A DNA stretch of 64,000 nt from contig CAMCHI010000004.1 in the NCBI GenBank assembly GCA_945874735.1, forward strand, positions 508-64,507. Direction: 5' to 3'. Source of the stretch: an uncultured Arcanobacterium sp. (lineage in GTDB: Bacteria > Actinomycetota > Actinomycetes > Actinomycetales > Actinomycetaceae). Shown one piece after another: positions 1 to 64,000 of this stretch. The notes under the pieces were generated by a model. It saw only the letters and a list, made by a program, of their open reading frames with translations, did no database searches and was not told where the DNA came from. How positions within the stretch are numbered: the first letter of the stretch is position 1; each line of letters begins with the position of its first letter. A program made the translations under genes and the position numbers.

Positions 1-144
1 ATTTTAGAAAAAGTATTGCGTGAACTAATGTTTGAGATTCCTTCCAGAAACGATGTGATGAAAGTGATCATTACTAAAGAGGCAGTGACGGAGGAAGCAG
101 AACCAACTTTAGTGCTTCTCACTGGTGAGAAAAAAGAAGCCTGA
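1..144 (+). CDS. clpX: 3' end of ATP-dependent Clp protease ATPase subunit ClpX (partial)
   Basis: Frame 1 reads ILEKVLRELMFEIPSRNDVMKVIITKEAVTEEAEPTLVLLTGEKKEA*, matching the ClpX C-terminus. Not in the ORF track because it is truncated by the window edge. Confidence 0.85.
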   Translation: MLEKVLRELMFEIPSRNDVMKVIITKEAVTEEAEPTLVLLTGEKKEA

Positions 145-221
145 AACGGATTGCAGGTAACAGAATGCCCACTCCCCTTGAATCAGGTGTGCTAAGGGAA
201 CCCGGCGTTCCTGTGCAATAT

Positions 222-593
222 ATGGCGGTAGAAACCAGCCGCGAAGTCAATGAGTTGCGGGAAAATATGGGTAATGGGCAAAAAACAGATCTAGAAAGCT
301 ATCGCGCTATAATTGACCAACTAGATCAAGACCTAGTGCATTTATTGGCTACTCGCTTTCGTTATACCGCTCAAATAGGAGAGCTAAAAGCTAATCAAGA
401 GCTTCCAGCTTCAGATCCGCAACGAGAAAACCAGCAAATGTTGCGTCTTACTTCTTTGGCACAGGCTCAAGGAATAGATCCTCACTTAGTGAGGCAAATT
501 TGGCAACTAATTCACCAAGCCGTAGTGCAAAATCATCAAGAAATACTGCAAAACGTAAAATTAAATCCCATAAATCCTGACACAGGTTTATAA
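222..593 (+). CDS. Stand-alone chorismate mutase, type II (AroQ-like)
   Basis: LESYRAIIDQLDQDLVHLLATRF...K...LPASDPQRE motif. Start uncertain (165, 222 or 265). Confidence 0.8.
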   Translation: MAVETSREVNELRENMGNGQKTDLESYRAIIDQLDQDLVHLLATRFRYTAQIGELKANQELPASDPQRENQQMLRLTSLAQAQGIDPHLVRQIWQLIHQAVVQNHQEILQNVKLNPINPDTGL

Positions 594-640
594 AAGAAGC
601 AGATAAATTACATGCTTTATTTGTGTGTATTATAGAAGTA

Positions 641-675
641 AAGGTGGTTGGCGAAAAGATTTCGCCAACCACCTT
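641..675. terminator. Perfect 16-bp hairpin, probable bidirectional terminator between convergent genes
   Basis: AAGGTGGTTGGCGAAA-AGA-TTTCGCCAACCACCTT. Confidence 0.8.
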
Positions 676-698
676 AGTATTTAACAGCTTAACTACTC

Positions 699-2531
699 TT
701 AGTTGTTGCTGTATATTTCAGTAATTTCTGCTGCGTAAGCATCAAGTACCCGATTGCGTCGCACTTTCATAGAAGGCGTGAGCATACCGTTTGCTACAGT
801 GAAATCAGTAGGAAGAATCTTGAACTTCCGGATTGATTCAGCACGCGATACCGACTCATTTGTGCGTTTAACTGCCCGATCTAAAGCTGCAATAATTTGT
901 GGGTCGTTAATCGCTTCAGTCATACTCATGGGGTCTAAACCGTGATTAGCTAACCATTGGGGGAGAGCTTCTGGATCTAAAGTGATTAACGCTGAAATAA
1001 ATGGTTGCTGGTCGCCTACCACCACTACTTGTGACACTAGCGGATGTCCGCGCAACTTATCTTCTAGCGGAGCGGGAGCTACATTCTTACCTCCCGCAGT
1101 AACGATAAGTTCCTTCTTGCGCCCAGTGATCCACACATAATCTTCATCGTCAATTCGTCCAATATCGCCAGTGCGGAACCAGCCGTCTGCTGTAAACACT
1201 TCTTTAGTAGCAGTTTCATTCTTGCGATAGCCTTTAAAGACGTGATCTCCTTTAACGAGGATTTCACCGTCCTCTGCTACTTTCACATAGCAACCAGGGT
1301 AGGCTTGACCTACTGAGCCGATACGAGTGTGATTAATGCGGTTTACAGTAGTAGGAGCAGAAGTTTCAGTCAAACCATAGCCTTCATACACCATGATGCC
1401 TGCTCCTCTGAAGAAATGACCTAAGCGTTCTCCTAAGGGGGCGCCGCCAGAAATAGTGCCGCGTAGTGCACCGCCACTGATTTCCCGTAATTTGTGGTAG
1501 ATTAGCCGGTCACCTAGTTTGTGTTGTGCGCGTAGTTTGGCAGATGGGCCCTCTGGAGTGTCTAAAGCCCGAGAGAATGCGATAGCTACTTTTGCCATCG
1601 TGCGGAATAAACGCAACTTTAGACCTTTACCTGCTTTTGCGTCTGCAGAATTGTAAATTTTTTCAAATACGCGCGGCACTGCCAAAATCAAAGTAGGCTT
1701 GTAACTTTGCATATCTGCCACTAGATTGCGAATATCGGGGCAGTATCCCACCTTATTGCCGGCATAAATTACTGTTAAGTTAATAAAGCGCGCAAATACG
1801 TGGGCTAACGGTAAGAATAAAAGAGCGCGCGGGTCTTTACCACCCAGTAATTGCACGAGGTCTTCATTGGTTACTCCATTAAACACTACGTGCAAGATAT
1901 TGCGGTGGGTAAGCTCCACTCCCTTTGGATTACCAGTAGTACCAGAAGTATAGATAACCGTCCATAAATCATCTGCTGTTTTTTGATCTATTAGTTCATC
2001 TAATACATGATCAGGGACGCTCTTACCTAATTTGGTGAGTTTTTCTTGTGCATTATCGTTCATTACCCAAGCTTGCTTGAAATGCTTTTGCTTCTTAAAA
2101 ATAGGGTCGATTACTGCGCGTAAAGCCTCGTTTTCTACTACGGCTGCTACCACATCGGCGTCTTGAATAATCCATTCTGCTTGTTCAGTGGAAGAAGTTT
2201 CATAGATCGGGATTGCACATGCACCGGCAAACTGGATAGCAAAATCAAAAAGAGACCATTCATAAGAAGTGTGGGCCATGATTGCCACATGATCACCTGG
2301 TTTAATGCCGGAAGCTATTAACCCGCGTGCTACTTGGCGAATTTCTTCCACAAATTGCTTAAAGGTAATATCTACCCATTGCCCAGAAAATTCCGATTTT
2401 CGGGCAACGATGGCTTTTTTAGGGGTTTCATCTGCAAGACGGCGAATTAAAGCCGGTACCGTCATTGTGGGTGCGACTTCAATCTTTCCAGGTACGAAAG
2501 AAATACCTTTTTCTTCAATCAGTTCACTCAT
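699..2531 (-). CDS. fadD: Long-chain fatty acid-CoA ligase (AMP-dependent synthetase, FadD family)
   Basis: AMP-binding loop IYTSGTTGNPKG; YGLTET and GWFRTGDIG motifs. AGGAGA SD precedes the ATG at 2531. Confidence 0.9.
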   Translation of the reverse strand: MSELIEEKGISFVPGKIEVAPTMTVPALIRRLADETPKKAIVARKSEFSGQWVDITFKQFVEEIRQVARGLIASGIKPGDHVAIMAHTSYEWSLFDFAIQFAGACAIPIYETSSTEQAEWIIQDADVVAAVVENEALRAVIDPIFKKQKHFKQAWVMNDNAQEKLTKLGKSVPDHVLDELIDQKTADDLWTVIYTSGTTGNPKGVELTHRNILHVVFNGVTNEDLVQLLGGKDPRALLFLPLAHVFARFINLTVIYAGNKVGYCPDIRNLVADMQSYKPTLILAVPRVFEKIYNSADAKAGKGLKLRLFRTMAKVAIAFSRALDTPEGPSAKLRAQHKLGDRLIYHKLREISGGALRGTISGGAPLGERLGHFFRGAGIMVYEGYGLTETSAPTTVNRINHTRIGSVGQAYPGCYVKVAEDGEILVKGDHVFKGYRKNETATKEVFTADGWFRTGDIGRIDDEDYVWITGRKKELIVTAGGKNVAPAPLEDKLRGHPLVSQVVVVGDQQPFISALITLDPEALPQWLANHGLDPMSMTEAINDPQIIAALDRAVKRTNESVSRAESIRKFKILPTDFTVANGMLTPSMKVRRNRVLDAYAAEITEIYSNN

Positions 2532-2612
2532 GGTTCTCCTTGTGTTGAAAGGCATTCCTCAAGCCATGAGTTTTCCACGTCTTGTTGATGTTTACTTACT
2601 CAGGCCAGAGGA

Positions 2613-2649
2613 GGTGTCTTAAAGTAAATCAGGGGAGCTTTAAGACACC
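2613..2649 (-). terminator. Hairpin downstream of valS
   Basis: GGTGTCTTAAAG...CTTTAAGACACC, 12-bp perfect stem. Confidence 0.65.
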
Positions 2650-2669
2650 AGCCATAGCCTCAGTATATT

Positions 2670-5327
2670 TTATACATTTTTTAACACAAAATCAGTAACT
2701 GTAAATTCTGCCGTGTCTTGGGTGGTTGTAAGCTGTAATTCACCTTCGATATTGGCAGCAGAAACCAAATCAGCCTGTACCAGTTTCAAGGTATCTACTG
2801 CGTTTTCTGGCACGCATAAAGTTACTCGCTCATAGGCAGTGCGCTGACTTACCTTAGCTTCCGTCTTTACCTTGCGCAAAGCCCGCAAAGCATCTCCCGC
2901 ATACACCAAAGCTAAATCTGATTCGCCTGCCGCTACATTTAACTCATCGGCTACTGGCCAAGCGGCCTGATGTACCGAACCCGTGCGATACCAAGACCAA
3001 ACTTCTTCTGTAGCATAAGGTAAAACTGGGGCAAACAAACGCAAGAATACGTCAATAGCTAGATTTAACGCATTGCGTGCAGAGGCAATTTCTGCATCTG
3101 CACCTGCGGCAGCTAAAACGCCTTCCCGATCAGTAGCACGTGCTTTTACTAGCTCCACGTAGTCGTCACAGAAAGTCCAGAAACAAGTTTCTGCAACTTC
3201 CAAAGCGCGCGTGTGGTCGTACTTCTCAAAAGCCTCAGTAGCCTGCGTGATTACGCTTTGTAGTTGAGAAATTAGCGCTCGATCTAGAGGATTAGTAACT
3301 GCTGTTTGTTGTAAAGTAATTGGCGCATCACTACCCGCAGCCTGCAAAGCAAACTTAGAACCATTTAACACTTTCATAGCTAAACGGCGACCAATTTTCA
3401 TTTGCTGCTCGTCAAAAGCAGCATCGGTTCCCAAACGGGCAGAAGCAGCCCAATAGCGTACTGCATCAGAACCATGCTTTTCCAGCAGACCCATTGGAGT
3501 TACTACATTTCCTTTAGATTTACTCATCTTCTTTCGGTCAGGATCTAAAATCCAGCCCGAAATAGCTGCGTGCTTCCAAGGAATTCCACCAAATTCAAGG
3601 TGTGCTCGCACCATGGTGGAGAAAAGCCAAGTGCGGATAATGTCTTGGCCTTGTGGACGCACGTCCATCGGATAAACCTTACTGAATAAGTCCTCATCAT
3701 TAATCCAGCCCCCTGCGATTTGTGGGGAGAGGGAAGAAGTGGCCCAAGTGTCCATAATATCTACTTCACCCACGAAACCGCCTGGCATTGCGCGTTGTTC
3801 TTCACTAAAACCAGGAGGACAATCGCTAGACGGATCGATAGGAAGCTGATCCATGGTGGGCACTAATACTGCATCGTAATCTACATCGCCCGACTCGGTT
3901 ACGCGATACCACACTGGAATAGGTACGCCAAAGAAACGCTGACGAGAAATTAACCAGTCGGTAGTTAAACCTTCTACCCAGTTTGCGTACCGTACCCGCA
4001 TAAAGTCAGGGTGGAAATCTACTTCTTTCCCGCGTTCTAGCAAATTATCACGCAATTGAGCGCCGTTAGCTTCTAGGTATGCTCTACCGCCATTGCGGAT
4101 ATACCATTGCCGTGACGAAACGATTTCTAGTGGCTTATCGCCTTTTTCAAAGAAGTTGGTTTTGCGCACGGTAGGCTTTTCTTCGCCTAGCATTTCGCCA
4201 GTTTCTTTCAGCTTTTCCACTAATACTGCCCGAGCGGAAAAAGTGGTTTTGCCGCCCATTTGGCTATACATTTCTTGCCCTGTAGGGCTGGTAATCCAAG
4301 CAGGAGTATCACGCAATAGACGGCCGTCTTTACCTAAAATAGAGCGCATAGGGAGTTGCAGATCGCGCCACCATTCTACGTCGGTAATATCGCCGAAAGT
4401 ACAGCACATTGCAATACCTGCACCTTTATCAATTTCTGCTTTACGGTGTGCTAATACTGGTAGTTCTACTTGGAAAATCGGAGATGTTACGGTTTGGCCA
4501 AATAGGTGTTGGTAACGCTCGTCATCAGGGTGTGCAATTAGGGCTACACAAGCTGGTAGTAATTCTGGGCGAGTAGTTTCAATAATTACTTCTTCACCAT
4601 TAGCAGTGCGGAATACTAAGCTGTGGTAAGAACCTGGATATTCGCGTGATTCTACTTCTGCTTGTGCCACTGCTGTCTGGAAAGTAACGTCCCATAAGCC
4701 AGGAGCTTGATCTTGGTAGGCTTCTCCTCGTTCTAAATTGCGAATAAAAGCAGCTTGGGTGACGCGCTGAGCACGTTCTCCAATGGTTTGATAGTGCTGT
4801 TTCCAATCTACAGATAAGCCTAAATGACGCCACAAATTCTCAAACTGTTGCTCGTCTTCAGCAGTTAGCTTCCAGCACAACTCGATAAAGTTACGGCGAG
4901 AAATTGGTACTTGATCAGCGAGTTTAATAGATTTTCCTTCACCGCCGGTGTGTGGGGGCACAAAATCTGGATCGTAAGGTAAGGACGGGTCACACCGTAC
5001 TCCGTAGTAATTTTGTACACGGCGTTCGGTAGGTAAACCATTATCGTCCCAACCCATCGGGTAAAAGACGTTATAACCTCGCATTCGCTTATAGCGTGCC
5101 ACTACGTCGGTGTGAGTATAGCTAAAGACGTGTCCTACATGGAGAGAACCAGAAACAGTAGGAGGAGGGGTGTCTATAGAAAAGACGGCTTCTCGAGTGG
5201 TTTCACGGTTGAAATCATAAGTACCATTTTCGGTCCAGAACTGACCCCAGCGAGTTTCTAGCCCCTCAAGAGCGGCACGATCCGGAACCTTGGTGTAATC
5301 AAGCAATGCGGAGTTTTTAGTATTCAT
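2670..5327 (-). CDS. valS: Valine-tRNA ligase (short type-2 form)
   Basis: SGSLHVGH (HIGH), GWDDNGLPTE, DWLISRQR and KMSKS motifs. Confidence 0.97.
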   Translation of the reverse strand: MNTKNSALLDYTKVPDRAALEGLETRWGQFWTENGTYDFNRETTREAVFSIDTPPPTVSGSLHVGHVFSYTHTDVVARYKRMRGYNVFYPMGWDDNGLPTERRVQNYYGVRCDPSLPYDPDFVPPHTGGEGKSIKLADQVPISRRNFIELCWKLTAEDEQQFENLWRHLGLSVDWKQHYQTIGERAQRVTQAAFIRNLERGEAYQDQAPGLWDVTFQTAVAQAEVESREYPGSYHSLVFRTANGEEVIIETTRPELLPACVALIAHPDDERYQHLFGQTVTSPIFQVELPVLAHRKAEIDKGAGIAMCCTFGDITDVEWWRDLQLPMRSILGKDGRLLRDTPAWITSPTGQEMYSQMGGKTTFSARAVLVEKLKETGEMLGEEKPTVRKTNFFEKGDKPLEIVSSRQWYIRNGGRAYLEANGAQLRDNLLERGKEVDFHPDFMRVRYANWVEGLTTDWLISRQRFFGVPIPVWYRVTESGDVDYDAVLVPTMDQLPIDPSSDCPPGFSEEQRAMPGGFVGEVDIMDTWATSSLSPQIAGGWINDEDLFSKVYPMDVRPQGQDIIRTWLFSTMVRAHLEFGGIPWKHAAISGWILDPDRKKMSKSKGNVVTPMGLLEKHGSDAVRYWAASARLGTDAAFDEQQMKIGRRLAMKVLNGSKFALQAAGSDAPITLQQTAVTNPLDRALISQLQSVITQATEAFEKYDHTRALEVAETCFWTFCDDYVELVKARATDREGVLAAAGADAEIASARNALNLAIDVFLRLFAPVLPYATEEVWSWYRTGSVHQAAWPVADELNVAAGESDLALVYAGDALRALRKVKTEAKVSQRTAYERVTLCVPENAVDTLKLVQADLVSAANIEGELQLTTTQDTAEFTVTDFVLKNV

Positions 5328-5520
5328 GTTTTATATTCTTTCATGCTTTGGAAAGAAAAAATAAGTTTCCTTTCCAGGGGTGGTAGGGGTCACGCTGTGC
5401 TGGCTTTTAGTTTGGCAGACACACCTAGACTATTGTGAAACAGCAAGCAGAGCTAATTAAGTCAAACAAAGTGCTAACTTACTGCGCTTATGAGGAGTTG
5501 CTGCTTGTTTTAGTTCCTAA

Positions 5521-6339
5521 TTATTTAGGATTCAGTTCATTATCTTTGGTGATGGCTGCCTCTACAGCAGCAATCACCGAATTAGTAAACCCGACTTTTT
5601 CCATTGCTAAAATACCGGCAATGGTAGTGCCACCTGGAGAGGTGACGGTATCAACCAAAGCTTGAGCTCGAGTATCTGGCAGATTATGTAACACCAATTC
5701 TGCCGATCCTGCCACAGCTTGCGCTGCGATTTTCAATGCTACTTCTTTAGACATACCAGCAGCTAAAGCAGCTTTAGAAAGAGCGTCTATATAGGTGAAA
5801 GTCCAAGCTGGTGAGCACCCAGCAATTGCGGTAAAAGCAGCAAAATCTTTTTCAGCAATCGTGACGGTTTGCCCAATTGCTTGGAAAATTTTTGTTACTT
5901 TCGTAAATTGGTTATCCGATACGAAAGTATTAGGGCATAAAGCAGTGATACTTTTTCCGATAGCAGAATTAACATTAGGCATAGCCCGCACAATAGGCAA
6001 AGTAGCTCCTATCGCGGCATTTAATTTCGGGATAGAAGTACCGGCTGCTACAGAAATAATCACTGTCTGGTTGGCTATAGCGATTGGGGCAATTTCGTTT
6101 AGTACCTGTGCCACTAAATGGGGCTTTACTGCTAATATTACAAAGCCTTGTGGGCCTAGTTCTTGTACTAGAGTTTTATTATCGGGAGCATGGAGGATAC
6201 TTAACTCTTGGCTGAGCTGCATGGCCTTTTCTGCATTATGGCGGGTGAAATAAATTTCATGGGGCTGGTAAATGCCAGCATGTAATACTCCGCGAATGAT
6301 TGCGCTTCCCATTGCGCCTGCGCCGATAAAGCCTAGCAT
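5521..6339 (-). CDS. proC: Pyrroline-5-carboxylate reductase
   Basis: GFIGAGAMG Rossmann motif, RAMPN, VTSPGGTT; AGGAGG SD. Confidence 0.95.
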   Translation of the reverse strand: MLGFIGAGAMGSAIIRGVLHAGIYQPHEIYFTRHNAEKAMQLSQELSILHAPDNKTLVQELGPQGFVILAVKPHLVAQVLNEIAPIAIANQTVIISVAAGTSIPKLNAAIGATLPIVRAMPNVNSAIGKSITALCPNTFVSDNQFTKVTKIFQAIGQTVTIAEKDFAAFTAIAGCSPAWTFTYIDALSKAALAAGMSKEVALKIAAQAVAGSAELVLHNLPDTRAQALVDTVTSPGGTTIAGILAMEKVGFTNSVIAAVEAAITKDNELNPK

Positions 6340-6550
6340 ACGTCCTCCTGTATGTTTTTAACTCTTAGCTAAGTTTTTCATATTTTATTGGCTTTTCCCT
6401 AGAGCAAAACGATATTGTGGCATGAAAAGTGTTATGAGGAGCTTAAAATAAGCGTTTTTACTCATAGTAACGGGTTCAATATACCTTGAACTAGCAAAAG
6501 AAAAGCAAACTCAGTTAAGATGTGTGGTGGACGTACAACTGCAAGTAAAA

Positions 6551-6878
6551 GCATTGATCTGGCTATCACCAGGGAGCTTCCAGAAGAACCGCCAACTTTA
6601 AGAAACTGCCCAGCTACTTAAAAATATCTAGTGCTAAACAGGAAAATTCTCCCGTTGCACTATGGTGTGAGTAGGGGAAGTTAATTAAAGGAAAGCCTAG
6701 TAGAACTGGACGGTAAGGGCCCGTCATCGCCCATAAATGAGCGGCAATGCCAACCTAATAGCAGTCATCTCACAAGATGAATACTGGAAATTAGGGAGTT
6801 TGGTAGTGCAAGCGAGGTGGTCCCGCGGGATAGCTAACTGTCTATCTCGTCCTCGTTCTAAAAAGAATGGACGAGGAG
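6551..6878 (+). promoter_or_regulatory. Translational (actinobacterial ileS-type) T-box riboswitch with Ile specifier AUC
   Basis: Ultrashort stem I GCATTGATCTGGCTATCACCAGGGAGC (ATC at 6565-6567). Stem II with AAGAA/AGTAG S-turn. IIA/B GACGG...CCGTC with GGGC/GCCC pseudoknot. T-box GCAAGCGAGGTGGTCCCGCGG. CTCGTCC (6846-6852) pairs with GGACGAG (6869-6875), overlapping the SD GAGGAG. Confidence 0.92.
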
Positions 6879-6882
6879 TAAT

Positions 6883-9800
6883 ATGACATCCCCTAAGTAT
6901 CCTTTACATCGTGCAGGCGAAGTAGTGGCTTCCCCTAATTTGCCACAGCTAGACAAAGACGTAATTGCCGATTGGGAGCAAGACCAAACTTTCCAAGCTT
7001 CTATTGATAATCGCGCCGCAGGAATAAACGGGGAAAATGAATTTGTATTTTATGATGGCCCGCCCTTTGCTAACGGTTTGCCACACTATGGTCATTTGCT
7101 TACCGGTTATGTGAAAGATTTAATTGCGCGTTTCCAAACTCAGCTAGGTAAGCGAGTAGAACGTGATTTTGGTTGGGATACGCATGGTTTACCAGCAGAA
7201 TTAGAAGCCGAAAAAATCTTAGGTATCGAAGATAAATCAGAAATTGAAGATAAGTACGGTATCCAAACCTTTAATGAAACTTGCCGTACTTCAGTAATGA
7301 AGTACGCCCAAGAGTGGAAAGAGTACGTATCACGGCAAGCGCGTTGGGCTGACTTTGATGGCGGGTATCGCACTTATGAGCCTAAATACATGGAGTCGGT
7401 AATCTGGGCGTTTAAGCAACTTTACGATAAAGGATTAGCTTACGAAGGCTATCGCGTTCTGCCTTATTGCTGGAATGATCAAACTCCGCTTTCCAACCAT
7501 GAATTAAAAATGGATGATGAAGTTTATCAAAATCGGCAAGACCAAACGGTAACCGTTGGTTTACGACTCGAAAGTGGCGAGTTAGCGCTAATTTGGACTA
7601 CTACTCCTTGGACTCTACCGTCTAATTTTGCTATTGCAGTAGGGCCAGAAATTGATTATGTAACGGTGGTACCGCAAAGCGGAGAATTTGCGGGAGAAAA
7701 AATCTTATTGGCGGCAGCACGAGTGCCAGCATATGCTAAGGAACTAGGTGAAAATCCGCCAGTAGTAGCACAATATAAAGGTAAAGAACTAGAGGGTAAG
7801 TTCTATTATCCGATTTTTGATTACTTTAGCCGTGATGAGGAAGCTCCAGGTAAGAATGCTTGGCAGATTCGTGCTGCGGAGTATGTAAGTACTGAAGACG
7901 GTACCGGTTTAGTGCATATCGCGCCATATGGTGAAGAGGATATGCTGGTATTAGCTGGAGCTGATATTAAAGTAGTAGAAACCGTGGATGAAGGAGCAGT
8001 GTTCTATCCCGCGGTGAGTGATTATTCTGGAATGCAAGTATTTGAGGCAAACCGTCCAATTATTAACGACTTGCGTGATGGTACTGGGGCATTAGCGCGG
8101 TGCGCGCCACAGCAGCGGGCACGTTTAATTCGGGAACAATCCTATGTGCACTCCTATCCACATTGTTGGCGTTGTCGCAAGCCACTTATTTATAAGCCAG
8201 TTACTTCTTGGTTTGTGGCAGTTACTCAGTTCAGAGACCGCATGGTGGAGCTGAATGAAGAAATTACTTGGCAACCAGAACACATTAAAGATGGCATTTT
8301 TGGTAACTGGTTGAAAGGAGCGCGGGACTGGTCTATTTCCCGCAATCGCTATTGGGGCACTCCAATTCCAGTATGGAAATCCGATAATCCTGCCTATCCG
8401 CGTATTGATGTGTATGGCTCGTTTGCGGAGTTGGAACGTGATTTTGGACGATTGCCACGCAATGCGCAAGGTGAGCCAGATTTGCACCGTCCTTATATTG
8501 ACGATTTAGTGCGTCCAAATCCAGATGATCCAAGCGGAAAATCTATGATGCGTCGTATTCCTGATATTTTAGACGTGTGGTTTGATTCTGGTTCGATGTC
8601 GTGGGCACAAAAGCATTACCCGTTTGAGAATCAAGAATGGTTCGAGAATCATTTCCCTGGTGATTTCATCGTGGAATATATTGGACAGACGCGCGGTTGG
8701 TTCTATGTAATGCACGTATTAGCCACAGCATTATTCGACCGTCCTGCCTTTACTTCCTGTATTTCCCACGGAATTATTTTAGGTAATGACGGGCGTAAAG
8801 CCTCCAAGTCGTTACGTAACTATCCAGACCCGATGGAAATGTATGACGCATATGGTTCAGACGCAGTGCGCTGGATGCTTATGAGTTCCCCAGTGTTGCG
8901 GGGCGGTAACTTAATGGTGGCAGAAGAAAGTATTCGGGAAGCAGTACGACACGTAATTTTGCCAGTCTGGAATAGTTACTATTTCTTTGCCCTCTATGCG
9001 GGTACAGTAAACGGGGGAGCTGGTTATCAAGCTAAACTGCTAGATTTATCCGACCCGGCAGTAGTGGCAGAGCTAGATGTAATGGATCGTTACCTCCTAG
9101 CTCGCACCAAGAAACTAGCTGATACGGTACGGGAACTATTTGTAAATCTAGATGTGCCGGCCGCTGGTGGAGTAGTGCGCGACTATCTAGATTTGCTCAC
9201 GAACTGGTATGTGCGCACTTCACGTGATCGTTTCTGGAATGAAGATTTGCGAGCTTTTGATACGCTCTACACTGCTTTAGAAGCCTTAATGCGCGTATTA
9301 GCTCCATTAGCTCCGCTCCTTACGGAAGAAGTGTGGCGTGGATTGACGGGAGGACGTTCAGTACATTTAACGGACTGGCCACAATTACCAGAAATTCCAC
9401 ATAGTGCTGAACTGGTACAAGTAATGGACGAAGTGCGGGCAGTGGTGTCCAGTGCCCACGCTTTACGTAAAGCTAATAAACTGCGTGTACGTCAGCCATT
9501 AGCTAAGTTAAGCGTAGTGACTGATATAGACTTAAGCGCCTTTGTGGACTTAATTGCTGCGGAAGTTAATGTAAAGCAAGTAGAGCTAATGGGGGCAGCT
9601 GAATCCGGTTTAGCAGTATCACAAGAACTTTCAGTATTACCACGCGAACTAGACCCTGCACTGCGTAAGCATACTTCTGCTCTGTTTAAAGCAGCGCGAG
9701 AAGGAGCTTGGGAAATAGTGCCAGAAGGTGTGAAATTACAGGTAGCAGACGGTATTGTATTGCAACCGCACCAATTCGAGTTGGCTACAGTAGTGACAGC

Positions 9801-10104
9801 AGAACCGGGATCGGTGGCAAGTGTACTAGAATCTGGTTCGTTCATTGTGTTAGATACCGTATTAACGGCACAGCTAGAAGCGGAAGGGTATGCGCGAGAT
9901 GTTATTCGTGCAATTCAAGACCACCGAAAAGCTAGTGATTTGCACGTGGCAGACCGGATTAAGCTCAGCTTACAAGTGCCAGAGGAGCACTTAGGGGCAG
10001 TAGAAGCTAATCTAGAAATGATTAAGAATGAAACGCTTAGCTTAGAAGCCACTGTGGTGGGGGGAGCAAACGAACTACAGATTGCGGTAGAGGTGATTTC
10101 ATGA
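6883..10104 (+). CDS. ileS: Isoleucine-tRNA ligase (IleRS2 type)
   Basis: DGPPFANGLPHYGH, GWDTHGLP, WTTTPWTLPSN, DWSISRNRYWG; KASKS in place of KMSKS; Ile T-box upstream. Confidence 0.97.
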   Translation: MTSPKYPLHRAGEVVASPNLPQLDKDVIADWEQDQTFQASIDNRAAGINGENEFVFYDGPPFANGLPHYGHLLTGYVKDLIARFQTQLGKRVERDFGWDTHGLPAELEAEKILGIEDKSEIEDKYGIQTFNETCRTSVMKYAQEWKEYVSRQARWADFDGGYRTYEPKYMESVIWAFKQLYDKGLAYEGYRVLPYCWNDQTPLSNHELKMDDEVYQNRQDQTVTVGLRLESGELALIWTTTPWTLPSNFAIAVGPEIDYVTVVPQSGEFAGEKILLAAARVPAYAKELGENPPVVAQYKGKELEGKFYYPIFDYFSRDEEAPGKNAWQIRAAEYVSTEDGTGLVHIAPYGEEDMLVLAGADIKVVETVDEGAVFYPAVSDYSGMQVFEANRPIINDLRDGTGALARCAPQQRARLIREQSYVHSYPHCWRCRKPLIYKPVTSWFVAVTQFRDRMVELNEEITWQPEHIKDGIFGNWLKGARDWSISRNRYWGTPIPVWKSDNPAYPRIDVYGSFAELERDFGRLPRNAQGEPDLHRPYIDDLVRPNPDDPSGKSMMRRIPDILDVWFDSGSMSWAQKHYPFENQEWFENHFPGDFIVEYIGQTRGWFYVMHVLATALFDRPAFTSCISHGIILGNDGRKASKSLRNYPDPMEMYDAYGSDAVRWMLMSSPVLRGGNLMVAEESIREAVRHVILPVWNSYYFFALYAGTVNGGAGYQAKLLDLSDPAVVAELDVMDRYLLARTKKLADTVRELFVNLDVPAAGGVVRDYLDLLTNWYVRTSRDRFWNEDLRAFDTLYTALEALMRVLAPLAPLLTEEVWRGLTGGRSVHLTDWPQLPEIPHSAELVQVMDEVRAVVSSAHALRKANKLRVRQPLAKLSVVTDIDLSAFVDLIAAEVNVKQVELMGAAESGLAVSQELSVLPRELDPALRKHTSALFKAAREGAWEIVPEGVKLQVADGIVLQPHQFELATVVTAEPGSVASVLESGSFIVLDTVLTAQLEAEGYARDVIRAIQDHRKASDLHVADRIKLSLQVPEEHLGAVEANLEMIKNETLSLEATVVGGANELQIAVEVIS

Positions 10105-11639
10105 CTTTCGAGCCAGAACATGAATTGGAAAACGAGCTGGAGTATGAATTAGACACCGCTCAAGAAGCTGATTTAGAAGCAGAAGCTTTACAAGTGCTAC
10201 TGAAATCAGGACTAATAGGGCCGGATTCTTCAATTATTGAAGATGTACGCGCTAGTGCCGATCCAGTACAAAACGTGCGGGATTACTCTTTAGAATCACA
10301 AGTTGAGGAAATCGGGGCACAGATTTTAGCTCGTGCTTCGGAGCATAAAATTCAACCCAGCCTAGAGAGAGTAGTCGCTTGTTTAGAGTTGTTGGGGCGT
10401 CCGCAAGATACTTTCCGTGCGATTCACATTACTGGTACGAACGGTAAAACTTCCACTTCTCGTATGATTGAAGCCTTACTGCGCGAACATGGTCTACGCA
10501 CGGGACGTTTCACCTCTCCACACCTAAACTCGGTACGGGAACGTATCACCATTAATGGGAAAGCCATTTCTCCGGCAGCTTTTATAGAAACTTGGGAAGA
10601 TGTAGCTCCAGTAATTGAGCTGGTAGATGCGCGCTCGCAGGCAGCTGGAGGGCCGCGAATGTCTTTCTTTGAGGTGTTTACCGTAATGGCTCTTTCGGCA
10701 TTCTCCATGGCTCCTATTGATGTGGCAGTAATTGAAGTGGGAATTGGTGGTACTTGGGACGCTACTAACGTGCTGGAAGCTGATGTAGCAGTGTTAATGC
10801 CGGTAGCTTTAGATCATGAAAAGTGGTTGGGAAGTAGTGTGGCTGCTATTGCTACGGAAAAGCTCGGTATTTTATATCCGGGTAAGACCTTAGTATCGGC
10901 TGCTCAAGAGCCGGAAGTTATGGAAGTAATTGCCCAAAAAGCACAAGAATGCGCTGCTAATGTGTATGTGGCTAAAAGAGATTTTCAGTTGTTAGGGCGA
11001 GAGCAAGCAGTAGGTGGACAGCTACTTACTGTGCAAACTCCGTCTGCGGTATATGAAGATGTGCCTTTAGCTATGTACGGTAAATATCAAGGTGAAAATG
11101 CTTCGGTAGCTCTTACTGCGGTAGAAACATTCTTTGGAGGGGGAGCACTAGCTGGTGAGGTGGTAGAACACGCTTTGATGTCTACTTCCTCGCCTGGTCG
11201 TTTAGAAGTGGTAAAGGCTTCTCCAGTGGTGATTGTGGACGCTGCTCATAATCCGGCTGGTGCTAAGGTGACGGTGGAAGCCTTGGAAGAAAATTTCCCC
11301 GGACCGCGCGTGGCAGTATTTTCCGCGATGGCAGATAAAGATGTGGAAACCGTGTTGGTGGAATTAGAACCTGCTTTTCATGCGGTAGTAGTTACGCAAA
11401 TGCCTGGAGAGCGAGCTATGGATATTGACGATTTAGCAGAAATAGCAGGTGATATTTTTGGGCAGGATCGTTTATATATCGAACCAGATTTAGGTAATGC
11501 TATAGCTACTGCAGCTGATTTAGCTGAAACTGCTGATCCAGAGGCAATTGCGCCGGCATCGGTAGTGGTATTAGGATCCATCATGTTGGCGGCAGCAGCG
11601 CGAGAATTGCTCGGGGCACGCCGTCCGGACGGAGCTTAA
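10101..11639 (+). CDS. folC: Bifunctional folylpolyglutamate synthase/dihydrofolate synthase
   Basis: HITGTNGKTS, FTSPHL, EVGIGG, DAAHNPAG; ATGA overlap with the ileS stop. Confidence 0.95.
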   Translation: MTFEPEHELENELEYELDTAQEADLEAEALQVLLKSGLIGPDSSIIEDVRASADPVQNVRDYSLESQVEEIGAQILARASEHKIQPSLERVVACLELLGRPQDTFRAIHITGTNGKTSTSRMIEALLREHGLRTGRFTSPHLNSVRERITINGKAISPAAFIETWEDVAPVIELVDARSQAAGGPRMSFFEVFTVMALSAFSMAPIDVAVIEVGIGGTWDATNVLEADVAVLMPVALDHEKWLGSSVAAIATEKLGILYPGKTLVSAAQEPEVMEVIAQKAQECAANVYVAKRDFQLLGREQAVGGQLLTVQTPSAVYEDVPLAMYGKYQGENASVALTAVETFFGGGALAGEVVEHALMSTSSPGRLEVVKASPVVIVDAAHNPAGAKVTVEALEENFPGPRVAVFSAMADKDVETVLVELEPAFHAVVVTQMPGERAMDIDDLAEIAGDIFGQDRLYIEPDLGNAIATAADLAETADPEAIAPASVVVLGSIMLAAAARELLGARRPDGA

Positions 11640-11644
11640 CTTAG

Positions 11645-11694
11645 AAAAAATAAAGGTAGTTGGTAAAATTGCGCCAACTACCTTTATTTTTTTT
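11645..11694. terminator. Bidirectional intrinsic terminator between folC and ndh
   Basis: AAAAAATAAAGGTAGTTGG...CCAACTACCTTTATTTTTT with A and T tracts on both sides. Confidence 0.85.
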
Positions 11695-11818
11695 GTGCTA
11701 TTACAGTAAGTTGCTTTGGTACTATTACAGCAAGTTGCTGAGAATTTTTCAGCTTTCCCTTTTCTTTTCTGTAATATGTTGGTTTCAGAAAAGCAACTGG
11801 AGTAAAGAAGTTAATCGT

Positions 11819-13192
11819 TTAGTTAGCTGAATCGGTTTGGTGATCTGGAGTAATTTTTTCTCCTGATACCAGTTTTCCAGAAGAGCCTTCTCCTAATTCT
11901 TCTAATGCTAAGCGTCCTACCAGTTGTTGATTGGTGGTAGTGCGCTGAGAACGCGCATTGGTAATAAAAGAAACTACCCAATGAAATAGGGTGCCGATTT
12001 GGGATTTGAAACCTACGATATAAAGCAAATGTAGGAAACACCAAGCTACCCAAGCGCTAAATCCGCGCAAATGTAGTTTGTTGATTTTTACTACGGCTTT
12101 GCAACGGGAGATAGTGGCCATAGATCCTTTGTCTTTATATTGGAATATTTTAGTTTTGGGTTGGCGATTTTCTAGGCGTGCCAAAATTAATTGCGCGACA
12201 AAGCGAGCTGATTGAATCGCACCTTGGGCTACTCCAGGTACGTTTGGCACTGCCATCATATCGCCTAATACGAAAATTTCTGGATAACCTGGAATGCTTA
12301 AATCGGGGGATACTGCTACTCTTCCAGCGCGATCTAAGGTTACGCCGGTCTTTTCAGCTAGTACTGCTCCTAAGGGGGAAGCCTGTACTCCTGCCGCCCA
12401 TACTTTACACACACTAGGAATTACTTCTTCTATGCCGTCTTTGTTGCGCAAAGTTACCGTCTGTGCATCTACATTGGTAACTATGCAGTTCATACGCTGT
12501 TCCACCCCGATTTTTGCCAATTCTTTAGCAGTTACTGCTGATAATTTATCGCCAAATACGGGTAGAGGGCCCGGAGCTCCGTCTACGAGGATTACTCGTG
12601 CTTTAGCAGGGTCGATATTTCTGAATTCTCCTCGTAAGGTGTGAGAGGCTAGTTCGCGAATTTGTCCTGCCATTTCTACGCCGGTTGGTCCAGCTCCGAC
12701 TACCACGAAAGTAAGTAGTTTTTCGATTTGTTGTGGGTCGGTTTCTAGTTCTGCTAACTCGAAAGCACCAAAGATGCGGGCGCGTAGTTCAAGGGCGTCA
12801 TCAATGGTTTTCATTCCAGGGGCAAATACGGAAAAATGATCGTTGCCAAAATAGGATTGTCCAGCACCTGCAGCCACGATTAAGGTGTCGTAAGCGGTGG
12901 TTTCTTGCCGATTGTGATTACGCCAGTGCACTACTTTAGCTATTGGATCGATGTCTTCCACGAGCGCTAATTTTACGGTGACGTTTTTCTGTTTGCGGAG
13001 AATTTCGCGGGTGGTGGGGGCGATTTCTCCTTCAGAAAGAATACCGGTAGCTACTTGATAGAGTAGAGGTTGGAATAAATGATGGCTGGTACGGGCCAGG
13101 ATGGTGATGTCGGCGTTAGCTTTTTTGAGTTTGCGAGCTGCCATTAGTCCGGCAAAGCCCGAGCCAATAATTACGATTTGATGACGGGTCAT
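11819..13192 (-). CDS. ndh: Type II NADH:quinone oxidoreductase
   Basis: IIGSGFAG and VVGAGPTGVE dinucleotide folds; YKDKGSMATI. Confidence 0.93.
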   Translation of the reverse strand: MTRHQIVIIGSGFAGLMAARKLKKANADITILARTSHHLFQPLLYQVATGILSEGEIAPTTREILRKQKNVTVKLALVEDIDPIAKVVHWRNHNRQETTAYDTLIVAAGAGQSYFGNDHFSVFAPGMKTIDDALELRARIFGAFELAELETDPQQIEKLLTFVVVGAGPTGVEMAGQIRELASHTLRGEFRNIDPAKARVILVDGAPGPLPVFGDKLSAVTAKELAKIGVEQRMNCIVTNVDAQTVTLRNKDGIEEVIPSVCKVWAAGVQASPLGAVLAEKTGVTLDRAGRVAVSPDLSIPGYPEIFVLGDMMAVPNVPGVAQGAIQSARFVAQLILARLENRQPKTKIFQYKDKGSMATISRCKAVVKINKLHLRGFSAWVAWCFLHLLYIVGFKSQIGTLFHWVVSFITNARSQRTTTNQQLVGRLALEELGEGSSGKLVSGEKITPDHQTDSAN

Positions 13193-13402
13193 AATCTATC
13201 TTCCTTATTTACGATACATTTATGTTACTAAAATTGGAAGCGAAGATAGCTTTCAAGTATTGCGTAAGATCTTATATGTAGTAGAAATAATATATTTCCT
13301 GAAAAATCGCTTAAAAATCTGCTTTACGGAATGAAAAATAGTGCACTTAATGTGTAGACTAAAGTCAGTTCTTCACCACTTAGAAAGGCTTATACTGAAA
13401 TC

Positions 13403-13813
13403 ATGAGCGAGAGAACTTTAATTCTAATCAAACCAGACGGTGTGCAGCGTGGCTACATCGGAGAAATTTTAGGGCGCTTTGAGAAGCGTGGATACCAAAT
13501 TGCAGAGCTGAAACTTTTACAAGCTACCGATGAATTATTAGCGCAACACTACGAAGCACATGTAGATAAGCCGTTTTATCCCGAAATGGCTGAATATATG
13601 AAATCTGGCCCGATAGTGGCAGCTATTATTACCGGCACGAAAGTGGTGGCAGGGGTACGCACTATGTGCGGTGCTACTGAGCCAACGGCAGCAGCTCCAG
13701 GCACTATTCGTGGAGATTTAGGGCGTTCTTGGGAAGATGGAATTTACAACCTAGTACATTCTTCTGATTCGCGTGAATCTGCAGAGCGCGAAATTGGGGT
13801 TTGGTTCTCCTAA
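13403..13813 (+). CDS. ndk: Nucleoside diphosphate kinase
   Basis: IKPDGVQRG, PGTIRGD, NLVHSSDS (catalytic His). Confidence 0.97.
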   Translation: MSERTLILIKPDGVQRGYIGEILGRFEKRGYQIAELKLLQATDELLAQHYEAHVDKPFYPEMAEYMKSGPIVAAIITGTKVVAGVRTMCGATEPTAAAPGTIRGDLGRSWEDGIYNLVHSSDSRESAEREIGVWFS

Positions 13814-13961
13814 AGTTAGCGTCAGCCTTAGCTTTCGCATAAAATCAAAATACTGCAACAGTTGTATGCTGGTACAAGAGGTGTGAAAACGTATCTTATA
13901 CCGGCATACAATTATGCGTATAGTCCATCGCCGGTAATGTGAAGTTAAGAGTGAAGCAAAA

Positions 13962-16900
13962 TTGTATCTAAAATCCTTAGTTCTACGTGGATTTAAGTCT
14001 TTTGCTACTACCACTACGCTTAAATTTGAGCCTGGTATTAACTGTGTAGTTGGCCCAAACGGCTCCGGAAAATCTAATGTAGTAGATGCGTTAGCGTGGG
14101 TGATGGGAGAGCAAGGTGCAAAAAATTTGCGCGGCGGGCAGATGGCAGATGTCATCTTTGCAGGTACAGCTAAGCGACCTGCTTTAGGGCGAGCAGAAGT
14201 TTCTCTCACTATCGACAACACATCTGGGATACTTCCCATTGAATACAATGAAGTCACCATTAGTCGCACCTTGTTTCGCTCCGGAGGGTCAGAATACGCC
14301 ATTAATGGCACTGCTTGTCGTTTACTAGATATTCAAGAACTACTTTCCGATACCGGCATGGGCAAAGAAATGCACGTGATTATCGGGCAGGGCAAACTGG
14401 ATGAAGTATTAACCGCTACTGCAGAAGAACGACGCAACTTTATTGAAGAAGCCGCTGGAGTGCTTAAACACCAACGGCGTAAAGAAAAAGCATTGCGCAA
14501 AATGGAATCAATGCAAGCCAATTTGGTTCGGATTGAAGATTTAGCGACAGAATTGCGCCGCCAGTTAGGGCCATTGGCTAAACAAGCCGCTACCGCGCGA
14601 CGAGCACAAACCATTCAGCGAGAAGTTTTTGATGCAAAAGCTAGATTATTAGCTGATGATTTAGCGCAAGCTCAGGCTCGACAGCAAGCACAACAAGTAG
14701 ATGATGATTCTTTTGTGGCTCAGCAACAAGAATTGGCAGAAAAATTGCTGCAAAAACGGGCACAAGTGGAGTCTTTACAGTTGGCTCTCACTCAATCCAA
14801 TCCGAAAATAGCAGAGCTTACCGAGTATTGGCAGCGGCTAAATTCATTAGTAGAACGTTTTCGAGGATTAATTCAGTTAGCACAGGAAAGACAGCGGTCG
14901 TTAGAACAAAGCGGGCCAAATATTTTACGTGGGGAGAGCCCAGAGCAAATTCGTAAACGAGCTGCCCAAGCATTAGCTGAAGAAAATGAACTACGGGAAT
15001 TAGTAGCGCAAACCCAAGAATTAGTAAATGAAATTACTGCCGCTAGGGAAACAGCAGAATTACAAGAACGAGAAATTGATGCGCAAATCGTGCAGTTAAA
15101 TCGTATGATTGCCGATAGACGGGAAACCGTCGCCCAATTTCATGGCCAATTAAATATGGCAAAATCTAAGGTGGAGGCTTTAGAGGCAGAAATTGAGCGG
15201 GTAAAGCAAGCTACGGAAAATGCTAAAGAGCGGGTAGTTAAAACTGCTTTCGAGGTTGCAGAGCTAGAAGAAGTGGCAGTAGCCAACACAGTCGGTGACG
15301 ATACACTATCTATTGCACATGAAGAAAGTGCTCGTCAGTTGCAGGCGGCTAAAGATTTAGTGACCGAGAAACAAAACAAAGCTAATGAAGCAGCTACGCA
15401 AGTAGTGCAGTGGCGGACTAAAGCAGAAACTTTAGCACTTTCCCTCACTCCAGAAGACGCAACAGCTTGGTTGGTGAATGAATATCAGCAAGGTGTATTA
15501 GGATTAGTGCAAGACCAGCTGAAAATTTTACCAGGCTGGGAAGCAGGAGTAGAAGCAGCTTTAGCAGGTATTGCTACGGGTGCAGTAATGGATAATATTG
15601 CTGATGCCGTCGATGCTTTGCGGGCAGCGCGGGAAGCTCAATCAGGGCATTTAGAAATTTTAGTGGCTAGTACAGCAGATGACGTGGAAGATAGTCACTT
15701 AGCGCAGCAAACAGAAGCAGTATATGCTAAGGCGCAATTAGCTTCTTCGGTAGCTATTTTGGCTAAAGATGCTGTGTTGGGAACTAACCGAACCTCACAA
15801 ATAATTAAAGCTCTTTTACAAGACACTATTTTAGTAGTGGATTTAGTGACTGCTAAACAGCTACTAGCTTTGGGGGCTCCGCGAGTGGCCACTTTAGCAG
15901 GAGATGTGCTCACTCCTTTGCGAGTATTGGGCGGTGAAGTACAGCAAAATGCGGTTCTGGCTCGTTTTGCTGCTTATGATGATGCACGTCTACAGGTAGA
16001 CATATCTCAAACAGCCAAAGTAGCAGTTGAGCAAGAATTAGCAGAAGCAGTAGCGGAAGCGCAACGTGCTGAAGCTGATTTTGCTCAGCTTACCACGCAG
16101 TTAAATGCGCGAGATTCGCAGTTAGCAGCAGTTAGTGCCCAATTGGGAGTATTAAGGCAGTCTTTGCAGGCCGCAGAAGAAGAAGTGGAACGTAACCAGA
16201 ACCGTTACACTAAATTGGAAGTGGAGCTGGAAGCAAGAAAAGCTGAGCTAGAAAAATTGCAGGCGCAAGAAGCAGAATTTGCCACGCCTACTACGGATTT
16301 CACCCAACGTTTGCAGGAATTACAAGATGCGAAAGAAGCACAACATCAAGAAACTGTGGCTAAAAGGGCGAAAGAAACAGAGTTAAAGCTGCAATTACGT
16401 ACCCGCGAGGAGCGTTTACGAGCAGTGAGCGGGAAAGCTGATTCCTTAGAAAATACAGCAAAAAGCGTGGAAGCGCGTATCGCGCAAGAAGAAAGAATGG
16501 CTATGCGCCGAGCATCTTTAGCGTTAGAATCTCAAAAAGTAGCTCAAAATGCGCAGAAAGCTTTGCAGTTTACGCAAGAAACTTTATATGAAGTGACGGC
16601 GGCGCGAGAAGTAGCAGAACGCGAACGAGTTACTTTAGACGGTGAATTAGCTCAGGTGCGCACAGCTTTAGATGCCTTAGTAGTAGAAGAACGTACTTTA
16701 GCAGACTTGCAACATCGGCGAGAGATGGCTTTAGCCCAGTTACAGGCTAAATATGAGCAGTTGGTGGCAAAAGCTATTGATGAATTAGGTCTAGAACCAG
16801 ATGTTTTAATAGAAGAATATGGGCCCCATCAGCCGGTGGTAGTGGAAGATGATGAGCCAATTCCGTTTGTGCGACAAGAGCAAGAGAAGCGTTTAGCGCG

Positions 16901-17531
16901 GGCAGAACGCGATTTGGTGCGTTTAGGCAAGGTTAATCCTTTAGCTTTAGAAGAACATCAAGCTTTAGAGGAACGGCAAAAGTATTTAACTGAGCAATTG
17001 CATGATTTGCGTAAGTCACGTGAGGACTTGTGGAAAATTGTGCGCGATATTGATCAGCGAGTTAAAGAAGTTATGCACGCTGCTTTTGCAGATGTGGCGA
17101 AAGAGTTTACTGCGACCTTTGCCCGTCTTTTCCCTGGGGGTGAAGGTAAGCTAGTACTTACCGATCCGGACGATATTTTACATACGGGAATTGAGATAGA
17201 GGCTCGTCCTCCTGGAAAGCGAGTGAAGCGGTTATCCCTCCTTTCAGGTGGAGAGCGTTCTTTGACGGCAGTAGCGTTTTTGGTGGCGATTTTTAAGGCT
17301 CGTCCTTCTCCGTTTTATGTGATGGACGAAGTAGAAGCTGCTCTTGATGATGTGAATTTATCGCGCTTGATTGATATTTTTAAGGAACTGCAAGATAACT
17401 CGCAGTTGCTGGTGATTACGCATCAAAAACGTACTATGGAAATTGCTGATACTCTCTATGGAGTTGCTATGAAAGAACAAGGAGTAACTTCGGTTATTTC
17501 GCAGCGGCTGAAAGAGTTGGAAATCGGGTAG
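13962..17531 (+). CDS. smc: Chromosome segregation protein SMC
   Basis: Walker A GPNGSGKS, long coiled coils, hinge, LSGGE signature, MDEVEAALD; TTG start. Confidence 0.96.
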   Translation: MYLKSLVLRGFKSFATTTTLKFEPGINCVVGPNGSGKSNVVDALAWVMGEQGAKNLRGGQMADVIFAGTAKRPALGRAEVSLTIDNTSGILPIEYNEVTISRTLFRSGGSEYAINGTACRLLDIQELLSDTGMGKEMHVIIGQGKLDEVLTATAEERRNFIEEAAGVLKHQRRKEKALRKMESMQANLVRIEDLATELRRQLGPLAKQAATARRAQTIQREVFDAKARLLADDLAQAQARQQAQQVDDDSFVAQQQELAEKLLQKRAQVESLQLALTQSNPKIAELTEYWQRLNSLVERFRGLIQLAQERQRSLEQSGPNILRGESPEQIRKRAAQALAEENELRELVAQTQELVNEITAARETAELQEREIDAQIVQLNRMIADRRETVAQFHGQLNMAKSKVEALEAEIERVKQATENAKERVVKTAFEVAELEEVAVANTVGDDTLSIAHEESARQLQAAKDLVTEKQNKANEAATQVVQWRTKAETLALSLTPEDATAWLVNEYQQGVLGLVQDQLKILPGWEAGVEAALAGIATGAVMDNIADAVDALRAAREAQSGHLEILVASTADDVEDSHLAQQTEAVYAKAQLASSVAILAKDAVLGTNRTSQIIKALLQDTILVVDLVTAKQLLALGAPRVATLAGDVLTPLRVLGGEVQQNAVLARFAAYDDARLQVDISQTAKVAVEQELAEAVAEAQRAEADFAQLTTQLNARDSQLAAVSAQLGVLRQSLQAAEEEVERNQNRYTKLEVELEARKAELEKLQAQEAEFATPTTDFTQRLQELQDAKEAQHQETVAKRAKETELKLQLRTREERLRAVSGKADSLENTAKSVEARIAQEERMAMRRASLALESQKVAQNAQKALQFTQETLYEVTAAREVAERERVTLDGELAQVRTALDALVVEERTLADLQHRREMALAQLQAKYEQLVAKAIDELGLEPDVLIEEYGPHQPVVVEDDEPIPFVRQEQEKRLARAERDLVRLGKVNPLALEEHQALEERQKYLTEQLHDLRKSREDLWKIVRDIDQRVKEVMHAAFADVAKEFTATFARLFPGGEGKLVLTDPDDILHTGIEIEARPPGKRVKRLSLLSGGERSLTAVAFLVAIFKARPSPFYVMDEVEAALDDVNLSRLIDIFKELQDNSQLLVITHQKRTMEIADTLYGVAMKEQGVTSVISQRLKELEIG

Positions 17532-17590
17532 TTTTCCACTTTTCCTGCCCGATATTGGCAATATCTAGTTAGCTTTGGGAAAATAGAGGT

Positions 17591-18856
17591 GTGATGAATT
17601 TTAATGCTGTTAATGTGATTTTGTTGGTAGTAGGCGCTTTAGCGGTGCTAGGCTTAAGCGTATTGCTGTTACAAAAATATCGGCGTAATACTAAAGATAT
17701 TGCCCGTCTGCCTTGGGAATCTCCAGAGCAAATTACCGAAACTGAAATTGCTACTGGGCAGGCGGTGGAAGATATTCCTCCAATTCCAGATGATGCCACA
17801 GCACTGGTAGCAGAATTTGGAGATTTAACTACCGCTGATAGTGGTACAGCAGCAGATACATTAACAGCGTCTTTGCTGGAGTTGGAACGGCCTGAGTCGG
17901 TGCCTTCTCGTATGCAAAGATTGCGGGCGCGGTTGTCCCGTTCGGGTGCTTTAGGTAATGCGCTGCTTAGTATTCTTTCTCGCGCTCAGCTTTCTGCCCA
18001 AGATTGGGAAGAATTAGAAGAAACTTTACTTTTAGCAGATTTAGGTTTAGGGCCTACTACTGAGCTGTTGGAGAATTTACAGCGCGAGCTGAAGGTGCAG
18101 GGTAGCACAGAGCCAGCTAAGGTGCGTGAGGTTTTACGTGAGCAATTGTTGCGGCTAGTAGAAATGCCAGTTTCGCGAGAATTGCAGTTAGAAGTGGTTG
18201 CGCAAGATACGGTAGAGGGCGATTTAGTAGAGAGCCAAGAAATAAAACTACCTGCCACAATTTTAATGGTGGGAGTAAACGGGACTGGAAAAACTACCAC
18301 TACCGGTAAGTTGGCGCGTTTGTTGGTGGCAAGCGATAAGAAAGTAGTACTGGGTGCTGCTGATACTTTCCGTGCTGCGGCTGCTGATCAGTTAGAAACT
18401 TGGGGTGCTCGTGTGGGGGTGGAAGTGGTACGCGCTGAGAAAGAAGGAGCAGATCCGGCATCGGTAGCTTTTGAGGCGGTTAAGCATGGTAAAGAAGCAG
18501 GTGCCGATGTGGTTATTGTGGATACGGCTGGGCGTTTACAAAATAAAGCTGGCTTAATGGACGAATTAGGTAAAATTAAGCGCGTTATGGAAAAGCAAGC
18601 TCCCGTATCAGAAGTATTGCTGGTGCTAGATGCTACTACTGGACAAAACGGTTTACGGCAAGCACAAGTTTTTGCGCAAGTAGCAGGAGTTACCGGTATA
18701 GTGTTATCTAAGCTAGACGGTAGCGCTAAAGGCGGTATCGTGATTGCGGTGCAACGGGAGCTAGGTGTACCAGTTAAGTTTGTGGGACTAGGTGAAGGGG
18801 CTGATGACCTAACGCCTTTTGATCCGGTTAATTTTGTAGACTCATTATTGGCTTAA
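17591..18856 (+). CDS. ftsY: Signal recognition particle receptor FtsY
   Basis: N-terminal TM segment; GVNGTGKTT, DTFRAAA, DTAGR, KLDGSAKGG. Confidence 0.96.
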   Translation: MMNFNAVNVILLVVGALAVLGLSVLLLQKYRRNTKDIARLPWESPEQITETEIATGQAVEDIPPIPDDATALVAEFGDLTTADSGTAADTLTASLLELERPESVPSRMQRLRARLSRSGALGNALLSILSRAQLSAQDWEELEETLLLADLGLGPTTELLENLQRELKVQGSTEPAKVREVLREQLLRLVEMPVSRELQLEVVAQDTVEGDLVESQEIKLPATILMVGVNGTGKTTTTGKLARLLVASDKKVVLGAADTFRAAAADQLETWGARVGVEVVRAEKEGADPASVAFEAVKHGKEAGADVVIVDTAGRLQNKAGLMDELGKIKRVMEKQAPVSEVLLVLDATTGQNGLRQAQVFAQVAGVTGIVLSKLDGSAKGGIVIAVQRELGVPVKFVGLGEGADDLTPFDPVNFVDSLLA

Positions 18857-18880
18857 ATAGATATTGATTGAAAGAAAAAT

Positions 18881-20440
18881 ATGTTTAACTCTTTATCCGA
18901 TCGTATTACTGGTTCTTTACGTAACTTGCGTAAGCAAGGACGGCTTAGTGAAACAGATGTAGAAGTAGTAGTATCTGATATTCGTCGGGCGCTGCTAGAT
19001 GCTGATGTGGCTTTACCAGTAGTGCGTAGTTTCACTGCTGCTGTGCGGGAAAAAGCAGTAGGAGCATTAGTTTCTCAAGCCTTAAATCCGGCTCAGCAAG
19101 TAGTAAAAATTGTAAATGAGGAGTTAATCGAAATCCTGGGTGGAGAAACTCGGGAGTTGCATTGGGCTACAGGTGAACCAACCGTAATTATGTTGGCAGG
19201 TTTACAAGGTGCGGGTAAGACCACCTTGGCAGGTAAGCTTGGCAAATGGTTGCGTGAACAAGGTAAGCGTCCGTTATTGGTAGCATCTGATTTACAACGT
19301 CCTAATGCGGTAAATCAGTTACAGGTAGTAGCTCAGCAGGCTGGCGTACAAGTATGGGCACCTCAGCCGGGAAATGGTATTGGTGATCCAGTACAAGTAG
19401 CGCGTTCTGGTGTGGAATTTGCGCGTGAAAATAACTTAAATGTGGTCGTGGTCGATACGGCGGGACGTTTAGGTATTGACGCAGAGATGATGCAGCAAGC
19501 GCGAGATATTCGTGATGCTGTTAATCCACACGAAATTTTATTCGTGCTAGATGCGATGGTGGGTCAAGACGCGGTAAATACTTCGGTGGCTTTCCGAGAT
19601 GGCGTGGGATTTACCGGTATTGTGCTTTCTAAGCTAGATGGTGATGCGCGTGGTGGCGCAGCATTATCAGTGCGTGGTGTAACGGGTGCGCCCGTACTTT
19701 TTGCCTCCACCGGTGAAAAGCTAGATGCTTTTGAGAGATTCCATGCTGATCGTATGGCGTCCCGTATCCTAGATATGGGCGATATGCTCACCTTAATTGA
19801 GCAAGCAGAAAAAACTTGGTCGGAGCAAGAAGCACAAGATTTAGCCTCGAAATTAGTGGAAGGCTCTTTTACGCTTGACGATTTTGTGGCTCAACTCGAC
19901 CAAATGCGCAAGATGGGCTCCATGAAGAAAATCATGGGGATGTTGCCCGGAATGGGGCAGTATCGGGAAGCTTTAGAGCAGTTCGATGAGCGGGAAATTG
20001 ACCGGCAGGTAGCTATTATCCGTTCCATGACCAAAGCAGAACGTAATGATCCGAAAATCTTAAACGGTTCACGTCGTCAGCGAATTGCGAAAGGTTCTGG
20101 CACGACAGTAGCAGAAGTTAATGCTTTAATGGATCGTTTTGCTGCTGCTAAGAAGATGATGCAGAGAATGTCCCGCGGTGGGGGAATGCCAGGAATGCCA
20201 GGTATTCCAGGCTTACCGGGTGTAGGAGGATCTTTCACCAAGAAGCAGAAAAAGAAGCCTAATAAGGCTAAATCTGGTTCTAAGAAAGGACGTTCTGGTA
20301 ATCCAGCTAAGCGCCGTCAGCAAGAATTAGCTGCACAAGGTGAAGCAGGAACTCCGGTGGCTGGTAATGCTTTTGGAGTAAATATGCCAGCTGAGCCTAG
20401 CGAAGTAGATATGGAAGCTTTGCAGAAGTTTTTGCGCTAA
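18881..20440 (+). CDS. ffh: Signal recognition particle protein Ffh
   Basis: GLQGAGKTT, DTAGR, SKLDGDARGG, Met-rich M domain. Confidence 0.97.
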   Translation: MFNSLSDRITGSLRNLRKQGRLSETDVEVVVSDIRRALLDADVALPVVRSFTAAVREKAVGALVSQALNPAQQVVKIVNEELIEILGGETRELHWATGEPTVIMLAGLQGAGKTTLAGKLGKWLREQGKRPLLVASDLQRPNAVNQLQVVAQQAGVQVWAPQPGNGIGDPVQVARSGVEFARENNLNVVVVDTAGRLGIDAEMMQQARDIRDAVNPHEILFVLDAMVGQDAVNTSVAFRDGVGFTGIVLSKLDGDARGGAALSVRGVTGAPVLFASTGEKLDAFERFHADRMASRILDMGDMLTLIEQAEKTWSEQEAQDLASKLVEGSFTLDDFVAQLDQMRKMGSMKKIMGMLPGMGQYREALEQFDEREIDRQVAIIRSMTKAERNDPKILNGSRRQRIAKGSGTTVAEVNALMDRFAAAKKMMQRMSRGGGMPGMPGIPGLPGVGGSFTKKQKKKPNKAKSGSKKGRSGNPAKRRQQELAAQGEAGTPVAGNAFGVNMPAEPSEVDMEALQKFLR

Positions 20441-20523
20441 AAAGACAGGTAAGGTCTAGCAGATAGAAGTGGTAGCAAGCTATTGCTTTGGAGTTGCGGT
20501 ATAAGTTGATGTAAAGGGAGATT

Positions 20524-21609
20524 ATGTCGGTTTTTCGTCTTACTGGAGAGTTGCGCGGTGCACATCTTCCTTTTGGTGCTTCACTATGGGTAGTAGACGG
20601 AAAAATTACTTATACGCCACCTGCAACGGATAAAGTAACCGAAATAGCTGGATATATTTACCCAGGTTTGCTAGATGCGCATACGCATATTGGTATGGCT
20701 CATGCGGATACTCCACCTAGTGATACGGAAATGCTGCGCCGTTTACGGGCTTGTGCTCAGCAAGGAGTGACGGCAATCCGTGATAGTGGAGGTCAGCGTA
20801 ATCCACGGGTGGTTACTACTGCGGGTTTGCCAAAAGTGTTGCATTGCGGACAACATATTGCTCGCTATAAGCGCTACACAAAACATTTAGCGGTAGAAGT
20901 AGAACCAGCTGATTTAATTGCCGAGGTGAAACGGCAATGTGCGGTAAGTGATGGTTGGATTAAAATCGTGGCGGATTGGATTGACCGCACCCAAGGAGAT
21001 TTAGCGCCTTTATGGGGAGCAGAGCTGTTGAAAGAGGCAGTTGATACCGCTCATGCTTTGGGGAAGAAAGTTACCGTGCATACTTTTGCAGCAGAAACTG
21101 TGCCGATGCTATTAGCTGCGAAAGTAGATGGTATTGAACATGGTACCGGCATGAATTTAGAGCAGTTGCAGCAAGCGCGAGCGCAAGGAGTGCTGATTAC
21201 TCCGACCGTTAATCAGATTTCGCGTTTTCCAGAATTTGCTGCTGCGGGATATCGTTTCCCTGTGTATCAGCAACGAATGTTAGCTATGGATAAAGAGCGG
21301 AAAAATCATTTACAAAATTTAGTGCATACTGATTCTTTGCTGTTGATGGGTTCGGATACTGCTAAAGATGTGGATGCTCCAGGGCGCGGTTTAGCCCAAG
21401 AATTATGTGACGCAGTGGCTAATGGTATGCCTAATAAACTAGTGATGGCGGCTGCTTCTTATCAGGGGCGTAAGTTGCTTGGTTTTAGTAATTGGGAAGC
21501 AGGAGAGCCAGCTGATTTTGTGGTTTATGCTAAGGATCCAGAACAGGATATAACTGCGGTATTGTCACCTAAATTGGTGATGATTGACGGGATAATAGTT
21601 GCTTCTTAA
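20524..21609 (+). CDS. Metal-dependent amidohydrolase
   Basis: PGLLDAHTH (HxH), TVH, GIEHG and GSD metal-ligand motifs. Confidence 0.85.
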   Translation: MSVFRLTGELRGAHLPFGASLWVVDGKITYTPPATDKVTEIAGYIYPGLLDAHTHIGMAHADTPPSDTEMLRRLRACAQQGVTAIRDSGGQRNPRVVTTAGLPKVLHCGQHIARYKRYTKHLAVEVEPADLIAEVKRQCAVSDGWIKIVADWIDRTQGDLAPLWGAELLKEAVDTAHALGKKVTVHTFAAETVPMLLAAKVDGIEHGTGMNLEQLQQARAQGVLITPTVNQISRFPEFAAAGYRFPVYQQRMLAMDKERKNHLQNLVHTDSLLLMGSDTAKDVDAPGRGLAQELCDAVANGMPNKLVMAAASYQGRKLLGFSNWEAGEPADFVVYAKDPEQDITAVLSPKLVMIDGIIVAS

Positions 21610-21615
21610 GCAGTA

Positions 21616-21644
21616 CGGGTAATAATTTCAGAGCATTACCCGTT
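21616..21644. terminator. Hairpin between convergent amidohydrolase and CDF genes
   Basis: ACGGGTAAT...ATTACCCGT followed by TTT. Confidence 0.6.
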
Positions 21645-21696
21645 TTGATAAGTGTAAATTTTACAAAATTTACAATATTTAGTTTGTTGCTATCTT

Positions 21697-22662
21697 TTAG
21701 GCAGGACTGCTGGGACTTAGCGCATCAGCATCATCTATAGGTATATATCCTTGTGGAATATCAGCGTAGCTGATTGGATCTTCAATTGGTTCGATATGGA
21801 TTTGAATATCGGCAGGGCTAAGTTTAGCTAAAATTGCGTCTTCAATTTCTATGGCTAAATCATGCCCTTGTTGTACCGTCCATGAGCCAGGTACTTGCAC
21901 GTCTAGGTTGATATAGCGGATTTGTCCGGCGGTGCGTGTTTGTAAACCGTGAAAACTAATATGGGGTTTGCGAAATTGGTGGAGAATGTCGATAATTACC
22001 CGGTTTTCTGCTTCGGGTAAAGTGGCGTCTAATAGCCCGGCAAGGGAATTACGGATTAAACCAATCCCGATATAAATAATGTTGAGGGCTACGAGAATTG
22101 CGATGATCGGGTCGAGGATATGCCAGCCGGTGAGCCAAATTAACCCGATACCAAGTAATACTCCAGTGGTGGTGATTACGTCGGTTAGTAAGTGATGTCC
22201 GTCTGCTTGCAGAGCAGGAGAGGAGTGTTTTTTACCGGCTTGTACTAGGTAAAGTCCAATTAGTAGGTTGATAACGGAAGAAATAGTGGATATGAGTAAT
22301 CCGAGTCCGAAATTTTCTAGTGAGGACGGGTTGAGCATTCGGGCAATAGCCATGAATATAATTAAGGCTGCTGCTCCGAAAATCATCGCTCCTTCCAAAG
22401 CGGCAGAAAAGTATTCGGCTTTAGAACGACCAAAAGTGTAGGCGGAATCAGCAGGTTTGGCAGCTAATTTTAAGGCAAATAAAGCTACGATGGCTGCCAC
22501 TAGGTTCACGGTTGATTCCATGGCATCAGATAGTAATGAAACTGAGTCTACTAGCCAATATGCACCTATTTTTAAGGAGATTGTGGCTAGTGCGGTATAG
22601 ATAGCCAACCATGCATAGCGAGTCAGATGCGGGGAGGCGTTAGGGGAGGTTTCATTACGCAT
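21697..22662 (-). CDS. Cation diffusion facilitator (FieF-like) transporter
   Basis: Multiple TM segments; SLLSDAMES, YTFGRSKAEY, DGHHLLTD; C-terminal dimerisation domain with IHIEP. Confidence 0.9.
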   Translation of the reverse strand: MRNETSPNASPHLTRYAWLAIYTALATISLKIGAYWLVDSVSLLSDAMESTVNLVAAIVALFALKLAAKPADSAYTFGRSKAEYFSAALEGAMIFGAAALIIFMAIARMLNPSSLENFGLGLLISTISSVINLLIGLYLVQAGKKHSSPALQADGHHLLTDVITTTGVLLGIGLIWLTGWHILDPIIAILVALNIIYIGIGLIRNSLAGLLDATLPEAENRVIIDILHQFRKPHISFHGLQTRTAGQIRYINLDVQVPGSWTVQQGHDLAIEIEDAILAKLSPADIQIHIEPIEDPISYADIPQGYIPIDDADALSPSSPA

Positions 22663-22909
22663 ATATCTAATTATTAAGTTTTTAGCAGGAAAAGCCTAGA
22701 GGCGAGATAGGGAAGTGAGTAGAAACACCGACTTTTAATAGCTTTTGGTTGTATTTTGCCTTTATTTTCTGGCAAAATAAATGGTTGTACTTAAGTGAAG
22801 CTAAGTCCCTCTCAATCTTGGTGGATCTTGAAGTCCGGAAGAAATAGCTGGTGGCCCCACCGCTAGATGTTTTTTCCACCTAATTAAAGAAACAGGAGTG
22901 ACCACTCAA

Positions 22910-23362
22910 GTGGCAGTCAAAATTCGTTTAAAGCGCATGGGTAAGATTCGCGAAGCTATCTACCGTGTGGTAGTAGTAGATTCTCGTAAGCGTCGCGATG
23001 GTCGCGTAATCGAGGAAATCGGTTTCTACAACCCAAATACTAACCCATCTACTATCGACATTAACTCTGAGCGTGCTCAGTATTGGATTTCGGTGGGCGC
23101 ACAGCCAACTGAGCCAGTGCTTGCTCAGCTAAAGATTACAGGCGATTGGCAGAAGGCTAAGGGTCTAGATGGTGAATCTACTCTCAAGACGGTTGAGAAA
23201 GTAGATGTAGTAAAGGCTCGTGAAGAAGCTGTTAAGGCTGTACAGGATAATGCTGAGAAGCTACGTGCAGAAAAGGCAGCTGCTCGGGAAAAGGCAGAAG
23301 CAGAAGCAGCTGCTGAAGCTGAAGAAACCGTAGAAGAAGTTACTGAGTCTGAGGAAGCCTAA
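22910..23362 (+). CDS. rpsP: 30S ribosomal protein S16 with acidic C-terminal tail
   Basis: [12 protein letters not shown]...[13 protein letters not shown]; AGGAG SD upstream of GTG at 22910. Confidence 0.97.
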
Positions 23363-23364
23363 TA

Positions 23365-23601
23365 ATGTTGGCTAATGCTTTAGAACATCTCGTACAAGGT
23401 ATTGTGGATAATCCGGATGATGTAGAGGTTTCAGCTCGCACTAATCGGCGTGGTGAAATGCTAGAAGTTCGGGTAAATCCTGAAGATCTTGGACGTGTTA
23501 TTGGGCGTAATGGCCGTACGGCTAAAGCTTTACGTACTGTAGTAAATGCTTTGTCCACTGATGGGCCAGTGCGAGTAGATGTTATCGAAACCGATAATTA
23601 A
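23365..23601 (+). CDS. khpA: KH-domain RNA-binding protein (KhpA/UPF0109)
   Basis: DLGRVIGRNGRTAKALR GxxG loop; position after rpsP. Confidence 0.92.
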   Translation: MLANALEHLVQGIVDNPDDVEVSARTNRRGEMLEVRVNPEDLGRVIGRNGRTAKALRTVVNALSTDGPVRVDVIETDN

Positions 23602-23631
23602 AAATATCCAATAACTAAAGCCAAAACTTCT

Positions 23632-23670
23632 AAAGACCCCACACATAAAGTGTGGGGTCTTTAATTTTGT
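23632..23670 (+). terminator. Intrinsic terminator after khpA
   Basis: AAAGACCCCACAC-ATAAA-GTGTGGGGTCTTT plus T-rich tail. Confidence 0.85.
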
Positions 23671-23744
23671 TTTTTAGAAGGAGAGGCTATAGGGTTGTAG
23701 CTTATTTTTTAAGTTGCATATATATGCGTGCTATAACGTACTAA

Positions 23745-24002
23745 ATGAATCCATATATGCTCTTAGTGTGTATAAAGAAAGACGGGCAAAATGGGGATTT
23801 TTAGCAAGTTGGCACACGTTTTGAGAAAGCAAAGACGGAAGCAGTACGGCTCTTTACTAGTTGGCGTTCTTTTGCCAACAGTTATATTGTGGGTAGAGCG
23901 GTCGCTTTTGGTGATAATCTGATGTTGCCTGGCTTGATGAATATTGTTAAAGGTTTACTCACAGATGAAGAAAGTACATGGGCGAGGATCGTATTTAAGT
24001 AA
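23745..24002 (+). pseudogene. Interrupted ORF; downstream part resembles the C-terminus of DUF1266-type proteins
   Basis: ATG at 23745, in-frame TAG at 23802-23804, then 65 open codons QVGTRFEKAKTEAVRLFTSWRSFANSYIVGRAVAFGD...GLLTDEESTWARIVFK*, followed by a terminator. The family match is by eye (SW.xF..SY..GR and LL.D..S.W). Confidence 0.4.
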
Positions 24003-24020
24003 AGCTAATATAGTTTAGGT

Positions 24021-24057
24021 AAAGCGACTAGAAGTAATCTGGTCGCTTTTACTTTTT
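24021..24057 (+). terminator. Intrinsic terminator after the interrupted ORF
   Basis: AAAGCGACTAGA-AGTAA-TCTGGTCGCTTT plus TACTTTTT. Confidence 0.75.
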
Positions 24058-24199
24058 AAGGATAGCTACAAACTGGCAGTAGTATAGAATGTAAAACAGA
24101 AGCTGTAGCTAGAGGCAAGGTCGTTAAGCTCAACGCCTTGAGCAGATTAAAAGGCGATTTAGCTCCTAGTCATGAAAAAGTATATAGGAGAGCAGTTAA

Positions 24200-24841
24200 G
24201 TGTTAGCTAAGGTAAAACGAGTCATTAATAAGGTGTTTCGTTCCCGTATAAATAAGGCTTTACAAAGAAAGTTAGTTAAAAAAGATATTACTTTAATTGC
24301 CAGTAACTGTAACGGGGCTTTTATTTTACATGATTTAGAGTTACGTTTTAATTCTCCGTACGTAAATTTGTATGTTTTACCTGGAGATTTTGTAAAACTT
24401 TTATCTAACTTGGAATACTATTATCAGCAGGAATTAGAGTTTCTTCCGGAAAGTTCTAATACTTTAGGTAACTATCCGATTGGTAGATTAGCTGATGTGG
24501 AAATTCATTTTATGCATTATGAAAATGAAGCAGAAGCACGTCAGAAGTGGTATCAAAGATTGGAAAGGCAAGATCTTAGCAATCTCTTTATCATGATGAC
24601 CGAAAGAGACGGTTGCACTTATCAAGATCTAGTGAACTTCGATAATTTGCCTTTTGCTAATAAAGTAGTGTTTACCCATAAGCCTTATCCGGAGTTGTCC
24701 TCAGCCTACTATATAAAAGGGTTTGAAAACGCAGGTGAAGTAGGTAATTTGTTTGATTACTGTGGTTTTTTGGGCAAGAAGTATTATGATCAGTTCGACT
24801 ATGTGACATGGTTTAATCAAGGAATAAACGGTCAGCAATAA
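24200..24841 (+). CDS. DUF1919-family protein (often found in capsule/EPS loci)
   Basis: ITLIASNCNGAFILHDLELRFNSPYVNL and EIHFMHY...A..KW..R motifs; AGGAG SD; AT-rich. Confidence 0.8.
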   Translation: MLAKVKRVINKVFRSRINKALQRKLVKKDITLIASNCNGAFILHDLELRFNSPYVNLYVLPGDFVKLLSNLEYYYQQELEFLPESSNTLGNYPIGRLADVEIHFMHYENEAEARQKWYQRLERQDLSNLFIMMTERDGCTYQDLVNFDNLPFANKVVFTHKPYPELSSAYYIKGFENAGEVGNLFDYCGFLGKKYYDQFDYVTWFNQGINGQQ

Positions 24842-24987
24842 AACTGGTTTTAGTACATAATCTTCTTTGGTTGAAGTGCATAAAGTGCAAAGTTCTACAT
24901 TGCCGTAAAACTGCTTACAGCTAAGAGTTGATTTTGCGTTACTGGTGGAATGCTCCGTAAAGTTAAGGGTAGACGAGAGGAGCGAAA

Positions 24988-25527
24988 GTGCAATTAACTG
25001 CTGGTATTATCGGGGCAGCACATGGATTAAAAGGTGAAGTGAAGTTAGATGTGCGTACAGATATTCCTGCCCAGCGTTTTTATGTAGGGGCATTACTGGA
25101 AACAGATCCGGCAGAAGTAGGCCCTTTAGAGATTGAAAAAGTTAGAGAATATAAAGGTTTTACTTACGTTAAATTTGTGCAGATTAATGATCGCACTACG
25201 GCTGAAGCATTGCGAGGTGTGAAGCTGGTAGTTGAATCAGATGAGGTAGAAACTGAACCAGAGGCTTGGTATCCGCATGAGCTAATTGGTTTAGAGGCTT
25301 TAGATCCAGATGGGTATGAACTGGGAATAGTTAGTGGTTTACAGCCTATGCCGATGCAGGATTTATTGCTTGTTACCGAACCAGATGGGCGAGTAGTGCA
25401 AGTGCCGTTTGTAAAAGAAATTGTTACTGAAGTAGACATTGATGATAATTGTGTAGTTATTGATGCTCCTCCAGGGTTGTTTTGTGAAGATGAGTTGATA
25501 ATTAGCCCTGAAACACACAGCGAGTGA
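24988..25527 (+). CDS. rimM: Ribosome maturation factor RimM
   Basis: GIIGAAHGLKGEV; PRC-barrel with QVPFVKEIV. Confidence 0.95.
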   Translation: MQLTAGIIGAAHGLKGEVKLDVRTDIPAQRFYVGALLETDPAEVGPLEIEKVREYKGFTYVKFVQINDRTTAEALRGVKLVVESDEVETEPEAWYPHELIGLEALDPDGYELGIVSGLQPMPMQDLLLVTEPDGRVVQVPFVKEIVTEVDIDDNCVVIDAPPGLFCEDELIISPETHSE

Positions 25528-25571
25528 TGTAGCTGCTAATTGCTAGTATTGATAGAAAAGCGTCGGCAATT

Positions 25572-26927
25572 ATGAGATTTGATATTATCACTATTTTCCC
25601 AGAATTTTTTACGGCTTTAGATGTTTCTTTAGTGGGTAAAGCCCGGCAAAACGGTTTAATTGCATTAGATGTGCATGATTTACGTGCTTGGGCTAATGAT
25701 GTGCACCGCACCGTAGACGATACTCCTTTTGGAGGTGGAGCCGGTATGGTGATGAAACCAGAAATATGGGCACAAGCTATTGATGCACAGTTAGTATCCC
25801 ACCCTCAGCGCACAGTATTAGCTATTCCTACTCCTGCTGGAAAACCCTTAAAACAAGCTGATTTAGGGAAGTTGGCTAGTTATGAGCAGATAATTTTAGC
25901 GTGCGGAAGATATGAAGGGATTGACGCCCGTATAGCTACTTACTATCAGGAAGCCGGTTTAGAGGTACTAGAATTTTCTTTAGGTGATTATGTACTAAAC
26001 GGGGGAGAAGTAGCGGCTTTAGCTTTAATAGAGGGAGTGGCGCGCTTAATTCCAGGCATGATGGGTAATCCGGAGTCGTTAGCTGAAGAATCGCATGGTG
26101 AATCTGGATTGTTGGAGTACCCAGTTTTTACTCGTCCAGCTCAGTTCCGAGGTATCGGAGTGCCGGAGGTATTAACTTCCGGTAATCATCAAGCTATTGC
26201 TAGTTGGCGCAGAGCTCAATCTTTGACTCGTACTGTAACTAGACGTCCCGATTTAATGGTACGTGTACAAACAGCAGGTTTGGCCGAAAATGATTTGGCT
26301 GTATTGGCTAAGCACGACTGGTTTAGTGGGCAACAGGCTGGTCAGATAGGTAAAGTGACTTTCCGATTAACGCTATTAGAAGAGATAGAAGATCAGAGAG
26401 AAGCGGAAATAGGTATCGCGACAACTCAGGCAGATACTAACTTTTTATATCAGGCAATATTGGAAAACGGGAATGTAATTGCTCAAGCTTGTTTAACAGC
26501 GCAGATTTTGCTGGTTAATGCGGATGCACTTCCCTTAAAAGCAGGGGAGTTGCTTTGGGTAATAAAAGAATTCGAGATAGTAAAAAGTTGGTATAGTAGA
26601 GCGCTTTTCCAAAGTTTCTATGTTAAATTGGTGCAGTTTTTAAACCATGCGGATTTAATGGGTGGTGAAGTGACTACGGATTGCTCTACGCAATTAGAAG
26701 AAACCGCTGAGGTGGGCAGGGTGTTGAGTGCTTTATATGAAACAAAACCTATAGCGGGAGTAGTATTAACATTACCTAAAATCGAACGTACCCAAATTAA
26801 AGATTTGCAAAAACTAGGATTTAGAAAAATTGCCCGAGAACTTATTGTAGAAGTGAATGGCTATGCCGTAGGTGAGGAGTCCAACAGCTATTTAACTATG
26901 TTTTTGCCATTAAATATGGCAGAATAG
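25572..26927 (+). CDS. trmD: tRNA (guanine37-N1)-methyltransferase TrmD with ~200-aa C-terminal extension
   Basis: VDDTPFGGGAGMVMK, CGRYEGID, SLGDYVLNGGE, LLEYPVFTRP; extra domain after about residue 250. Confidence 0.95.
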   Translation: MRFDIITIFPEFFTALDVSLVGKARQNGLIALDVHDLRAWANDVHRTVDDTPFGGGAGMVMKPEIWAQAIDAQLVSHPQRTVLAIPTPAGKPLKQADLGKLASYEQIILACGRYEGIDARIATYYQEAGLEVLEFSLGDYVLNGGEVAALALIEGVARLIPGMMGNPESLAEESHGESGLLEYPVFTRPAQFRGIGVPEVLTSGNHQAIASWRRAQSLTRTVTRRPDLMVRVQTAGLAENDLAVLAKHDWFSGQQAGQIGKVTFRLTLLEEIEDQREAEIGIATTQADTNFLYQAILENGNVIAQACLTAQILLVNADALPLKAGELLWVIKEFEIVKSWYSRALFQSFYVKLVQFLNHADLMGGEVTTDCSTQLEETAEVGRVLSALYETKPIAGVVLTLPKIERTQIKDLQKLGFRKIARELIVEVNGYAVGEESNSYLTMFLPLNMAE

Positions 26928-26956
26928 CTAGGCTATCACTATATATTGCACGGTAT

Positions 26957-27048
26957 CTGCCGCAGGGGATCTGTGTTACTTGGTGAGAATTTGTCCGTCG
27001 AAAGTTAATAAAATTAACTTTCCTAAGCCCACTTTGACCTGCGTGCAG
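26957..27048 (+). promoter_or_regulatory. Putative structured 5' leader of rplS
   Basis: CTGC-CGCAGG (26957-26966) pairs with CCTGCG-T-GCAG (27038-27048), enclosing hairpin GAAAGTTAAT/ATTAACTTTC. Confidence 0.45.
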
Positions 27049-27066
27049 AGTGAGAAAAGATGAATC

Positions 27067-27417
27067 ATGGAGATTCTAGATAAAGTAGTAGCTCCGCAAC
27101 TAAAGGAGCGTCCACAGTTCCGCGCTGGCGATACCGTTAAGGTAAGCGTAAAGGTTGTGGAAGGTAACCGTCATCGTATCCAGGTGTTCCAGGGCGTAGT
27201 TATTGCACGCCGTGGCGGTAATGGGGTAAGTGCTACCTTCACTGTGCGTAAGCACTCGTTCGGAGTAGGCGTAGAGCGTACTTTCCCACTACATTCTCCA
27301 AATGTAGATGCGATTGAAGTAGTTACCCGTGGTGATGTACGTCGTGCAAAGCTATACTACTTGCGTGATCGTTACGGCAAGGCTGCTAAGATTAAGGAAA
27401 AGCGTGTAGATCGCTAA
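27067..27417 (+). CDS. rplS: 50S ribosomal protein L19
   Basis: FRAGDTVKV...QVFQGVVI...GVGVERTFP...[10 protein letters not shown]. Confidence 0.98.
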
Positions 27418-27438
27418 TTCTATTTATCGGCTTACCGT

Positions 27439-27475
27439 TGGGGATTCTGAAACTTTCAGAGTCCCCATATTTTTA
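27439..27475 (+). terminator. Intrinsic terminator after rplS
   Basis: TGGGGATTCTGAAA-C-TTTCAGAGTCCCCA plus T tract. Confidence 0.85.
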
Positions 27476-27730
27476 TATTGTGTTGTATTTCAGTCTAGTT
27501 GGCTAAGCATGGCACTAGCTGGAAATTAGTGCCTAATTGAGTAAATAGATAGGAGTTAAATTTCTACATAGTGTTCTAAGGTTTTGTCCTTATTAGGTGT
27601 GACGCCTTTTGGCTTTCGTGGGGTAATTTTCATACTTAGGTTGGAGCGTTGCAGCGTAAAAATGCACAGAAGTGCGCTAACTTAGATATATAAGTTTTAA
27701 TAGTATTAGGTTACAAGGGGCATAAAGTAA

Positions 27731-28579
27731 ATGTTGCAAGACGAGGCACTCCTAACTCCAGACGGAAACGGAAGTAGTGAAATTCCTCCGTCTTTTCCGC
27801 CGGTAGCGCCCCCTAAACGCAATATGCCAGAAAATTTAGACCTAGAAATTACTGATATTAACCATTTGGCAGATGCAGTTGTAGTGCCTGCTAAATCTTT
27901 TCCTCGCCGCATTTTTTCTTGGTTACTGGAAGTGGGAATGGTAATTGGAATAGCGGTACTTATTTCGGCATTAGTGAAAACTTTTCTCTGGCAACCCTTT
28001 GAGATTCCTTCAGAATCAATGGCTAATACCTTAATCCCCAAGGATCGAATCTTAGTAAATAAACTAGCTGATTCTGAGGAAGATTTAATACGGGGAGATG
28101 TAGTAGTTTTTGTAGATCCAGGTGGTTGGCTCAGCGGAGTAGATTTTCCAGAATATAGTGGAATACGGAAAACTTTGCAGAATATTGGGTCTAGCGTAGG
28201 TATTTTACCGGCTAATTCTGGTAAACATTTGGTTAAGCGAATTATTGGAATGCCGGGCGATAAAGTTGTGTGCTGTAATGTGAATCAGCGTTTGGAAATT
28301 AATGGTGTAGAGATAGTGGAGGACTATCTGCACCCAGGTGTGCGTGCCTCAGAAGAAGAATTTTCGGTGGTAGTACCACCAGGCCATGTATGGTTGATGG
28401 GAGATAACCGTCCTAACTCGAAAGATGCCCGCTACCATCAAACAGTGTCAAATTTCGGGTTCGTGCCGATAGAAAACATTGAAGGACGGGCTTTCTTGCG
28501 GCTTTATCCTTTTTCTCGTTTTGAGTTTCTAAAAGATTATGGATACGTTTTTAGCAAGGTGAAACCGGCGGCGAAATAA
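27731..28579 (+). CDS. lepB: Signal peptidase I
   Basis: IPSESM (catalytic Ser), LVKRIIG (Lys), MGDNRPNSKDAR. Confidence 0.95.
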   Translation: MLQDEALLTPDGNGSSEIPPSFPPVAPPKRNMPENLDLEITDINHLADAVVVPAKSFPRRIFSWLLEVGMVIGIAVLISALVKTFLWQPFEIPSESMANTLIPKDRILVNKLADSEEDLIRGDVVVFVDPGGWLSGVDFPEYSGIRKTLQNIGSSVGILPANSGKHLVKRIIGMPGDKVVCCNVNQRLEINGVEIVEDYLHPGVRASEEEFSVVVPPGHVWLMGDNRPNSKDARYHQTVSNFGFVPIENIEGRAFLRLYPFSRFEFLKDYGYVFSKVKPAAK

Positions 28580-28580
28580 C

Positions 28581-29258
28581 GTGACTTATTTACCGGATCG
28601 GGAAACAGAACTACTTTTTGCTGCAGAATTGGCAAAAGGTCGGGCGACTAAGCCAATAATAGTGGCAGGCGTAGACGAAGTAGGACGGGGTGCGATAGCA
28701 GGCCCAGCTACTGTAGGAATTGCGCTTATTGGGCGAGAAACTAGCATGGATTTTCCAAATGGGTTGAAAGACTCGAAAATGCTAAGTCCTAAGGCACGAG
28801 AAAACTTAGTAAAACCTTGTAAAAATTGGGTGCTTGGTCATGCGGTTGGCCATGCTAGTGCGCAGATAGTTAATGAATACGGAATTATAGGTGCTTTACG
28901 CTTTGCGGCAGCTCATGCATTAGAAGTTTTAGTGGAGCAAGGCTATCAAATAAGTGGTGTACTTTTAGATGGTAAACATGATTGGTGGAGTAGTAATGAA
29001 CTATTTCCGTTGGGAGTGGATTTACCTAGTGTACCGGTACAAATGGTGATTAAAGGTGATGCGCGTTGTGCTGTGATTGCGGCAGCTTCCGTTCTAGCAA
29101 AGGTGGAACGCGATACTGTAATGCAAGAATTGCATAAAAAATTTCCTGCCTATAATTGGGCGCAGAATAAAGGGTATGCTAGCGGAGAACATATTAGAGC
29201 TTTGCAGGAGCACGGGGTGAGTGAATATCACCGAACTGCTTGGAAATTACCAGTGTGA
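28581..29258 (+). CDS. rnhB: Ribonuclease HII
   Basis: GVDEVGRG, LLDG, IKGD, AASVLAKV, NKGY. Confidence 0.94.
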   Translation: MTYLPDRETELLFAAELAKGRATKPIIVAGVDEVGRGAIAGPATVGIALIGRETSMDFPNGLKDSKMLSPKARENLVKPCKNWVLGHAVGHASAQIVNEYGIIGALRFAAAHALEVLVEQGYQISGVLLDGKHDWWSSNELFPLGVDLPSVPVQMVIKGDARCAVIAAASVLAKVERDTVMQELHKKFPAYNWAQNKGYASGEHIRALQEHGVSEYHRTAWKLPV

Positions 29259-29357
29259 CGAATAGTGTTGCTTTGGTGTTTTGCAGGGTGCAGGGTCTAC
29301 TATTTAAGAAGTTAGTTTACGTATTTGGCTGGTAACTTTTGCAGAAAGGCTAAGTAG

Positions 29358-29678
29358 ATGTCGGATCTAGAGCGCTATGAAGCAGATAATGAGTTAGCAC
29401 TATATCGTGAATATCGTGAGGTAGTGAACTTATTTCGGTTTGTAGTGGAAACTGAACGTCGTTTTTATTTGGCAAATGATGTGGACGTGAAAGTGCGCGC
29501 GGCAGAAAACGGGGATATTTTCTTTGAAGTTAATTTAACTGATGCGTGGGTATGGGATATTTACCGGAAGAATCGATTTATTCGCTCGGCACGAGTGGTG
29601 ACGTTTAAGGATGTAAACGTAGAAGAACTAAATAAACCAGATATGCCTAACGAGATTGATTTTGATACCGCAGAATAA
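29358..29678 (+). CDS. DUF2469-family protein
   Basis: DLERYEADNELALYREYR...VETERRFYLAN...DAWVWDIYR; typical position after rnhB. Confidence 0.9.
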   Translation: MSDLERYEADNELALYREYREVVNLFRFVVETERRFYLANDVDVKVRAAENGDIFFEVNLTDAWVWDIYRKNRFIRSARVVTFKDVNVEELNKPDMPNEIDFDTAE

Positions 29679-29723
29679 AACTCAAGTAAAAGTATTTTAC
29701 TTGCGGATAAAAGCTGGGGTAAG

Positions 29724-29760
29724 AAACCGCTTCGCTTAGCGAGGCGGTTTTATTTTTTTT
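29724..29760 (+). terminator. Intrinsic terminator after DUF2469
   Basis: AAACCGCTTCGC-TTA-GCGAGGCGGTTT plus long T tract. Confidence 0.9.
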
Positions 29761-29926
29761 GAGAGGGGATTGTAATTAATCAGCAGTTTTGTTGAGTGTG
29801 TGGTGGTAGTAAATGGATGTAGGGCGGTTTGTGCACAGAATAGTTAAGTGTAGGTAGAGTACACAGATAATTATGCGGGGTTTTAGCGGTGTTGATTAAG
29901 TGTTTTGCTTAATTATGGAGGTCGAA

Positions 29927-30319
29927 ATGCAAATACCAATTGCCAATCCGCAACAAATCGCGCAATACTCACGTAAAGAACTAGGTGCTTGGGGAGAAGC
30001 GCAAGGAGCTGCCTATTTAGAGTCTTTACGTTACGAAATATTGGATAGAAACTGGTTTCATAAAAATGGTGAACTAGACCTGGTGGCTTATGATCCTGGG
30101 AGAGAAGCCTTAGTAGCAGTAGAAGTAAAAACTAGACGTAGTTTGCGCTCTGGGTTACCAGTAGAAGCTGTGACTGCTCATAAAATGCATAGATTACGTG
30201 TCTTGCTCCTAGCTTGGCTGGCGGAAAAAGCACAGCGAGCGCGCAGAATTGAAATTGATGTATTAGCTATTTCAGTACAGCACAATGTGTTAGAGCTAGT
30301 ACATTACAAAGGAATGTGA
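29927..30319 (+). CDS. yraN: YraN/UPF0102 family nuclease-like protein
   Basis: LGAWGE..A..YL, ILDRNW...GELDLVA, VEVKTR; GGAGG SD before ATG at 29927. Confidence 0.9.
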   Translation: MQIPIANPQQIAQYSRKELGAWGEAQGAAYLESLRYEILDRNWFHKNGELDLVAYDPGREALVAVEVKTRRSLRSGLPVEAVTAHKMHRLRVLLLAWLAEKAQRARRIEIDVLAISVQHNVLELVHYKGM

Positions 30320-30320
30320 C

Positions 30321-31853
30321 ATGAGCAAACTAGGGCGAGCTACCACGGTTAGCTTATGGGGTGTGCAGGCTAAACCAGTGATTGTAGAGGTAGCTATATT
30401 AAATGGTTTGCCAAGTTTTAATATCGTTGGTTTGCCAGATACGGCAGTAAATGAGGCGAAAGAAAGGTTGCGGGCAAGTTTTGCGTACACCGATTTAACT
30501 TGGCACACACAGCGAATTACCGTCAATTTATCGCCTGCCGACACAGTTAAAACTGGCTCAGGTTTTGATTTAGCAATTGCGGCAGCACTGATTAGTGCGG
30601 CTGTGGGGAAAAATTTTTCTGCACAGATTGCGATACTCGGGGAGCTGGGTTTAGACGGGAGTGTACGGCAAATATCAGGAGTACTACCTACTGCTTTAGC
30701 TTGTAAAAATATTGGTATTACTGAATTGGTAGTGCCAGCTGCTAACTATTTAGAAGCTAGTCTGGTGAGTGGGATAAAGATTCATCCAGTGAGTCATTTA
30801 GCCCAATTAGCCAAGATGTTGGGAGTATCAGTTAATTCATCTCAAGAGCTAATAATTCCGCAGCCAGCTAATCTGCCTGTGGCTCAGCGCTCTATCAACA
30901 TGAATGAAGTTTATGGGCAAGAAGAAGCAGTATGGGCGTTGCAAGTGGCAGCAGTGGGTAAGCATCATATTCAATTGGTAGGAGCTCCTGGAGTGGGAAA
31001 AAGTATGTTGGCAGAGCGTTTTGCCACCATTTTGCCGCAGGTGAGTGAGCAAGAAGCAGTAGAGATAGCAGCTATTAGCTCGATATTGGGCGAGAAAGTG
31101 GTTAGTTTGCCTAAAGAGCGGCCATTTATTTCTCCGCATCATAGTGCATCAGCTGCTGCATTAATCGGTGGAGGAGCGAAAATACCTAAACCAGGCGCGG
31201 TAACGCGCGCCCATAATGGTGTGCTTTATTGTGATGAATTTCCAGAGTTTAGCCCGAAAGTAGTACAAGCATTAAGACAACCTTTAGAACACGGCTATAT
31301 AGATTTGTATAGAAGCAAAGCTAATGTGCGTTATCCGGCAGATTTTCAGTTAGTGGTAGCGGCAAATCCTTGCCCGTGTGGTTTTGCTTATGATGATGCC
31401 CGGCAATGCAAATGCACAGTGCGGGAAAAAATAAGGTATCAAGCTAGTTTGAGTGGGCCAATTAAAGACAGAATTGATATTTCTTGTGTTTTGCGCCGTC
31501 CGAAACAAGCCCAGTTAGTTAAAGGGAAAAGTGTTGATAGCGAAATTTTGCGAGCCCAAGTAGAAGAAGCAGTGGAACGTAGTCGGTATCGTTTACAGCG
31601 TATAGACGCACCTGTTACACAGATGTTTAATGCGCGGTTATCGGGTAGCTGGTTGCGAAAAAACACGAAGGTCAGTGTAAGTATGCAAAAGTATTTTACC
31701 CAAAATTTGCAGGCAGGTACTTTATCAATGCGTGCTCTGGATAGAGTTTTGCGTTTAAGTTGGAGCATTGCTGATTTGCAAGGAAAAAATATGCCAGATG
31801 ACGATGCGATAGCGGCAGCTTTAGTGCTAAATCAGTCTAAAAAGCAGGTCTAG
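30321..31853 (+). CDS. comM: ComM/YifB Mg-chelatase-like AAA+ ATPase
   Basis: IVGLPDTAVNEAKER, GAPGVGKS, PHHSAS, DEFPEF, AANPCPCG, SGPIKDRID. Confidence 0.92.
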   Translation: MSKLGRATTVSLWGVQAKPVIVEVAILNGLPSFNIVGLPDTAVNEAKERLRASFAYTDLTWHTQRITVNLSPADTVKTGSGFDLAIAAALISAAVGKNFSAQIAILGELGLDGSVRQISGVLPTALACKNIGITELVVPAANYLEASLVSGIKIHPVSHLAQLAKMLGVSVNSSQELIIPQPANLPVAQRSINMNEVYGQEEAVWALQVAAVGKHHIQLVGAPGVGKSMLAERFATILPQVSEQEAVEIAAISSILGEKVVSLPKERPFISPHHSASAAALIGGGAKIPKPGAVTRAHNGVLYCDEFPEFSPKVVQALRQPLEHGYIDLYRSKANVRYPADFQLVVAANPCPCGFAYDDARQCKCTVREKIRYQASLSGPIKDRIDISCVLRRPKQAQLVKGKSVDSEILRAQVEEAVERSRYRLQRIDAPVTQMFNARLSGSWLRKNTKVSVSMQKYFTQNLQAGTLSMRALDRVLRLSWSIADLQGKNMPDDDAIAAALVLNQSKKQV

Positions 31854-31983
31854 GAAGAAAGCCTTGGTTAGGTTTATTGCTTAATTGGTCAAGAGAAATA
31901 AGGGGTTAAAGGAATTTTGGAGAATCTGAGTCAGTATATGACGGGCAGGATATTGGATAGTGATTTTGGGAGAGAAAAATTTA

Positions 31984-33198
31984 ATGGTAGATGTATTAGA
32001 TAAAGAACATATGGGAGCTGTGCAATGGTCGCGTATTACGGAAGCGCAAGACCAAGCGGCAGCTAAGTTTATTAACGCATATGGTTATGCGCAAAGCTGG
32101 CAATTAGTGCAAGCGGATAAACGACCTGGTGATGTAGTGCAAGTAAAAGACTGGCAGAGGTGGCGTAACCGTCTTGCTTATATAACAGATTTTGATTTTT
32201 CCCTGTTAGATAAGTTAGGGATAAGTATTTTGATACCTACGGATACTAACTGGCCTGTTTTATTGGATGATTTAGGTCTAAATAAACCTTTAGTGTTATG
32301 GGTGCGAGGAAATCCGAAAGTGCTTTCGCAACCAGGAATAAGTATAGTGGGCTCTCGTCTTACCAGCACATATGGGGAGAAAATCGCCTTAGATTTTGCT
32401 TATGATCTTTCTGCTCATTACGTGATAGTTTCGGGCGGGGCATACGGAATAGATACCCAAGCTCATAATGGTGCACTACTGGCAGATAATCCTACCGTAA
32501 TCGTATCTGCAGGAGGAGTGGATAATTTTTATCCGGTTAGAAACACTAAAATGTATCAGCAAACTTTAGCAAAAGGCGGAGCAGTTATTAGTGAATCTCC
32601 ATTAGGTAGCACTCCACAACGATACCGTTTTCTTTCTCGCAACCGAATTATTGCCGCTTTAACTAAAGCTACGCTAGTAGTAGAAGCAGGTACTAGATCT
32701 GGAGCATTAAATACTGCGCATCATGCTTTGGAATTAGGGAGGGAAGTGGGGGCAATTCCTGGTGATATTTTTGCACCTACCAGTATTGGAACTAATGAAT
32801 TAATCCGCAATGGAGCAACTTTAGTGACCTCTGTGAGACAAGTGCGAGAATTAGTTGAACCTTTAGGAGAAAACTTATTGCCTTTTGAATTCACGCAGCC
32901 AAGTATTGAAGCAGGCAAGAGGGTAGAGAGTATGGGAGTGTGCAATAGGGAAAGTTCTAATTGGGGTCAGCAAGTAGAGCCTCAACAAAAGCAGAGAATG
33001 GTAAGTTTGGGTGAGGATGAAGCTTGTGAGCGAATATGGGATGTGCTCTCTTTATATAAATATATGGAAACTCCCCACATAGCCGCACTTGCCGGATATG
33101 ATGTGGCTGTAACGCTACAAAAATTAGGTAAACTATTGTTGGATAAACGAGTAATACAGCTAAATGGTTTATGGAAAAAATGTAGAGATAGCGTGTAG
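31984..33198 (+). CDS. dprA: DNA-processing protein DprA
   Basis: IVGSR...YG, IVSGGAYGID, RNRIIAAL, VVEAGTRSGALNTA; C-terminal winged-helix-like region. Start could be 31960. Confidence 0.94.
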   Translation: MVDVLDKEHMGAVQWSRITEAQDQAAAKFINAYGYAQSWQLVQADKRPGDVVQVKDWQRWRNRLAYITDFDFSLLDKLGISILIPTDTNWPVLLDDLGLNKPLVLWVRGNPKVLSQPGISIVGSRLTSTYGEKIALDFAYDLSAHYVIVSGGAYGIDTQAHNGALLADNPTVIVSAGGVDNFYPVRNTKMYQQTLAKGGAVISESPLGSTPQRYRFLSRNRIIAALTKATLVVEAGTRSGALNTAHHALELGREVGAIPGDIFAPTSIGTNELIRNGATLVTSVRQVRELVEPLGENLLPFEFTQPSIEAGKRVESMGVCNRESSNWGQQVEPQQKQRMVSLGEDEACERIWDVLSLYKYMETPHIAALAGYDVAVTLQKLGKLLLDKRVIQLNGLWKKCRDSV

Positions 33199-33224
33199 CT
33201 GAAACGTAATAAATAGAAAGGGCG

Positions 33225-34205
33225 GTGAGGATATTGATACTTAAATCCTCTAATACTGCCTATAGTGTAGATTTGGAAGAACTTTTTACGCAATATCAGC
33301 AAGAATTAGCGATACGGCGAGGTTTTTCAGCGCACACAGTACGCGGATATGTGCGAGAAGCACAGAATTTAATAGATTTTCTCCTGGCGCAAACTGATAG
33401 ACCAGATGAGTTAGCAGAATTTTTACCCCAATTGTCACTTCTAGAGTTGCGTGATTTACGTTTGTGGTTGGCGCAGATAGATACACAATCTCAAGCCCGT
33501 GCTACTATCGCTCGTAAAATAGCGGCAGTACGATATTTTTGCTCTTGGTTACATAAAAATGGTTATACCCATGTTGATGCAGGTGCTCGTTTACAAGCAC
33601 CACGAGTGGAAAATAAACTCCCGCGCGTATTGAATGCTACTCAAGCTCAGACTTTACTGAACTATGCATTACAGCAAGCTGATAGTGGGCAAGTGCAGGC
33701 TGTGCGTAACTGGGCGTTATTAGAAGTGTTATACGGAGCAGGTATTAGAGTAAGTGAATGCGTTGGCTTAAATTTGGGTGACTTACAGGCAGATTTGCTG
33801 CACGTAGTAGGCAAAGGAAACAAAGAACGAGTAGTACCTATCGGTAAACCAGCTCAGCGCGCTTTAACTCAATGGTTAAAAGTTAGGCAAAACTGGTTGT
33901 TAGAGATGAAAAATGAGGCTTTGCTGACGGAAAAAGCCGTTTTTTTAGGGGTAAAAGGTAAAAGAATAGATGTGCGTACCGTGCGTAAAGTTTTAACTCG
34001 CTATTGTGTAGAAGTAGGAGTTCCGGTAATTTCTCCGCACGATTTACGGCATAGCGCCGCCACTCATTTATTGACGGGTGGTTCAGATTTGCGTAGTGTG
34101 CAAGAAATTTTAGGGCATTCTTCTTTAGGCACTACTCAGCGATATACGCATATAACTCCCGACAGGCTACGGGCAGTATTTGGGCAATCTCACCCGCGTG
34201 CTTAA
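33225..34205 (+). CDS. xerC: Tyrosine recombinase XerC
   Basis: Catalytic set present: GIRVSE (R), GKGNKER (K), PHDLRHS (HxxR), LGH, TQRYTH (Y). Chromosomal context between dprA and rpsB. Confidence 0.9.
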   Translation: MRILILKSSNTAYSVDLEELFTQYQQELAIRRGFSAHTVRGYVREAQNLIDFLLAQTDRPDELAEFLPQLSLLELRDLRLWLAQIDTQSQARATIARKIAAVRYFCSWLHKNGYTHVDAGARLQAPRVENKLPRVLNATQAQTLLNYALQQADSGQVQAVRNWALLEVLYGAGIRVSECVGLNLGDLQADLLHVVGKGNKERVVPIGKPAQRALTQWLKVRQNWLLEMKNEALLTEKAVFLGVKGKRIDVRTVRKVLTRYCVEVGVPVISPHDLRHSAATHLLTGGSDLRSVQEILGHSSLGTTQRYTHITPDRLRAVFGQSHPRA

Positions 34206-34230
34206 AGTTGCTATGTAAAGTTATAAGTGT

Positions 34231-34842
34231 CTATTCGATAAGTCGGATAGTTCGCCAACTAAGTAAGTGTATTGGGTTTAGATATTGAGTGGGAGGATAT
34301 TTAACTCCCCAATGTAGACAAGTGGTTTCTGGGCAGTGCCCATCTTCTACTGTGCCAATAAGTTGCCCTTTATTTACTTGCATTCCTTTGGTTAAGTTAG
34401 TTTTTATTGGCTCAAAAGTTAGATGTAAGCCAAGTGAATTTTTTAAGGAAAGTACGAACCTGTCATTTACTTTTCCGGCATAAATCACGGTAGCGTTATC
34501 GGGAGCGAAAATCGACTCCCCGATAGTGGCAGCTAAATCTACACCGCGATGTCCTGGGTCCCAATTGTGTGCGCCTATATAAAAAGGGGTGATTACTTTA
34601 CACTCTTTTAAAGGGCAACGGTATCTTAACGGCGAGTTAGTAAGAGAAATATGCTGCAGTAGGGGAGAATGAAAAACGGTAGCGGGAGGCGTTTCCCTTA
34701 TCTGCAAAGTGTTTGAGGTGAGGGTAGTGCTGGAAAACGCCAGAGCCTGAGTGGGGGCAAAATAGACAAAATTAACCCAGCTTCCCAGTATTGCTACGAT
34801 AATGCAGTTAAAGGTCAATAGGAATCGTATATGATGCTTCAT
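34231..34842 (-). CDS. Secreted M23-family peptidase
   Basis: N-terminal signal/TM; GHRGVD (HxxxD), LHWG (HxH); typical position upstream of rpsB. Confidence 0.8.
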   Translation of the reverse strand: MKHHIRFLLTFNCIIVAILGSWVNFVYFAPTQALAFSSTTLTSNTLQIRETPPATVFHSPLLQHISLTNSPLRYRCPLKECKVITPFYIGAHNWDPGHRGVDLAATIGESIFAPDNATVIYAGKVNDRFVLSLKNSLGLHLTFEPIKTNLTKGMQVNKGQLIGTVEDGHCPETTCLHWGVKYPPTQYLNPIHLLSWRTIRLIE

Positions 34843-35084
34843 ATTTCTTACTTTATGAGAAAAAATAAGCAGAAAATTTTAGCGAGTCTGGTTTGTGGAT
34901 ACTGGATACACTTGGCTAATTGGTGTGCAAACCGGCGAAATAGACGAGGTAAAATTCAGTGGAGTTGGTTATGCCCAAATGCGCCCAGAATATAGATGTT
35001 TGGCTTCACATTATAAAATTACTTAGAAACTAGCGGAAAAGCTGGTTATTTCGATAACATAGAAAGGCTGTAAAAGTTTTACAG

Positions 35085-35234
35085 CTAATTCGCGTGCATT
35101 TACTCAGTCAGAGGTTCAGTGGTTGCGGTCGAGTAAATCGATAACTACTAACGATGCACTAGGCTAATTAGTAATCCGCTAATTAGATTAACCGTATATT
35201 GCAGGAAATACCTGCATGTTTAGAAAGGACGACC
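35085..35234 (+). promoter_or_regulatory. Structured rpsB 5' leader (S2 autoregulatory / t44-like)
   Basis: GTGCAT...ATGCAC enclosing TTTACTC/GAGTAAA; CTAATTAG/CTAATTAG and TGCAGG/CCTGCA hairpins; AGAAAGG SD. S2 leaders are established in many bacteria. Confidence 0.5.
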
Positions 35235-36068
35235 ATGGCAGTCGTTACTATGCGCCAGCTGCTTGAAGCTGGTGTGCACTTTGGTCACCAGACTCGTCGC
35301 TGGAACCCAAAGATGAAGCGTTTCATTCTCAATGATCGTAACGGAATCTACATCATTGACTTGCAGAAGACCGTTGCAGACATCAACCGCACCTACGATT
35401 TCGTAAAGGAAACCGTAGCACACGGTGGCAATATCCTATTTGTAGGTACCAAGCGTCAAGCTCAGCAGCCAATTCGTGAGCAGGCAGAGCGCGTGGGAAT
35501 GCCATATGTGAATGAGCGCTGGTTAGGTGGTATGCTAACCAACTTCCAAACCGTACACGCTCGTATTCAGCGTCTAAAGGAACTAGAACTAATCGATTTT
35601 GACGATGTAGCTGGTTCTGGACGTACTAAGAAAGAACTCTTGATGATGCGTCGCGAGAAGGAAAAGCTAGAGCGTACCCTAGGTGGTATCCGTGATATGG
35701 CTAAAGTTCCTTCCGCTATCTGGATTGTAGATACCAACAAAGAGCACCTTGCAGTGCAAGAAGCTAAGAAGCTAAACATCCCAGTGGTAGCAGTACTAGA
35801 CACCAACTGTGACCCAGATGAAGTAGCATACGGTATCCCAGGAAATGATGATGCTATCCGTTCCATCGAGATTCTTACTCGTATCATTGCTGATGCTGTT
35901 GCAGAAGGTCTTCTTGCACGTGGTGGCGCTAAAGGCGCAAACAATGCAGAAGAACCAATGCCAGAGTGGGAACGTGAACTACTAGCGGGAGATACTGAAG
36001 AAAAGGCTGCTCCAGCAGAAACTTCGGAAGTTGCAGAATCTCCTGAATCTGCAGAAGAAGCAAAGTAA
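35235..36068 (+). CDS. rpsB: 30S ribosomal protein S2
   Basis: [27 protein letters not shown]; SD supports ATG at 35235. Confidence 0.98.
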
Positions 36069-36099
36069 TTTCTCGATAGCAAGTATTTAAGGAACACAA

Positions 36100-36966
36100 A
36101 TGGCAGATTTTTCCATTGCTGATATTAAGGCTTTGCGCGACAAGACCGGCGCAGGCATGATGGACGTAAAGAACGCGCTCGCAGAAGCTGAAGGTGATAC
36201 CGCTAAGGCTGAAGAGTTGCTTCGCCTTAAGGGTCTTAAGACTGCTGCAAAGCGTGAAGGTCGTTCCGCTACTGCTGGTTTGGTTGCTTCCAAGATCGTT
36301 GATGGCGGAGCAGGCAAGATTGGTTACGTAGTTGAAGTTAATTCGGAAACTGACTTCGTGGCTAAGAACGAGAAGTTCATTGCATTCGCAGAAGAAATTC
36401 TTGACGCAGTAGTAGCAGCGGGTGCTACCACGGTAGAAGCAGCTTTAGCGGCTCCATTAGGTGATATTACGGTAGATGATCACGTAAAGAACTTTACCGG
36501 TATCATCGGTGAAAAGTTAGCTGTGGGTAGAGTGGAAGTGCTAGAGGGTGAATATGTAGAAGCATACATGCACCGCACTTCTCCAGATCTTCCAGCACAG
36601 GTAGCAGTGCTAATTGCTACCGATGCGGCTGGAGCAGGAGTGGCGCATGATGTGGCTATTCACATTGCTGCTATGAATCCTCCATACCTAAGTGAAGCTG
36701 ATGTACCAGCTGAAGTGGTAGAAACCGAACGCCGTATTGCTACTGAACTTACCATTGCTGAAGGTAAGCCAGAGCAGGCTGTGCCAATGATTGTAGAAGG
36801 TCGCTTAAAGGGCTTCTACAAGCAGAACGTACTTTTGGAGCAGGCATACGCCCGCGATCCAAAGCTATCGGTAGCTCAGGTTTTGGTTGAAGCAGGCGCA
36901 ACCGTATCTGGTTTCTCCCGCATTCGCGTAGGTGAAGCTAGTGAAGCAAGCTCTGCAGCAGAATAA
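36100..36966 (+). CDS. tsf: Elongation factor Ts
   Basis: LRDKTGAGMMD, EVNSETDFVAKN. Confidence 0.98.
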   Translation: MADFSIADIKALRDKTGAGMMDVKNALAEAEGDTAKAEELLRLKGLKTAAKREGRSATAGLVASKIVDGGAGKIGYVVEVNSETDFVAKNEKFIAFAEEILDAVVAAGATTVEAALAAPLGDITVDDHVKNFTGIIGEKLAVGRVEVLEGEYVEAYMHRTSPDLPAQVAVLIATDAAGAGVAHDVAIHIAAMNPPYLSEADVPAEVVETERRIATELTIAEGKPEQAVPMIVEGRLKGFYKQNVLLEQAYARDPKLSVAQVLVEAGATVSGFSRIRVGEASEASSAAE

Positions 36967-37001
36967 GTAATACGTTAAATAATTTACTTATTAGCTGTAA
37001 G

Positions 37002-37031
37002 TGATGGGGTAGCCAAGTGGCTGCCCCATCA
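37002..37031 (+). terminator. Hairpin terminator after tsf
   Basis: TGATGGGGTAGCCA-AG-TGGCTGCCCCATCA. Confidence 0.8.
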
Positions 37032-37227
37032 TTGTATATAAGGAAATTTGGTAGGAATACTTAAGTGGTAAATAGGAAAGATTAGGCATAGCTGAGAGTA
37101 AGTAACAATATGTAGGAGTAGGGGTTCGCTACTTACTGCGCATTTTCCATCTTTAGCACCGTCCAGTATGTGAAAAGGTTTGTATCAAATGTTGGTAGAG
37201 GTGGTAAGGGGTGAGGAAAGTCTGTAG

Positions 37228-38685
<1,458 letters not shown>

Positions 38686-38760
38686 GATTATACAACTTAA
38701 TATGGTTGTTACTGATTGGTTAAGGCTTTGCTTTGCCATAGAGTAGCGCAATAAATATTG

Positions 38761-38800
38761 ATAAGGGTAGGGAGTTTGGAATAACTCTCTGCCCTTATTT
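38761..38800 (+). terminator. Intrinsic terminator after guaB1
   Basis: ATAAGGGTAGGGAGTT-TGGAAT-AACTCTCTGCCCTTAT plus T tract. Confidence 0.8.
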
Positions 38801-39022
38801 GTTTGGGTAGAGAGCCAAAGTGGAAAGCCGGTCGTTGAATATGGATTTGGGAATCCTAAATTATTGGTGGTGCTTAAAACTGAATAATAAAACGGAAAAT
38901 AATACCTAGTGTTTTAGTTTATAAGTTTATATAAATTGTTACTTTGTACCTATAGAAAGTGATGGTTGTGCTAGATATAAGGCTAGGGGTAATGGTTTAT
39001 TAATGAAACATTGATTATTGCT

Positions 39023-39041
39023 TTAAGTTAGGGTAGCCTAA
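39023..39041. promoter_or_regulatory. DtxR/IdeR iron-box operator upstream of htaA
   Basis: TTAAGTTAGGGTAGCCTAA matches 16/19 of the TTAGGTTAGGCTAACCTAA consensus and lies upstream of heme-uptake genes. Confidence 0.8.
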
Positions 39042-39144
39042 TTAGTGGTGTAGCTATAACTTTACGGTCAAAGTGACTTATGTAAAGAGTGGCTATAAAT
39101 AGTTGAGTAAGCAATAGGCTTACATCGTATAAGAAAGGATAGCT

Positions 39145-41466
39145 ATGGTTGCTGGATTGAAGCAGCGCATTACAGCTATTGTCTGTGCTTTAGTGCTAGG
39201 AGCAGGTATTGCTCTGGGTGGTGTATCTACCGCTATCGCTACTACCAATAAGCAAATCACCGGTGCAGAAATCACTTGGGGAGTGCGTGATTCTTTCATT
39301 CGTTACCTAAAGAGCCCGATTGCACGTGGTAGCATTACTCCTACTGGAGTAGTGGCGAATGAAGCAGGAAATGCTTGGACTTGGACTAGTGCCACCACTG
39401 GAACTTGGGACCAGAATAATCTTCCTGAACTACAAACCACGGGTTCTATCTATTTTGAGGGACATGACAAGAAATTAGAAATTACTTTCTCTAATCTCAG
39501 TGTGCGTTTTACCCCTGATGGTGGTGTACTTTCTGCTGACGCTCGTGGACGTAAGTTTGTAAGCATTACCGAGCAAGGGCCAATGACTGAGTACGGTCGG
39601 GTAGATTTAGTTAATCTGACGGGCAAGTCGGTGGTGGTAGATGAAAACGCGAATCGCGCTACCATTTCTTTCACTGGAGCTACAGCAACTGAAAAGGCAA
39701 AAGAAGTATTTGTAATGTTGCCAGACAATAACATGGCTATTCCAAGTATTGTAGTTAATCTAGCAAATGAAACTGTGCCTCCAGCTCCACAACCAGAGCC
39801 ACAACCACAGCCACAGCCACAACCACAACCACAGCCAGACCCACAACCACAGCCAGCGACTCCTGAGTTGTGTTCGGCTGCTGCTCCAGCAGACCTAAAT
39901 ACTCTTGAGGGATACTTTAGCTGGATTTTCAAGGAGTCTATGCACACCAAGTTCCCAGCGATGGGATTAAAGCTAGTAGGTTGTGAAGGCGGTTGGACGC
40001 ATAATTTTGCTTGGAATTATCAACTAGAAGCTGGTCAGGTTCTAGACCCTGCTCAACCAACTGGTACTTTGCAGTTCAAGGGTGTTTCTCGTTTGTACGG
40101 GCACGGGGGAGCAGTGGACGTTACCATTACCAACCCAACTATTACTTTTAACGCAGACGGTACCGCTACTATGGGTGTAACTGCTTCGGGTACTTTGGCA
40201 GGTATTAGCCGTACTGAAAAGCAACCAGCTACAGTGATTAAGGATTACGTGAAGCTCAGCGGTATTACCTACACGGTAGAAAACGGCAAAGTTACCTTAG
40301 CAGCTCAAGAAGTTACCGCTTTGGCTGGAGCTGGCAAGGTGTGGGGTAATCACTACCCAGTTGGTACGCAGTTAGCTCCATTTACGGCTATAGTGCCAGC
40401 TGCTCCTACCAGCAACCCACAGCCAGTAGAATCAGATACTTCTGCACCAGTAGTAGTTAAGCAGCTTAGCGTTAGTAAGTCTGAAGTTAAGCTAGGAGAA
40501 ACTATTACTTTCACTGCTACCGGTTTCCAGCCAGGTGAAGAAGTAGTATTTGAAGTACATTCTGAGGTGGTTCGTCTAGCTCCAGTGCTAGCAGATCCTA
40601 CCGGAGTGGCACGAGTAAATTGGACAGTACCTGCTACTTTCTCGTTAGGTGCGCATACGGTAAAGATTCCAGCTGCTGGTTTAGAAAAGGCAATCAAAGT
40701 AGTAGCTGCTCCTGCACCTGCTCCGGTAGCTCCTAAGTGTGAACCTCGTGAAAGCTACCGTGTAGCTACTGCGGGTGCATTAACTTGGGGATTGCGTGAT
40801 TCTTTCACTACTTATGTGCGTGGAGGAATTGCTAAGGGAAGCATGACTCCAAGTGGCGGCGCGAGCTGGAATGGTAGCGATTTTGTATTCCCAGTAATTG
40901 GTGGAAATTACGATACTGTTACCAAGACTGGACGTATATACTACGGTGGCACAGTAGCTTTTAGCGGTCATGAAGGAGTGCTAAACACGGTTATTAGTAA
41001 CCCAAGTTTACATATTAACGGCAACAGTGCTGCTCTTTACCTCACGGTACGTTCTAACGATACTTTCGGCAAGCAGGTAATTAACAGTACAGTACATTTT
41101 GCCAATGTAAGTTTGACTGGCGTAACTGCATCGGCAGGTAGCCTACAGTTTGGTTCTGCTGCAGTAACGCTTACGGCTGCTGGTGCGCAGGCTTTTGCTG
41201 GCTTCTACAGTGCTGGTGAGCCTTTAGATCTGCTTTCTGGTAATACTGCACTCAAGGCTGGACAGATCTGTAATGAAAAGGGCGAGCTGGTTACGCTAGA
41301 TGCTTTCGGTAACGTAACCGTAGGTGATGCTGGAAAGGCAATTGCTAACGGAGAACTAGCACACACTGGTAGCTCTGCTGAAACTGTATCGGTAGTGGCA
41401 CTATCGGCAGTATTAGCTGGACTTATTGCTGTACGTTCGCGTAAGCGTCATGCGCAAGTACGGTAA
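39145..41466 (+). CDS. htaA: Surface heme-binding protein with three HtaA-like domains, PQ linker, Ig-like domain and sortase signal (LAHTG)
   Basis: Signal peptide; WGVRDSFIRY...F.GH and WGLRDSFTTY...FSGH...FAGFYSAG HtaA motifs; LAHTG at 41356-41370 followed by hydrophobic stretch and RSRKR tail. Confidence 0.88.
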   Translation: MVAGLKQRITAIVCALVLGAGIALGGVSTAIATTNKQITGAEITWGVRDSFIRYLKSPIARGSITPTGVVANEAGNAWTWTSATTGTWDQNNLPELQTTGSIYFEGHDKKLEITFSNLSVRFTPDGGVLSADARGRKFVSITEQGPMTEYGRVDLVNLTGKSVVVDENANRATISFTGATATEKAKEVFVMLPDNNMAIPSIVVNLANETVPPAPQPEPQPQPQPQPQPQPDPQPQPATPELCSAAAPADLNTLEGYFSWIFKESMHTKFPAMGLKLVGCEGGWTHNFAWNYQLEAGQVLDPAQPTGTLQFKGVSRLYGHGGAVDVTITNPTITFNADGTATMGVTASGTLAGISRTEKQPATVIKDYVKLSGITYTVENGKVTLAAQEVTALAGAGKVWGNHYPVGTQLAPFTAIVPAAPTSNPQPVESDTSAPVVVKQLSVSKSEVKLGETITFTATGFQPGEEVVFEVHSEVVRLAPVLADPTGVARVNWTVPATFSLGAHTVKIPAAGLEKAIKVVAAPAPAPVAPKCEPRESYRVATAGALTWGLRDSFTTYVRGGIAKGSMTPSGGASWNGSDFVFPVIGGNYDTVTKTGRIYYGGTVAFSGHEGVLNTVISNPSLHINGNSAALYLTVRSNDTFGKQVINSTVHFANVSLTGVTASAGSLQFGSAAVTLTAAGAQAFAGFYSAGEPLDLLSGNTALKAGQICNEKGELVTLDAFGNVTVGDAGKAIANGELAHTGSSAETVSVVALSAVLAGLIAVRSRKRHAQVR
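39781..39858 (+). repeat. In-frame hexamer repeat (CCA-NNN)x13 encoding a Pro-Gln linker
   Basis: PA PQ PE PQ PQ PQ PQ PQ PQ PD PQ PQ PA. Confidence 0.95.
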
Positions 41467-41533
41467 TAATCTAAAATAACGGCTACGTAATCTTCCGCCG
41501 CGTAGTTCGTTAGCCCATGTTGTATGGGGTGTA

Positions 41534-41568
41534 GTCGGCTAGGTGGGGCTATAAACCACCTAGCCGAC
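41534..41568 (+). terminator. 13-bp hairpin between htaA and hmuT, lacking a U tract
   Basis: GTCGGCTAGGTGG...CCACCTAGCCGAC. Confidence 0.6.
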
Positions 41569-41796
41569 CTTCATGTAAGGCGAAAATTTAGAAAAAAATT
41601 AATGATTTATGTTTTATTTAAGGCGTGAATTGCCAGTAAGTTGCCAAACTGTATTAGCAAAACTAATAAGAAATATAGACGTTATCGGTAAAATGCTTGC
41701 AAAATAGCTGGTGTATCTGCCAGATAGATAAAGCAAAAGTTTATGCTTTTTAATATGCGAGTTTTATATGAGGTATAAGCGTTGGGAAGGATAGTT

Positions 41797-42870
41797 GTGA
41801 AGCGAATTTGGGTAGTATTAATCAGTTTAATATTTTTAACTGCTTGTGCTGGGCAGAGTAGTACTGAAACTCCTAAAACTGCTACCAAGCCGAGTGTAAG
41901 CAAGACCGACACTGCTGCGCCAGCTAATTTACCGGATCCGCGTAGTTTAACTGGGTTAAGCACAGTGCCAGATATTGCTGATCCTACTCCTATTGGTAAA
42001 TTTACTCCTAAATTACCAGTTAGTGTCACTGATACTGCGGGTACTACCCATAACATTACCGATGTATCTCGTATCTTAGCTCTCGATATTACTGGTACTT
42101 TAAGTCGTACTGTAATTGCCTTAGGGCAGGGAGATAATCTGGTAGGTCGTTCCGTTTCTTCTACTGAAAATATGCTGGCAGATTTGCCGGTGGTGACTCA
42201 GCAAGGACACAATCTAAACGTAGAAGCCGTATTAGAATTACGTCCGACTTTAATTTTGGCTGACCAAACCGTTGGTACTCCAGAGAATTTAGCTCAGTTA
42301 CAAAATGCGGGAATCCCAGTAGTGCTTACTGAGGCGCAACATACGCTAGAAAATAATTCGGAGCATATGAAGTTTGTAGCTCAAGTACTGGGCGTACCAG
42401 AAGCAGGCGAGAAGCTCGCTAAGCGGGTAGATGATGAAATTGCTAAAGTGCAAAAAGAAATTGCAGCTTGGATTCCGTCTGAACCCTTAAAAATCGCTTT
42501 CTTATATGTACGGGGCACGGCTGGCGTATTTTTCATTTTGGGTGCGGAATATGGCACTACTTCACTAATTGAAAGTCTAGGAGCGCAAGATGTATCGGCT
42601 CTAGCCGGTATCACTTCCATGGTTCCTGCTAATGCGGAAGCTCTACTCGCAGTTAATCCAGAAGTAATTTTCACTATGACTGGAGGGCTAGAATCTACTG
42701 ATGGTTTAACGGGACTCTTACAGCGCCCAGGCGTGGCAGATACTATTGCCGGACAAAATCAGCGAGTAGTGGCAATCCCAGACGGCATTTCTTTATCTTA
42801 TGGCCCGCAAACTGCGGAGATTTTACGTAATATTGCTATGGCTCTCTATGGGGTAGAAGAAAGTAAGTAA
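41797..42870 (+). CDS. hmuT: Heme ABC transporter substrate-binding lipoprotein
   Basis: Lipobox FLTAC; PDPRSLTG, TQQGHNLNVE (His ligand), FLYVRGTAGVFFILGAEYG (Tyr ligand); SD supports GTG at 41797. Confidence 0.92.
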   Translation: MKRIWVVLISLIFLTACAGQSSTETPKTATKPSVSKTDTAAPANLPDPRSLTGLSTVPDIADPTPIGKFTPKLPVSVTDTAGTTHNITDVSRILALDITGTLSRTVIALGQGDNLVGRSVSSTENMLADLPVVTQQGHNLNVEAVLELRPTLILADQTVGTPENLAQLQNAGIPVVLTEAQHTLENNSEHMKFVAQVLGVPEAGEKLAKRVDDEIAKVQKEIAAWIPSEPLKIAFLYVRGTAGVFFILGAEYGTTSLIESLGAQDVSALAGITSMVPANAEALLAVNPEVIFTMTGGLESTDGLTGLLQRPGVADTIAGQNQRVVAIPDGISLSYGPQTAEILRNIAMALYGVEESK

Positions 42871-42929
42871 CTGAATTCCAAGATATTTACTGTTCAGATA
42901 TTGACTGGTACGAAAAATAAGAAGAAAGC

Positions 42930-44018
42930 ATGAAAACTACTGTAGAGAATTCCCAAGTGGTCATGGAACACGGTGCAGGATTAATTAAACGGCATAGACG
43001 GCGTGTACTTACCTTTTCCTTGCTGTTTGGTTTGTTGTTTGCTGGAATTTTAGCTTCGGTATCTATTGGACAATTTCATATTTCAGTTTCTGAAGTTTAT
43101 TACGGTATTTTAGATTATTTTGGTTGGACTAGCACTGAAGTAGACCCAATGGTTACTGCTACTCTGTGGAATATCCGTTTGCCACGAGTGTTCCTAGGTA
43201 TTTTAGTGGGAGCGGCTTTGGCAGTATCTGGTGCGATTATGCAGGCAATTTTTGCTAATCCTCTAGCAGAGCCTGGCATCATTGGTGTTTCTTCCGGAGC
43301 GGCAGTGGGAGCCGCTATTACGATTGTATTTGCCCCTTATGCTCTAGCTGGTTTTGCAGTTCCAGTAGCGGCTTTTGTAACGGGTTTGCTGACTTCTTTC
43401 TTAGTATATTTACTTTCCCTTTCTGCTGGTAAAACTGAGCCTTTAACCTTAGTGCTCACAGGTATTGCCGTCACTGCTGTGGCGGGTGCAGTGACTTCGG
43501 TGGCTACTTATCTTGCTCCTATGGTGGCACGCGACCAAATCGTGTTTTGGCAGATGGGGTCGCTTAATGGTGCAAGCTGGATGCAGGTAAAAGTAGTAGG
43601 ATTAGTGGTTTTAGTTGGCTTAGTTTTAAGTTTAATTATCGCTAGCCGTCTAGATATTTTAGCGCTCGGGGATCAAGCAGCTGGACATATTGGCATAAAC
43701 GTACAATTATTGCGCACAGTTGCAATTGTAATTGTGAGCCTTTTGACGGCAGCAGCAGTAGCCTATGCAGGAGTAATTGCCTTTGTGGGATTGATTGTGC
43801 CACATGTATTGCGTTTAGCAATTGGGCCAGTAAATAAGTATCTGATACCTGCTTCTTTATTTGGGGGAGCTTTGCTTTTAACTATTTCGGATTTACTTGC
43901 CCGTAATTTAATTGCTTTTGCTGATTTACCTATCGGAATTTTCACGGCGTTAATTGGTGGTCCGCTCTTTTTCGTGTTGTTGCGTTCTAATTTGCGCGGA
44001 ATTAGAAAGGTGGCTTAA
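42930..44018 (+). CDS. hmuU: Heme ABC transporter permease (FecCD family)
   Basis: IRLPRV, NPLAEPGIIGVSSGA, GVIAFVGLIVPH. Confidence 0.92.
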   Translation: MKTTVENSQVVMEHGAGLIKRHRRRVLTFSLLFGLLFAGILASVSIGQFHISVSEVYYGILDYFGWTSTEVDPMVTATLWNIRLPRVFLGILVGAALAVSGAIMQAIFANPLAEPGIIGVSSGAAVGAAITIVFAPYALAGFAVPVAAFVTGLLTSFLVYLLSLSAGKTEPLTLVLTGIAVTAVAGAVTSVATYLAPMVARDQIVFWQMGSLNGASWMQVKVVGLVVLVGLVLSLIIASRLDILALGDQAAGHIGINVQLLRTVAIVIVSLLTAAAVAYAGVIAFVGLIVPHVLRLAIGPVNKYLIPASLFGGALLLTISDLLARNLIAFADLPIGIFTALIGGPLFFVLLRSNLRGIRKVA

Positions 44019-44020
44019 AC

Positions 44021-44842
44021 ATGGTGAAGAATATAGTCTTAACTACGCCAGAGCAAGTAGCGGCCACAATTCCAAGCGATCGTCCCATTTTGCAAGCTAA
44101 AGATGTTGTGTTTAGCTACGGGGAAAAGCAAATTCTTAACAAAGTAAGTTTAGATATTCCTAGCGGAAAAGTGTTGGGTTTGCTCGGGCCAAATGGTGCT
44201 GGTAAATCTACGCTATTAGGTGTGCTTACCGGAGATTTAGTGGCACAAAGTGGACAAGTGGAATTAGCAGGTAGGCCAATTAACACTTTCATTAGGCGCG
44301 AGTTGGCTAAATTCCGTTCAGTGATGCCGCAGCGTTCTGAGTTCCCTTTCTCCTATTTGGTACGCGATGTAGTGGCAATGGGACGGGCGTGTTGGCGTGC
44401 AGAAAATGATATAGAAATAGTGGATCAGGCTTTGCGGCAAACTGATGTAACGCATATGCAAGATCGGCAGATTACGCATTTATCTGGAGGAGAATCTGCG
44501 CGGGTTACTTTGGCGCGTGTGATTGCTCAGCAAGCACAAGTAGTGTTTTTAGACGAACCAACTGCAGCGATGGATATTGTACATCGGGAACGCACCATGA
44601 CTTTAGCTAGTGGCTTAGCTAAACAAGGTAATGCGGTAGTGGCGGTAATCCACGATTTGCAGTTAGCTGCTAGTCATTGTGATTTGCTCGCTTTGATGAA
44701 AGACGGCGCAATTGTAGCTTTTGGTACTCCCGCAGAAGTGCTAACGGAAGAAATTTTAACTTTCGTATATGACTGGCCTATTACGGTTTTGCCGCTTCCC
44801 ACCGGAGAAATTGCTATAGTTCCCCGTAAAGTGGAATGTTAG
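44021..44842 (+). CDS. hmuV: Heme ABC transporter ATP-binding protein
   Basis: GPNGAGKS, LSGGE, LDEPTAAMD, HD switch. Confidence 0.92.
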   Translation: MVKNIVLTTPEQVAATIPSDRPILQAKDVVFSYGEKQILNKVSLDIPSGKVLGLLGPNGAGKSTLLGVLTGDLVAQSGQVELAGRPINTFIRRELAKFRSVMPQRSEFPFSYLVRDVVAMGRACWRAENDIEIVDQALRQTDVTHMQDRQITHLSGGESARVTLARVIAQQAQVVFLDEPTAAMDIVHRERTMTLASGLAKQGNAVVAVIHDLQLAASHCDLLALMKDGAIVAFGTPAEVLTEEILTFVYDWPITVLPLPTGEIAIVPRKVEC

Positions 44843-44892
44843 AATACTAGCTAGAATACCGCAAACATCAACCAGTGAAAGTAGAAGTGGTT

Positions 44893-45012
44893 ATGTGTAA
44901 GAAAGTTTTGTGTGCTAGTTGTGGCAAGCCTACTTGGGCAGGTTGTGGGGCGCATATTGAAATAGCTTTAGCAGACGTGCCTATAAGTTTGCGTTGTGTG
45001 TGTCCACGTTAA
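44893..45012 (+). CDS. 39-aa Cys/His-rich small protein (not in the ORF track)
   Basis: MCKKVLCASCGKPTWAGCGAHIEIALADVPISLRCVCPR*; 6 Cys plus His; 50 nt downstream of hmuV on the same strand. Confidence 0.7.
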   Translation: MCKKVLCASCGKPTWAGCGAHIEIALADVPISLRCVCPR

Positions 45013-45172
45013 ATTGCAGGTTGAGAAAATTTTTCTAAATTTGTATTAACCGGAATTTACGGTACTAGTTTTAAATTTATTTTAGCTAATTTAGGTATTT
45101 ATCTGTGCGTTAGATAGGTCTGCCGTGCGCTTTGCGCTACAATTTTCAATAGCTTTGGAGAAAGGATCGTTG

Positions 45173-45922
45173 ATGCACGAGCAAAACATAGCTGGCGACC
45201 ATAATAAAGATACGCAACGTCGAGTATTGTTAAAACTTTCTGGTGAAGTTTTTGGAGGCGGGGAAGTTGGATTAGATACCGCGGTACTTACCCGTATTAG
45301 CGCAGAAATTGCTGCCGCAGTAAAAGATGGGGTGCAGGTAGGTGTAGTAGTAGGCGGAGGTAATTTCTTCCGGGGCGCCGAGTTGCAAGAAAGTGGCATG
45401 GATCGGGCGCGTGCCGACTATATGGGAATGTTGGGCACGGTTATTAATGCGGTGGCCTTGCAAGATTTCTTAGAAAATGCGGGAGTGCCTTCTCGGGTGC
45501 AAACTGCGATCACTATGGCTCAAGTAGCAGAAGCTTATATTCCTTTGCGTGCTATCCGTCATCTGGAAAAAGGACGGGTAGTTATTTTTGGAGCAGGAGC
45601 GGGTATGCCCTACTTCTCCACGGATACCGTATCGGCACAGCGGGCTTTAGAGTTGCGTTGCGATGAACTTTTGGTAGGTAAAAACGGAGTAGATGGAGTT
45701 TATACTGCCGACCCTCGTAAAGATGCCAGTGCTACTAAGTTAGATTTAGTTACTTATGCAGACGCTTTGGCACAGGGTTTGCGGGTAGTAGATGCTGCTG
45801 CTTTCTCGTTGTGTCAAGACAATAATTTAACTATGCGAGTGTTTGGCATGAATGAGCCGGGCAATGTGACGCGCGCTTTGCGTGGCGAAAAAATCGGCAC
45901 TTTAGTAACTAATAATCCGTAA
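45173..45922 (+). CDS. pyrH: Uridylate kinase
   Basis: [31 protein letters not shown]; SD supports ATG at 45173. Confidence 0.97.
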
Positions 45923-46042
45923 AGTCTACTGTTGAGAGATATTTTACTGGTAGGCAAGCTAAAATAGGTATTAAATGTAAAAGATTAAACACGGCTAACT
46001 GGAAAGTAAACTGTGTTTCCCTACTAAACACTTAGGAAAATA

Positions 46043-46600
46043 ATGATTGAAGAAGTAATGCTAGAAGCTGAAGAGAAAATGGAAAAGTCTATTTCGGCGG
46101 CTAGGGGAGAATTTTCTAAAATTCGTTCTGGACGGGCAAATCCAGAGCTGTTCACTACTTTGCTAGTGGATTATTATGGTGCTCCTACACCTTTACAGCA
46201 GTTGGCAACGGTGTCTATCCCGGAAGCGCGTACTGTGATTATTACTCCTTATGATCGCAGTGCGATGAAAGACATCGAGCGTGCAATTGCAGAAGCTGAC
46301 CTAGGTGTTAATCCTACTGATGACGGTCAAGTATTGCGTATCAATATGCCAGCCCTTACTGAGGAGCGTCGGCGTGATTACGTGAAAGTAGCAAAAGGTA
46401 AGGCAGAGGATGCGCGTATTGCTGTGCGTGGTATTCGCCGGAAAGCTAAGGAAGAATTAGACCGGATTAAGAAAGACGGCGAAGCAGGCGAGGATGAAGT
46501 AGAGCGCGCTGAAAAAGAGCTAGAAGCATTAACGAAGCGGTTTGTAGAGCAAATCGATTCCATGTTGGATAGCAAAGAAAAAGAACTTATGGAGATGTGA
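46043..46600 (+). CDS. frr: Ribosome recycling factor
   Basis: IRSGRANP, VDYYGAPTPLQQLA, PALTEERRR. Confidence 0.97.
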   Translation: MIEEVMLEAEEKMEKSISAARGEFSKIRSGRANPELFTTLLVDYYGAPTPLQQLATVSIPEARTVIITPYDRSAMKDIERAIAEADLGVNPTDDGQVLRINMPALTEERRRDYVKVAKGKAEDARIAVRGIRRKAKEELDRIKKDGEAGEDEVERAEKELEALTKRFVEQIDSMLDSKEKELMEM

Positions 46601-46642
46601 GAAGCCGTTTAGGTTTTCCACTTATTTTGAGTATTACCTTAA

Positions 46643-47530
46643 ATGTTTAGCGAGAAACACAGTTCAGCTAGCCTCTCCTTAGGGAAGAGGCTAGCTCCCC
46701 ATCCTCCTAAACCGCCTGTAGAAACTAAATCAAGAGCGGGACGCAACTTACCGGCAGCAATTATTACTGGTATAGTTTTGCTGGGTTTGGCGGCTTTGTC
46801 GTTACTTGTGTATATAGAGATTTTTGTTGTTTTAATTGCGCTCTTTTTAGTAGTGGGTTTGTGGGAATTCTCTGGTGCTACTCTGAGTAAACAAATCAAG
46901 GTATCTTTTCCTGCCTTATTAGTAGCTGAGCTGTTAATGGTAGGAGTTACTTGGCGAAATGGTTTAGAAATAGCTTTTCTTTGCTATTTGGTTACAGTAG
47001 TTACTTCGCTGGTGGCAGTGCAGTTTTTCAATCGTGCTCGACTGGTTGATACTTTAGTAGGAGTGTTAGGGCTTACTTGGATTGCTTTGCCCGCTATTTT
47101 TGCGGTGGCCATGGCGTTGTTGCCTTTTGGACAGTGGATGGTTGCTGCTTTAATTTTACTGCCTGTTGCTAATGATACCGGTGGGTGGATTGCTGGAATT
47201 TTATTAGGTAAACATCCTATTTTGCCGCGCATTTCTCCGAAAAAATCTTGGGAAGGTTTTGCTGGCTCTATTCTTTTATGCTTATTAACGTCTTATTTAA
47301 CAGTGGGTTTGCTAGTAGAACTAAACTTTTATTGGGTACTTGCCTTTGCGATTTTAACTCCGGTGTTGGCTACAGCCGGTGATTTTGCGGAATCTTTGAT
47401 TAAACGTGATTTAGGCATTAAAGATATGGGTTCTATATTTCCTGGACATGGGGGAATGTTAGATCGGGTAGATTCTATTTTGTTTTGCGCTCCGCTATTT
47501 TTTATCTTGTTTTATTTCGCGGTAGTGTAA
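46643..47530 (+). CDS. cdsA: Phosphatidate cytidylyltransferase
   Basis: RISPKKSWEG, GDFAESLIKRDLGIKDMG..FPGHGGMLDRVDS. Confidence 0.95.
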   Translation: MFSEKHSSASLSLGKRLAPHPPKPPVETKSRAGRNLPAAIITGIVLLGLAALSLLVYIEIFVVLIALFLVVGLWEFSGATLSKQIKVSFPALLVAELLMVGVTWRNGLEIAFLCYLVTVVTSLVAVQFFNRARLVDTLVGVLGLTWIALPAIFAVAMALLPFGQWMVAALILLPVANDTGGWIAGILLGKHPILPRISPKKSWEGFAGSILLCLLTSYLTVGLLVELNFYWVLAFAILTPVLATAGDFAESLIKRDLGIKDMGSIFPGHGGMLDRVDSILFCAPLFFILFYFAVV

Positions 47531-47698
47531 AAGATCCCCTTGTGTATTTTGAGTACGAGTACTGAGTCCTTTGTCGTAAACCCGTAAATTTGTGTGAGTA
47601 GTTTGAGATTTTAATCTTGAGGTTCGCGCAATGTGGGGGAGCTAGTTAGAATCTATATTTGTATATTAAAAACGGGTGACTATAAAAGGAAGTAAGGT

Positions 47699-48961
47699 AT
47701 GGCTAAGCAAGTACAACCGCGAGTAGAGTCGGGAGTGCAACCAGAGCTTTCTTTTGTAGAGAAGCGTAAAGGAAAACCACCTAAACATTTAGCGGATTTG
47801 ACTTTAGTAGAGCGTAAAGAATTAATGGAAAGTTTAGGATATCCTGCTTTTCGGGCAGCGCAACTTTCCAAACATTACTTCACTCATTGTCGGAGAGACA
47901 CTGCGCAAATGAGTGATGTGCCAGCTAATATCCGCGATGTTTGTCAAACTACTTTTTTCCCTCCTTTAATTAGTAAAGTAAAAGAGCAGGTGGCGGATAA
48001 GGGTAAGACGATTAAGACTCTATGGCGGCTTTATGATGGGGTAGTAGTGGAGTCAGTATTAATGCACTATCCGAATCGAGCTACCTTATGTATTTCTTCT
48101 CAAGCCGGTTGTGGTATGGCTTGCCCATTTTGTGCAACCGGGCAAGCTGGCTTGACTCGTAATTTAACTACTGCGGAAATCATTGAACAGTTACGAGAAA
48201 ATATGTTGCTGGCTCAGTCAGGGGTGTTTGGACAGCCAGTACGGTTAAGCAATATTGTGTTTATGGGTATGGGTGAGCCGATGGCTAATTATAAAGCTGT
48301 GATCGGTGCTTTGGAACGTATGATTCAACCTGCTCCGGCTGGTTTTGGAATCTCAGCGCGGAATATTACTGTATCTACGGTAGGTTTAGTGCCGGCAATT
48401 GATAAATTAGCTGCGCAAGATTTAGCGGTTACTTTGGCAGTTTCTTTGCACGCACCAGATGATGGTTTGCGCGATGATTTAATTCCTATCAATTCTCGTT
48501 TTAAGGTAGCGGAGCTACTAGATGCGGCACGGCGTTATTTTGTAAAGACTGGACGGCGAGTATCTATCGAATATGCTTTGATTAAAGATATGAATGATCA
48601 CCAGTGGCGGGCAGAACTTTTAGCTTACGAGTTAAATAAACGTGGTAAGGGCTGGGCGCATGTGAATCCTATTCCGTTAAATCCTACGCCAGGCAGTATT
48701 TGGACTGCTTCTACTAAACAAGCCGAGAAAACTTTTGTGAAAACTTTGCAGGATGCAGGTATTTCTACTACTGTACGTGATACGCGCGGTTCTGATATTG
48801 ACGGCGCATGTGGTCAGTTAGCAGCGGAGGCAGTGGATCGTGAAAATGTGGCACGACGTGCTGCGCAGGCACAAGCTGCAGTAGAGGCGCGGTTATCTGC
48901 CCATCAAACTCGCCCGCAAAATTTGCCGATAGCGAGAGTCGGTTCTGATTTAAAGGATTAA
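47699..48961 (+). CDS. rlmN: 23S rRNA (adenine2503-C2)-methyltransferase
   Basis: CISSQAGCGMACPFC radical-SAM motif, FMGMGEP, GSDIDGACGQL. Confidence 0.96.
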   Translation: MAKQVQPRVESGVQPELSFVEKRKGKPPKHLADLTLVERKELMESLGYPAFRAAQLSKHYFTHCRRDTAQMSDVPANIRDVCQTTFFPPLISKVKEQVADKGKTIKTLWRLYDGVVVESVLMHYPNRATLCISSQAGCGMACPFCATGQAGLTRNLTTAEIIEQLRENMLLAQSGVFGQPVRLSNIVFMGMGEPMANYKAVIGALERMIQPAPAGFGISARNITVSTVGLVPAIDKLAAQDLAVTLAVSLHAPDDGLRDDLIPINSRFKVAELLDAARRYFVKTGRRVSIEYALIKDMNDHQWRAELLAYELNKRGKGWAHVNPIPLNPTPGSIWTASTKQAEKTFVKTLQDAGISTTVRDTRGSDIDGACGQLAAEAVDRENVARRAAQAQAAVEARLSAHQTRPQNLPIARVGSDLKD

Positions 48962-49025
48962 GTCAGTAAACTCGATAACAGGATATAAAACAACAGGCAT
49001 TAACTTAAAGAAAATTTAAGGAGTA

Positions 49026-49589
49026 ATGATGGGTGCTAACTTTCCTAGAGTAGGTATTTTTAAGTATGGCTATAGTCGGAAAGAAGTAGATGAATTTTTA
49101 GCAGAAGCTAAGGAAGCTTATGCTAATTTTTCGCTACCGGCTGGTGAATTTACCCAGCAGCCTGATTTGGAAATACGGCAAATAGTGTTTGCATGGCGGA
49201 GAAACGGTTATAGCCCGCAAAAAGTAGATGCCGCTTTGGATCGTTTAGAGTTAGCTTTTGTGCAACGGCAACGAGCTGCTGTAGTGAGCAGTTTAGGTGA
49301 AGAAGCTTGGTTAGAGTACACCTATAAGAGTGCTGAAGATTTATATCCACGTATGTTACGTCCGCATGGGGAGCGTTTTGCTAATGCGCGACGCAGAGGA
49401 TACGACAAAGCAGAGGTAGATGCTTTTATAGATCGGATTACTAATTATTTTGATGGTAAATCCGGGCTTAGCATTAGCGAAATCCGCAATGTGACTTTCC
49501 GAAAAGCACGTAGACGTAAGGCTTATTCCGAAGCAGTGGTAGATGTTTATTTAGACCGTGTTATTTCGGTATTGTTGGCGGTGGAGTAG
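49026..49589 (+). CDS. DivIVA-domain repeat protein
   Basis: Four GY/AY-xxxx-VD-xx-(L/I) motifs. Confidence 0.8.
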   Translation: MMGANFPRVGIFKYGYSRKEVDEFLAEAKEAYANFSLPAGEFTQQPDLEIRQIVFAWRRNGYSPQKVDAALDRLELAFVQRQRAAVVSSLGEEAWLEYTYKSAEDLYPRMLRPHGERFANARRRGYDKAEVDAFIDRITNYFDGKSGLSISEIRNVTFRKARRRKAYSEAVVDVYLDRVISVLLAVE

Positions 49590-50816
49590 ATGCGTAAAGT
49601 TATCTTATTAGGCTCTACTGGGTCTATTGGTACGCAGGCTTTAGCGGTCATTTCCCAGTTTCCACGCGAGTTTCAAGTATTAGCTTTAGGAGCGGGAGGG
49701 GCAAATTTAGCTTTATTAGCTGCCCAAGCCTGTGAATTTAGGGTAGGCATAGTAGGAATAGCTGATACACAAAAGGTAGCAGAGTTTAAGGAAATTTGGC
49801 TTGCCAACTATAGCCCGTTACCAGTGCCGGAAATTCTTAGTGGCCCTAACGCTATGACGGATTTGGCTGCTGTAGGCGGTAAAACAGATGCTAATACGGT
49901 AGTGCTAAACGGTATTACTGGTTCAATTGGCTTAGCACCCACTTTAGCAGCTTTAGCTAGTGGGGCGACTTTAGCGTTAGCTAACAAAGAATCACTGGTA
50001 GCAGGCGGAGCGTTAGTGGCGCAAGCTATGTGCCGTCCTGGACAAATTGTGCCAGTAGATTCAGAGCATTGTGCTATCTATCAGGCTTTAGCGGCCGGAA
50101 AACATCATCGTGGTTTAACTACTCCGTTTGTGGATGGCACTACGGAAGTACGACGCTTAATTTTAACTGCTTCTGGTGGGCCGTTTTACCAAAAAACAAA
50201 GGCAGAGTTGGATAATGTGACCCCTGCCCAAGCCTTAAATCATCCTACTTGGGATATGGGCCCTGTGGTAACTATTAATTCTTCTACCTTGATGAATAAG
50301 GCTTTAGAACTGATAGAAGCTGCGATTTTATTTGATATGCCAGCTACAGATATTGTGCCAGTGGTGCATAGACAGTCGATTGTACATTCTATGGTCGAAT
50401 TTCAAGACGGTTCCACTATTGCGCAAGCCTCTATGCCGGATATGAAGTTACCGATTGCCTTAGGGCTTTCTGCACCGATACGGTTGCCAGATATTACTGT
50501 GTCGTGTAGTTGGGATAAGGAAGTAATTTGGACTTTTGCGCCAGTAGATCACGAAACTTTCCCAGCTCTCACTTTGGCTAAGGTAGCTTTAGAAAGTTCA
50601 CCGCTGCACCCAGCAGTGTTTAATGCAGCAAATGAGGAAGCAGTGACGGCCTTTTTACAGGAAAAAATTAAGTACTTGGCCATTATGGAAATTGTGGAAC
50701 AGACTTTATCGGCTTTCGACACTCTCGAAACTGGCATCAGTATTTCTTTGGCAGCGGTGGAGGAAGCTCAAGTATGGGCGCGTAACTATGCGCAAGAGTT
50801 AATCGCTGCGCTTTAG
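49590..50816 (+). CDS. dxr: 1-deoxy-D-xylulose 5-phosphate reductoisomerase
   Basis: GSTGSIG, LANKES, PVDSEH, LTASGGPF, HPTWDMG. Confidence 0.96.
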   Translation: MRKVILLGSTGSIGTQALAVISQFPREFQVLALGAGGANLALLAAQACEFRVGIVGIADTQKVAEFKEIWLANYSPLPVPEILSGPNAMTDLAAVGGKTDANTVVLNGITGSIGLAPTLAALASGATLALANKESLVAGGALVAQAMCRPGQIVPVDSEHCAIYQALAAGKHHRGLTTPFVDGTTEVRRLILTASGGPFYQKTKAELDNVTPAQALNHPTWDMGPVVTINSSTLMNKALELIEAAILFDMPATDIVPVVHRQSIVHSMVEFQDGSTIAQASMPDMKLPIALGLSAPIRLPDITVSCSWDKEVIWTFAPVDHETFPALTLAKVALESSPLHPAVFNAANEEAVTAFLQEKIKYLAIMEIVEQTLSAFDTLETGISISLAAVEEAQVWARNYAQELIAAL

Positions 50817-50880
50817 AATGTGGTTGCAAAATTTATGCATAAAAGTTTGCGGTTAGTGCTTTGGGTAGGAGAGTGGAATA

Positions 50881-52050
50881 ATGGAAAACGTGAATAAACC
50901 AGTTGCTTTAGGAATACCTACGGTAAAAGAAGAACCGCTGATTTTGGCACCTCGCCGTCTCACACGACAGGTAAAATTAGGAAATGTGTTGGTAGGAGGC
51001 GGTGCCCCAATTAGTGTACAGTCTATGACTACCACTAAGACGCACGATATTGGGGCTACTTTACAGCAGATTGCGGAATTAACTGCTGCTGGTTGCGATA
51101 TTGTGCGCGTAGCTTGCCCTACCGATAAAGATGCAGAAGCATTGAAAATTATTACTCAACAGTCTAATATCCCGGTAGTTGCTGATATTCATTTCCAGCC
51201 GCGCTATGTTTTCGCGGCAATTGAAGCTGGGTGTGGAGTGCGCGTTAATCCAGGCAATATCAAAAAGTTTGACGATAAAATTCCGGAGATTGCTGCAGCG
51301 GCGCGTGCTAATGGTACTGCAATGCGTATCGGTATTAATGCTGGCTCATTAGATCCGCGTTTACTGCAAAAATATGGTAAAGCTACGGCAGAAGCATTGG
51401 TGGAATCAGCGGTAATGGAAGCGCGACTTTTTGAGGACGCTGGTTTTTATGATTTTGCTATTTCGGTAAAACATCACGATCCAGTAGTGATGGTGAAAGC
51501 TTATGAGCTACTTTCGGCAGCGGGGGATTGGCCGTTGCATTTAGGTGTTACAGAAGCAGGGCCTGCTTTCCAAGGCACGATTAAGTCTGCGGTGGCATTT
51601 GGGGCTTTACTTTCACAAGGAATTGGGGATACGATTCGAGTTTCGCTTTCTGCGCCACCAGTAGAAGAAGTGCGAGTAGGTGAGCAAATTTTACGTTCCC
51701 TTAATTTGCGTCCTAAGCAGCTCGAAATTGTGTCTTGTCCTTCTTGTGGACGGGCGCAAGTAGATGTGTACACCTTGGCAGAAAAAGTGACTGAAGGATT
51801 GAAAGACGTTACTTTCCCGTTGCGAGTAGCCGTAATGGGATGCGTGGTTAATGGGCCAGGTGAAGCTCGGGAAGCTGATTTGGGAGTAGCTTCTGGAAAT
51901 GGTAAAGGGCAAATTTTTGTGCAAGGTAAAGTAGTGGAAACTGTGCCAGAGGCCGATATTGTACAAACTTTGATTAAGCACGCCCGTATGGTAGCTGAGC
52001 AGTTAGGGTTAGAGTCTGATCCGGATGCGAAACCGGAAGTTATCTACTGA
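50881..52050 (+). CDS. ispG: HMBPP synthase (4Fe-4S)
   Basis: [41 protein letters not shown]. Confidence 0.96.
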
Positions 52051-52331
52051 GTTAGCTGTTTAGGCAAGCAGTAATACATTTTGAAATGTATTAAATGGCA
52101 TATCTGCAAATGTTTTATGTAGGTAAAGTGTGTATCAGCATAGTGCAATTCACGTTTATCACAAAGGTAATTTTTCCAGCGGTTGCTGATTTTGCCACAA
52201 TTCTATTTTAAGATGTATAGAGTTCGATACGTTTCTAGCTTGAGTCGTAAAGATTATTAGCTGGAATAACGGAGAACATTTTACCAACTTGTTGTTGGTA
52301 AGTAACACAAATGTAAGCGAAAGGGTTTCAC

Positions 52332-54131
52332 ATGGCATTACACAAGTTGTCCGAATTATTTGTTCGTACACTGCGTGAAAATCCTGCTGATGCGGAAGTT
52401 GATTCGCATAAACTTTTAGTACGTGCTGGATATATTCGGCGTGTATCGCCAGGTGTATATACTTGGCTGCCTTTAGGGCTGAAAGTTTTGCGCAAAGTGG
52501 AAGCTATCGTGCGGGAAGAAATGGAGGCAGCGGGAGCACAGGAAGTGCTATTTCCGGCACTCTTGCCACGTGAACCGTATGAGGCCACTAATCGGTGGGA
52601 AGAATATGGGCCTAATCTTTTCCGTCTAAAAGATAGACGGGGTAACGATTATTTGCTTGCCCCTACTCATGAGGAAATGTTTACTTTAATCGTGAAGGAT
52701 CTTTATTCCTCATATAAGGATTTGCCATTAACGATTTATCAGATTCAAAACAAATATCGTGACGAAGCTCGTCCGCGCGCAGGTTTGATTCGCACGCGCG
52801 AATTTTTAATGAAAGATGCTTATTCTTTCGATATTGATGAGGAAGGTTTAGCGCAGTCTTATGATGCTATGCGTGAAGCCTACAAACAGATTTTTACCCG
52901 TCTAGGTATTCCATTTGTGATTTGTGCTGCCACTTCCGGAGCTATGGGTGGATCACGTTCGGAAGAATTCTTGTTCCCTTGTGAAATTGGGGAGGACACG
53001 TTTGTGTCTTCTGCGGGAGGTTATGCTGCTAATACTGAAGCGGTTACTACTCCAGCGGTACCTGCGGTAGATTATGCGCATGTGCCTTCTGCGCAGGTAG
53101 TGAAAACTCCAGGAGCGAACACTATCGAGTCATTAGTTGCGCAAATGCAAGCTGCAGTCCCACGCGCAGAAGGAGTGTGGGAAGCAAAAGACACCTTAAA
53201 GAATGTAGTGTTAGTGGCTAATCACCCTGATGGTACTCGGGAATTATTTGTAGTGGGTGTGCCAGGCGATAGGGAAGTAGACCTAAAGCGGGTAGAGGCT
53301 AATATGTCGCCTGCTGAAATTGATGTAGCTACTCCAGAAGATTTCGCTCAGCATCCAGAATTAGTGCCTGGATATATTGGCCCGCAAGTTATTGGCCCTA
53401 ATTCTGCACAGCGTACTGTAGATGAGCAGGGTAAGGTGGCTGGTTCGGTACGTTACTTCCTAGATGCGCATATTGCGCACGGTTCAGCATGGATTACGGG
53501 CGCAAATGCGCTAGATGAGCACGTAATTAATTTAGTGTACGGACGTGATTTTGTGGCTGACGGCACGATTGAGGCTGTAGAAGTGCGTGCTGGGGACGAA
53601 GCGCCAGATGGATCTGGCCCGTTGTCTATTGAACGCGGTATCGAAGTAGGCCATATCTTTGCGTTAGGGCAAAAGTATGCCAAAGCTCTAGAACTAAAGG
53701 TGCTGGATCAAAACGGTAAGATCAAAACAGTAACTATGGGCTCTTATGGTATTGGCGTATCACGAGTGATGGCAGCATTAGCTGAGCTGAATCATGATGA
53801 TAAAGGGCTATGCTGGCCAGCGCACGTAGCACCTGCACAAGTACAGGTAATTGCTACTGGTAAAGGTGAAGAACTTTTCGCTGCGGCTGCTGATTTAGCG
53901 CGTGCTCTACATGAGCAAGGTTTAGATGTATTCTACGATGACCGGCTAAAGGTATCGGCAGGAGTTAAGTTTGCTGATTTTGAGCTATTAGGCGTGCCTT
54001 ACGCACTAGTGGTAGGGCGAGGTTTTGTAGACGGACTGGTAGAAATTAAAGACCGTCGTAGTGGCGAATCAGTAGAAGTGCCAATAGCGCAAGCAGTAGC
54101 TGTGTTGAGCGAAAAACTACTTCCAGCCTAA
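52332..54131 (+). CDS. proS: Proline-tRNA ligase
   Basis: [41 protein letters not shown]. Confidence 0.97.
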
Positions 54132-55073
54132 TACTGCTTGGGTTTGCAAATCGGTAAAGACTGCTAGTTTTGCAATTAATAGTGCCACTTGATTCAAATC
54201 GGTGGCACTATATTTTTCTATTTGCGTAGATATTTCTTGTAACAGGGCAGGAATTAATAAGGGGAGTGGGTCGTTAGTTAGAATGTCAGCGGTAGATGCG
54301 GAAGTATCAGTATTACTCGGATAGTAAGGAGTAAGGATTTCGCGTTCTACTATGGGTAGAACAGCTATTGCATCCGCTTGTAGTACCGTTAAGGTTGCTA
54401 ATTCAGTTTTAAGATTTTGGTATGCAGTATCTGCAGTGCTAGTCAGTAAATGTTCGCGTAACTGTATTGCTTTATCTAAAGCAGGTACTAGAGAAGTTTG
54501 GGTTAATAAATCTGTAAGTTTAGCAAGTTCTAAATCTGGGGTGGGATTAGGAAGCTGATAGTGTGTACTTAGTTGTGTAGCGTGATAGTAAACTTTAGCT
54601 TTGAGAGCCGTAAGAAAGGTGCGATTTAGCTTAGGATCTGGTGCTAACGTGATGAGCTGATCTAAATCTGTTTGGATTTCAGAAAGGAGAGTTAGTAAGC
54701 CTTGAGGCTGTTGCGTAGCAGGTAAATCTGGTGGTGTTAAGTTCAGGGTAGGATTTTGGTACCCGCTAGGTGCACCTTGCGGCCAAGGTATCCATATTTG
54801 ACCGAGCAGCGTGCGCCAAGTAGCGCTATCGGTACTTAGACTAGAGAGTTCTAACTGGGTAGCTAAAGTTTCAATTTGGTGAATTTTAATGACGGTATTT
54901 TGTCTGGCAACTTGAAATTTAGAAGCTGGTGGAGGAGTTAAATCTGGATACTGGTAACGTACTCCCAAGAAGTAACCTGCCGTCCCTAGTAGTAAGCCAA
55001 GTAGGCAAATAGCGCCTAATAAACGTGTTATCCACGGGAGTGATGTAACTGTTCGAGGGCGAGAAGCAGTCAT
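54117..55073 (-). CDS. Hypothetical membrane-anchored protein
   Basis: 318-aa ORF filling the proS-rimP gap; N-terminal hydrophobic segment; mostly helical; 15-nt convergent overlap with proS. Confidence 0.75.
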
Positions 55074-55201
55074 GATGGCTAATATTTTTCCTTAAAACTA
55101 GGGAGTTTTCTTAAGAAGTGAAGCATAGGTTAAATAAATAAAATTTCGCTAGGGAAAAAGTTATTTAGAAAACTGCAGTGCTCCGCGCTACTCTATTGTA
55201 T

Positions 55202-55732
55202 ATGGTAGGAAAAGCAGAGTTAAGCACAGATAAGCTCACCGCGGGTTTAGGGCTATTAATCACTGATGCAGGTTATTTTTTAGAAGAAGTCAGTGTGCTG
55301 CGCAGTGGAAAGTATGTGACTTTGCGGGTGATAGTGGATTTGTGTGCAGGTACAGAAGTAATTAGCAGTGATGAACTGGATCAGCTTACTGGAAAAATTT
55401 CTACATATTTAGACGAACATGATCCGTTTACTGCTCCTTATGTTTTGGAAGTATCTTCGCCAGGGGCAGAGCGGAAGTTGAAAACATTGCGTCACTATCA
55501 GCGCGCTTTAGGGCGAATTGCTGAACTAAAATTAAATAGTGGCGAGAAACTCACTGCTCGTATAACTGCGGTAACGGACGCTTATCTTACTGTAGTACCC
55601 GTTACGAAAGTGCCGAAAAGCAATAAAATTATTCTCGGCGCGGCTATTGATATAAAATTTGAGGAAATAAAACGTGCTCGCCAACAAGTAGAGTTGGGGC
55701 AGTTAGTAGAAGTATTAGGGCAAGAGGAGTAG
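55202..55732 (+). CDS. rimP: Ribosome maturation factor RimP
   Basis: YVLEVSSPGAERKL; first gene of the rimP-nusA-infB cluster; likely leaderless start at 55202. Confidence 0.9.
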   Translation: MVGKAELSTDKLTAGLGLLITDAGYFLEEVSVLRSGKYVTLRVIVDLCAGTEVISSDELDQLTGKISTYLDEHDPFTAPYVLEVSSPGAERKLKTLRHYQRALGRIAELKLNSGEKLTARITAVTDAYLTVVPVTKVPKSNKIILGAAIDIKFEEIKRARQQVELGQLVEVLGQEE

Positions 55733-55735
55733 TAA

Positions 55736-56731
55736 GTGGATATTTCAATGAATGAACTCCGCGTAGTTGAATCGGAGTTAGGCATAAACTTAAGTGTTTT
55801 AATTGAAACCATTGAAGATGCTCTTTTGCATGCATACAATCGAGTGCCAGGAGCTATTAAAGGGGCACGAGTAGAGCTAGATCGTAGCAGTGGAAAAGTA
55901 GCAGTGTATGCGCCAGAGTTAGATGAAAATAATCAGGTGGTTGGGGAGTTTGACGATACTCCAAATGATTTTGGCAGAATTGCTACTGCTACGGCTCGAT
56001 CAATTATTGCACAGCGGTTACGTGATGCAGAAAGTGCCCGTATTTTGGGTAGTTTTCAAGGTAAACAAGGGCAAATCGTATCAGGCGTAGTAGAAGGTAA
56101 TGCGGGTAAATCGACAGAGTCGCGTGACCTTTTCGTGGAACTAGGAGAAAATCGAGGCGTTTTACGTGCCGAGGAACAGGTTGCTACTGAACATTATCGT
56201 CATGGAGATTTGATTCGTGCTCTGATCTTAGATATTTCGGTAGGTTCGCGTGGTGCTTCAATCCGTTTAAGCCGTTCACACCCGGATTTTGTGCGCCAAC
56301 TTTTTGAGACGGAAGTGCCTGAAATTGCGCAAGGCATAGTGGAGATTGTGGCTTTGGCTCGTGAAGCAGGGCATCGCAGCAAGATAGCGGTATGGTCTGC
56401 TGATGAAAATGTGGCTGCTAAAGGTGCTACCATTGGGCATAATGCACAGCGTGTACGTGCCGTCACCCAGGAATTACATGGGGAAAAAATTGACGTGGTA
56501 GAGTACGATGATGATCCGGCAAAGTTTATTGCTGCCGCGCTTTCACCAGCAAAAGTGGAGCGTGTGGATATTATCAATCGCGATTTACGTCAAGCATTGG
56601 CAATTGTGCCAGATGATCAAGCCTCTTTGGCTATCGGTAAAGAAGCTCAGAATGTGCGTCTAGCAGCTAAACTCACAGGTTGGTCGATTGATATTAGAAA
56701 ATCTTCAGAAGATCCAGCTAAATTAGCTTAA
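55736..56731 (+). CDS. nusA: Transcription factor NusA
   Basis: FGRIATATAR, S1 domain, LSRSHP, REAGHRSKIAV, AIGKEAQNVRLAAKLTGW. Confidence 0.97.
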   Translation: MDISMNELRVVESELGINLSVLIETIEDALLHAYNRVPGAIKGARVELDRSSGKVAVYAPELDENNQVVGEFDDTPNDFGRIATATARSIIAQRLRDAESARILGSFQGKQGQIVSGVVEGNAGKSTESRDLFVELGENRGVLRAEEQVATEHYRHGDLIRALILDISVGSRGASIRLSRSHPDFVRQLFETEVPEIAQGIVEIVALAREAGHRSKIAVWSADENVAAKGATIGHNAQRVRAVTQELHGEKIDVVEYDDDPAKFIAAALSPAKVERVDIINRDLRQALAIVPDDQASLAIGKEAQNVRLAAKLTGWSIDIRKSSEDPAKLA

Positions 56732-56736
56732 ACGTT

Positions 56737-56784
56737 AAACACAGGTGGTGAGATGAGTTAAGTAAATTTCACCACCTGTGTTTT
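56737..56784 (+). terminator. Intrinsic terminator after nusA
   Basis: AAACACAGGTGGTGAGA...TTTCACCACCTGTGTTT plus T. Confidence 0.8.
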
Positions 56785-56904
56785 CCCTAGTGAGCCTATT
56801 CACCACGTTTTTTAGGGTTAAGGCTCTAAATTACGGGGAAAATCAGGTAGACTTAACGTGCATTTGTCCAAACGCTAAATATTAAGAAAGCGGGTAGAAA
56901 GCCG

Positions 56905-56973
56905 ATGGGCACCCGATGAGTACCCAGCGATGAGCTGCCAGTAACACAGGTCTGACGCCACTGCGCGCGGACC
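56905..56973 (+). promoter_or_regulatory. infB leader: three ATGA-chained mini-ORFs followed by a GC hairpin
   Basis: MGTR* at 56905-56919, MSTQR* at 56916-56933, MSCQ* at 56930-56944; hairpin GGTCTG...CGGACC at 56949-56973; AGGAG SD at 56981-56985. The pattern is directly visible; its function is inferred. Confidence 0.6.
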
Positions 56974-56989
56974 GCATAGAAGGAGAATT

Positions 56990-59782
56990 GTGGCCAAGGT
57001 CCGCGTACATGAACTTGCCAAGGAATTAGGTATTCCTAGTAAACAATTACTAGAAGTATTAAAAGAAAATGGTGAATTCGTAAAGTCAGCTTCGTCTTCC
57101 ATCGAAGCTCCAGTGGTGCGTCGTGCACGAGAATATTTTGATAAGCACCCAGAATTATTGCCAAAGTCAGCTAGTGAAGCTAGCGATAAAGTTTCTGAAA
57201 AGAAAGCTCAAAACACTGCAGAAGTAGTGGCAACTGCGCAGGTAGAAAGCGCTGGCGAAAAGAAGCCAGTCAAGCCAAAAGCGCCAAAGCCAAGCACTGT
57301 AAAAGCTAATACTGAAGAAGTTGAAAAGCCAACTGTGGAGCAGGCAAACCAGAAGGAAGCAAAGAAACCAGCTACCCCTAATGTGAATGATGCTCCACGC
57401 TTTAGTGAAGCTGGTAAAGAGCCTGCTCCTCCTCGCCCTATGGCGCGAAAAGGTATGCCTCGTCCTGGTAATTCACCTTTTGCTTCATGGCAAGGTATGG
57501 GAAAGCCAAAGCCAGGAGCACAAAACAACGCAGGAGGCAAAGCTCCTCGTCCAGGCAATTCACCTTTCGCTTCGCAACAAGGCATGAATCGTCGCCCAGA
57601 AGGAGCCTCAGCTGGTGGTAATGCCGGACGGCGCGGTGGTGCTGGCAATGGTGGACGTAATAATAATGCTAATAATGCAGAGCGGAATAACCGTCCAAGT
57701 CCTAATATAATGCCAGAGCAGATGCTGCCTGGAGATACGCGCGCAGGGCGCGGCGGTCGGGGCGGTCGCGGCGGCAACGATAATGCAGGCGCTAATAATA
57801 ACTTCCGTGGAGGCGGTTTTACTCGTTCCGGCGGTAAAGCACGTGGCGGTTCTACTGCTGGTGCTTTCGGTCGGCGTACGGGCGGTAAGAAGAAGAACAA
57901 TAACCGCTCTAAGCGTAATGAGTTTGAAGAGTTGCAATCTCCAATGCTGGCAGGCGTGCAAGTACCACGCGGTGACGGCTCTACTTTAGTGCGGGTACGT
58001 CAAGGCGCATCGCTTTCTGACTTTGCTGAAAAGATTGGAGCAGATCCAGCAGCTTTGGTAACGGTTCTTTTCCGAATGGGAGAAATGGCTACTGCCAATC
58101 AATCCTTGGATGAGGATACGTTCCAGTTATTAGGTGCTGAACTGGGTTATGATATTAAAATCATGAGCGCAGAGGACGAAGATCGGGAGATTTTAGAGTC
58201 CTTTGCTATCAACCTAGAAGCAGAGCGCGCGGCAGAAGATGAGGCCAATCTGGTTGCTCGTCCACCAGTAGTTACCGTAATGGGTCACGTGGATCATGGA
58301 AAGACTAAACTTCTTGACGCTATCCGTAATGCTGATGTGGTAGAGGGAGAAGCTGGCGGTATCACCCAGAATATCGGTGCATATCAGGCACACGTAGATA
58401 TTGAAGGGGACGAACGGTTTATCACCTTTATTGACACCCCTGGTCACGAAGCCTTTACCCAGATGCGTGCGCGTGGTGCTGATGTTACTGACGTAGCAAT
58501 TTTGGTGGTTGCTGCTAATGATGGTGTGATGCCACAGACGGTGGAAGCTATCAACCACGTGCAGGCGGCTAACGTGCCAATTGTGGTAGCAGTAAACAAG
58601 ATTGACGTAGAGGGAGCTAACCCGCAAAAGGTGCGCGCACAGCTTACCGAATACGGATTGGTTGCTGAAGAATACGGCGGTGACGTGGCTTTTGTGGATA
58701 TTTCAGCAAAACAGCGTATTAATATCAATGAGCTGCTAGAAACCATCGTAACCACCTCGGATATTTTGGTAACTCCTACTGCTAATCCAAATAAGGCAGC
58801 ACGTGGAGTGGCAATTGAAGCTAAGCTCGATCAGGGACGCGGTTCAGTAATTACTGCACTAATTCAAGACGGTACACTCCGCGTTGGCGATCCGATTGTG
58901 GTCGGCACGGCGTATGGTCGCGTGCGTGCTATGAGTGACGAGCATGGAAACCGTGTGGAAGAAGCAGGGCCATCGCGTCCAGTACAGGTACTAGGTTTAA
59001 CTTCTGTACCTGGAGCTGGTGATCAGCTAATCGTGGCAGAAGATGATCGCACTGCACGGCAAATTGCTGAGCGGCGAGAAGCTGCTAAGCGAGCTGCTAC
59101 TTTGGCTAAGCGTCGCAAGCGTGTATCCCTAGAGGATCTCACTGCAGCTATTGAAGAAGGCAAGGTAGAAAACCTCAACCTCATCATCAAGGGTGATTCT
59201 TCTGGTTCAGTGGAAGCACTAGAATCTGCATTGCTTGAAATCGAGGTAGGCGGCGAAGAAGTACAGCTCAACGTAATTCATCGTGGCGTGGGTGCAATTA
59301 CCCAGTCGGACGTAGACTTGGCTACTGTAGACTCCGCCGTTATTATCGGTTACAACGTACGTCCTGCTGAGCGCGTAGCTGAACTAGCTGATCGTGAAGG
59401 CGTGGAGATGAAGTACTACTCGGTAATCTATGATGCGATTAACGATGTAGAAGATGCGTTAAAGGGCAAGTTGAAGCCGATTTACGAGGAAGTAGAACTA
59501 GGTACTGCCGAAATTCGTCAAGTATTCCGTTCCGGTAAGTTTGGCAATATCGCTGGTTCTATTGTGCGTTCTGGATCGATTAAACGTGGCACTAAAGCAC
59601 GATTAATTCGAGATGGAGCAGTAATTGCTGCCAACTTGGAAATCGAGTCCTTGCGTCGCGAAAAAGATGACGTGACGGAAGTGAAAGACGGTTACGAGTG
59701 TGGTATCACCCTAGGTTACAAAGATATTGCGGAAGGCGACATCATTGAAACTTGGGAACTGCGAGAGAAACCACGGGACTAA
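56990..59782 (+). CDS. infB: Translation initiation factor IF-2
   Basis: [14 protein letters not shown]; [20 protein letters not shown]; GTG start. Confidence 0.98.
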
Positions 59783-59785
59783 AGC

Positions 59786-60235
59786 ATGGCTAATCCACGA
59801 GTAGCGAGAGTTGCTGAGCAGATTCAGCAAATTGTGGCGCGGATGATTGACGAAAAATTACGTGATCCGCGCCTAGGAATGGTGACTATTACCGATGTGC
59901 GTGTTACTGGGGATTTGCAACAGGCTACAGTGTTTTACACTGTGTATGGTTCTGAGCAAGACTTGCGCAATACTGGTAAAGCATTAGAGTCGGCTAAAGG
60001 GCGGATTCGTTCTCAGGTGGGACAGCAACTAGGTTTGCGTTTAACTCCGTCTTTGACTTTCATGCCTGATGCATTACCGGAAACTGCTCGCACTATTGAA
60101 GATGCATTAGTGGCAGCTAAATTCCATGACGAGCAAGTGCGTAAGTTGGCGGCTAATGCTAAACCAGTTGGAGAAGCTGATCCTTATCGCAAGCCACGCG
60201 AAGTAATCGTGGAAGAAATTGTGGAACTAGATTGA
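59786..60235 (+). CDS. rbfA: Ribosome-binding factor A
   Basis: LRDPRLGMVTITDVRVTGDLQQA, LRLTPSLTF. Confidence 0.96.
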   Translation: MANPRVARVAEQIQQIVARMIDEKLRDPRLGMVTITDVRVTGDLQQATVFYTVYGSEQDLRNTGKALESAKGRIRSQVGQQLGLRLTPSLTFMPDALPETARTIEDALVAAKFHDEQVRKLAANAKPVGEADPYRKPREVIVEEIVELD

Positions 60236-61392
60236 GTGAATCTAATATCCAGTTACCTAAACGCCCCTGGGGTGATGTGCCTCGGGGGCGTATTAGTGCG
60301 CCAGCTGGGGTGTTGTTAATTGATAAAGATGCTGGGGTGACTTCTCATGATGTGGTAGGAGCGGTGCGTCGTTTGGCTGCCACTAATAAAGTTGGGCACG
60401 CAGGTACTTTAGATCCTTTAGCCACAGGTTTGCTTACCATAGGGATTGGTAAAGCCACGAAACTATTAACCTATTTAACTGGTTGCGATAAAACTTATGA
60501 AACAGAGATTTTTTTAGGGGTAAGTACCACTACTGAAGATGCACAAGGGGAATTTATTGCGCCTGATTTAGCGGCTAAAAGTATTTTAGCCAGCATTGGA
60601 GAATCAGAAGTAGATCAGGCTATTTGTTCCTTAATTGGTAAATATGCACAGATACCTTCAGCTGTTTCGGCGAAAAAAATTAATGGTAAGCGAGCTTATG
60701 ATTTAGTACGCGCTGGGCAAGAAGTGTCTTTATCGCCGGTAGAGGTAGAAATTTATGATTTTCAACGCTTAAGTCCACTGGCACGGAACTTGGTAGTTTA
60801 TCCGGGATGGGAATTGCTGAGTTTTCGGGCACGAGTGAGTTGCAGTGCTGGTACTTATATTCGGGCTTTAGCTCGTGATTTAGGGGAGCGGCTGGGACTA
60901 GGAGCGCATATTAGGCAGTTGCGTCGTACAGTAGTAGGGCAGTGGAATGTGCAGCAAGCGTACTCGGTAACGCAATTGGTAAATATGGTAGACGTGACTA
61001 ACCAAAAAATAATGGCAAACTTACCGGAAACTACCGAGGATACTTGCAGATTGCTGCGAGAAACTCTAATTGAGACAGGAAAATTTGCTGTTACTGCGTC
61101 TGCAGAAGTGGTAGGAGAGATTACGAAAACGGCAGAGATGGCTTTGCCGGTGATCCCGATAGCTCGGCTGTGTAGACAATTATTTCCGATAGTTATTTTG
61201 TCGGCTCAAGAAGTGCAGGATTTGCAGTTTGGGCGGTTTATTCCTTATCGTCACCCCGATATAGCTAATTTTAAGGTTGGGAAACTTGACGGCGGTAGTG
61301 CTGTGTTTGCTGCTTTTAACACGAGTGGGGAAGCTGTGGCATTGGTGAAACCGCAAGGGAAACATTTGCGCCCGATTTTGCAGTTAATTTAG
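60232..61392 (+). CDS. truB: tRNA pseudouridine55 synthase
   Basis: DKDAGVTSHDVV, KVGHAGTLDPLATG, SAKKINGKRAY, SAGTYIRALARDLG. Confidence 0.95.
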   Translation: MSESNIQLPKRPWGDVPRGRISAPAGVLLIDKDAGVTSHDVVGAVRRLAATNKVGHAGTLDPLATGLLTIGIGKATKLLTYLTGCDKTYETEIFLGVSTTTEDAQGEFIAPDLAAKSILASIGESEVDQAICSLIGKYAQIPSAVSAKKINGKRAYDLVRAGQEVSLSPVEVEIYDFQRLSPLARNLVVYPGWELLSFRARVSCSAGTYIRALARDLGERLGLGAHIRQLRRTVVGQWNVQQAYSVTQLVNMVDVTNQKIMANLPETTEDTCRLLRETLIETGKFAVTASAEVVGEITKTAEMALPVIPIARLCRQLFPIVILSAQEVQDLQFGRFIPYRHPDIANFKVGKLDGGSAVFAAFNTSGEAVALVKPQGKHLRPILQLI

Positions 61393-61554
61393 AGTACATG
61401 AGATTTTTCTGAACTGATGGTGTGCGTAGTTTTGCTGGCAAAGTTCAGGGAAAGATGGCAAAATTTTCGACAGATAGCGACATCTTCTGCTTAGTTTTAT
61501 TGTAATTTTGACTAAAATAGGAAATGTTAGCGACGCTAAGCTAGGCTATAAGAT

Positions 61555-62538
61555 GTGAAAAAAGGTTGCGTAATTGTTGCTTTAGGAACTCCTAAAAGTT
61601 TAGAACTTACGGATATTTCTGATTTCTTACGGGCATTTCTTTCCGATCCGCAAGTGGTAGATTTTCCTAGATGGCTGTGGAAACCGATTTTAGAAAAAAT
61701 TATTTTACGCAATCGTCCTGCTAAAATTGCCCATAATTATGCCAGTATTTGGTTGCCGGCTGGTTCTCCGTTAGAGGTCTACACTAAGACGCAAGCAGCT
61801 TTATTGCAAGAAAAGTTACCGGAAGTAGCAGTTACTTACGCAGTTACTTATCTCGAGCCAGCAATTCGTGATGAGATTTGCAAACTGAGCCAACAGGGCA
61901 TAACGGATATTACTGTTATCCCTCTTTACCCGCAATATACTCCCTCTACGGTGGGGGATATTTATCGACAAATTGCCCAAGTGCGTGCTGATTTCCCTCA
62001 ACTTATGGTGCGTATTGCGCAATCATGGGAAACCTTAGCGGAATATGTAGATTTTTATGTGGAGCAACTTCAACAAGTATTGGAAGTAAATTCAATTGAG
62101 CATTTAGTGTTTTCTTATCATGGTGTGCCACTACGTAAAGCACATCAACCAGTTGCTTATCGTGCGCAGTGTGAAGCTACCACTAACGCTATTTGGCAGG
62201 CTTTGCTGGCTAGTAATCCGAAGGCTCAGTATGCAGATAAGTTAAGTTATGAAACTACTTTCCAGTCTAAATTTGGTCCAGGTAAATGGTTAGCGCCTGC
62301 CACGATTAAACGTATGAAAGAGCTGCCGGCAGGTGGAAAAACTCGGATTGCTGTATTGACTCCTGGGTTTGTAAGTGACTGTATTGAAACTTTAGAAGAA
62401 ATTGATATACAAAATCGTCAAGTATTTTTTGCACATGGCGGTAAAGAATTTGTGTTTATTAATCCGTTAAATGACGCGCCAGTTAGTGGGGAAGTGTTGG
62501 CGCAAGTTTATGCGGCAACTCAAGAAAATTGGGATTAG
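61555..62538 (+). CDS. hemH: Ferrochelatase (E. coli-like sequence type)
   Basis: LGTP, FLSDPQVVD, PLYPQY, FSYHGVP (catalytic His), FQSKFGPGKWL.P, PGFVSDCIETLEEI. Confidence 0.92.
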   Translation: MKKGCVIVALGTPKSLELTDISDFLRAFLSDPQVVDFPRWLWKPILEKIILRNRPAKIAHNYASIWLPAGSPLEVYTKTQAALLQEKLPEVAVTYAVTYLEPAIRDEICKLSQQGITDITVIPLYPQYTPSTVGDIYRQIAQVRADFPQLMVRIAQSWETLAEYVDFYVEQLQQVLEVNSIEHLVFSYHGVPLRKAHQPVAYRAQCEATTNAIWQALLASNPKAQYADKLSYETTFQSKFGPGKWLAPATIKRMKELPAGGKTRIAVLTPGFVSDCIETLEEIDIQNRQVFFAHGGKEFVFINPLNDAPVSGEVLAQVYAATQENWD

Positions 62539-62676
62539 AAATCTGGATTAACTTGCCGAATACGGCTAGCTTATTTGCTTTGCAAAGTGGTATGTGGAGT
62601 GAAGTTAGTAGAATAACGAAACGCGCTTAGCGTACTTATTTCCAGCTGGTTTTAGAAAACTATTAGACTATTTACT

Positions 62677-62931
62677 ATGATTTGTGAATGTAAAACTAAA
62701 AATACAAGTGAGAATTTATCTGCATCTAAAGGGTGTGGGTGTGCAGGTAAGAGGCATGAAGCTACTGCGCCTCATACAGTAACTACCCCTAAACAAGAGG
62801 GGTGCCGTGGCGGAAATTGCGGATGTGGTGGTAAAGGCAAACGCAAAGGGATACGCACCGAAAACACTCCGTTTAATGCTCCAGATGATATTTCTGAGGG
62901 ACGCAACCAGTTGGGTTTGCGAGGAATTTAA
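62677..62931 (+). CDS. 84-aa Cys/Gly-rich metallothionein-like small protein
   Basis: CEC, CGC and C-x4-CGC clusters (7 Cys, 2 His); TAGACT -10 lies 7 nt before the ATG; TAATG overlap with ribF. Confidence 0.75.
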   Translation: MICECKTKNTSENLSASKGCGCAGKRHEATAPHTVTTPKQEGCRGGNCGCGGKGKRKGIRTENTPFNAPDDISEGRNQLGLRGI

Positions 62932-63923
62932 TGCAGATTTGGAAAAATAAACAAGATATTCCAGAAAACCGTGGGAAAACTGTAGTTACTATCGGAATTT
63001 TTGATGGAGTGCATAAGGGGCATCGCGCCGTATTAGCCAAGACGGTAGAAATTGCTAAAGAGTTGGGTCTGAAATCGGTGGCTCTTACTTTTGACCCGCA
63101 TCCACGATTAGTGCACCAGCCTGATGTGCCTTTGCAATTAGTTACTTCTCTTAATGATCGCCTGCATCGCTTGGAAGCTGCCGGTATTGATATTGTGCGA
63201 TTGCAAAAATACGATTTGGAATACGCCAGTGCTACGGCGGAGGAATTTTTAGTACACCAAATTTTGGGTGAGCTAAATGCACATACAGTAGTGGTGGGCA
63301 GTGATGTTCGTTTCGGGAAAGGCAATGAAGCTGACGGAGCTTATTTGCAAAAACGAGGCGCAGAGTTAGGCTTGCAAGTAGTTTTGGTATCTGATTTGTG
63401 CGATGCGCACGGTAGACGGTGGTCGTCTACCTGGGTGCGTGATTTACTGGCACAAGGTGAGGTGGAAACAGCAGCTCAAGTTTTAGGGCGCTATCATCGC
63501 ATTCGTGGGGTGGTGCAACACGGTTTTAAGCGGGGGCGTGAACTAGGGTTTCCTACCGCTAATTTAACGGGTGCAGATTTGGGAGAAGTGCCAGCTGACG
63601 GAGTGTATGCTGGCTGGTTAGTGCGTGCAGTGGGAGATTCTCCAGCTACCGTGCATTTGCCGGCTGCTATTTCGGTGGGGACTAATCCGCATTTTGCGGG
63701 AGAACAACGCACAGTAGAAGCACACGTATTGGGTCGTAGTGACTTGAATTTGTATGGGCAAGAAATAGCGATAGATTTTGTACAGTATTTACGTCCGATG
63801 CAAGTGTTTGCCTCTTTGGAAGGTTTGCTACAGCAGATGGACGAAGATTTGCGACATTGTGCGGAAGTTTTAGGTGTGCCGGTGGCGTATCGGGTAGATC
63901 CTGCAATGGTAACGGCTACTTAA
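62931..63923 (+). CDS. ribF: Bifunctional riboflavin kinase/FMN adenylyltransferase
   Basis: IGIFDGVHKGH, TFDPHP, WSSTWVR, GRELGFPTAN, VEAH. Confidence 0.96.
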   Translation: MQIWKNKQDIPENRGKTVVTIGIFDGVHKGHRAVLAKTVEIAKELGLKSVALTFDPHPRLVHQPDVPLQLVTSLNDRLHRLEAAGIDIVRLQKYDLEYASATAEEFLVHQILGELNAHTVVVGSDVRFGKGNEADGAYLQKRGAELGLQVVLVSDLCDAHGRRWSSTWVRDLLAQGEVETAAQVLGRYHRIRGVVQHGFKRGRELGFPTANLTGADLGEVPADGVYAGWLVRAVGDSPATVHLPAAISVGTNPHFAGEQRTVEAHVLGRSDLNLYGQEIAIDFVQYLRPMQVFASLEGLLQQMDEDLRHCAEVLGVPVAYRVDPAMVTAT

Positions 63924-64000
63924 AATTGTTTGTTTGGTGCTCTTAATTTCTAGGAAAGATTGAGTAAGCTCTCAAATTATGAAGCTAGTTTAGCTTGGAG

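What the first reader, a model, noticed from the sequence alone, without database searches (positions are those of the whole stretch)
26320..26927. TrmD fused to a degenerate GNAT-like domain
TrmD normally ends at about 250 aa; this ORF continues about 200 aa without a stop. The tail has GNAT-like order: FLYQAILE (beta2), VIAQACL (beta3), WVIKEFEIVKSWYSRALFQSFYVKLVQFL (motif A position), GVVLTL (beta5), QIKDLQKLGFRKI (motif B, KLGF), YLTMFLPL. The acetyl-CoA loop Q/RxxGxG/A appears replaced by WYSRALF, so it may be catalytically dead or repurposed, for example as an acyl-CoA sensor or tRNA-binding module on an essential tRNA methyltransferase. The fold call is inference.
Basis: partly seen in the sequence, partly recalled or inferred. 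Interest (0 to 1): 0.6.

Follow-up and report, generated by a model that had tools for sequence, protein, structure and literature searches.

The report
TrmD with a decayed GNAT tail
This Arcanobacterium makes its essential tRNA methyltransferase TrmD with a C-terminal acetyltransferase (GNAT) domain, as almost all Actinomycetaceae do, but its copy has lost every catalytic residue and is probably an inactive, still-folded remnant.

Summary
ORF 25572-26927 (+) encodes 451 aa: a full TrmD followed by about 200 further residues without a stop, set between rimM and rplS.

The tail is not strain-specific read-through. In a sample of 150 same-family genomes, about 130 match a TrmD+GNAT profile end to end. 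Two further families of the order carry the same fusion. Databases call these proteins only "TrmD", and I found no paper on the fusion.

The relatives' GNAT belongs to the PaiA / LcGNAT subclass (polyamine and canavanine acetyltransferases): PDB 8OSP E 1.6e-24, 1TIQ E 1.3e-21.

The window's tail is a strongly decayed orthologue:
- No Pfam hit.
- hhalign against the relatives' tails gives E 1e-5 (score 39.8; best of 40 shuffles 18).
- The AlphaFold2 model has a GNAT fold (Z 10-11.5).
- All three residues shown by mutagenesis to matter in LcGNAT are replaced (W329, F334, L412).
- Both P-loop glycines are gone.
- About 31 aa of alpha1-alpha2 are deleted and about 27 aa are inserted.
- The tail evolves about three times faster, relative to the TrmD core, than most intact tails.
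- It is still an open frame (P about 2e-7).

Best reading: an inactive pseudo-GNAT kept as an appendage of TrmD. Other lineages decayed the same way. The scan has noted TrmD-GNAT fusions before on other DNA. Moderate interest.

The parts
25572..26927 (+). Whole trmD ORF, 451 aa plus stop (P0001)
25572..26267 (+). TrmD (SPOUT m1G37 methyltransferase) catalytic core and C-terminal helical domain, residues 1-232
   Evidence: NF000648 290.7 bits (cut-off 220), TIGR00088 240.7 bits (cut-off 195), PF01746 E 1.1e-55. 58-67% identical to relatives' cores.
26268..26342 (+). Conserved extension and linker, residues 233-257. A helix (239-247) and a short strand (250-253) sit on the GNAT sheet in the model. 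The segment is also kept in relatives that lack the GNAT.
   Evidence: Invariant L237, D241, L245 and nearly invariant G249, W250; models; short TrmDs of G118, G056 and family f14 keep this segment.
26343..26924 (+). Decayed GNAT domain (pseudo-GNAT), residues 258-451
   Evidence: No Pfam hit. hhalign against relatives' tails: E 1.1e-5, score 39.8 against shuffled maximum 18. AlphaFold2 pLDDT 75, pTM 0.74. Foldseek and VIA-align top hits are all GNATs, Z 10-11.5. ESM features nearest GNAT clusters, 0.94.
26376..26438 (+). Remnant of alpha1-alpha2 (residues 269-289). About 31 residues are missing relative to the family consensus, including the conserved TFPDACPP block. Low model confidence.
   Evidence: Alignment A1; pLDDT 52-63.
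26550..26609 (+). beta4 and degenerate P-loop (residues 327-346). W329 takes the place of the general-base Glu, F334 the place of the first catalytic Tyr, and the P-loop reads YSRALF.
   Evidence: catalytic residues from PMC10416765
26643..26723 (+). Lineage-specific insertion of about 27 aa between alpha3 and beta5 (residues 358-384). Modelled partly as an extra helix. Acidic.
   Evidence: Alignment A1 columns 441-468, present only in the window; pLDDT below 50 at 361-373.
26775..26822 (+). alpha4 / motif B remnant (residues 402-417). The nearly invariant Asn is E405, the catalytic Tyr is L412, and the G416-F417 end is kept.
26889..26924 (+). Last strand and C-terminus (residues 440-451). This is the segment best conserved with orthologues (shared PLNMA-type end).
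24988..25527 (+). rimM, upstream operon neighbour
   Evidence: ORF list. The name is my reading of the translation and the usual rimM-trmD-rplS order; it was not scanned.
27067..27417 (+). rplS (ribosomal protein L19), downstream neighbour
   Evidence: ORF list. The name is my reading of the translation; it was not scanned.

Best explanation
The gene encodes a normal, presumably active TrmD (m1G37 tRNA methyltransferase) carrying an evolutionary relic of a C-terminal GNAT domain. The ancestor of the Actinomycetaceae already had TrmD fused to a PaiA/LcGNAT-type acetyltransferase, and most members still have it intact. In this small (1.5 Mb), low-GC Arcanobacterium lineage the acetyltransferase function was given up. 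The general-base Glu and both catalytic Tyr are replaced (W329, F334, L412). Both P-loop glycines are gone. Most of the acceptor-side helices alpha1-alpha2 are deleted, and about 27 residues are inserted after alpha3. The beta-sheet core and the two main helices still fold as a GNAT, and the frame is kept open. The tail therefore persists as a non-catalytic (pseudoenzyme) appendage, most likely because it is physically part of an essential protein, for folding, stability or packing against the conserved linker. Shown: the fusion, the orthology, the residue losses, the accelerated rate and the open frame. Inferred: loss of activity, the structural reason for retention, and polyamine/basic-amino-acid acetylation as the ancestral activity.
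For: - Fusion is the family norm. Ten of eleven relatives' TrmDs carry a Pfam Acetyltransf_1 hit at E up to 0.04, seven of them above the gathering score. About 130 of 150 family genomes match the TrmD+GNAT profile over positions 1 to about 453. The same fusion occurs in families f17 and f19.
- Orthology of the window's tail. Same gene, same position, shared C-terminal end. hhalign E 1.1e-5, score 39.8, against shuffled mean 12.7, sd 2.0, maximum 18.
- Fold. AlphaFold2 pLDDT 75, pTM 0.74. Every listed Foldseek hit is a GNAT-fold protein at probability 1.0. VIA-align Z 10-11.5, rmsd about 3 A, 120-150 residues aligned. ESM features nearest GNAT clusters.
- Subclass. The relatives' profile hits 8OSP at 1.6e-24 and PaiA 1TIQ at 1.3e-21; the next hit outside the subclass is 1.6e-5.
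- Catalytic residues. E92, Y97 and Y142 of LcGNAT are needed for activity by mutagenesis (PMC10416765). The window has W, F and L at these positions; out-group genera have E, Y, Y.
- Indels are visible in alignment A1.
- Rate. The terminal-branch ratio tail/core is 7.8, against 1.4-3.0 in most intact tails.
- Still coding. 0 stops in 193 codons, P about 2e-7.
- The activity was not moved elsewhere. No other PaiA-like gene is in the genome, which is 99.8% complete.
Against: - No biochemical data exist for any TrmD-GNAT fusion.
- The AlphaFold2 model used an alignment of only 12 orthologues, so the fold call is partly guided by them.
- The N-terminal third of the tail (259-324) is not aligned by hhalign.
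- A degenerate P-loop is normal in this subclass, so that feature alone proves nothing.
- No close relative of this species is available, so purifying selection on the tail (dN/dS) could not be measured.
- The open frame, and the repeated retention of long decayed tails in other lineages, could equally mean that the tail has gained a real non-catalytic function.
Confidence: 0.65

Rival explanations
1. Repurposed pseudo-GNAT: the tail no longer transfers acyl groups but still binds a ligand (polyamine, basic amino acid, CoA or acyl-CoA) or a partner, and so modulates TrmD.
For: The frame is kept open despite about 3 substitutions per site. At least five lineages keep decayed tails of roughly 140-240 aa, and only two of those inspected truncated. 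The tail is more acidic than the relatives' tails (pI 4.8, net -9), which would suit a cationic ligand.
Against: The acceptor-side helices alpha1-alpha2 are mostly deleted and the pyrophosphate loop has lost both glycines, so both classical binding sites are damaged. The decayed tails of different lineages share no new conserved motif. No binding test was possible.
Confidence: 0.2
2. The tail is still an active acyltransferase that uses a different catalytic set or substrate.
For: The GNAT core fold, the conserved Lys332 and the G416-F417 end are kept. Some GNATs work without a general base. The whole genus already has Tyr in place of the general-base Glu.
Against: All three validated catalytic positions are changed to residues that cannot donate or abstract a proton. 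Y97F alone already lowers LcGNAT activity. The P-loop glycines and alpha1-alpha2 are lost. No Pfam GNAT model matches even at E 10. The evolutionary rate is about three times that of most intact tails.
Confidence: 0.08
3. The tail is an extra tRNA-binding module for TrmD.
For: It is tethered to the tRNA-binding C-terminal domain of TrmD. Some GNATs act on tRNA; TmcA, AtaT and TacT appear among the structural neighbours.
Against: The tail is acidic (pI 4.8, net -9). Its closest sequence relatives are small-molecule acetyltransferases, not tRNA-acting GNATs. The structural neighbours are generic for the fold.
Confidence: 0.04
4. Artefact: a lost stop codon, mis-assembly, or chance open frame after a normal TrmD.
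For: Only one sequence of this protein exists in the 5.8-billion-protein collection.
Against: Orthologues across the family have the same fused frame. The tail is homologous to theirs up to the shared C-terminus. The chance of an open frame of this length is about 2e-7.
Confidence: 0.02

Closest known systems
TrmD-GNAT fusion proteins of Actinomycetaceae (deposited only as 'tRNA (guanosine(37)-N1)-methyltransferase TrmD', e.g. Arcanobacterium wilhelmae, A. hippocoleae, Actinobaculum sp.; Pfam PF01746 + PF00583)
   Same: Same gene, same operon position, same domain order, same linker and C-terminal end. The TrmD core is 58-67% identical.
   Different: Their GNAT is detectable by Pfam and keeps both catalytic Tyr and a Gly-containing P-loop; genera outside Arcanobacterium also keep the general-base Glu. 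The window's tail is 12-29% identical to theirs, lacks all three catalytic residues, and has a deletion of about 31 aa and an insertion of about 27 aa.
LcGNAT, canavanine N-acetyltransferase of Lactobacillus curiae (PDB 8OSP; PMC10416765)
   Same: It is the best solved match of the relatives' GNAT profile (E 1.6e-24 over the full length). It shares the subclass features: no classical P-loop, a C-terminal beta7, and catalytic Glu/Tyr/Tyr.
   Different: It is a stand-alone 174-aa enzyme associated with a guanidine riboswitch. The window's tail has W, F and L at its E92, Y97 and Y142 positions.
PaiA, N1-spermidine/spermine acetyltransferase of Bacillus subtilis (PDB 1TIQ; Forouhar et al. 2005, as cited in PMC11808394 and PMC10416765)
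   Same: It is the second-best solved match of the relatives' profile (E 1.3e-21, full length).
   Different: It is a stand-alone monomeric enzyme. The relatives score only 37-44 bits against the NCBIfam PaiA equivalog (cut-off 250), so they are not PaiA orthologues. The window's tail does not match at all.
Canonical stand-alone TrmD (about 230-290 aa; TIGR00088 / NF000648)
   Same: The N-terminal 232 residues are a full-length equivalog match in the usual rimM-trmD-rplS context.
   Different: It has about 200 additional C-terminal residues.
Non-catalytic GNAT domains kept inside larger proteins, such as the N-terminal GNAT domain of mycothiol synthase MshD (from memory, not tested here)
   Same: A GNAT fold is retained without the catalytic apparatus as a structural part of a larger protein.
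   Different: In MshD the dead domain pairs with an active GNAT domain in the same chain. Here the partner is an unrelated SPOUT methyltransferase. This is only an analogy.

Membership tests
TrmD (tRNA (guanosine37-N1)-methyltransferase) | Full-length match to the curated equivalog models above their cut-offs | tested here: met
   NF000648 290.7 bits (cut-off 220), residues 1-229 on profile 1-221/221. TIGR00088 240.7 bits (cut-off 195). PF01746 E 1.1e-55.
TrmD (tRNA (guanosine37-N1)-methyltransferase) | Conserved core motifs shared with orthologues, and the rimM-trmD-rplS context | tested here: met
   About 90 of the 97 invariant columns in the 12-sequence alignment lie within residues 1-250. 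The flanking ORFs read as RimM and L19.
TrmD (tRNA (guanosine37-N1)-methyltransferase) | m1G37 methyltransferase activity | not testable with these tools
   Needs an enzyme assay. A single match per genome was found in G000, so this is the only copy.
GNAT superfamily (fold level) | Match to a Pfam GNAT-clan HMM | tested here: not met
   No family for residues 241-451 even at E up to 10. The relatives' tail profile does not pick up the tail in a whole-genome search at E up to 0.01.
GNAT superfamily (fold level) | Homology to bona fide GNAT domains by profile comparison | tested here: met
   hhalign against 10 orthologous GNAT tails: E 1.1e-5, probability 82%, residues 324-451. Score 39.8 against shuffled maximum 18 and reversed 11.
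GNAT superfamily (fold level) | Mixed alpha/beta GNAT topology (beta1-alpha1-alpha2-beta2-beta3-beta4-alpha3-beta5-alpha4-beta6/7) | tested here: met
   Predicted model only: pLDDT 75. Every listed Foldseek hit is a GNAT-fold protein (probability 1.0). VIA-align Z 10-11.5, rmsd about 3 A. alpha1-alpha2 is reduced to about 21 residues.
GNAT superfamily (fold level) | Acetyl-CoA pyrophosphate loop Q/R-x-x-G-x-G/A | tested here: not met
   The loop reads Y-S-R-A-L-F. Out-group relatives have Q/H-G-x-G-x-A/S. Caveat: this loop is already degenerate in the PaiA/LcGNAT subclass.
PaiA / LcGNAT-type small-molecule acetyltransferase subclass | Catalytic Glu92, Tyr97 and Tyr142 (LcGNAT numbering; mutagenesis in PMC10416765) | tested here: not met
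   The window has W329, F334 and L412. Out-group genera have E/Y/Y and other Arcanobacterium have Y/Y/Y.
PaiA / LcGNAT-type small-molecule acetyltransferase subclass | Full-length sequence similarity to solved members | tested here: inconclusive
   Met for the relatives' profile (8OSP 1.6e-24, 1TIQ 1.3e-21). The window's tail is linked to the subclass only through those orthologues. The relatives themselves fall far below the NCBIfam PaiA equivalog cut-off.
PaiA / LcGNAT-type small-molecule acetyltransferase subclass | Acetyl-CoA-dependent acetylation of a polyamine or basic amino acid | not testable with these tools
   Needs an enzyme assay, both for the window's protein and for an intact orthologue.

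The most novel reading that the evidence does not exclude
The decayed GNAT is not junk but a selected non-catalytic module of TrmD, for example an acidic polyamine- or cation-binding or stabilising domain. That would explain why several Actinomycetaceae lineages independently keep decayed tails of roughly 140-240 aa instead of truncating. By extension, the intact GNAT in the rest of the family would be functionally coupled to m1G37 methylation, for example polyamine or antimetabolite acetylation linked to translation fidelity.
Probability: 0.2. Interest if true: 0.6.

Novelty: new variant of a known kind. Interest (0 to 1): 0.35.

Why it matters
TrmD is essential, is a validated antibiotic target, and is normally a stand-alone enzyme. 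An entire family of host-associated actinobacteria makes it as a fusion with a PaiA/LcGNAT-type acetyltransferase. That architecture sits in databases under the bare name "TrmD", and I found no paper on it.

This window adds a natural experiment: a lineage in which the acetyltransferase has been inactivated but the domain is kept. If the tail is needed for TrmD folding or activity, it would reveal structural coupling between the two halves. If it can be removed, it is simply a slowly eroding relic in a shrinking genome.

The practical point holds either way. Annotation pipelines should not transfer an acetyltransferase function to this protein, and TrmD length is not a sign of mis-assembly in this family.

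Tried and rejected
- A Pfam scan of the tail at E up to 10 found nothing.
- A word-seeded search of 5.8 billion proteins with residues 250-451 returned only the protein itself. The tail is too diverged for that method; this is not evidence that it stands alone.
- I searched the window's own genome with the relatives' GNAT profile to see whether the activity had moved to a separate gene. It found only one weak unrelated GNAT (E 5e-4).
- I looked for a link between tail decay and polyamine genes. Spermidine synthase (PF01564) was found above cut-off in none of five Arcanobacterium genomes. potA (TIGR01187) was below cut-off, with similar scores, in all five. This is uninformative.
- A tRNA-binding role is disfavoured by the acidic charge.
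- Literature searches for TrmD with GNAT or acetyltransferase fusions found no relevant paper.
- dN/dS on the tail was not possible, because no close relative of this species is in the collections.
- Complex prediction was not used. No binding claim is made, and a TrmD dimer would pass by likeness to solved structures.
- No single-sequence fold was run. The language-model feature search served as the alignment-free check instead.

Full report
**What is in the sequence.** Window 25572..26927 (+) is one uninterrupted ORF of 451 codons. It lies between an ORF that reads as RimM (24988-25527) and one that reads as ribosomal protein L19 (27067-27417), which is the usual rimM-trmD-rplS arrangement. 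Residues 1-229 and 1-232 are full-length matches to the two curated TrmD equivalog models: NF000648 at 290.7 bits (cut-off 220) and TIGR00088 at 240.7 bits (cut-off 195). Pfam PF01746 also matches at E 1.1e-55. The remaining 200 or so residues match no Pfam family even at E 10. The tail frame has no stop in 193 codons, whereas the other five frames of the same DNA have 7-27. From base composition the chance of that is about 2e-7, and none of 5000 shuffles stayed open.

**The fusion is the family norm.**
- A search of 40 related genomes found long open frames at trmD in all 24 genomes of the same family sampled there; several other families of the order have TrmD frames of 240-320 aa.
- Ten of eleven relatives' proteins carry a Pfam Acetyltransf_1 hit behind TrmD (E from 3e-18 to 0.04), and seven of these are above the gathering score.
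- With a profile of the full-length alignment (A1), about 130 of 150 sampled family genomes from 40 genera match from position 1 to about 453 of 456.
- The same fusion occurs in two further families of the order (f17, f19). Family f14 and others have short TrmDs.
- Named records place the closest relatives in Arcanobacterium, and hence the family as Actinomycetaceae. Public annotation calls these 440-510-aa proteins simply "TrmD", although PF00583 is precomputed on many of them.
- Full-text searches found no paper describing a TrmD-GNAT fusion.
- Earlier notes of this scan record TrmD-GNAT fusions in many other genomes, including several of this same actinobacterial type. I treat those as leads only.

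**What kind of GNAT it is.** A profile of ten intact tails (A2) hits three solved structures far better than any others. These are 8OSP (E 1.6e-24), 1TIQ, which is B. subtilis PaiA (E 1.3e-21), and 4E2A (E 4e-14). All three match over the full domain, and the next hit (RimI) is at 1.6e-5.
- 8OSP is LcGNAT, a canavanine-selective N-acetyltransferase of the polyamine-acetyltransferase subclass.
- Mutagenesis there showed that Glu92, Tyr97 and Tyr142 are needed for activity. The authors also note that a degenerate P-loop is normal for this subclass (PMC10416765).
- PaiA is a spermidine/spermine N1-acetyltransferase (Forouhar et al. 2005, as cited in PMC11808394).
- The relatives score only 37-44 bits against the NCBIfam PaiA equivalog (cut-off 250), so they belong to the subclass but are not PaiA orthologues.
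- In 1.84 billion representative proteins, the closest relatives of the tail profile are mostly stand-alone proteins of 170-200 aa, plus about 20 fused ones of 424-538 aa.
- The substrate of the fused domain is unknown. A small cationic amine is an inference from these neighbours.

**The window's tail is a decayed orthologue.** In alignment A1 the tail lines up with the relatives' GNAT from the linker to a shared C-terminal end. Against the profile of relatives' tails, built without the window, hhalign gives E 1.1e-5 and score 39.8 over residues 324-451. Forty shuffles of the tail gave a mean of 12.7, sd 2.0 and maximum 18, and the reversed sequence gave 11.2. The differences from the consensus are:
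- **alpha1-alpha2.** About 31 residues are missing, including the conserved TFPDACPP block. These helices form the acceptor side of GNAT active sites.
- **Insertion.** About 27 residues (358-384) are inserted between alpha3 and beta5.
- **P-loop.** It reads YSRALF, where out-group genera have Q/H-G-x-G-x-A/S.
- **Catalytic positions.** The three validated positions read W329, F334 and L412. Out-group genera have E/Y/Y and the other Arcanobacterium species have Y/Y/Y.
- **Other conserved positions.** The nearly invariant Asn of alpha4 is Glu405. Lys332 and the G416-F417 end are kept.

**Fold.** An AlphaFold2 model of residues 228-451, built on the 12-row orthologue alignment, has mean pLDDT 75 and pTM 0.74. 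Its elements are beta1 (258-268), a stub of alpha1/2, beta2 (290-297), beta3 (302-312), beta4 (327-336), alpha3 (343-359), an extra helix (372-391), beta5 (394-402), alpha4 (406-414) and a final strand (440-446).
- Every listed Foldseek hit against the PDB is a GNAT-fold protein at probability 1.0.
- VIA-align gives Z 10-11.5, rmsd about 3 A and 120-150 aligned residues, again only GNAT-fold proteins.
- Because the alignment guides the model, I also used an alignment-free check. Language-model features of residues 259-451 sit nearest GNAT clusters (0.94; all ten of the best hits that carry a family share a GNAT family or clan), with the caveats printed by that tool.
- The full-length model (pLDDT 73, pTM 0.54) shows the same elements and gives no confident inter-domain arrangement.

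**Evolutionary behaviour.** On the TrmD-core topology, the window's terminal branch is 0.39 substitutions per site for the core and 3.05 for the tail, a ratio of 7.8. A second Arcanobacterium genome (G010), whose tail is also invisible to Pfam, has 7.2. Most intact tails have 1.4-3.0. The pair G015/G011, which has a Tyr at a P-loop Gly position, has 5-7.
- The window and G010 have different indels and are not sisters in the core tree. Their decays are probably independent, although branch support was not computed.
- Elsewhere in the family, genus g37 (four genomes, 399-449 aa), g51 (491 aa) and G140 (393 aa) keep long tails that the profile no longer recognises.
- G118 (278 aa) and G056 (292 aa) have truncated to a short TrmD.
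- The apparent misses in g34 and g38 are intact GNATs behind a long linker.
- The window's genome, which is 99.8% complete, has no other PaiA-like gene, so the activity was lost rather than relocated.

**Interpretation.** The best-supported reading is a catalytically inactive pseudo-GNAT retained as an appendage of an essential enzyme.
- Loss of activity is inferred from the replacement of all three validated catalytic residues, the loss of the P-loop glycines and the deletion in the acceptor-side helices. It has not been measured.
- Retention is shown by the open frame and the preserved core pattern.
- The reason for retention is inference. A structural role fits the conserved linker helix and strand (239-253), which packs on the GNAT sheet in the models and survives even in relatives without the GNAT.
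- A repurposed ligand-binding role cannot be excluded and is the main rival. The tail is unusually acidic (pI 4.8, net -9).
- An artefact is effectively excluded.

**Limits.**
- No close relative exists for a dN/dS test.
- The N-terminal third of the tail is linked to GNAT only by position, by MAFFT alignment and by the model.
- Counts from genome samples are samples of related genomes, not independent events.
- The link I looked for between tail decay and polyamine genes was uninformative.

**Verdict.** The fusion itself is a widespread, database-visible but unstudied architecture. This window's contribution is a clear case of its decay into a pseudo-enzyme domain. Interest is moderate.

Noticed in passing
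Relatives L002, L003, L005-L008 (Arcanobacterium TrmD-GNAT), column of window residue 329: All Arcanobacterium species with an otherwise intact GNAT have Tyr in place of the general-base Glu (E92 of LcGNAT), which other Actinomycetaceae genera keep. The genus as a whole may have altered or weakened activity.
   Followed up: partly
L002 (G015) and L003 (G011), P-loop position 4: These two species have Tyr at a P-loop Gly position and a tail/core rate ratio of 5-7. This looks like an earlier stage of the decay seen in the window.
   Followed up: partly
L084-L089, L093 (genera g37 and g51, and G140); L091, L092: Other Actinomycetaceae lineages keep long TrmD tails (393-491 aa proteins) that the TrmD+GNAT profile no longer recognises. 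Two lineages have truncated to 278-292 aa. This suggests repeated, probably independent decay.
   Followed up: partly
window 25785-25810 region (TrmD residues about 72-80) and the same site in L005, L007, L008: A surface loop of the TrmD core is a hotspot for insertions of 9-20 aa in relatives. These insertions split BLAST matches in many genomes of the genus.
   Followed up: no
window 24200-24841: An AT-rich stretch (GC 0.32-0.37, against about 0.43 for the flanks) with a 213-aa ORF sits just upstream of rimM.
   Followed up: no
L096, L097, L100 (family f14): Short TrmDs of a neighbouring family end with the same conserved helix-plus-GW segment that precedes the GNAT in the fusions. This segment therefore belongs to the actinobacterial TrmD rather than to the GNAT.
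   Followed up: no
G000, G001, G006, G010, G015 whole genomes: No spermidine synthase (PF01564) was found above cut-off in any of five Arcanobacterium genomes. If the fused GNAT acts on polyamines, these would have to be imported or made by another route.
   Followed up: no

Follow-up and report, generated by a model that had tools for sequence, protein, structure and literature searches.

A class-wide chain of coupled mini-ORFs and a candidate RNA switch upstream of infB in Actinomycetes

The leader between nusA and infB

The window analysed here (the whole stretch of 64,000 nucleotides from an uncultured Arcanobacterium) carries nusA and infB on the forward strand, to which all features and positions given below belong. 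The upstream gene, nusA (55736 to 56731), is a 331-aa ORF, and NusA-length orthologues of its product were found in 41 of 41 relatives, with E values down to 1e-210. Just 3' of nusA lies a long hairpin followed by TTTT (56737 to 56783; AACACAGGTGGTGA...TCACCACCTGTGTT TTCC), which is likely to be a terminator, setting the infB leader apart from nusA. A simple terminator scan did not list this hairpin, and the only Rfam matches in the region, sub-threshold miRNA-precursor models placed on it, were set aside as spurious. The -10-like hexamer TAGACT (56848 to 56853) may be part of a promoter that belongs to the leader itself, as judged from its sequence and position; the 5' end of the leader is predicted near 56860. 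We found caggTAGACT, cagcTAGACT or ggcTACACT at the matching relative position in relatives L002-L004, L006 and L009-L016, and the hexamer is conserved in Arcanobacterium relatives that have no ylxR. In most genomes the element described below sits between ylxR and infB; ylxR is absent from the present genome, and the element is still there.

A purine-rich, SD-like block (GAAAGCGGGTAGAAAG, 56886 to 56901), in which CGGG does not vary across 29 order-level sequences and whose last six bases form the purine run AGAAAG (56896 to 56901), precedes three mini-ORFs that were read directly from the sequence. uORF1 (ATG GGC ACC CGA TGA, MGTR) occupies 56905 to 56919, uORF2 (ATG AGT ACC CAG CGA TGA, MSTQR) 56916 to 56933, and uORF3 (ATG AGC TGC CAG TAA, MSCQ) 56930 to 56944, the second and third starts each overlapping the preceding stop as ATGA. 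A spacer of four bases (CACA) leads from the TAA of uORF3 to a hairpin at 56949 to 56973. Its 5' arm, arm A (GGTCTG-A-CGC, 56949 to 56958), was defined by folding of the window sequence, and its 3' arm, arm B (GCGCGGACC, 56965 to 56973), by folding and covariation. The Shine-Dalgarno sequence of infB, AGGAG (56981 to 56985), follows, with AGGAGA invariant in the order-level alignment. The infB gene, a 930-aa ORF for IF2, then runs from its GTG start at 56990 to 59782. Codons 4-6 of infB constitute arm C (GGTCCGCGT, 56998 to 57006), again defined by folding and covariation; arm B is complementary to arm C as well as to arm A, and pairing of B with C encloses both the SD and the GTG.

The first-pass annotation of this DNA had noted the mini-ORFs, a repeat around their starts, the purine run, the hairpin, the SD and the GTG, and on direct reading every position that it gave was exact. 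Its observation that the chain visits all three reading frames is also correct, yet this is the trivial outcome of three -1 steps, and the distance from the chain to infB showed no frame preference. The repeat takes the form CGATGGG, CGATGAG and CGATGAG at 56903, 56914 and 56928. The first ATG thus shares the CGATGAG/CGATGGG context, although no stop codon is needed there, which hints at a further constraint on the repeat. The anticodon loop of the initiator tRNA, CUCAUAA, would allow extended pairing with AUGAG, but this idea was set aside because the elongator tRNA-Met genes have an identical loop.

Conservation of the chain and signs of its translation

Chains of three mini-ORFs that all begin with ATG are not rare in this genome. 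A parser found four on the two strands of its 1.51 Mb, as against about 11 expected from one first-order Markov simulation, and rarity within the genome was therefore dropped as an argument. Among the chains of this genome, only the one at infB precedes a major gene. The case that the chain is non-random is made by its conservation across the class and not by its rarity. The N-terminus of infB was located by tblastn in 140 loci, and 131 of 132 infB upstream regions from class Actinomycetes contained at least three coupled mini-ORFs, the end of the chain lying 33-52 nt upstream of infB in most class sequences. The statement of the first-pass annotation that similar ATGA runs precede infB in other actinobacteria is thus verified. 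Covariance model R1 matched 204 of 301 same-class genomes, nearly all of them once, and when the infB upstream region was inspected in genomes of the class that R1 had missed, the chain was present in 13 of 14. The element therefore precedes infB in nearly all of a major bacterial class, and its carriers include Mycobacterium-like and Streptomyces-like genomes as well as Arcanobacterium, Actinomyces, Arthrobacter, Cellulomonas and Nocardiopsis. No chain was found among the examined genomes of other classes. Weak R1 matches outside the class were unrelated to infB (L121, L122, L124 and L125) or comprised only two, separated mini-ORFs (L123); one weak match within the class (L126) was likewise unrelated to infB, and two further hits, in an Acidimicrobiales MAG (L197) and an Acidobacteriota MAG (L200), were chance matches rather than infB leaders.

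Lengths, starts, stops and junctions of the mini-ORFs were counted over 113 unique chains. uORF1 is 4 aa long in 95 of them (range 3-11 aa), begins with ATG in 105 and GTG in 8, and stops at TGA in 112; uORF2 is 5 aa long in 105 (range 2-6 aa) and stops at TGA in all 113. uORF3 spans 3-9 aa, has a variable peptide and ends in TAG (47 chains), TAA (45) or TGA (21). The first junction is a four-nt overlap in 109 chains and a one-nt overlap in 4, while the second is a four-nt overlap throughout (113/113). The start/stop overlap columns have zero entropy, with ATG and TGA invariant and the adjacent columns variable. CGA is the last sense codon of uORF1 in 97 and of uORF2 in 87 of the 113 chains, and uORF2 encodes MSTQR in 45, through 7 synonymous DNA sequences. 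The expectation that conserved overlaps would go together with free peptide sequence was accordingly borne out for the overlaps and only in part for the peptides, since their sequence is partly constrained.

Variation among the chains respects the reading frames. Insertions and deletions comprise whole codons, every spacing variant keeps the 3n+2 frame relation without a premature stop, and coupling is retained wherever the junction is rewritten as GTGA, TGATG or TAATG; some genomes carry four-link chains. Against a background of -3.35 kcal/mol, predicted duplexes with the anti-SD sequence averaged -5.6 for uORF1, -2.3 for uORF2, -2.0 for uORF3 and -8.2 for infB, and among these four starts only those of uORF1 and infB have SD-like sequences. 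In one group of the class sample, a canonical AAGGAG lies 7 nt before a uORF1 that starts with GTG. As uORF2 and uORF3 are without an SD, they would have to depend on coupling. The overlaps, the codon-wise indels, the rebuilt junctions and the distribution of SD sequences would together point to translation and away from an RNA motif.

Termination-reinitiation (TeRe) coupling at NUGA and URRUG overlaps was reportedly described by Huber et al. 2019. The relay formed by the infB mini-ORFs resembles such pairs in its four-nt (AUGA, GUGA) or one-nt (UGAUG, UAAUG) overlaps and in downstream frames that have no SD; in the window, the ATGA overlaps lie at 56916 and 56930, and both uORF2 and uORF3 are without an SD of their own. 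Coupling at the same two types of overlap has been surveyed in M. tuberculosis (D'Halluin et al., 10.1101/2022.06.01.494293). Unlike TeRe gene pairs, the infB relay has at least three links, consists of frames of 3-9 codons that encode no protein, ends at the foot of a candidate switch hairpin instead of at a gene, and is fixed before one gene throughout the class.

Predicted competing pairings around the infB start codon

In the window, the A:B hairpin (56949 to 56973) has a predicted energy of -13.9 kcal/mol (z = -2.6), and the B:C stem-loop (56960 to 57012) one of -20.0 kcal/mol (z = -2.7), which 0 of 200 shuffles equalled; in the B:C fold the GTG start codon is partly paired. Across sequences, the hairpin in the spacer has a mean z of -2.8, with z < -2 in 80%. 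The first-pass annotation had looked to covariation as a check on the hairpin, and the A:B helix does covary: 83% of its cells are paired in 111 sequences, with a covariation of 0.257 versus 0.168 in shuffles (0/500 reached the observed value), while for B:C 85% of cells are paired and covariation is 0.180 versus 0.132, all of these shuffle controls ignoring phylogeny and so inflating the statistics. True partners also form more stable predicted duplexes than species-swapped ones, at -18.9 versus -15.6 kcal/mol for A:B and -20.3 versus -17.8 kcal/mol for B:C, with 0 of 5000 permutations matching in either case. The B:C pair 41-89 is C:G in 51 sequences, G:C in 19 and U:G in 14, and the compensatory G:C occurs in at least five families.

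The two predicted conformers are nearly balanced in energy and fixed in position. The median energy difference between A:B and B:C is 0.0 kcal/mol, and in 60 of 100 sequences the two lie within 3 kcal/mol of each other. The spacer between the uORF3 stop and arm A measures 0-7 nt in 110 of 111 sequences, and in some Arcanobacterium relatives the stop falls inside arm A; a ribosome at the last stop would thus be expected to melt the 5' arm of the hairpin, as had been proposed from the window by itself. Arm C begins at +9 of infB in 103 of 111 sequences. Among its codons is GTC, rare in this genome of 44% GC (4% of Val codons); arm C also codes for a conserved peptide (KVRV), and in high-GC genomes its codons are preferred anyway. 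B:C is absent from several lineages, among them family f6, where a pairing that sequesters the SD is found instead.

The leaders of ermC, cat and cmlA operate by translational attenuation; the whiB7 uORF works through transcription. Two hallmarks of attenuation are seen at infB: the pairings A:B and B:C share arm B and are mutually exclusive in silico, one of them predicted to occlude the regulated start, and the geometry would let a leader ribosome cover one arm of the switch, given the size of a ribosome footprint. As in erm- and cat-type leaders, a short ORF lies beside alternative pairings of which one occludes a start, and ribosome position would choose the fold. In erm-type leaders, however, a drug-stalled ribosome opens the SD, whereas at infB the prediction is closure of the start, by a ribosome that terminates normally. 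The signal would be the number of ribosomes that come through two reinitiations rather than stalling as in erm-type leaders, and no inducer is known.

The hairpin is thus probably one half of a two-state switch, and its melting would most likely close the infB start site. The earlier proposal that hairpin melting tunes infB is modified accordingly: as arm B can also pair with codons 4-6, closing of the start is likelier than simple opening. Under equilibrium folding, RBS accessibility did not change significantly between arm A masked and arm A free (0.51 versus 0.52, p = 0.18), which speaks against a purely thermodynamic switch. The reason is that about half of the sequences have B:C as their minimum-energy fold from the outset. 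For the model to work, A:B would have to form first, kinetically and co-transcriptionally.

A possible relay from initiation capacity to IF2 synthesis

We favour, with a probability of roughly 0.55, a reading of these sequence features in which a translated termination-reinitiation relay acts through the A:B/B:C switch and would let initiation capacity feed back negatively on IF2 synthesis. A ribosome would bind the moderate SD-like block and start uORF1. uORF2 and uORF3 would then be reached only by termination-reinitiation, because neither has its own SD and each start shares bases with the preceding UGA. In bacterial initiation IF2 delivers fMet-tRNA, and a fresh delivery would be needed at every restart. 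Ribosomes that pass both restarts would terminate at the uORF3 stop and, by the geometry of their footprint, hold arm A single-stranded. Arm B would be freed in this way, and covariation and equal predicted energies suggest that it can pair just as well with arm C (infB +9 to +17). In the resulting B:C stem, the SD and GTG would lie in a 20-27-nt loop with codons 4-6 buried, and 30S accommodation would be blocked. Other families include some in which the SD itself is the predicted partner of B or of the loop (CCUGUC with GACAGG), which would likewise block the 30S subunit. With ample capacity for initiation and reinitiation, flux through the relay would be high and less IF2 would be made; at low flux, A:B would persist and the infB start would stay open. 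Such negative feedback would be homeostatic and steep, as two or three successive initiations multiply. The least certain step is that the limiting factor sensed is IF2, and not fMet-tRNA, RRF, RF2 or ribosomes generally.

An unlikely alternative reverses the sign of the relay: B:C would be closed by default, 30S or 70S ribosomes scanning on from uORF3 would unwind it and restart at the SD-GTG some 45 nt downstream, and IF2 would rise with flux. This would agree with the predicted minimum-energy fold, which is B:C in the window as in about half of the sequences, and the strong infB SD could capture scanning ribosomes. In one group of the class sample (L105), moreover, the stop of a preceding ORF overlaps the GTG of uORF1 as GTGA, so that the chain may begin there from the upstream gene. 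However, 33-52 nt is a long way for reinitiation, with a strong hairpin in between, a strong SD should need no relay, the conserved competitor arm A would be left without a role, and positive feedback on an initiation factor is not homeostatic.

We consider it improbable that the same relay and switch serve another signal, such as RF2, recycling by RRF and EF-G, formyl-Met-tRNA, ppGpp-bound IF2 or, as a stress sensor in the manner of the whiB7 leader, ribosome-targeting antibiotics. The predominance of CGA as last sense codon (97 and 87 of 113) and the moderate conservation of MSTQR through synonymous changes would fit such a signal, as would the WhiB7 ChIP peak reported upstream of infB in M. 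abscessus (PMC10727445). The near-universal UGA stop (uORF1, 112 of 113 chains; uORF2, all 113) would fit it too, but since the AUGA overlap dictates UGA, these stops do not independently implicate RF2. The peptide of uORF3 varies freely, no stalling motif was identified, and placement before infB in one copy per genome points to IF2.

It is very improbable that the mini-ORFs are a bridge against polarity, keeping ribosomes on a gap of about 100 nt as protection from Rho, with the hairpin an unrelated stabiliser or processing site. The position between ylxR and infB in most genomes would suit that role, and in M. tuberculosis Rho-dependent termination reportedly affects overlapping ORFs less (D'Halluin et al., 10.1101/2022.06.01.494293). 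In the window, however, the leader appears to own a promoter and ylxR is absent, and a bridge would leave unexplained the fixed 0-7 nt spacing, the competition among arms A, B and C, and the use of three tiny frames instead of one. Least probable of all is that the three CGAUGAG repeats bind a protein (IF2, NusA, RbfA or S1, for example) or form a structured RNA with incidental frames: the motif does surround the first ATG, although that position requires no stop codon, folding predicts a small CGGGU:ACCCG helix about the same ATG, and the uORF region folds at z = -2.1 in the window, but that 5-bp helix is all that RNAalifold returned from the order-level alignment and it shows no compensatory change, Rfam gives no match, only uORF1 among the mini-ORFs has an SD, every spacing variant holds the 3n+2 relation without a premature stop, and GTGA, TGATG and TAATG junctions destroy the motif while preserving coupling.

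IF2 is essential, and the autoregulation of IF3 and RF2 is textbook knowledge: IF3 discriminates against the AUU start of its own gene, infC, and prfB contains an RF2-dependent +1 frameshift at an internal UGA. Under the feedback reading that we favour, infB would resemble both, in that the activity of a factor would be measured on its own mRNA with negative feedback, and would differ from them in its readout, serial reinitiation combined with a structural switch. Serial tiny uORFs, an output set by reacquisition of initiator tRNA and a readout of initiation-factor availability are also found at eukaryotic GCN4 and ATF4, to which the infB relay is comparable by analogy only; there, scanning ribosomes meet spaced, non-overlapping uORFs and no RNA switch is involved. 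We tentatively raise a stronger version, less probable than not by some distance, in which the element would be a bacterial counterpart of the GCN4 type: an ancient, class-wide sensor of active IF2·GTP·fMet-tRNA, with a roughly cubic response arising from two or three serial IF2-dependent reinitiations, perhaps responsive to ppGpp, whose switch represses infB.

The first-pass annotation knew of no described mechanism for such a chain, and this agrees with our searches. A scan of 56600-57150 against Rfam 15 gave no match at or above the gathering score and nothing at all within 56880-57010, and a full-text literature search returned no description of an infB mini-ORF relay. The searched Ribo-RET supplement text of Smith et al. 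2022 has no entry for infB, Rv2839c or MSTQR. NusA-mediated feedback regulation has been reported for the E. coli metY-nusA-infB operon, according to a reference title in PMC6511841; in the literature searched, no IF2 autoregulation at the level of translation was found, nor any of a serial-reinitiation kind. This looks like an undescribed element in which reinitiation efficiency would set the amount of IF2.

Current genome annotation ignores this feature. It offers a testable hypothesis in which serial reinitiation would be a gain stage and the terminating ribosome the actuator of an RNA switch, and it may be well suited as a model of how bacterial ribosomes come to restart, or not, after terminating. 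If the GCN4-type reading is true, the element would supply the missing autoregulation of the third bacterial initiation factor.

The infB leader and its flanks

Direct reading of positions 56400-57300 confirmed every coordinate of the first-pass annotation, which had described three chained mini-ORFs ahead of infB, the gene for IF2. On the forward strand, which also carries nusA, the hairpins and infB, uORF1 (56905-56919; ATG GGC ACC CGA TGA), uORF2 (56916-56933; ATG AGT ACC CAG CGA TGA) and uORF3 (56930-56944; ATG AGC TGC CAG TAA) are joined such that an ATGA is common to each preceding stop and the next start. The motif CGATG(G/A)G that recurs along the chain (56903-56934) surrounds the first ATG as well, though a stop is unnecessary there. 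The block GAAAGCGGGTAGAAAG (56886-56901) lies 5' of uORF1. A hairpin (GGTCTG-A-CGC / GCG-CGGACC; 56949-56973; -13.9 kcal/mol, z = -2.6) starts 4 bases after the uORF3 TAA, followed in the sequence by the Shine-Dalgarno (SD) motif AGGAG of infB (56981-56985) and the GTG start (56990) of its 930-aa ORF. Upstream, nusA (55736-56731) is followed by a 14-bp perfect hairpin with a T-run (56737-56783) that is probably its terminator. A simple terminator scan did not list this hairpin, and its sub-threshold matches to the animal miRNA precursors mir-71 and mir-725 were rejected as false positives.

No ylxR (PF04296, RnpM) was found between nusA and infB (56732-56989) or in the whole 99.8%-complete genome of the window (G000; 1.51 Mb, 44% GC). 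Since some congeners keep ylxR upstream of the same relay (infB-upstream loci L005, L007 and L008), the gene was lost inside the genus Arcanobacterium and the relay retained. A palindrome-like motif, GTGAGCCTATTCAC (56790-56803; consensus GTGAGCGCTTTCAC), resembles LacI-type operators and lies ~45 nt 5' of a conserved -10-like hexamer, TAGACT (56848-56853). The pair recurs in the ylxR-less Arcanobacterium relatives L002-L004, L006 and L009-L016, with two motif copies in L012, and could form a regulated promoter for infB-rbfA-truB. In M. abscessus, a WhiB7 ChIP peak is reported 5' of infB (PMC10727445), a lead that the leader there may have its own stress-responsive promoter. In L105 and related class sequences, the ORF before uORF1 ends in GTGA, its stop overlapping the GTG start of uORF1; in this lineage ribosomes may pass straight from the upstream gene (possibly ylxR) into the relay, as well as entering through its strong AAGGAG.

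Conservation and probable coding character of the mini-ORF chain

Within a single genome the chain is no more than chance would provide, and the signal is comparative. A chain parser counted 4 all-ATG triple chains in the window genome versus 11 in a first-order Markov simulation; the one at infB alone lies ahead of a major gene. Among 41 same-order genomes searched, all 29 infB upstream regions read carry a near-identical block. A covariance model built from these 29 sequences and run with Infernal under strict filters matched 204 of 301 genomes across the class Actinomycetes, nearly always once per genome, and 13 of the 14 missed genomes whose infB upstream region was read have the chain in diverged form. 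At least three coupled mini-ORFs are present in 131 of 132 class infB upstream regions (L136 is the sole exception), and in most the chain ends 33-52 nt 5' of the infB start. Carriers include Actinomyces, Trueperella, Schaalia, Gleimia, Arthrobacter, Cellulomonas, Terrabacter, Nocardiopsis, Jiangella and Sporichthyaceae. The chain is absent from seven of seven infB upstream regions of other classes, and a class-wide model searched against 401 phylum genomes gave no convincing match outside the class; the weak matches there were unrelated to infB, save for a single degenerate one whose two mini-ORFs are separated. The conservation that the first-pass annotation had proposed to look for across Actinomycetota thus holds at the level of the class. 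Near positions 165-200 of locus L125 (genome G413, of another class), a gene junction unrelated to infB bears a short ATGA chain (CCCGATGAGCGGCCGATGAGCGCCCGATGAGCGACCCG...), in which two mini-ORFs appear to hand ribosomes on to a long ORF; relays of this kind may be in wider use among actinobacteria.

Several features favour translation of the mini-ORFs, as judged from sequence comparison. Zero entropy is seen at the overlap bases T2, G3, T13, G14, A15 and A26-A29 of 89 canonical chains, while their neighbours vary. Length variants are whole codons (uORF1, 3-11 aa; uORF2, 2-6 aa), requiring at least nine independent events that all kept the frame relation, and where ATGA is lost another coupling junction (GTGA, TGATG or TAATG) substitutes. 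By mean predicted energy, SD-like pairing with the 3' end of 16S rRNA is enriched ahead of uORF1 (-5.6 kcal/mol) and strong ahead of infB (-8.2 kcal/mol), whereas uORF2 (-2.3 kcal/mol) and uORF3 (-2.0 kcal/mol) fall below the background of -3.35 kcal/mol; in one group of the class sample, a uORF1 with a GTG start has a canonical AAGGAG 7 nt upstream. In the mini-ORF region RNAalifold detected a single 5-bp helix and no compensatory change in it, and Rfam gave no match for the element. The expectation of free peptide sequence held for uORF3, which is free beyond Met-Ser, but uORF1 and uORF2 are partly constrained: uORF1 encodes MSAR, MGTR or MSTR, uORF2 encodes MSTQR in 45 of 113 unique chains through seven synonymous versions, and CGA is the usual last sense codon of both. 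Since the four-link relays of L137 (G063) and L183 (a Sporichthyaceae MAG) are tandem-duplicated units, with ATGACCACACG repeated three times and ATGAGCAC..CAGCG repeats, link number can grow by unit duplication. The initiator tRNA of the window genome has an anticodon loop whose positions 32-36 (CUCAU) could pair with AUGAG, which may optimise the SD-less starts, though the elongator tRNA-Met genes have the same loop.

Two competing predicted helices around the infB start

The spacer from uORF3 to the SD is more stably folded than its shuffles (mean z -2.8; z below -2 in 80% of 125 distinct spacers), pairing arm A (56949-56958) with arm B (56965-56973). Folds extended by 33-40 nt into infB revealed a second partner for arm B, (G/C)C(G/C)CGGACC: arm C (GGTCCG(C/G)G(T); 56998-57006), which covers infB codons 4-6. 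Arm C starts at +9 of infB in 103 of the 111 sequences in our covariation alignment, A3. Controls were 500 shuffles and, for A:B, slid helices. The covariation that the first-pass annotation had put forward as a check on the hairpin was found: A:B is paired in 83% of cells and scores 0.257 versus 0.168 shuffled, slid controls being far lower, and B:C is paired in 85% and scores 0.180 versus 0.132, with none of the 500 shuffles reaching either value. For B:C pair 41-89 the counts are 51 C:G, 19 G:C and 14 U:G. The G:C state, seen in at least five families, corresponds to a synonymous CGG/CGC change of infB that is matched in arm B. For both helices true partners beat species-swapped partners in duplex energy (0 of 5000 permutations match). 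The predicted energies of the two conformers differ by a median of 0.0 kcal/mol, the gap is within 3 kcal/mol in 60 of 100 cases, and either conformer is the more stable about half the time.

In the window the B:C stem-loop (56960-57012; -20.0 kcal/mol, z = -2.7) holds the SD in its loop and partly pairs the GTG; its arm C uses GTC, 4% of Val codons in the genome. In lineages that combine a differing IF2 N-terminus with loss of B:C (family f6 and others), the hairpin loop and 3' arm are complementary to the SD (CCUGUCUGGG with CCCAGACAGG; CCUGUC with GACAGG); the putative switch logic is kept with its target changed. In most high-GC relatives (e.g. L029, L050 and L080), infB codons 8-14 carry GAGCTCGCCAAGGAGCTCG, which encodes ELAKEL and forms a predicted 7-bp hairpin just 3' of arm C in nearly every fold; this may be a side effect of the recurring Glu-Leu codons or may belong to the structure.

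In 110 of 111 aligned sequences the uORF3 stop precedes arm A by 0-7 nt; in some Arcanobacterium relatives it falls inside the arm. Given this spacing and the known extent of the mRNA channel, a ribosome with the uORF3 stop in its A site would hold most of arm A unpaired.

A possible feedback on IF2 synthesis

The chain, coupling junctions, SD pattern, spacing and competing helices are observed; on them we would build a termination-reinitiation relay feeding a ribosome-actuated switch, with relay flux repressing IF2 synthesis, at a probability of roughly 0.55. The mini-ORFs would be translated in series, a ribosome terminating at uORF3 would free arm B, and B:C, or anti-SD:SD pairing, would block 30S accommodation on infB. 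Because every restart requires fMet-tRNA delivered by IF2, relay flux would respond steeply to initiation capacity and so provide homeostatic feedback. Since equilibrium folding with arm A masked predicted no accessibility change, the model relies on A:B forming first, co-transcriptionally. The opposite polarity, in which the infB start site is closed by default and the relay delivers ribosomes through it, seems to us unlikely. The Ribo-RET supplements searched contain no infB entry. Thus the first-pass observation stands, and its interpretation as a sensor of IF2 availability is partly supported.

The relay junctions are of the ordinary termination-reinitiation type, surveyed in M. tuberculosis without mention of infB (D'Halluin preprint, 10.1101/2022.06.01.494293). 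The switch logic is similar to that of erm- and cat-type leader attenuation, although the infB leader would use termination instead of stalling, with opposite sign. A full-text literature search found no description of the element, which combines two known kinds, a termination-reinitiation chain and a leader-actuated switch, in a way undescribed in the literature searched. Its serial tiny uORFs would read initiation capacity analogously to those of GCN4, and in function it would resemble the autoregulation of infC and prfB. The interest of the relay is high because it makes IF2 homeostasis directly testable.
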